Part shown: piece by piece, positions 1 through 31,559 of the stretch
Position numbering within the stretch: position 1 is the stretch's first letter
How the letters are laid out: each line of letters opens with the position of its first letter
Source of the DNA: Octopus sinensis
Taxonomy: Eukaryota
Assembly (NCBI RefSeq): GCF_006345805.1
Contig: NW_021832496.1
Span: 1-31,559 of the forward strand
DNA length: 31,559 bases
Direction: 5' to 3'
Translations under genes and position numbers: made by a program
The notes under the pieces: generated by a model
What the model was told of the DNA's origin: nothing
The model's database searches: none
Seen by the model: only the letters and a program-made list of their open reading frames with translations

Positions 1-1
1 A

Positions 2-118
2 CACTGTAACAGTGTAATAACACAAAACAGAAACAGCAGCCATAACAAACACGCAATGAACCAACGATCTTTTACGGACCAACAATCACTATTACCAACA
101 CACGACCTCGAACTGTAA
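2..118 (+). CDS. possible 3' end of a coding exon truncated by the window edge (HCNSVITQNRNSSHNKHAMNQRSFTDQQSLLPTHDLEL*)
   Basis: Hand translation: open from base 2 to TAA at 116-118, non-repetitive and followed directly by microsatellite DNA. The antisense frame (125->1, after ...TCCAG) is also open and hydrophobic. No family recognised. Confidence 0.25.
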   Translation, partial: HCNSVITQNRNSSHNKHAMNQRSFTDQQSLLPTHDLEL

Positions 119-228
119 ACTGTACCTGGACATACATATATATAAGTATGCCTTTATGTATCTTGTATCTATGTATGTACATACACATCCATATATGCTG
201 CATATATATGCATATATATATATATAAT

Positions 229-645
229 AAGGCGGCGAGCTGGCAGAAACGTTAGCACGCCGGGCGAAATGCCTAGCGTTATTTCGTCTGCCGTTACGTT
301 CTGAGTTCAAATTCCGTCGAGGTCGACTTTGCCTTTCATCCTTTCGGGGTCGATAAATTAAGTACCAGTTACGCACTGGGGTCGATGTAATCGACTTAAT
401 ACCTATGTCTGTCCTTGTTTGTCCCCTCTGTGTTTAGCCCCTTGTGGGTAATAAAGAAATGGGTATTTCGTCTGCCGTTACGTTCTGAGTTCAAATTCCG
501 CCGAGGTCGACTTTGCCTTTCATCCTTTCGGGGTCGATAAATTAAGTACCAGTCACACACTGGGGTCGATGTAATCGACTTAATCCCTTTGTCTGTCCTT
601 GTTTCTCCTCTCTGTGTTTAGATTCTTGTGGGCAATAAAGAAATA
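229..645 (+). mobile_element. tRNA-derived SINE type A, dimer (full unit 229-460 plus 5'-truncated unit 461-645)
   Basis: Head GGCGGCGAGCTGGCAGAAACGTTAG (A-box-like) and GAGTTCAAATTCC (B-box-like); central GTCGACTTTGCCTTTCATCCTTTCGGGGTCGATAAATTAAGTACC resembling my recollection of the Meta-type SINE domain; AAAGAAAT tail; many near-identical copies in the window. Confidence 0.9.
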
Positions 646-1080
646 ATATATACGCATATATGTTCTTAGCTATCCATGTGTGTGTTTGAGCACATACATA
701 TATTCAATATGTATAATATGTCCATATGCATGTATGTACATAGTGTATACATATATACAAACATATATTTGCATCATGTCGTGCAAACATTTATTGCTAC
801 GAAAAATGATGTATTGGCACTTTTCACAAGAAATTTTCTTTCTTTCCCAGTGAATTCTTAGACCTGCAAACAAGCAGTGAACTTTTCGCTGCGGGAATCA
901 GAATCTCTGCCATGAAACCACCTCAATTCTGGGAAGAGGGTATTTCCAACTTAAAATAAAGATGGAGACGCATTGTGCAACAAAATGGTTCATATTTGGT
1001 CGACTAAAAATGTAATGGCAAGTTGACCTTTTTCTTTCCTTTAAAAATTGGCACGAACTTTCCGGACAACCCAATACAGT

Positions 1081-1472
1081 GGAATGGAATGGAAGCACTC
1101 CGTCGGTTACGACGACGTGTGTTCCGGTTGATCCGATCAACGGAACAGCCTGCTCGTGAAATTAACGTGTAAGTGGCTGAGCACTCCAGAGACACGTGTA
1201 CCCTTAACGTAGTTCTCGGGGATATTCAGCGTGACACAGAGTGTGACAAGGCCGGCCCTTTGAAATACAGGTACAACAGAAACAGGAAGTAAGAGTGAGA
1301 GAGTTGTGGTGAAAGAGTATAGCAGGGATCACCACCATCCCTGCCGGAGCCTCGTGGAGCTTTAGGTGTTTTTCGCTCAATAAACACTCACAACGCCCGG
1401 TCTGGGAATCGAAACCGCGATCCTACGACCGCGAGTCCGCTGCCCTAACCACTGGGTCATTGCGCCTCCACC
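1081..1472 (-). mobile_element. tRNA-derived SINE type C, full length, with target-site duplication
   Basis: Minus strand starts GGAGGCGCAATGACCCAGTGGTTAGGGCAGC...GGTTTCGATTCCC and ends in a (TTCCA)n-like tail; perfect 11-bp direct repeat CCCAATACAGT at 1070-1080 and 1473-1483; homologous to 27081-27448. Confidence 0.9.
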
Positions 1473-2029
1473 CCCAATACAGTAACCGTTTGAAAACAAT
1501 TTTTCCAGCTTCTCAAAGCTAGCATTAAGTACGACAGTGTTCTTTTTTTTTCATGTGAGTAGGGAAAAGATCAAACCCTTCGCATTGTAAAAGTTATTGA
1601 TCATATCGTTGGGGATTGTATTAAAATGTGAAAACCCATATTGGAATATTAATATCTGCTTGTATTCGCTTGGTGTTAGTCTGAAGAAACACTTGGTAGA
1701 TATTTGTTGAGCACACCGTTATGAATAATCAATTTTACCAACCGAAGGATATTTGAAGAAAGCATAAAGAATTTACGCCGCAGAATAGACCAGTGGAACG
1801 ACAATACACATTGTAAGGCGAATAATAAATTCATTATACGTATACCGGTATCTCCTGAGAAAACTAACAAAAATGTACAGAGAATCTATTCTAAATCTTG
1901 AGGGAAAATTGATAAGATAAATAAGATCAAGTGAAGATTACAGTGTAACAAAATTTTTCTTTTTCTTTTAGTCTTTTTTGTGTTTGGTAAGTGTTATTTT
2001 CTATCTGCTTATTATTAACCCACCACCAC

Positions 2030-2952
2030 CACCACCACCAACTAAGATTTCAGGCCTTGTGCCTGTTGTAGAAAGAATTCATATTAACGATTATTGAAGC
2101 GGCGAGCAGGACAAAATGCTTAGCGGCATTTGTTTCGGCTTTATGAGTTCAAATGTCACCTAAGTCGACTTTGTCTTTCATTCTCCCGGGGTCGATAAAA
2201 TAGATACCAGTTGAGTACTGTGGTTGATGTAATTAATTAAGCACCTCCCCACTAAAATTTCTGGAAAGGATTATTAGTTATAATCCAAGGCGGCGAGCTG
2301 GCAGAAGCGTTAGCGCGCCGGGCGAAATGCTTAGCGGTATTTCGTCTGCCGCTACGTTGTGAGTTCAAATTCCGCCGAGGTCGACTTTGCCTTTCATCCT
2401 TTCGGGGTCGATAAATAAAGTACCAGTTACGCACTGGGGTCGATGCAATCAACTTAATCCCTTTGTCTATCGTTGTTTGTCCCCTCTATGTTTAGCCCCT
2501 TGTGGGCAATAAAGAAATAAAAACCTTAGCATGCCGGGCGAAATGCTTAACAGCAAAAAGTCCATCTTTTACATTCTGAATTCAAAACCCGCCGAGGTCG
2601 ACGTCCCTTTCATCTTTTTGGGGGCGATAAAATAAGTACCAGTTGAACACTGGGGTCGATGTAATCGACTTACTCTTCTCCTGAATTTGCTGGCCCAGTG
2701 CCAAAAATTTGAAACCATTTAAGAGCTAAGAGCTGACAGAATCGTTAGCACGCCGGGGACAGAATACTTAGCGGCATTTCGTCCGTCTTTACATTCTACG
2801 TTCAAATTTCATCCAAGGTCGACTTTGCCTTTCATCCTTTCGGGATCGATAAAATAAGTAGCAGTTGGATACTGGGGTCGTTGTAATCGATTTAAGCCCT
2901 CCTCGAAATTACTGGCCTTATGCCAAAATTTGAAACCATGATTAGAATTATT
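2030..2952 (+). mobile_element. head-to-tail cluster of SINE type A: tail fragment ~2030-2095, copies ~2096-2283, 2287-2520, 2524-2720, 2721-2952
   Basis: Repeated GTCGACTTTG(C/T)CTTTCAT...GGTCGATAAA...TACCAGTT blocks, each preceded by a complete or partial tRNA-like head. Confidence 0.85.
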
Positions 2953-3721
2953 GTGTCTAATGGACTTATGGTCAACCGGCTCTCTACTCATTGGCGCTCG
3001 ATTTTACTATCTTTATTAATAACAGCTGCTTTAGACGCAGAGTAAACTTTCGATGCATTTAAATGAAAAATAAAAAAAACTTGTCTTATACGCTGGTAAA
3101 TATAGTCATTCTTTGTCGCTGTGTCAGTTATTCTTCTGGCTGGGCTCTGTATGAGGAAGATGCCTGTTTTTAGAATACCGAAATATAAAGATATATGCAA
3201 GAAACTGTTGCTGTAGGATATGCAGCCACGTAGAAATTATGGAGATTATATGCAGAATAAAAGAAACAAAAATCCGTTGTTTTCAGCATGATATAGCCGC
3301 TGGATAGAGAACCCATATAGCGTATAGAACAGTGTGTCTATGGATTATATATAATATTATTAATAAAACCAGCCTATAAATATAATGCTACCATGCGTCA
3401 CATGTATGATTACATATTTCGCAAACTCAGCGTCGAATAATGCCTTCCATTTTGTTTATAGTTGCGTAATGAAATAAATAAAGGACGATTTATGCACACA
3501 CACACACACACATACACACATACACTCTCACATATAATATACATACATAGATACATATCTGTACGTATTTATGTATGCATGTAGGTGTACACATACATAT
3601 AGGCATACATACATATCTGTACATATGTATAGTTATTAACTTTTCTACGAAAAGGGTTCGAAGTTTCCCCTGGTTTGTCGTCATCTGACTGATCATTCCG
3701 GGGTTGTGTAGTTAGTTCGAT

Positions 3722-3761
3722 GGCGTTTTGATGACGGTGAGTTAACCGAAACGTCGGAGCC
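3722..3761 (+). ncRNA. degenerate minimal type-I hammerhead ribozyme motif (Penelope-type terminal repeat relic)
   Basis: GGCGTT-TTGATGA-C-GGT-GAGTTA-ACC-GAAAC-GTC-GGAGCC: core has T instead of C3; stem II GGT/ACC; palindromic ACGT stem III; GTC cleavage triplet; imperfect stem I; AATAAA downstream. Confidence 0.55.
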
Positions 3762-3944
3762 TCTATATCAGCTCTTTCCTTCTGAAAATCAATAAATATG
3801 TATTTTACTAAGAGGCATGGAATACCAGTTTAGTTTAATTTTAAATTATTGTTATATATATCTTGAGATAAAAGCAAACGTTAATACACACACACACACA
3901 GACACTTGTGTGTTTGTGTGGGTTTGCAATATGGTATTATTTTA

Positions 3945-4330
3945 TTCTTCTATTCTTTTATTTGTTTCAGTCATTTGACTGCGGTCATGCTGGAGCACTG
4001 CCTTTAGTCGAGCAAATCGACCCCGGGACTTATTCGTCGTAAGCCTAGTACTTATTCTATCGTTCTCTTTCGCCGAACCGCTAAAGTTACGGTTGTCAAG
4101 CGATGTTGCAGGGTGGAGGGACAAATGCATTCACACAAGTATACACCCCCCCCCACACACACACATACGATGGGCTTCTTTCATTCCCGTCTACCAAATC
4201 CACTCACAAGGCTTTGGTCGGCCCGTGGCTATAGCTGAAGACACTTGCCCAAGGTGCCACGCAGTGAGACTGAACCCAGAACCATGTGGTTAGTGAGCAA
4301 GCTTCTTACCACACAGCCACTCCTGCTCCT
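3945..4330 (-). mobile_element. CORE-type tRNA SINE type B with internal microsatellite
   Basis: Minus-strand head GGAGCAGGAGTGGCTGTGTGGTAAG...GGTTCAGTC; CORE-like GGCACCTTGGGCAAGTGTCTTC; internal (TG)n; 3' module ending GCAGTCAAATGACTGAAACAAA. Confidence 0.85.
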
Positions 4331-4568
4331 CTATATATATCCACACATTAATGTTTGTTTCTATGCAAAGTTAAATATAAAAAAAAAAAACAACCAGTTC
4401 AATATAAATTTTGTTGTGTCTTGGGAGAGTCAACCGAATCAATAATTTTTTCGTGTAGTCCATATTTATTATTTCACAACAATTAATTTTCACGATTTCC
4501 ATCAGTCTGATGACGTTTGTTATGCCGAAACAACCGAAGTTATGAGTTAATCTTTCCCGTGTGGAAAC

Positions 4569-4969
4569 TCTTTTACTCTTTTACTCTTTTACTTGTTTCA
4601 GTCCTTTGACTGCGGCCATGCTGGAGCACCGCCTTTAGTCGAGCAACTCGACCCCGGGACTTATTCTTTTTATTTTTTTGTAAGCCCTGTACTTATTCTA
4701 TCGGTCTCTTTTGCCCAACCGCTAAAGTTACGGGGACATAAACACACCAGCATCGGTTGTCAAGCAATGCTAGGGGGACAAACACACACACATAGACACA
4801 TATACATATATATACATATATACGACAGGCTTCTTTCAGTTTTCGTCTACCAAATCCACTCACAAGGCTATAGCAGAAGACACTTGCCCAAGGTGCCACG
4901 CAGTGGGACTGAACCCGGAACCATGTGGTTGGTTAGCAAGCTACTTACCACACAGCCACTCCTGCGCTT
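4569..4969 (-). mobile_element. CORE-type SINE type B, full length, with (GTAAAAGA)n tail
   Basis: Same organisation as 3945-4330; tandem TTTTACTC repeats at 4569-4592 mark the tail. Confidence 0.88.
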
Positions 4970-4984
4970 AAATTTTTGTCATAT

Positions 4985-5160
4985 TTTAGTTCTGTTTTAG
5001 TCATTGCACTGCAGCCATGCTGTTGTATCGCCTTGAATGGTTTAGTCGAATAAATCGATATAAGTACTTGTTTTAAAGTCTGACATTTTTTGTTGCGATG
5101 TCTTTTGTAGAACCTTTAAGTTACGGGACGTAAAGAGATCAATGCCTGTTGTTAAGTGGT
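4985..5160 (-). mobile_element. diverged 3' module of SINE type B
   Basis: TAGTCATTGCACTGCAGCCATGCTG...TTTAGTCGAATAAATCGA...AAGTTACGGGACGTAAA aligns to the type B 3' half. Confidence 0.6.
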
Positions 5161-5549
5161 GGTGCGGGTCAAATACATATTAAAAAACCACACGCGCGCC
5201 CACACACACACATGCATACGCACACGCACATACACACACATACACATGAATGTATGTGTGTGTATATATATCTTATATGATAAAACGGAGTTTTTGCGTG
5301 TATGTTTGTGTGCGCGGGCGTATGTTCCTTATGGATTCGAAAACTAAGTTGCCGATTTTGACATATGAGGTATGAAACGATTCAGCAATCTTTTGGCTAC
5401 CAAATAAAGTATGTTTTTTGCACAACAACTCTTTTTTTAGTACAAAAATAACCTCGAAAACGAGGTCAGGTCGCTCAATTTTGATGTCTTTTGGCTAAAT
5501 ATATATATTTATATATATATATATTTAATATTTACCCACGAAAAGCTTC

Positions 5550-5690
5550 TTTTATTTTCCGTTTATGAAATTCCTCACAAGGCTTTAGTCGGTCCGAGGT
5601 TATAATAGAAGACACTTGACCAAATGGCTGCGTAGAGAGATTGAACCCAAGATCACATTGTAAGGAAACAAGCTTCTTAACCACACACTC
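5550..5690 (-). mobile_element. diverged head and CORE of SINE type B
   Basis: CTCACAAGGCTTTAGTCGGTCCGAGGTTATAATAGAAGACACTTGACCAA matches other type B copies. Confidence 0.7.
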
Positions 5691-5695
5691 ACACA

Positions 5696-5879
5696 TGTAT
5701 GTATGCATGTTTGTATGTATGTATCTTTATATAAGCAAATACATACATACATACACACATACATACATACATACATACATACATACACTCATATACATGC
5801 GCATGTGTATGTGTGCGCATATGTGTGTGTATGTATATATGTATTTATGTATGTATATATATATATACATACATACTGT

Positions 5880-5923
<44 letters not shown>

Positions 5924-6115
5924 AGTGATCACAGTGACCGACCAGGCTATCAGACGTTGCTACACATCGCTAGTCACAATGCGCTTCGTATTGATTTAGC
6001 CTTCAAATGACACCACCCCGCTGGCTATATATATATATGTATGTATGTATGTATGTATATATGTGTGCGTGTGTGTGTGTGTGTGTGTGTGCGTGTGTGT
6101 GTGTGTGTGTGTGTG
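5696..6115. repeat. compound (TATG)/(CATA)/(TA)/(TG) microsatellites around a ~110-bp non-simple segment (5920-6028, possible retroelement 3' tail on minus)
   Basis: Simple repeats read directly; the segment begins with a short tandem CACAGTGAT CACAGTGAC resembling a retroposon tail (single copy here). Confidence 0.75.
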
Positions 6116-6598
6116 GCGTGACTCATACAAATGATGCGAGAAGACATTTTACCTGATTATTCTCTGAAAAATTTAGGTTCGATTTTATTGTTTGAAAGCT
6201 CTTTAGTTGCCATTACTTCTGAATAAAAACAACAACAACAACAACAACAACAACTAACATTCGTAATTTATATCCAGTCCTTTCTTTCTCATCTGCAAAC
6301 TTTTACAAACACTGAGATAACATAAAGCGATGCATTCTGATGAATAATGTCTACTGTAAGTGCAGCATACATTTGACGGAGTTCAAATTTTCGACACCGC
6401 AGGTAGACATTGATTTTAGTGAACACCTGAATTCTTCTTCATAGAATGCATTCGAGTTGGAAATTCTATTCACAACTAGGATGTATTGTGGGAACATTGC
6501 ACCGACATCAGCACCGATACATTATTTCGTAGATTATGGACTTGGGAATTTATTCATGATCATCAAAAGTAAACGAATAACGCGGAACATTCTCAGGT

Positions 6599-6603
6599 GT
6601 ATA

Positions 6604-6671
<68 letters not shown>
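6599..6671. repeat. (TA)n microsatellite
   Basis: Direct reading. Confidence 0.97.
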
Positions 6672-6675
<4 letters not shown>

Positions 6676-7074
6676 GAGTTGGAATACAATATTTTATTCA
6701 TTCCAGGTTTGACTTTGGCTTAGTGCCTTACGTAACTGAGTCAGAGTCTCCTTAGATTAGATACTGCGCTTTCATTATTGGTTGCCTTTTCCACCAAAAA
6801 GGAATAAAGTAATAGAAATTGATACTGCAAGCCATCGAATCGCAGGTTTATTTCTATGCTTCTTAACAGCTGCCTACGGTAGTGAAACCGCCCAAGCTAA
6901 ATGAGGGAAAGTGTTACGTGGTCATCCAGCTTGCTACACATAGCGGGTTGTCTCCCTCAAAACACTCTCTACTGTTCTAATTGGATAAACAGTCCCAGAT
7001 ATAGTAGATAATATAGCCCCAGGTAGACATGAATATTAAGTCTCCAAAAAAAAAAAAAGAAAAAAAAAGTAAGG

Positions 7075-7505
7075 TGGGATGGTCCGTTGCAGGATTATTC
7101 GTTTTAACCAGCTGAGTGGAGTGGCTCAACGTGATAGGAAAAATTCTGTTCAAGAACACTACGCCTTTCCCGCTTCACAAGTCTAATCCACGATCTTACG
7201 ATCATGTGTCATCTCTTGTGAAAGGTAGGAGAGTCCAGTTTGCTGGACATTGTTGTAGAGCTGAAAAAGAAGTAATTTCTACTCTTCTTCTCCGGAAGCC
7301 ATCTACTCGCAATACCAGAGGACGCACACTCTCCTACCCTGATGTAATCTCCAGGGATACAGGCATCCAGCAACAGGACCTCCGTAATGCCATGATGGAT
7401 CGTGAAGTCTGGCGTAGCATGGTAAATTCCATTGTCTCGACCACGGTCGAACAATGATGATGATGATGAGTCCAACACTGTAACTATTAAGCCACGCGCC
7501 TCCAT
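7075..7505 (-). mobile_element. CORE-type SINE type D split by an RTE insertion (pieces ~7075-7206 and 7470-7505)
   Basis: Joining the pieces restores ATGGAGGCGCGTGGCTTAATAGTTACAGTGTTGGACTCA-TGATCGTAAGATCG...GTGTTCTTGAAC...CACGTTGAGCCACTCCACTCAGCTGG, a tRNA head plus CORE-like domain. Confidence 0.75.
7207..7469 (+). mobile_element. 5'-truncated RTE-clade LINE: RT C-terminus and (TGA)n tail
   Basis: Translation VSSLVKGRRVQFAGHCCRAEKEVISTLLLRKPSTRNTRGRTLSYPDVISRDTGIQQQDLRNAMMDREVWRSMV matches the RTE C-terminal pattern RR.QFAGHC.R...RGR..Y.D....DTG...L...M.DR..WR; stop at 7455-7457 runs into (TGA)n. Confidence 0.85.
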
Positions 7506-7580
7506 TCTCTGATCGTCTTCAGGACTCTTATTTTCGGATGTGTTCATAGTTCTTCATATATTTCTGTCCTTTATATTAGT

Positions 7581-7929
7581 GGATGAGGATGTGACCCGTT
7601 TCGGTCATGACTGACCGTGGGATTGCACCTAAAAAGTTGCCCTCCGAGGCACAAGTCCGGGCAAGGTTGTTTTATAGAAGGCCAGCAGTCGCCCTATGCA
7701 TGCCAACCTCTCCTCTCCATACCATTGATGTATTCCAAGGGAAAGGCAAAGGGGCCGATACAGCTTGGAACCAGTGACGTCGCAACTCATTTCTACAGCT
7801 GAGTGAACTGGAGCAACGTGAAAATAAAGTGTCTTGCTTAAGAACTCAACACGCAGCCCGGTCCGGGAATCGAACTCACAACCTCACGATCGTAAGCTCG
7901 ACGCTCTAACCACTGAGCCATGTGCCTTC
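7581..7929 (-). mobile_element. CORE-type SINE type D, full length
   Basis: Head GAAGGCACATGGCTCAGTGGTTAGAGCGTCGAGCTTACGATCG...GAGTTCGATTCCCGG; CORE-like TTCTTAAGCAAGACACTTTATTTTCACGTTGCTCCAGTTCACTCAGCTG. Confidence 0.85.
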
Positions 7930-8143
7930 TCCAGTACAGTAGCTTCTCCAGTATTTGTAGCTTTATCAATAATAGTGGTTTCTCCAATGTCGGTTGCTCA
8001 AGAACGCAACAGGCAGATCGGTCCGGAAATCGAACTCACAACCTCTCGATCGTAAGCTCGACGCTCTAACCACAAAGCCATGTGCCTTCTCCAGTAGCTT
8101 CTCAAGTATTTGTAGTTTTATCAATAATAGTGGTTTCTCCAAT
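7834..8143. repeat. local tandem duplication, units 7834-7988 and 7994-8143
   Basis: Both units contain the SINE D head plus ~60 bp of its non-SINE flank (CCAGTAGCTTCTC...TCAATAATAGTGGTTTCTCCAAT). Confidence 0.9.
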
Positions 8144-8299
8144 TCCGGTATTTTCTTTCCTCAATACATGAAATATCTATCTACACACGTAACTACCTGA
8201 TGACGATCGAAGACTAAACTGATCTAATATAAACGTAAATAATGTAAATGTTTGTTAATTCTAAAGACGACGTGAAGACCAAAATAATGATTATCTTAT

Positions 8300-8610
8300 T
8301 AACAGCAATTGTCTCCGACGTTTAGGTATTTAATGTAATTCTTCAGATTTCTTTAGTAGCTGCCATTGTTCATTTTAGCAATACCAGTTTCATTTGGATC
8401 CAAATTTCCTCTTGACAAAACATACCAACTTTTTAATCATCGTCGTTTGTGAGTTGGTGTTCCAGATGGTAATTTCTTATTCAAAGACTCTATTGGAATA
8501 TCAATCAAAAAGCCATTTTGTTTATACTATTTGAAATGGTCGGATCGATATTTCGTATTCCATTTTCCTTCTCGCCATTGAAAATTTTTACTTCAAAAAC
8601 GAAATTCTAC
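8300..8610 (-). mobile_element. possible Penelope-like relic (GIY-YIG C-terminus-like segment followed by hammerhead-like remnant)
   Basis: Minus frames give ARRKMEYEISIRPFQIV*/QNGF, resembling RRK.E..WIR.FQT..PNGL; downstream CTGAAGA...CCTAAACGTCGGAG resembles the 3746-3759 motif. Heavily decayed. Confidence 0.35.
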
Positions 8611-8611
8611 C

Positions 8612-8780
8612 GAGGCACAGGCGTAGCTGTGTAATTAAGAGGCTCACTTTGCAGATATGAGGTTTCGGATTACAGTCCTAATGCGTGAAACCTCGGGTAA
8701 AAGACTTATACAATAGCTCCAGGGCCGATTAAAACCACGTGAGTGAATTTAGTAGATGGAATCTCTGCAGAAGCCCATCT
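8612..8780 (+). mobile_element. diverged head and CORE of SINE type B
   Basis: GAGGCACAGGCGTAGCTGTGTAATTAAG...GTGAGTGAATTTAGTAGATGGAATCTCTGCAGAAGCCC aligns to type B in sense orientation. Confidence 0.65.
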
Positions 8781-9157
8781 TTGTCTGTCTGTTTGTCTGT
8801 CTGAACATACATACATACATACATACATACATACATACATACATACATTCATACATACATTCATACATACATTCATACACATACATACATACATAACATA
8901 CATGCATAACATACATACAAACATACATACATACAAACATACATACATGCATACATACATACATACATACATACATACATACATACATACATACATACAA
9001 CATATATACATACATACATTCATACATACATTTATACATACATACATACATACATACATCATGCATACATACATACACACATACATACATACGTACATAC
9101 ATACATACATGCATATACATACATACTACATATACACACACATGCATACATACATAC

Positions 9158-9250
<93 letters not shown>
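8781..9250. repeat. (GTCT)n, (CATA)n, (CA)n, (TA)n compound microsatellite
   Basis: Direct reading. Confidence 0.97.
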
Positions 9251-9446
9251 AATAAATATAAGGTCGTTATTTTAAATAGCGATCAAATCTAGTGGCAGTA
9301 TGGGAAGAAAAAACTTTATAGGTCATAATAATTATTGAAAATATAATCAAGGATATCTAAAAGATATCACCATGCTTGAGATAGCTGTCAAAACCTGACA
9401 CTGAAACCACATCAAGTATTCCATACAGCTCAAGGTGGAAAGACAA

Positions 9447-9888
9447 ATATATATATATACATACATATACATATATTATATATATATATATATACATATT
9501 ATATTATATATATAAATATATATATATATATATAATATAATATATATATATATATTATATATATATATATATATATATCATATATAATATATTTATATAT
9601 ATATATATATATAAATATTTATATATATATATATATAGTTTACATATATACATGTGTGTGTGTGTGTGTGTGTGTGAGTGTGCGTGTGTGTATACATCAT
9701 ATCACGTGTGAGAACTGAATCAATGATTAACCTGAAATCCCCCTATATTCTCAATTATATTTTTTTTATATTGTTTTTTACTTTTAGCTTTATTTCATTT
9801 CTTCTTCTTCTTTCTTCTTCTTCTTCTTCTTCTTGTTCTTGTTCTGTTCTTGTTCTTGTTCTTGTTCTTGATTCTCTTGTTCTTGTTC

Positions 9889-9920
<32 letters not shown>

Positions 9921-9987
9921 CTTCTTCTTCTTCTTCTCTTCTTCTTCTTCTTCTTCTTCTTCTTCTTCTTCTTCTTCTTCTTCTTCC
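9447..9987. repeat. (TA)n/(TG)n tract (9447-9676) and (TTC)n/(TTCTTG)n/(TTG)n tract (9796-9987)
   Basis: Direct reading. Confidence 0.95.
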
Positions 9988-10689
9988 TCTACACACGTAC
10001 TTTTGTATTTTTCTATACACATTTTTTTGCTATCTAAAATTTTTTGCTGCTTATACAACCAGTAAAATATACATTTTTCAATTCGAAAACGACCATTTGA
10101 AACTTGAAACTCATAAACAGAATAAACTCACTGTAAACATTATTATTAATAATATAATTATTTTCTACCATTTTATCCAGAACTGCAGTGTCAGGATAGA
10201 TCTACGTAATTCCCTAATACTTGAAAAAAAAAAAAATTTTAATTCACGCCTTTTCCAAGCAACAAACGTTGCGTGGGAAGCTAATAAAAGTATTACAGTT
10301 GCAAACAACGTCATGTCTATTGATCGAAGGAAACGTAAACGGACACAACAGCAGCAGATAAGATTGTTGATAAAACGGATCGAAACCGCAAAGTAAACTC
10401 AAATTTCTGAAATTTTACTACTTACTACGCACAAATCCTATTAAATGAGATCATAAACAATCGAGTAGATTAATGACATTATTGTATTAACAATCTGACG
10501 AAACTTTCCCCTTCTCTCCTTTTTCTTCGCCGTCTTTTGTTAATCTTTCATTTCATCATCATTGCAGGATATCTTCCAGAGACGTCTTAATGAAACACGC
10601 TAATTTATGATCATTTATATGGGTGTCTCTGACCTCCCAGACCAGACAATCATTCATGAAACGGAAAACTCATATAAACATATACAACC

Positions 10690-11261
10690 GACATACAAAT
10701 TACATACATACATACATATATACATTCATGCATACATACATACATACATACATACATACATACATACATACAAGCATGTCTGTGATATATATATATATAT
10801 ATATATAATATATATATAATATATATATCCATACATACATACATACATAGATATATAATATATAAGTATATAAATATAAGTATATACATATGCATATTTT
10901 GATATCTCTATGTGTATGTGTTGTATATATATATAATATATATGTGTGTGCATTTATACATATACATAAATAAATGTATATGTATATTATATATATATAT
11001 ATATATGTATATGAATATATATATATATATGTATTTATTTGTATATATATATATATATATATATCAGTAATAATATAGGGTGAAATTAATTAGATAGATT
11101 GCCGTCATTTCTTTCTCTCTTGCCTGTCTGTGTTTGCCTTTCAAGTGCTGTGGTTTTACTGAGATCTCCCTTTTAGTAGAAAGAATAGCTATAACTCTTT
11201 GACTGCTATTCTAAATTCGGTGTGTGGTGAGGCAAATCGTTGCTAAACCCTTAATTACTTA

Positions 11262-11325
<64 letters not shown>
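10690..11325. repeat. (CATA)n and degenerate (TA)n tracts (10690-11064, 11263-11325)
   Basis: Direct reading. Confidence 0.9.
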
Positions 11326-11326
<1 letters not shown>

Positions 11327-11778
11327 CGTGTGTTGGTACATATATTCTTCAACTGTGTCGTTTTTCTTTCACTTCTTCCCCTTCATCCTTCTTTCTCCGA
11401 GTTTCTCCCCGTTTTGCCCATGCTCTAGATCCTCCTCCTCCACCCCCTTCTTGCTTATCCACTCAGATAATCTATTAGGATATCTCTTTATACGTATTTT
11501 CTTAATCCAACATTTCGTTGCTTAAAAGAAGTAACAAAAAACAACAACAACAATAAAACAAACAAAAAACCAACAAGCAAATAAAACTACTTTATAAATA
11601 ACATGTATATTTCACTCACTCTGCTCCACCCACAAGCTGTACAGAAGTATACACACAGCAGGTAGGACTTAAAAAATATTCAGTCTGATCAAGTCATCCC
11701 GCAGCGAAAGTTCAAAATTACTGTTATTTCTCTTTTAAGCACATACGTACGTACGTACGTACATACATACATACATAC

Positions 11779-11965
11779 TGATAGATCGTTAGCTCCTACA
11801 CGCATTTTGTTCTCTCCTTGTTTTTTTCTGTGTATCTTTCTGTCGAAGAGCGTAGGCTCGAAACGTAAAAGACTTTTTCTATTCCTGAGCGTTATACTAA
11901 GACATCTGTTTGTTTTGTACACCACCTGTCTTCGTCTTTTGTTTTTTTCGTAAACTTTCCCTTTA
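11779..11965 (+). mobile_element. short interspersed repeat carrying a hammerhead-like motif (family E, probable Penelope-type terminal repeat)
   Basis: Highly similar to 30212-30410 over ~185 bp (GATAGATCGTTAGC...GAAGAGCGTA.GCTCGAAACGTAAAAGAC...TGTACACCACCTGTCTTCGTCTTTTG). Confidence 0.75.
11835..11872 (+). ncRNA. minimal type-I hammerhead fold with variant core CUGUCGA
   Basis: TCTTT-CTGTCGA-A-GAGC-GTAG-GCTC-GAAAC-GTA-AAAGA: perfect 5-bp stem I, 4-bp stem II, ACGT palindrome, NUH triplet GUA; A6 replaced by U. Confidence 0.6.
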
Positions 11966-12249
11966 CATACATACATACATACATGCAAAAACTCTCTCAT
12001 GTACACACGAAAATCTCTTTTATATCTTCTAGCGATCTGATCAGAACTAGTAGAAATAACCAGCAACACCGGAAGTTTTCTGATGTGTCACGTGCTGGCA
12101 TGCGTTACGTCATCTGCATGCCTAACACTGTGGTTTATACGAGAGAGGAAGCAGTAGTGAGGTTAAGCTTATAATGACACCGGCAGCCATGACACAAAGC
12201 TGATAAAGTTCTTGGACAATTGTATAAATTCTATCTTTTTCCGAATAGT

Positions 12250-12420
12250 CTTTTACTTGCTTCATTCATTAGAGTGGGGCCATGGGGGCGCACCGCCTTG
12301 AAAAATTTTTTATTCGAATGAATTAATCCCAGTACTTTATTTTTTTTTGCTGAGCCTGGTACTTATTCTATCGGTCTCTTTTGCTGAACTGCTAAGTTAC
12401 GGAGCCATAAACGCATCAAC
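12250..12420 (-). mobile_element. diverged 3' module of SINE type B
   Basis: TTTTACTTGCTTCATTCATT...GGCCATG...GCACCGCCTTG...GTACTTATTCTATCGGTCTCTTTTGCTGAACTGCTAAGTTACGG. Confidence 0.7.
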
Positions 12421-12462
12421 ACTAAGATACACACACACACTACACGCACACACACACATACG

Positions 12463-12509
<47 letters not shown>

Positions 12510-12654
12510 TTGTTGTCTACACCACCTTTTGTGAATTCTCCTTTATTGTATTTTTTTTATTGTATTTATATTTGTGTAACATTGTCTGTTTTCCCGTCCT
12601 TGTTTTTGTATACATTCGTTGCTTTCGTCCATGGAATCTAATGCTCTTAGCTTA

Positions 12655-12855
12655 GTTTTTCCTTGGGGCTGGCCAGAATGGAGTAATATCAAGAATAATC
12701 AGCTGAAATTGCGAGGATAATCTGGTTCTTGACTGAAGACAGAAAACTTCGAATGACACGTCCTTGTTGTCTTTGTATCGTCTATCTGGATATTTTGTTG
12801 TCCCTTTTTGTATCATCTAGTTGTCCGGATGCTTTGCGTTCTTGTCCCATTTTAT
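12655..12855 (+). repeat. interspersed repeat family F
   Basis: ATAATCAGCTGAAATTGCGAGGATAATCTGG...GACTGAAGAC...CTTCGAATG...TTTGTATCGTCT is the reverse complement of 31234-31350. Confidence 0.7.
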
Positions 12856-13121
12856 ATATATATATATATATACCAATTATATACGTTTTTATCATTTTTT
12901 GCAATTTTCTTAATCATTGGTATTTTATTGTTATTTTAATTTTAACTTTTCTATTATATGTAATTTTCTAGATGGTGTAATTTAATTGTTCATTTTGAAT
13001 TGATAAAAGGTATTTTTTCTAATTTTTATATATATATATTATATTGTGTGAAATTTGATTTAGTATTTCTAAATTGAATTTTTTTTCCCTGTAAGTTTGG
13101 ATTTATATTCCCTCAAATAAT

Positions 13122-13162
<41 letters not shown>

Positions 13163-13174
13163 TATATACATATA

Positions 13175-13326
13175 CGATGAGCTTTTTTTTTCAGTTTCCG
13201 TCTACAAATTCACTCACAAGGCTTTGGTCAACTCGAGGCTATAGTAAAAGTGCCACTCAAGGGTATTGAACCCGAAACCATGTAGCTAGAAAGCAAGCTC
13301 CTTACCACACAGCCACCCCTGCGCCT
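13175..13326 (-). mobile_element. head and CORE of SINE type B with internal deletion
   Basis: CAGTTTCCGTCTACAAATTCACTCACAAGGCTTTGGTC...ACCACACAGCCACCCCTGCGCCT. Confidence 0.8.
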
Positions 13327-13983
13327 AAAATATGTGTATTTTATTCATCTTTCTCAATTCTTTGATTTCACGTTCAAATTCCTATTCTCATCAAATACTA
13401 TCAAGTGACGAATATCTCCCTTGTCATAGCGACCAAGGAGGGGTACTATACGTGTAAATATAAAGCAAAAAAGGATTGTTATAGAAAGTTCTATGAAAAT
13501 ATTTCTAGATCTAGAGTCTAGAAAAAAAAAACAAGTAAAAGAAAAAAAACACAACGTTTTAGTTTGGATAATGTATGTTTTCCAGCATTTGATCTTGTGA
13601 TCTTATTCGTTATTTTATTAGGAGAAAAAATTGATTATATCGATCAGAGATCAATAATACCACTCGGAGTTTTTCTTACCCTCTTAACCTCTATTTAGTG
13701 TTTGTAATACAAATGTGCTGAGATCACTACTAGCAATAAAGATACAGTTGCCCTGTCTGTCTGTTTGTCTATCTGTCTGTTTGTCTGTCTGCCTATCTAT
13801 ATATACATATACATACACAAATACATACATATACATATACAGACACACACAGACTCACACAAACACATGCACACATATATATAGTTCAAATTTACAGAAA
13901 ACAAAAGACGAAGACAGGTGTATTAGTTTAATGCTCGGGAAAAATGAAATATATATATATACGTATATACAGATGTATATATA

Positions 13984-14014
<31 letters not shown>

Positions 14015-14098
14015 TATGTATATAACTCTAAAGCCACAAAGTACTAATAGTTATACACACGCACATATATATATATAACTATATATACATACAAGGTG

Positions 14099-14144
<46 letters not shown>

Positions 14145-14161
14145 TTATATACATATACATA

Positions 14162-15361
14162 TAGGGTGCGTAAGATATTTGGGGACATACTTTGGGGGGG
14201 GGGTCATTGTTGCAGTTTTTGCTAACTTTGTATAATCTTTGTTTCAGAAAATGATAAAGGCAGACCCTCAGCTTACTCAAGAAATGAAGAGGCATGCCGT
14301 TATTGTGGTTCTAAAGACTGAGTATTTCGATTTAGAAATATCTCGAGTTTTATAAGTTGCTACAATTTTCGTCTTCAAAGTTTGTAAGGAGTTAGAGACT
14401 GAAGATGGAAACGTATCACCAGTATCAAAGCATAAAAGGCATTCTAAACGCTTTGAAATCGTCAGAACACCTGAATTTATCCAGCAAGTTCAACAAACCA
14501 TTGATTACAATCTGAGAAAGACCCTGAGGTCAATTGCAAAAGATCTCCATGTGTCAGAAGGAACAGTCAGAAATGTTGTCCACGAAGACATAAGATATAA
14601 GTCTTATATGATGAGGAAAGATCAATTTGTCAGAAAAAGCAAAAACATATCACATCAGACCTAAGAGGCTCTTAAACAAACTGAAAAATTCGGCAGAAGA
14701 TTTGATTTTTCTCAAACGAGAAAAACTTCGACCAAGATCAAAAAGTTAACAGAAGAAATGACAGATGGCTACATGCAGACCCTTCTGAGGTTCCAAGTGT
14801 TATGCATACAGAATTTCCTGCAACTGTCATGGTTTTAGGGGCTGTCAGCAATGGAGGATATGTGATGCCTCCTTACTGCTTTCCACAAGGCCTTAGAGTT
14901 AACTCTGCCGCCTACATTGAGGTTCTGGAAATAATTGTTAAGCCCTGGATAAACAGTATATATGGTTCTAGTAACACAGGAATGGATGGCTGAAAATTTT
15001 CATGATCACGCAACCCCTAACATTTGGTCTCCTACTTCCCCAGATCTCAATCCATTGGTCTATTATATGTGGAGCGTTGTTGAGAGAGAGAGGTCAATGA
15101 ACACACCCATAAAACCAAAGATTCTTTGAAAGCTGCCATAGTCAGAGTAATGTCCAAAATAAACCAGTACTACTTGGTTCGAGCATGTAAGTGATTTAGA
15201 TCTCATACAGAAGCTGAAGGTGGACTTATTGAATAACATTATAGAAAAGAAGGTTTATTTTTATCCTTATAGTATTTTTAGATAAATAAAGTTATTATCT
15301 GTTATTATATATATCTGTTTTTTATAAACATAATCTGTCCTGAAATATCTTACGCACCCTG
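14162..15361 (+). mobile_element. Tc1/mariner superfamily DNA transposon (maT/DD37D-like), 1200 bp
   Basis: 26-bp TIRs TAGGGTGCGTAAGATATTTGGGGACA (14162-14187) and TGTCCTGAAATATCTTACGCACCCTG (15336-15361), 3 mismatches; flanking TA at 14160-14161 and 15362-15363; internal transposase relic. Confidence 0.93.
14251..15236 (+). pseudogene. transposase pseudogene (DD37D/maT-like)
   Basis: HTH-like RSIAKDLHVSEGTVRNVVHEDIRYKSY; FFSNEKNFDQDQKVNRRNDRW; PATVMVLGAVSN; VKPWI; WSPTSPDLNPLVYYMWS; AEGGLIE*. Stops, frameshifts and a deletion of the QQDSAP region. Confidence 0.9.
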
Positions 15362-16106
15362 TAGTATGTATGGAATATGCGTGTATGTGTATATATAAAT
15401 GTATACACGGTCATAAATAATTCTATTTTTGCCTGTCTGTCATTCTGTCTCTGTCTCTCTCCTCTCTCCTTTCTTTGTCTCTGCCCCTGCCCTCTCTCCG
15501 TCTCTCTTTCCGTAATTACATTAATAACAGAGGGTTTGAAATTCCGATCCTACCTTTCAAATCTTCTCACCTTTAACAGGTTATTTTTACATTTAATGCT
15601 ATTTTTATCTCACCAGAAAAAAAAAACCTATCAAAAGAAACAAAATCCTTGTCAAAGTAGCTGAAATCCAGCTTGCCCGGAGCTCCAGACACCTTAGAAT
15701 TAGTCTTGCCACTGATTAAAAAATGGTACTATACACATATTTAGCATGTGTGCCACCATCAAAACACTAAACTCTATTCCTGTACATATTTAAAAAGTGA
15801 CATAACCTTACGCCAAATATTTTCATATTCATAAAAATGTTTTTTATATAAATTTTTTTTGGCGTTTTTCCCAGTTGCTTTGAGCATATTAACTAATATA
15901 ATCATCTTTGAAAGTTGCTCCAAGCAAAAATACACTCTAAAAACTCCATTAGGCACACTATGAAATCTAATAAGGTTTTTTACTGACAATATTGACAACA
16001 AGGGGTGTTTGGGGGTCGGCGTATGCTTTCACGTGTAGGTGATGGTATTGTTGAATTAGCTTTTGTGTTGGCGTGGATGGAGTAGCGGGCATTAGCGATG
16101 GCAAAA

Positions 16107-17660
<1,554 letters not shown>

Positions 17661-17831
17661 ATGATAATAATAAATGAAATTTGCTGAGATAAGTGTCCGG
17701 TCATTTATTTCTTGAGATATTTCTTGTTCTTTAGCATCGACGCAAGAAATTCACTTATTTAGCGAATATAATTTGCATACGACGAAACACACACACACAC
17801 AACACACCACACCACGTAGAATTAGTATGTA

Positions 17832-17840
17832 TGTAATACA

Positions 17841-17916
<76 letters not shown>

Positions 17917-17922
17917 ACTATC
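17832..17922. repeat. (TATC)n microsatellite
   Basis: Direct reading. Confidence 0.97.
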
Positions 17923-18303
17923 TATGACTGCGGCCATGCTGGAGCACCGCCTTTTGTCGAGCAATTCGCCCCCAGGACCTATTCTTTGTAAGCCTAGTAC
18001 TAATTCTATCGGTCTCTTTTCCCGAACCGCTAAGTTACGGGGACACAAACACACCAGCATCGGTTGTCAAGCGATGTTGGGGTGGAGGACAAACACAGAC
18101 ACACAATCATATACACACACATACATATATACATATATACGATGGGCTTCTTTCAGTTTCCGTCTACCAAATCCACTCGCAAGGCTTTGGTCGGCCCGAG
18201 GCTATAGTAGAAGACACTTGCCCAAGGTGTCACGCAGTGGGACAGAACCCGAACCATGTAGTTGGTAAGCAAGCTACTTACCACACAGCCACTCCTGCCC
18301 CTA
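17920..18303 (-). mobile_element. CORE-type SINE type B lacking the extreme tail
   Basis: Colinear with 4600-4969, including the internal (CA)/(TA) segment. Confidence 0.88.
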
Positions 18304-18916
18304 TAGCCCCTCCTGCGTCTATATATATATATATAAGTAGTTGAATGAATTATCTTAGTATGGATAATTCGGTTAACCGATACCTGGGTAGCCTTATCGC
18401 TATGGACTCCGTGTGGGCAGTCATCTAAGAGTTTTTGTTCATCTTGATGCTGACATAAGTTCCTTGTTTTTCCTGGTGAGAAGGCGGCATAATGCACCTC
18501 TTATTCCTTCGAAATTAGGAATATGCAGCCTTCGAAACATATGTCGAGAATAAAGGAATTTTGTTAAATCGTCGTTCAACTCCATTCTTTCATTTATTTA
18601 TATATATATATATACATATATATAATTCTGTATTTGTTTGGTTAGGTGCCAATCATATCAACGTGGGAACTGCTGAATCGATCACTAGATATTGTTGATT
18701 ATAGTTTATAGTTTATTTTTTGGGGTCTTAAATCTTCCGATAGAGTAACGACAGAAAAAGCCAGTCCTGGTGGTATTAGAACACGAAGATGAATGGCAAT
18801 AAATAATGGAAAATATTTGAACTATTTTGTTTCCGGCTGTACGTTAACTCGTCCAGTGTTGCACAACGAGATCAAGCCCAGAATTATGTTCTTCCGGAGC
18901 GGACTACATAAAACAG

Positions 18917-19158
18917 AATACACACACACACACACACACACATACACACACACACTACACTACACACACACACTACACTACACACACACACTACACTACA
19001 CACATACACACACACACACTACACTACACACATACATACACACACACTACACTACACACATAACACACACACTACACTATACACATACACACACACTACA
19101 CTACACTATACACATACACACACACACTACACTACACACATACACACACACTACACTA

Positions 19159-19199
<41 letters not shown>

Positions 19200-19513
19200 A
19201 CACACACTACACCACACACACACCACACCTAAACACACACACCACACAACACTAACACATACACACACACTACACCAACACACACACAACTACACTACAC
19301 ACATACACACACACACTACACTACACACATACACACACTACACACATACACACACACACTACACACTACCACCACACACTACACTACACACACAACACGC
19401 CCACACACACACACACTACACTATACACATACACAGACACACACATTACACTACACCATACACGCACACACCTACATTACACACATCACAACAACGCACA
19501 CACACACTACACT

Positions 19514-19544
<31 letters not shown>

Positions 19545-20481
19545 AGCACACTACACTACACACACTACACACACACACGCACACACACACTATACTACAC
19601 ACACATACACACACACAACGCGCACACACCACACATAACTACACCATCACACACACACGCGCACACACACACACGCGCACACACACACACACACACACTA
19701 CACACAGACACACACACGCACACACACACTACACTACACACACACACACACACCACACACACTACACTACACTATACACATACACACACCACTACACTAC
19801 ACACATACACACACACTACACTACACACACATACACAACACACGACACACACACACTACACACACACACACACACCACACATACACACACACACACAACA
19901 CTACACATACACACACACTACACACACACACACACACTACACTACACACATACACACACACACTACACTACACACATACACACACTACACACATACACAC
20001 ACACACTACACACATACACACACACACTACACTACACACATACACACGCACACACACACACACTACACTATACACATACACAGACACACACATTACACTA
20101 CACACATACACGCACACACACACACTACATTACACACATATACACACACACACGCGCACACAAGCACACTACACTACACACATACACACACACACACACA
20201 CGCACACAAGCACACTACACTACACACATACACACACACACACGCACACACACACTATACTACACACATACACACACACACGCGCACACACACACTATAC
20301 TACACACATACACACACACACGCGCACACACACACACACACTACACTACACACAGACACACACACGCACACACACACTACACTACACACACACACACACA
20401 CACACACACACTACACTACACACATACACACACACATACGCACACACACATACACTACACACATACACACACACACACACA
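18917..20481. repeat. 1.56-kb (CA)n tract interrupted by ACTAC, CATA and CGCA variants
   Basis: Direct reading. Confidence 0.95.
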
Positions 20482-20860
20482 CTTTTCTCTCACATCCATT
20501 AGTTCCCCATACTGGCTCGAAGCCATATACATGTAGAGAAGCTGTATATGCGGTTACTGATCTTACATATGTATTTATTGATTCTCAACATTTCTATTTA
20601 TTTATCAGCGTTTAAGATTTCAAAAAAAGAAAAAAAAATTGTAACAGATCGAATTGACCAATGAGAAAGCATCCTTGTCCCATATTTAAAAAAAAAAAAA
20701 AGTTTCATGAATTTTGACTGGAAATGAGACGATTTGGCGAGGCTGTTTGGAGCGGTGACGATTTGTCACGGCTGGCGGCAAACTTTCGCACACGCCCACG
20801 CGCCTATGTACGCGCGTAAAAATTACACATACAGATAGAAAGTGTGAGAGTGTCAGATTA

Positions 20861-20905
20861 AGATATAGATAGATAAATAGCTAGATAGATTGGTAGATAG
20901 GTACG

Positions 20906-20952
<47 letters not shown>

Positions 20953-21391
20953 GATAGATAGAGATAGAGAGAGAGAGAGAGAGAGATCCATCCATACATA
21001 CATACATGCATACATACATACATACATAAATACATACATACATACATACATGCATGCATGCATGCATACATACATACATACATACATACATACATACATG
21101 CATACATACATGCATGCATACATAAATACATACATACATACACACACATACACATACATACATACATACATACATACATACATACATACATACATACATG
21201 CATGCATACATACATACATACATGCATACATACATGCATTCATGCATACATACATGCATACATACATACATGCATACATACATACATACATGCATACATA
21301 CATGCATATACATACATACATACATACATACATGCATGCATACATACATACATACATACATACATACATACATACATACATACATGCATGT

Positions 21392-21422
<31 letters not shown>

Positions 21423-21686
21423 CATACATGCATATATACATGCATATACATACATACATACATACACACACATACACATACATACATACATGCATGCATA
21501 CATACATACATACATACATGCATACATACATACATACATGCATACATACATGCATATACATACATACATACATCATACATACTACATACATACACACACA
21601 TATACATACATACATACATACATACATACATACATACATACATACATACATACATACATGCATGCATACATACATACTTATACATA
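20861..21686. repeat. (GATA)n, (GA)n, then (CATA)n/(CATG)n tract
   Basis: Direct reading. Confidence 0.96.
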
Positions 21687-22197
21687 CGAAGAGTTTCAAC
21701 AATTTTCGCCCACAAAATTCGCTCACCAGGAGCTGGCCGTTCCGCGAAATTTCTTTTTGCCGCAAGAGTTCCGGACCCCAGTTATGAACTCATTTGCATA
21801 CAGCTCAACTATCAAACTAATTTATGAGCGCATAACAGGTGATGGGTGATAAGATAAGGTCGCTTGGGTAAGGAATGACCATGCTCATTTCTCTTTTAAT
21901 AATGCTTGTTGTTCTTGATTGTGTTTCAACCATGGCTGCCTCTGCGTAGTTATTTGTATTGTTTACTTTGTAAAACAGTTTGGGGAGAGGGTTGCTAGCA
22001 CATCACCCTCTACCCACATTTTTCCCATCCACATCTTTACCATAAGGGACCCCAACAAAATCCGATAATCGGCATAGATGCAAATCCATCTAATTACTTG
22101 TCTCCTAAAATCAGGCATAACTTGGCGATCGGTCGACTTACAACACCGTTCTTCGTCCTGAGTTTACTCGGTAGAGTGTGTTTGTTAACTTGACAAG

Positions 22198-22643
22198 AAG
22201 GTGAAAGTGAGCTCTGATTGGCTGTATGCAAATGAGGTCATGGCTGGGGTCCCGAACTCTCGTGGGAAAAAATTTCGCGACCTATCCGGGGCTATAGCAC
22301 AAGATACTTGCCTATGGTGCTGCGCAGTGTGATTGCGGTCAAGGTGAAAGTGAACTCTGATTGGCTGTATGCGAATGAGGTCATGGCTGGGGTCCGGAAC
22401 TCTCGTGGGGAAAAAAATTCGTGACCTATCCGGGGCCATAGCACAAGATACTTGCCTATGGTGCTGCGCAGTGTGATTGCGGTCAAGGTGAAAGTGAGCT
22501 CTGATTGGCTGTATGCGAATGAGGTCATGGCTGGGGTCCGGAACTCTCGTGGGAAAAAAATTTCGCGACCTATCCGGGGTATCCTTGTACCATATTGCAC
22601 AAGATACTTGCCTATGGCGCTGCACAGTGTGATTGCGGTTAAG
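22198..22643. repeat. three tandem ~143-bp units (starts 22198, 22341, 22485; the third has a ~15-bp insertion)
   Basis: Near-identical units AAGGTGAAAGTGAGCTCTGATTGGCTGTATGC(A/G)AATGAGG...GTGTGATTGCGGT(C/T)AAG. Confidence 0.97.
22217..22279. promoter_or_regulatory. dense motif cluster in each unit: inverted CCAAT, octamer, CSL-like and E2F-like sites
   Basis: ATTGG 22217-22221, ATGCAAAT 22226-22233 (ATGCGAAT in units 2-3), CGTGGGAA 22261-22268, TTTCGCG 22273-22279. Motif matches only; function untested. Confidence 0.4.
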
Positions 22644-22657
22644 CTTCTTAACCGCAA
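22633..22657. other. perfect hairpin, 11-bp stem and 3-nt loop
   Basis: TTGCGGTTAAG-CTT-CTTAACCGCAA. Confidence 0.95.
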
Positions 22658-23339
22658 AACCACGCTTTTCAATAATTTCTCCCTCTCTTTCTGCATTAGC
22701 AATCAACTAACCGTATAATGTCTTTTTGTTGACCTTATGTTTCTTTCTGAGAAACAGGCTTTATTTTGAATGTTTCATGCCGTTTCCTTCGTAAACACAC
22801 ATAGTCTCATGTCTTTAGCCTTACTACACACGTATTTCGTCTTGTACTTCTTTTCACTGCTTCCAGTACAGATATTTTCTTTTGTCACTTATTCTCCTAT
22901 TATGTGGAATTTGGTGCTTTTAAAGAAAGCTGAAATCATTCTGGTACCTCTCGGTTTGTTAGTTTTTTTCTTTCTCTTTTCAGAACAAAAAACCATCATC
23001 ACGATAAAGACCTCCTACAATATGAAGGAATTTTAATCTGGATTTAGATGAGAAGTATAAACTAAGGAAGTCGCTCACCTAAGCTGAGTCTTACTTTCAT
23101 CCTGATGCCGAACACTATGTTAGTGTGTGCTTTTTCTTATCTACACATGGAAATTTTAATTTTTCGAAATTTTTTTCTAATTTTTCTAATTTTTTTTTTA
23201 GATCACAGTTTAAAACACGGACAATCCGAATAGACTTTACTTAAATCCCAGCAATAAACCATTAAATGTGTTTATGGGGAGAACGCTACTGAAAAACATC
23301 AATACGTCACAATGACAAACAAACGAGGACGGTATGAAA

Positions 23340-23763
23340 GGGTCGGTGAGCTGGCAGAAACGTTAGCACGCCGGGCGAAATGCTTAGCGGTATTTCGTCG
23401 TTGTGAGTTCAAATTCCGCCGAGGTCGACTTTGCCTTTCATCCTTTCGGGGTCGATAAATTAAGTACCAGTTACGCACTGAGGTCGATCTAATCGACTTA
23501 ATCCGTTTGTTTGTCCTTGTTTGTCCCCTCTGTGTTTAGCCCCTTGTGGGTAGTAAAGAAATAGGTATGAAATGGCAGAATCGTTAGCACGCCGGGCGAA
23601 ATAAGGCGGCGAGCTGGCAGAAACATTAACACGCCGGGCGAAATGCTTAGCAGTATTTCGTCTGCTGCTATGTTCTGAGTTCAAATTCCGCCGAGGTCGA
23701 CTTTGCCTTTCATCCTTTCAGGGTCAATTAAATAAGTACCAGTTACGCACTGGGGTCGATATA
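23340..23763 (+). mobile_element. SINE type A cluster: full copy ~23340-23563, head fragment 23573-23602, 3'-truncated copy 23603-23763
   Basis: Same head, central domain and tail as 229-460. Confidence 0.88.
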
Positions 23764-24059
23764 ATCTGTGTTTTATGAGGGGTTTATGGCGTGCATAAAG
23801 TAGAAATTCACCTTATTTTGTTAGTCCTAGATAAGCGATGGGTTTTGTTAAAAAGAAATAGGTATGAAATGGTCGTGAGAGGAGCTAAAAATGACAGCTA
23901 AATACCCCTTTAATCACACAATTTTTTGTTTTTGCATAGTCGTATGAATTCCCGCATGTAGAGCACACATTCGCAAAAATTTTCTGAAAAGTGAAAGAGC
24001 GATGAGGGGTTTTATGGCCTGCGTAAACTAGAATTTCACCTTGTTTTGTTAGTCTTAGA

Positions 24060-24760
24060 TAAGAAATGTTTTAAAAAAACATCTTGGGTATTGTTCTAAA
24101 ATGGTAGATAGAAGATTTCTTTCTTTTTTTTACGAGTTTTTTTAAAAGGTTTACAAATGTCTCTATTGTCAATTTTTGTTGGATATATTACTCTAAGCGA
24201 TGGGTTTTGTTAAAAATTGCTTTCATGGTTTTTCACAGCAAAGTGCGGTTGTTTTTGTATTTTGGTTGTTGTTAATTCTCAGCAGAGCATCTGTTTATTT
24301 GTGTGAGTATTGATGCCTTTTAAAGTATTCTGTCTATTTTTTTGCATGTCATCTTCATGAAATTCGATAAAAATCTATGGCATGTTTATCGATTTCACAC
24401 GAACAAATATTTTATCACTATTCTTCCTTATTTTTTGTGGACAATAAATCATCCCAGAATCCATTGTTGTATCTTCTGAATTTTATATCCTTAATTAACA
24501 GAAAAAGGACATTTTCACACGATTGGGGTATCTTATTTGAAAGTGGAATTTATGCTTGTTATAGAAAGCTTTCTATCTTAATCTCTTCATGCAATGGTCC
24601 GTATAAGACATTTGAAGTAGTTTTTCTTTAAAGGGTTGACTATATTTCTTGTAGGGAGGTCTATCCTTTGTTCCAGTATAATTCTTTTGTAGTTGATAAA
24701 AGAACTGGACATAAAGAAGTGTTATATGTAGATTTGTGTTTGTTTGTCGGAACAAATAAC
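24060..24760 (-). mobile_element. degenerate Penelope-like element, N-terminal part of the RT ORF
   Basis: Frameshifted minus-strand pieces LLIKDIKFRRYNNGF, KIRKNSDKIFV, HFAVKNHESNF*QNPSLRVIYPTKID and LPF*NNTQDV occur in the order of recalled PLE motifs IKNIKFR..N, KI..SDKI.V.ADKT, F.T.KDHK.NF..NP..RLINP.K and W.NT..V. Confidence 0.65.
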
Positions 24761-24999
24761 CAAAATCAATATCTGTTTATAATGAAGTAGAGTATGATAC
24801 ATATATATTGGGTTGGTTAAATTATTATTCTGGAGCATATTCACCATCTACTTCAATTACTACTTACCTTTTGCTTGGAAGACGGCCAGGCCGTCATTTG
24901 AAGATGCTTTTATTAAATTTTGTTATTGTTTTTGTTGCATAAAATTTGTTGAAAAAACAAAGCCGCAATAATTATGCACCAACCCAATACATATAGGCG

Positions 25000-25093
25000 A
25001 TAGTAGAAAACACTTGGCCAAGGTGCCACGCAGTGGGACTGAACCCGGAACCATGTGGTTGGTAAGCAAGCTACTTACCACACAACCACTCCT
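25000..25093 (-). mobile_element. head fragment of SINE type B
   Basis: AAGGTGCCACGCAGTGGGACTGAACCCGGAACCATGTGGTTGGTAAGCAAGCTACTTACCACAC matches the 4888-4951 segment of the full-length type B copy. Confidence 0.85.
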
Positions 25094-25271
25094 AAAAAAA
25101 ATAATAATAAACACTTAACCCTCTTTATAATTGCAAGCTCAACTATTACCTCGAGATCATTCTATACTTTCTCAAAATCACGCAGTTTACCTAAGCAACG
25201 GTTAAAATATTTAACCACTCTTTTACTACTGTAAATTTGTTTTTCCATAGGCACTTCTGACATATTAACTG

Positions 25272-26542
25272 GCTCTCCGTCGGTTGCGACGACGAGGGTT
25301 CCGGTTGATCCGATCCACGGAACAGCCTGCTCGTGAAATTAACATGCAAATGGCTGTGCACTCCACAGACACGTGTACCCTTTACGTGGTTCTCAGGGAG
25401 GTTCAACGTGACACAGAATGTGACGAGGTTGGCCCCTTTTACCAGCTGAGTGGACTGGAGCAACGTGAAAATAAAGCGTCTTGCTCAAGGAAACAACGCG
25501 TCGTCGGTTTTCGAACTCACGATCGCGAGCCGAATACCCTAACCTATTTCTTTATTACCCACAAGGGGCTAAACACAGAGGGGACAAACAAGGACAGACA
25601 TAGGTATTAAGTCGATTACATCAACCCCAGTGCGTAACTGGTACTTAATTTATCGACCCCGAAAGGATGAAAGGCAAAGTCGACCTCGGCGGAATTTGAA
25701 CTCAGAACGTAACGGCAGACGAAATACCTATTTCTTTACTACCCACAAGGGGCTAAACAGAGAGAGGACAAACAAGGACAGACAAACGGATTAAGTCGAT
25801 TACATCGACCCCAGTGCGAAATTGGTACTTTATTTATCGACCCCGAAAGGATGAAAGGCAAAGTCGACCTCGGCGGAATTTGAACTCAGTCGATCACATC
25901 GACCCCAGTGCGTAACTGGTACTTAATTTATCGACCCCGAAAGGATGAAAGGCAAAGTCGACCTCGGCGGAATTTGAACTCAGAACGTAACGACAGACGA
26001 AATACCTATTTCTTTATTGCCCACAAGGAGCTAAACACAGAGGGGACAAACAAGGACAGACAAACGGATTAAGTCGATTACATCGACCCCAGTGCAAAAT
26101 TGGTACTTATTTATCGACCCCGAAAGGATGAAGGCAAAGTCGACCTCGGCGGAATTTGAACAGTCGACACATCGACCCAGTGCGTAACTGGTACTAATTA
26201 TCGACCCCGAAAGGATGAAAGGCAAAGTCGACCTCGGCGGAATTTGAACTCAGAACGTAACGACAGACGAAATCCTATTTCTTTATTGCCCACAAGGAGC
26301 TAAACACAGAGGGACAAACAAGGACAGACAAACGGATTAAGTCGATTACATCGACCCCAGTGCAAAATGGTACTTATTATCGACCCCGAAAGGATGAAAG
26401 GCAAAGTCGACCTCGGCGGAATTTGAATCACACGAACGGCAGACGAAATACCGCTAAGCATTTCGCCCGGCGTGCTAACGTTTCTGCCAGCTCGCCACCT
26501 TATCGTGAGCCGAATACTCTAACCACTAACCCACGGGACTTC
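25272..26542 (-). mobile_element. mosaic SINE (type D head and CORE joined to type C 3' module) interrupted by a SINE A multimer
   Basis: C-type module 25272-25440, CORE and part of head 25441-25544, rest of head 26502-26542. Confidence 0.75.
25545..26501 (-). mobile_element. SINE type A hexameric multimer (one full unit and five truncated units) with 23-bp TSD
   Basis: Units ~26276-26501 (full), 26162-26275, 26007-26161, 25888-26006, 25729-25887, 25545-25728; flanks ATCGCGAGCCGAATACCCTAACC (25522-25544) and ATCGTGAGCCGAATACTCTAACC (26502-26524). Confidence 0.9.
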
Positions 26543-27080
26543 ACCTCAAACATATTATCCCTACCCTCAAAACATTCCAAATTTATATCATGCACGTTGT
26601 TATTGTTTTAGCTTCAATACACGGTCTCAGATCATATCGCCTGCCAGACAAATATATTTCCGAAACATTATTCAGTAAAATAAGTATAAATTACAATGTT
26701 TGCTGTGTGTTTTCAAAGCACTTCGTGTGTTTGTAGCGTGTATCAAAAGTTAAGGTTGGAGCCAAGTCACGGAGAAATATAATCTTAAATCTAGAGAATC
26801 TGCATGAAGAAAGCTATGAATAATATATCCATTTCTCTGCGTGTCTTTACACATAAAGAAGACAAGCAATAAACTATTTCATCTTCATATTAATCGTAGG
26901 ATTGATCTCTCGTATGAACAACACTTGTCCTTATTTATGAGAACAGTATTAAGAAAGCTAAAAGTAATTCGGCATTTGAATAAGTAACGATAGATAAAGA
27001 GGAAAATAAACACAGTTAATTGATTTTAATTTTGTGAGAATATTTTATGAGCCATATCTTTTATATTCTACTTGTTGCAA

Positions 27081-27448
27081 TATGGAGGCACAATGGCCCA
27101 GTGGTTAGGGCAGCGGACTCGCGGTCATAGGATAGCGGTTTCAATTGTGAGTGTTTATTGAGCGAAAACACCTGAAGCTCCACGAGGCTCCGGCAGGGGA
27201 TGGTGGTGATCCCTGCTGTACTCTTTCACCACAACTTTCTCTTACTTCCTGTTTCTGTTGTACCTGTACTTCAAAGGGCCGGCCTTGTCACTCTCTGTGT
27301 CACGCTGAATATCCCCGAGAACTACGTTAAGGGTACACGTGTCTGTGGAGTGCTCAGCCACTTACACGTTAATTTCACGAGCAGGCTGCTCCGTTGATTC
27401 GGATCAACCGGAACCCTCATCGTCGTAACCGACGGAGTGCTTCCATCC
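27081..27448 (+). mobile_element. SINE type C with 10-bp TSD and a deletion through the B-box region
   Basis: Colinear with 1081-1472 except for loss of ~15 bp after GCGGTTTC; direct repeat ACTTGTTGCA at 27070-27079 and 27449-27458. Confidence 0.9.
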
Positions 27449-27532
27449 ACTTGTTGCAGTTGACTGCGACTGAACTGGGGACACACCACCTTGAAGAATT
27501 TTAGTCGAACTTATCGACCCCAGTACATATTT
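27449..27532 (-). mobile_element. 5'-truncated 3' module of SINE type B
   Basis: ACTTGTTGCAGTTGACTGCG...CACCACCTTGAAGAATTTTAGTCGAACTTATCGACCCCAGTAC aligns to the type B tail. Confidence 0.65.
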
Positions 27533-27980
27533 TTTTACTATTATATTGTGATCGCAAGGAATACTCATGTCAATTAATAAACACACCTTTTTTTGTCTGA
27601 TCTTTTATAATAATATCCGGCTTATTAGCTTTTATAGTTTTTTTCGGTATGTACGGGGAAGTCCCAGAAAATCGACACATTTTCTCCCTTAGTCACAGCG
27701 GTTTTGATTTTCTCCCTTTGTCAGCGGTTTTGATTTTATAATGCCGACATATTGTCCAGTGTAAATACTGGCCGACTCTGTCATGTCTTGCTTTATATTC
27801 TGCAGGTGCTAAGACTCTACTCTCTGAGATTAGGTGGTCTATAGTTTCAACTTCATCGTTACAGAATCGGCATTTTGGGTCAACTCCATTTTTTTTTATC
27901 ACATTTGCTTGGTAGTTCCGACTTAGTAAGCTTTGGTCTTGAGCAACCATTGATGCGTGTGTTTCAGGTCAACATCAGCT
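27530..27980 (-). mobile_element. R4/Dong-clade non-LTR retrotransposon fragment (RT C-terminus, CCHC knuckle, restriction-like endonuclease)
   Basis: ADVDLKHTHQWL / AQDQSLLSRNYQANVI..GVDPKCRFCNDEVETIDHLISE...EYKARHDRVGQYLHWTICRHY / IFWDFPVHTEKTIKANKPDIIIKD..CLLIDMSIP: CxxC-H knuckle, RHD motif and PD...D endonuclease motif; frameshifted. Confidence 0.88.
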
Positions 27981-28011
27981 TATTATTATTATTATTATTA
28001 TTATTATTCTA

Positions 28012-28042
<31 letters not shown>

Positions 28043-28150
28043 TATTATTATTATTATTATAATTATTATTATATTATATCACGTTGTTGTTGTGTTATTA
28101 TTATTATTACTATTACTATTATTATGATTATTATTATTATTATTATTATT
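27981..28150. repeat. (ATT)n microsatellite
   Basis: Direct reading. Confidence 0.95.
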
Positions 28151-28694
28151 GAGTGAGAGAGCAGTTCATGCCATCAGTGACACTGGGGTAAAAATATACG
28201 AAGCCCACTATACCCATCATGACTACCCGTCTGATTAAAGGTACACCAGGCACATGCATCACAACCATATGTGCGCGACATGGTGATCTCATATCAGATA
28301 AACAGCACATGACCTGCGGTGGGGCCCAGTTAGAATTTTCTTCAGGTTGTAGCCCATCCCGCTCAAACGGTCCCTGAATAAGGGTTGCTTTAGATGTGAA
28401 CGAAACCACCCTATGTTTCCAGAGGTGAACCATTCAACCCAAAGAATCCCTCTCAACACATGGCCATGATGCTCCCCCACTACTCTGCTCGTGATCAGAG
28501 ATGCACATATCGTCAGCCACTAAGGACATGCTCAACTGGTTATAGTAAACAATGACAAGCAAATCTGTGGTATGAGCAGAATATTTGCTGTAGCCCATCT
28601 TTATACCAAGACAAAACAATGTACATGATAACACTTTCCAATCAGTTTAAGATCAGAAGCCATGAGAGCCACTGCCTGGTACTGCATCAGGGCA

Positions 28695-28696
<2 letters not shown>
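28151..28696 (-). mobile_element. ~550-bp non-coding interspersed element (family G) bounded by (AAT)n on both sides
   Basis: Second copy at 29620-30040; no tRNA head or TIR; strand inferred from the shared end ...CTGCTCTCTC(ACTC) followed by (AAT)n. Confidence 0.75.
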
Positions 28697-28699
<3 letters not shown>

Positions 28700-28731
<32 letters not shown>

Positions 28732-29255
28732 TATTATTATTATTATTACTATTACTATTACTATTATTATATTATTATTACTATTACGATTACTATAATA
28801 ATTATTATTATTACATATTACTATTACTAGTATTATTATATTATTATTATTATTATATTCTTATTATTATTATATTATTATATTATTATTATTATATTAT
28901 TATTCAGTAGTTTTTTTTATCGTGCTTCAATTAACTACAGAGTGCAGCTCTGTGTGCCTTGTATGTGCTGTGATGCTCTTATGGTTACTGTATCGAAAGT
29001 GTTTGCGTAGGATGTGGGCAGTGCCTAGTAGTGGCAATTTCTGTATATTATATGTGCTTGTAAGTCTTGTTTGTTATGTATTTGTCTGAATATTTTTTTT
29101 ATCATGCCTATGCACCTACTATGATAGGAATTGTTTCTGTTTTTAGGAATCTACATTCGAGTACCCTCTATTTCCAGGTCTTTGTATTTTGAAAAAGTTC
29201 TCCATTCTTTTAGAGACACGTTGTCATCTGCTTATTATTATTATTATTATTATTA

Positions 29256-29290
<35 letters not shown>

Positions 29291-29486
29291 GTATTATTTT
29301 ATTATTATATTTATATTATATTATTATTATTATTATTATTTATTATTATTATTATATTAATATTTATTATGTTATTATTATTATTTTATTAATATTATAT
29401 TATATTATATTATTATTATCATCATCATCATCATCATCATCATCATCGTAGGTCGTCGTCGTCGTCATCATCGTCGTCATCATCAT

Positions 29487-29517
<31 letters not shown>

Positions 29518-29619
29518 CCATATCATTATTTATTATGATTATTATTTTATTATTATATTATTATTTTTATTATTATTGTTGGTTGTGGTTGTTGTTGTTG
29601 TTGTTGTTATTATTATTAT
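28700..29619. repeat. (ATT)n, (ATC)n, (GTC)n and (GTT)n tracts (28700-28904, 29232-29619)
   Basis: Direct reading. Confidence 0.92.
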
Positions 29620-30040
29620 GAGAGAGCAGAGCATTGCATGAAAGTGACACTGGGGTAAATATATGAAGCCCAGTACACCCATCATGACTACCGTGTGATA
29701 AGGGTAAACGAGGCACTGCATCAACAACCATATGTGCGCGACATGGTGATCTCATATCAATGTAAACAGCACTGACCTTGCACGTGGGGCCAGTTGGAGT
29801 TTTCTTCAGGTCGATTAACCCATCCGCTTAAAAGGTCCCGAAAGGTTGTTTAAGAATTTGAACGGAACACATTGTTTCCAGAGGTGAATTATTCAAAACC
29901 CCAAAGAACCTCTCAACACACGGCTATGATGCTCCCTCACAACTTCTGCTCGTGATCAGAGATTGCACATATCGTCAGCATTAAGAGACATGCTTCAACT
30001 GGCTACGGTCAAACACTGACAAAGCAAATCTGTTGTATTG
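29620..30040 (-). mobile_element. truncated copy of family G
   Basis: Colinear with 28153-~28575, with many small indels; abuts a SINE B tail fragment at 30041-30090. Confidence 0.8.
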
Positions 30041-30135
30041 ACATGGCCGCAGTCAAATGACTGTTGAAACAAGTAAGAGAGAAAGAGAGAGAGAGTGTGT
30101 GTGTATGTATATATCCATATATATTATATATATTA

Positions 30136-30168
<33 letters not shown>

Positions 30169-30211
30169 AATACATACATACATACCTATATTATATATAT
30201 ATCCGTCGCCA

Positions 30212-30410
30212 TGATAGATCGTTAGCCACTACACAGCCATTTTTTCTTTCCTTGTCTCTCGTTGTTTTTTTCTGTGTCCCTTTGTAGAAGAGCGTATGCT
30301 CGAAACGTAAAAGACTTCTTTTCAATTCTGAGCGTTATACTATACATCTGTTTGTTTTGTACACCACCTGTCTTCGTCTTTTGTTTTTTTCGTAAAAACT
30401 CTCCCTATAT
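30212..30410 (+). mobile_element. second copy of family E (hammerhead-like motif at 30277-30314)
   Basis: TTGTAGA-A-GAGC-GTAT-GCTC-GAAAC-GTA-AAAGA; colinear with 11779-11965. Confidence 0.75.
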
Positions 30411-30416
30411 ATATAT

Positions 30417-30462
<46 letters not shown>

Positions 30463-30962
30463 CTATAATATATATATATATATTATATATATATTTGCCG
30501 ATTTCTGGTGTCTACTGTAGTAAAATAAGACAACGAATACAAAAAAAAAGTTCGAAACGGTGATAAAAACTTTAAACTTCTTAAAGTTAATTTCAAAACT
30601 TAAAATATACATAGAATAATAACTGGTAGGGTAACACCAAACATATACTTCCGCTGTTCATTTTCGCAACCATCCCACTGCATGTTGTTGTTGTTGTTGC
30701 TGTTAGTGTTGTTCTAGTTGTTTTTTGTTGTTGTTGATGTACACAGAGTGCAATTCTTTCGTTTGTCTGCCCGTCGAGTATCTGTTTCGCTTGTTCGTTT
30801 TGTGTTTGTTGTGTTTGTTATTTCTGTTGAGGCTGATGTTCTTGTTTTTTTTTTTGTTGCTTCTGTCGCTGTTCTTGAAGCTCAAAACATTGATGTAGGT
30901 CGGCACATGGCCGATTCTCAAATGTTAACGTTTGACAGTTCAATGCAAATAATAAATACATA

Positions 30963-31017
30963 ATGACAGATGATATATGATATATGATATATAGATACAT
31001 ATGATATATATGATATT

Positions 31018-31070
<53 letters not shown>

Positions 31071-31230
31071 GAATATATATAATACATATATATATATATA
31101 CATATATATACATATATATATATACATACATACATACATACATACATACATACATACATACATACATTATATTATATATATATATATATATATATATGTA
31201 CTATATATATATGTGTATATATATATACAT
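30963..31230. repeat. (GATAT)/(TA)n/(CATA)n tract
   Basis: Direct reading. Confidence 0.93.
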
Positions 31231-31233
31231 ACA

Positions 31234-31350
31234 AACTGGGACAAGAACGAAAACATTTAGAAGACGATACAAAAAACGCGGACGGGACATTCGAAGCCTT
31301 CAATCTTCAGTCCAAAAACCGGATCATCCTCGCAATTTCGGCTGATTATA
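31234..31350 (-). repeat. second copy of repeat family F
   Basis: Reverse complement of ~12702-12855. Confidence 0.7.
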
Positions 31351-31375
31351 TATATATATATTATATAGTGTGTGT

Positions 31376-31409
<34 letters not shown>

Positions 31410-31559
31410 CATACATACACATACATAAGAGAGTAATACACAGAGGCATATCTCTCTCTCTATCTATCTATCTATCTATCTCTCTATCTATATATATGTG
31501 TGTATAAAAGCATATACACATTCATATATGTATATGTTCATATATGTTATATATGTAAG

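What the first reader, a model, noticed from the sequence alone, without database searches (positions are those of the whole stretch)
21694..22683. Unclassified ~1-kb module: hairpin-anchored 143-bp triplication of a promoter-like unit plus an inverted copy
Seen: (1) three units, each ending with the first arm of the hairpin (TTGCGGTCAAG), so the junctions fall at the apex of the perfect TTGCGGTTAAG-CTT-CTTAACCGCAA stem-loop that is complete only after unit 3, with AAG microhomology; (2) each unit packs CCAAT, octamer, CGTGGGAA and TTTCGCG motifs within ~65 bp; (3) a diverged inverted copy at 21743-21804 keeps the octamer and CGCGAAA but lost CCAAT by deletion between two AGC; (4) imperfect direct repeats TTTCAACAATTTTCGCCC (21694-21711) and TTTCAATAATTTCTCCC (22667-22683) bracket the whole. 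Known: Helentron-derived non-autonomous elements (DINE-1/HINE) have ~150-bp central tandem repeats, nearby microsatellites and a short terminal hairpin before TT, and CCAAT plus octamer typifies histone H2B-type promoters. Inference: this is either a rolling-circle or foldback element that amplifies an S-phase/POU/Notch-responsive cassette by re-initiating at the hairpin, or a host promoter amplified by hairpin-induced template switching. I could not find matching subterminal inverted repeats, so the class is unresolved.
Basis: partly seen in the sequence, partly recalled or inferred. Interest (0 to 1): 0.8.

Follow-up and report, generated by a model that had tools for sequence, protein, structure and literature searches.

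The report
Split SINE with nested insert, triplicated
The "promoter module" is ordinary repeat debris in an octopus-type genome: an old SINE copy was split by a small inverted-repeat-flanked insertion, and the junction between the two was then copied three times in tandem.

Summary
The repeats are real: three tandem units (22198-22340, 22341-22484, 22485-22640), an inverted partial copy (21743-21804) and a perfect 11-bp hairpin (22633-22657). The Helentron, foldback and amplified-promoter readings do not hold.

A profile of six copies of an abundant tRNA-derived SINE from this window matches the module four times on the minus strand, in SINE order:
- The head, including the hairpin, lies at 22593-22670.
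- The head/core boundary lies in each unit (22282-22335, 22426-22479).
- The next SINE segment (positions 114-170) lies at 21691-21746, next to the (CATA)n array that intact copies also carry.

So one old SINE was split at about position 114-122 by a 533-bp non-coding insert (21745-22277) ending in 62-nt inverted repeats. This is probably a MITE-like DNA transposon with a possible 11-bp target duplication.

Later, a ~144-bp segment spanning the insert/SINE junction was duplicated twice, with an AAG microhomology at the apex of the SINE-derived hairpin. The "promoter" motifs sit in the insert's terminal repeat. The full set survives in only one unit.

Copy number of the insert could not be tested. 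This is an ordinary nested-repeat mosaic of low interest.

The parts
20989..21687 (-). (CATA)n microsatellite, read as (TATG)n on the minus strand. It is the expanded internal microsatellite of the split SINE.
   Evidence: TRF gives period 4 and 176 copies. In intact copies the SINE segment ending GAAAGAAGCCCATCG is followed directly by TATATG/TGTG repeats. Here ...GAAACTCTTCG is followed by TATG repeats.
21691..21746 (-). SINE body fragment, profile positions 114-170.
   Evidence: nhmmer with the in-window SINE profile gives E 1.8e-4 for the region and 4.7e-3 for the whole window. Identity to the consensus is 66%.
21745..21804 (-). Its outer end is CGAAATTT.
   Evidence: the repeat finder pairs I1-I5. 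blastn gives 84-85% over 62 nt, E 7e-12. Identity to the right arms is 83-88%.
21805..22197 (.). Internal 393 bp of the inserted element. It is non-coding and has no relative found.
   Evidence: There is no other copy in the window or in L001/L002. Rfam gives nothing meaningful. Stops occur in all frames.
22198..22277 (+). Right terminal repeat region of the insert, unit 1 copy. The inverted-repeat core is 22221-22279. It carries CCAAT (minus strand), ATGCAAAT, CGTGGGAA and TTTCGCG.
22282..22340 (-). SINE fragment in unit 1. It runs from the 3' half of the head stem-loop to the start of the central domain. Profile positions 69-122 are matched, and it extends to about position 47.
   Evidence: nhmmer E 7e-10. 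blastn gives 80-83% to copies at 4223-4272 and 4866-4911.
22341..22484 (+). Tandem unit 2, made of an insert terminal repeat plus a SINE fragment.
   Evidence: The SINE part at 22426-22479 has E 3e-9.
22485..22640 (+). Tandem unit 3, with a 12-nt insertion at about 22580-22591. Its SINE part continues into the SINE head.
22593..22670 (-). SINE head plus the start of the central domain (profile positions 14-111). About 7 nt and about 14 nt are deleted, and the second deletion removes most of the B box.
   Evidence: nhmmer E 9e-7, with alignment shown.
22633..22657 (.). Perfect stem-loop with an 11-bp stem. It is homologous to the SINE head stem-loop TGTGGTAAG-TAG-CTT[GCTTACT]AACCACA.
   Evidence: Folding gives -14.4 kcal/mol here and -14.1 for the family consensus at the same place.
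22667..22683 (+). It lies at or just outside the 5' end of the SINE head and is probably a chance match.

Best explanation
The module is a nested mosaic of decayed repeats with no dedicated function. The proposed sequence of events is as follows.

1. A tRNA-derived SINE of the family that litters this window inserted on the minus strand, with its head near 22670 and its body running leftwards into its internal (TATG)n microsatellite. The family is also in Octopus vulgaris.
2. The copy lost about 7 nt of the head loop and about 14 nt of the B box. This left a perfect 11-bp hairpin.
3. A 533-bp non-coding element bounded by 62-nt inverted repeats (21745-22277) inserted at SINE position of about 114-122. 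It is most likely a MITE-like DNA transposon. It may have duplicated about 11 bp of target.
4. A ~144-bp segment was duplicated in tandem twice. It comprises about 85 bp of the insert's right end plus the adjacent 60 nt of SINE. The breakpoints lie at an AAG/CTT microhomology, one of them in the loop of the SINE hairpin. The mechanism would be replication slippage or template switching.
5. The microsatellite expanded to 700 bp.

Shown here: the SINE homology of three segments in SINE order, the inverted repeat, the tandem units and their junctions, and the order of divergence.

Inferred: that the insert was mobile, that a target-site duplication exists, and that the hairpin caused the duplication breakpoint.
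For: Self-blastn shows that the second half of each unit is 74-83% identical to four other places in the window. Those places are copies of a ~370-bp SINE with at least 8 copies in 31.5 kb.

A profile of six of these copies hits the module four times, always on the minus strand and in SINE order:
- Positions 14-111 lie at 22593-22670 (E 9e-7).
- Positions 69-122 lie at 22282-22335 (E 7e-10) and at 22426-22479 (E 3e-9).
- Positions 114-170 lie at 21691-21746 (E 2e-4).
Locally shuffled windows give a hit at E<=1 in 3 of 20 runs.

The right fragment ends at position 122 and the left fragment starts at 114. Five full copies in the window and three in O. vulgaris locus L001 are continuous across that point. 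They serve as paralogous empty sites.

The intervening DNA ends in inverted repeats whose outer ends abut the SINE on both sides.

The hairpin aligns arm for arm with the SINE head. Copy 5539-5708 has the identical GGTTAAGAAGCTT. The family consensus folds into a comparable stem-loop.

Divergence is ordered as the model needs:
- SINE parts are 66-80% identical to the consensus.
- The inverted-repeat arms are 83-88% identical to each other.
- The tandem units are 95-96% identical to each other.
- The left arm is roughly equidistant from all three right-arm copies.

The B-box deletion is present in all three units, so it predates the triplication.

Tandem multiplication of SINE-containing segments is common in this window.

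The SINE ORF hits a protein named as Octopus vulgaris. The O. vulgaris locus L001 has 5-6 copies of the SINE. SINEs make up 11.6% of that genome, and TIR, Mutator, MITE and Helitron families are listed for it (PMC13282606).
Against: The left SINE fragment is weak on its own: 66% identity and E 0.005 for the whole window.

The target-site duplication is only 7 of 11 (8 of 11 against unit 2). Several registers were tried, so it is suggestive at best. About 0.6% of random 10-mer pairs from the window reach 7 of 10.

No second copy of the insert or its terminal repeat was found. The search covered the remaining 30 kb of the window, 20 kb of O. vulgaris DNA and one 20-kb ENA contig that lacks the SINE and is probably not octopus. 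Mobility of the insert is therefore unproven.

No octopus genome could be searched. The metagenome and viral scans found nothing.
Confidence: 0.75

Rival explanations
1. The split-SINE and tandem-duplication history is the same, but the 533-bp insert is not a transposon. The left arm would have arisen as a local inverted duplication, through fold-back or template-switch repair, of a sequence that reached the SINE by a non-transposon route.
For: No other copy of the arm or the internal sequence was found in about 70 kb of available related DNA. The target duplication is weak. Only one arm has the CCAAT part.
Against: The outer ends of both arms abut the SINE exactly, as expected for terminal inverted repeats. 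The SINE positions overlap on the two sides (114-122), as a target duplication would produce. An inverted duplication gives no reason for the arms to sit at the two ends of the inserted block.
Confidence: 0.17
2. A Helentron-derived (DINE-1/HINE-like) or foldback element amplifies its central ~143-bp promoter-like repeat by re-initiating at its terminal hairpin.
For: The layout resembles such elements superficially: ~144-bp tandem repeats, a nearby microsatellite and a short hairpin before a T-rich stretch.
Against: The hairpin, the second half of each unit and the microsatellite all belong to one SINE copy. The tandem unit straddles the boundary of two unrelated sequences. No subterminal inverted repeats pair the two ends of the module. 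The flanking direct repeats are at chance level. There is no Rep/helicase coding capacity in the window: no Pfam hits were found on the 10 ORFs tested.
Confidence: 0.03
3. The units act as a host Pol II promoter or enhancer (NF-Y CCAAT, octamer, E2F-like and RBPJ-like sites), exapted from repeat sequence and amplified. This does not exclude the structural history given above.
For: AGCCAATCAG on the minus strand is a good NF-Y context. A perfect octamer is kept in both unit 1 and the older left arm.
Against: The motifs are not conserved among the young units. Unit 2 has lost three of the four and unit 3 has lost the octamer. No exon, ORF with a known domain, or known RNA lies next to it. The motif matching is post hoc with short words. 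No expression or chromatin data are available.
Confidence: 0.05

Closest known systems
tRNA-derived SINEs of octopus with a conserved central domain (CORE-SINE superfamily; Repbase lists OR2 of Octopus vulgaris, cited in PMC5804259)
   Same: The head stem-loop, the head/core boundary, the next body segment and the internal microsatellite of the module all match the in-window SINE family. That family is also present in O. vulgaris.
   Different: The copy here is dead and rearranged. Its B box is largely deleted, it is split by a 533-bp insert, part of it is triplicated, and its 3' domain is absent. Whether the family is OR2 or a CORE-SINE rests on my memory of the MIR/CORE motif (CCTTGGGCAAGT...). 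It was not tested against a library.
MITEs, i.e. non-autonomous TIR DNA transposons (Mutator-like elements have long TIRs and 9-11-bp target duplications)
   Same: The insert is 533 bp, non-coding, has 62-nt terminal inverted repeats and sits inside another repeat. A possible 11-bp target duplication is present.
   Different: No second copy is known. The target duplication is degenerate (7-8 of 11). The termini (CGAAATTT) match no superfamily signature that I can name. The superfamily is not assigned.
DINE-1/HINE, Helentron-derived non-autonomous elements
   Same: There is a central ~150-bp tandem repeat, an adjacent microsatellite and a short hairpin.
   Different: Each of these three features has another origin here, either SINE parts or a secondary duplication. 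There are no subterminal inverted repeats and no family-specific terminus.
Microhomology-mediated tandem duplication, by replication slippage or template switching at quasi-palindromes
   Same: The junctions show a 3-nt AAG/CTT microhomology. One breakpoint lies in the loop of an 11-bp perfect hairpin.
   Different: The causal role of the hairpin is inferred from one locus only.

Membership tests
Helentron-derived element (DINE-1/HINE) | Element-specific short hairpin at the 3' terminus | tested here: not met
   The hairpin is homologous to the stem-loop in the head of the SINE family. Copy 5539-5708 has the identical GGTTAAGAAGCTT, and the consensus folds the same way.
Helentron-derived element (DINE-1/HINE) | Subterminal inverted repeats pairing the 5' end with the 3' subterminus | tested here: not met
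   The only inverted repeats in 21600-22900 are the 62-nt arm pair and the hairpin itself.
Helentron-derived element (DINE-1/HINE) | Central tandem repeats as part of the family consensus | tested here: not met
   Tandem repeats exist, but the unit is a chimera of an insert end and a SINE fragment. It is therefore a secondary local duplication.
Helentron-derived element (DINE-1/HINE) | Insertion between T and T without target duplication; many copies; autonomous Rep/Hel partner | not testable with these tools
   No host genome was available. There are no copies in the window, L001 or L002.
tRNA-derived SINE family of this genome | Sequence match to the family profile, in SINE order and on one strand | tested here: met
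   Four minus-strand hits cover positions 14-111, 69-122 (twice) and 114-170.
tRNA-derived SINE family of this genome | Internal Pol III promoter (A and B boxes) intact | tested here: not met
   The A-box region is retained in degenerate form. About 14 nt of the B-box region are deleted. ARAGORN finds no tRNA. This is a dead copy, not an active member.
tRNA-derived SINE family of this genome | Body followed by the family's internal TATG/TG microsatellite | tested here: met
   21691 is followed, in the minus sense, by (TATG)n at 21687-20989. Intact copies show the same.
CORE-SINE superfamily | CORE central domain | not tested
   No SINE library was available. The resemblance to the MIR/CORE motif is from memory. 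OR2 of O. vulgaris is listed as a CORE-SINE in PMC5804259.
MITE / TIR DNA transposon | Terminal inverted repeats at both ends of the inserted block | tested here: met
   21743-21804 pairs with 22221-22279 at 83-88% identity. The outer ends abut SINE sequence.
MITE / TIR DNA transposon | Target-site duplication | tested here: inconclusive
   TGGCCGTTCCG against CGACCTATCCG matches 7 of 11, or 8 of 11 with unit 2. SINE positions 114-122 are present on both sides. Several registers were tried.
MITE / TIR DNA transposon | Short and non-coding | tested here: met
   The block is 533 bp with stops in all frames. There is no Pfam hit.
MITE / TIR DNA transposon | Multiple dispersed copies with the same ends | not testable with these tools
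   There are none in about 70 kb of available DNA. The collections searched hold no octopus genome.
Foldback element | Long inverted arms built of tandem subrepeats on both sides | tested here: not met
   The tandem copies lie on one side only, and the unit extends about 60 nt beyond the inverted repeat into SINE sequence.
H2B-type Pol II promoter (CCAAT + octamer) | Motifs kept in each unit, with a transcribed gene next to them | tested here: not met
   The octamer is in unit 1 only. Unit 2 keeps only CCAAT. No gene, domain or RNA family lies next to the units. Expression is not testable here.

The most novel reading that the evidence does not exclude
The 533-bp insert may be a member of an undescribed octopus MITE family. 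Its long terminal repeats would carry an inward-facing promoter (E2F-like site, octamer, NF-Y CCAAT), as in Mutator-type elements.

SINE head hairpins may also be recurrent breakpoints that seed the many SINE-containing tandem arrays seen in this genome. If so, the birth of satellites from SINEs in cephalopods would become directly testable.
Probability: 0.12. Interest if true: 0.4.

Novelty: already known. Interest (0 to 1): 0.1.

Why it matters
It matters mainly as a correction. A structure that looks like a designed promoter-amplifying mobile element dissolves into three ordinary events (SINE insertion, nested insertion, local tandem duplication) once it is compared with the other repeats of the same window.

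Its practical value is for repeat annotation of octopus genomes. Chimeric tandem units of this kind can be mistaken for new element families or for regulatory modules. The locus is also a clean single example of a tandem-duplication breakpoint at a hairpin apex with microhomology.

Tried and rejected
These searches found nothing useful:
- Rfam at the gathering threshold on the whole window gave nothing. At E<=10 on 21600-22900 it gave only microsatellite-driven miRNA look-alikes and noise. I had considered an snRNA, U7, Pol III type-3 or other small-RNA gene (octamer plus a possible distal element, hairpin, T-run) and dropped it.
- ARAGORN found no tRNA.
- The 173-aa minus-strand ORF through the units has no exact record and no homologue. 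It has no Pfam hit. It is an artefact of a repeat without stops.
- Exact look-ups of two other window ORFs found nothing.
- Pattern scans of the metagenome collection (twice) and the viral collection for the unit found nothing. These collections evidently lack the host genome.
- A literature search for the SINE core string found no paper.

These attempts to gather host DNA fell short:
- The RT-tail ORF was used to collect more host DNA. The hits were short ENA contigs, and the one long contig (L002) lacks the SINE and is probably another organism.
- L003 was not available as a file.

These extensions of the inverted repeat were rejected:
- Extension outward is not significant either.

An apparent similarity of the outer 25 nt of the insert arm to SINE positions 117-140 was not picked up by nhmmer. 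I treat it as chance.

Full report
**Context**

The window is non-coding, AT-rich eukaryotic DNA crowded with microsatellites and short interspersed repeats. No Rfam family reaches its threshold, no tRNA is found, and ten tested ORFs have no Pfam domain.

An ORF that runs through one of the interspersed repeats matches a protein named "Hypothetical predicted protein [Octopus vulgaris]". The 20-kb O. vulgaris locus that encodes it (L001, OX597836.1) contains five to six copies of the same repeat, up to 90% identical to those of the window.

Mostly yes.
- TRF reports a 144-bp period, 2.7 copies and 95% matches at 22198-22579.
- The repeat finder and my own extraction give units of 143, 144 and 156 nt: 22198-22340, 22341-22484 and 22485-22640. 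The last has a 12-nt insertion.
- Pairwise identity of the units is 95-96%, so this is not an assembly stutter of identical copies.
- The perfect stem-loop TTGCGGTTAAG-CTT-CTTAACCGCAA is at 22633-22657.
- Units 1 and 2 end with its first arm in the form GCGGTCAAG. AAG also precedes unit 1.
- The inverted copy at 21743-21804 is 83-88% identical to the units.

Three details do not stand.
- Only unit 1 has all four motifs. Unit 3 has ATGCGAAT in place of the octamer, and unit 2 keeps only CCAAT.
- Similarity of the inverted copy beyond its 62-nt core is at shuffle level. The proposed deletion of CCAAT cannot be shown.
- The flanking direct repeats are matched or beaten by 2.3% of shuffles and by 4.6% of ordinary pieces of this window.

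**The key result**

A sensitive self-comparison showed that the second half of every unit is 74-83% identical to four other places in the window, on the same strand. The segment reads CGGGGCTATAGCACAAGATACTTGCCTATGGTGCTGCGCAGTGTGATTGC.

Those places are copies of a ~370-bp tRNA-derived SINE with at least eight copies in the window. Its layout is as follows:
- A head carrying an A box, a stem-loop and a B box.
- A central domain (CACCTTGGGCAAGTGTCTTCTACTATAGCC...).
- A body segment ending GAAAGAAGCCCATCG.
- An internal TATG/TG microsatellite.
- A 3' domain.

I built a profile from six copies and searched the module. It hits four times, all on the minus strand and in SINE order:
- Positions 14-111 match 22593-22670 (E 9e-7).
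- Positions 69-122 match 22282-22335 (E 7e-10).
- Positions 69-122 also match 22426-22479 (E 3e-9).
- Positions 114-170 match 21691-21746 (E 2e-4 for the region, 5e-3 for the whole window).

Locally shuffled windows give a hit at E<=1 in 3 of 20 runs.

**What each feature of the finding is**

*The hairpin.* It is the stem-loop of the SINE head. The family consensus reads TGTGGT-AAG-TAG-CTT[GCTTACT]AACCACA, and this copy reads TGCGGTTAAG-AAG-CTT-AACCGCA. Copy 5539-5708 has the identical GGTTAAGAAGCTT. The consensus folds into a comparable stem-loop at the same place, at -14.1 against -14.4 kcal/mol. A 7-nt loss made the stem perfect. A further ~14-nt loss removed most of the B box. Both losses are present in all three units, so they predate the triplication.

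*The microsatellite.* The (CATA)176 array to the left is the SINE's own internal microsatellite, expanded.

*The left direct repeat.* It is SINE body, at positions of about 150-168.

*The promoter-like half of the unit.* This half is not SINE. It is one end of a block (21745-22277, 533 bp) that separates SINE position 122 from SINE position 114. The two ends of the block are the 62-nt inverted repeat. The SINE is continuous across this point in five full copies in the window and three in L001, which serve as paralogous empty sites.

**Most likely history**

1. The SINE inserted on the minus strand.
2. It suffered small deletions.
3. An inverted-repeat-flanked, non-coding 533-bp element inserted at SINE position of about 114-122.
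4. A ~144-bp segment spanning the right end of the insert (about 85 bp) and the adjacent SINE (about 60 nt) was duplicated in tandem twice.
5. The microsatellite expanded.

Divergence agrees with this order:
- SINE parts are 66-80% identical to the consensus.
- The two arms are 83-88% identical to each other.
- The units are 95-96% identical to each other.
- The left arm is about equally distant from all three right-arm copies.

I also tried a rough dating with the Jukes-Cantor calibration printed for O. vulgaris (0.09 = 25 My for the TIR/Helitron wave, 0.2 = 56 My; PMC13282606).
- The arms, at about 0.065-0.095 per arm, would fall near the TIR wave.
- The units would be only a few million years old.
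This is an inference that assumes similar rates in the source species.

**Nature of the insert**

Terminal inverted repeats that abut the interrupted host sequence, small size and lack of coding capacity are what a MITE looks like. Immediately outside the arm ends (CGAAATTT... / ...AAATTTCG), the flanks read TGGCCGTTCCG and CGACCTATCCG. They match at 7 of 11, or 8 of 11 with unit 2. The profile places SINE positions 114-122 on both sides.

That fits a 9-11-bp target duplication, as in Mutator-like elements. It is weak evidence, however: several registers were tried, and about 0.6% of random 10-mer pairs reach 7 of 10.

No second copy of the arm or of the internal 393 bp exists in the rest of the window, in L001 or in L002. 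No collection available here holds an octopus genome. Mobility is therefore inferred, not shown. A local inverted duplication is the main rival.

**The triplication**

The junction CTTTCAC|CTTGACCGC (minus sense) joins the inner part of the insert arm region to the 3' half of the SINE stem-loop. CTT/AAG is shared by both parental sequences.

Microhomology-mediated slippage or template switching is the natural mechanism. A breakpoint in the loop of an 11-bp perfect hairpin makes a causal role for the hairpin plausible. It remains an inference from one locus.

The same window holds several other local tandem arrays of SINE-containing segments, so such duplications are common here.

**Comparison with known families**

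Helentron/DINE-1: the hairpin, the microsatellite and half of the tandem unit belong to a SINE. No subterminal inverted repeats exist, and the tandem unit is a secondary chimera. The defining features that could be tested are not met.

Foldback elements: the tandem copies are on one side only and run beyond the inverted repeat, so this is not met.

Host promoter: the motifs decay freely among young units, and nothing transcribed is recognisable nearby. This reading is not supported, although expression was not testable.

The SINE family is probably of the CORE type. OR2 of O. vulgaris is listed as a CORE-SINE in PMC5804259. My assignment of this particular family rests on memory of the CORE motif and was not tested.

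**Verdict**

The sequence features are real, but they are an ordinary nested-repeat mosaic. Nothing here requires a new kind of element or a regulatory function. Interest is low.

The only open points are whether the 533-bp insert defines a MITE family and whether SINE hairpins are recurrent duplication breakpoints. Both can be settled with a genome-wide search.

Noticed in passing
window 280-644, 2145-2890, 23405-23766, 25542-26427; also L001 18081-18182: A second SINE-like family has 14 copies of a 94-bp segment in the window (GAGTTCAAATTCCGCCGAGGTCGACTTTGCCTTTCATCCTTTCGGGGTCGATAAATTAAGTACCAGT...). They mostly lie in local head-to-tail clusters with periods of 94, 184 and 278 bp, i.e. higher-order SINE-derived tandem arrays. 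The segment resembles, from memory, the widely conserved Nin-type SINE domain. This was not tested.
   Followed up: partly
window 3976-4333, 4604-4976, 5539-5708, 13144-13331, 17920-18310, 24995-25095 (all minus); 8611-8779 (plus); weak hit 18847-18911 (minus): These are copies of the main tRNA-derived SINE. Six of the seven clear copies, and the split copy in the finding, are on the minus strand. The bias could mean the window lies in a transcribed region such as an intron, or it could be chance.
   Followed up: no
window 18920-20482, 16110-16908, 20989-21687, 8805-9258: There are very long microsatellites: (AC)~748, (TAT)~268, (CATA)~176 and (ACAT)~114. At least the (CATA)n array, and possibly the (AC)n array next to a weak SINE hit at 18847-18911, look like expansions of SINE-internal microsatellites.
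   Followed up: partly
window 7116-7457 (+): This ORF resembles the C-terminal tail of a LINE reverse transcriptase. It has no Pfam hit. Its 31 homologues are all on short ENA metagenome contigs, up to 93% identical, which is probably host DNA in animal-associated metagenomes.
   Followed up: partly
window 22580-22591: Unit 3 has a 12-nt insertion (TATCCTTGTACC) inside its SINE part. The insertion partly repeats the neighbouring CTATCC and looks like a small templated insertion.
   Followed up: no
L001 13072-13173 (minus): A SINE copy in O. vulgaris has an internal deletion of profile positions of about 85-135. This shows that internally rearranged copies of the family are common.
   Followed up: no
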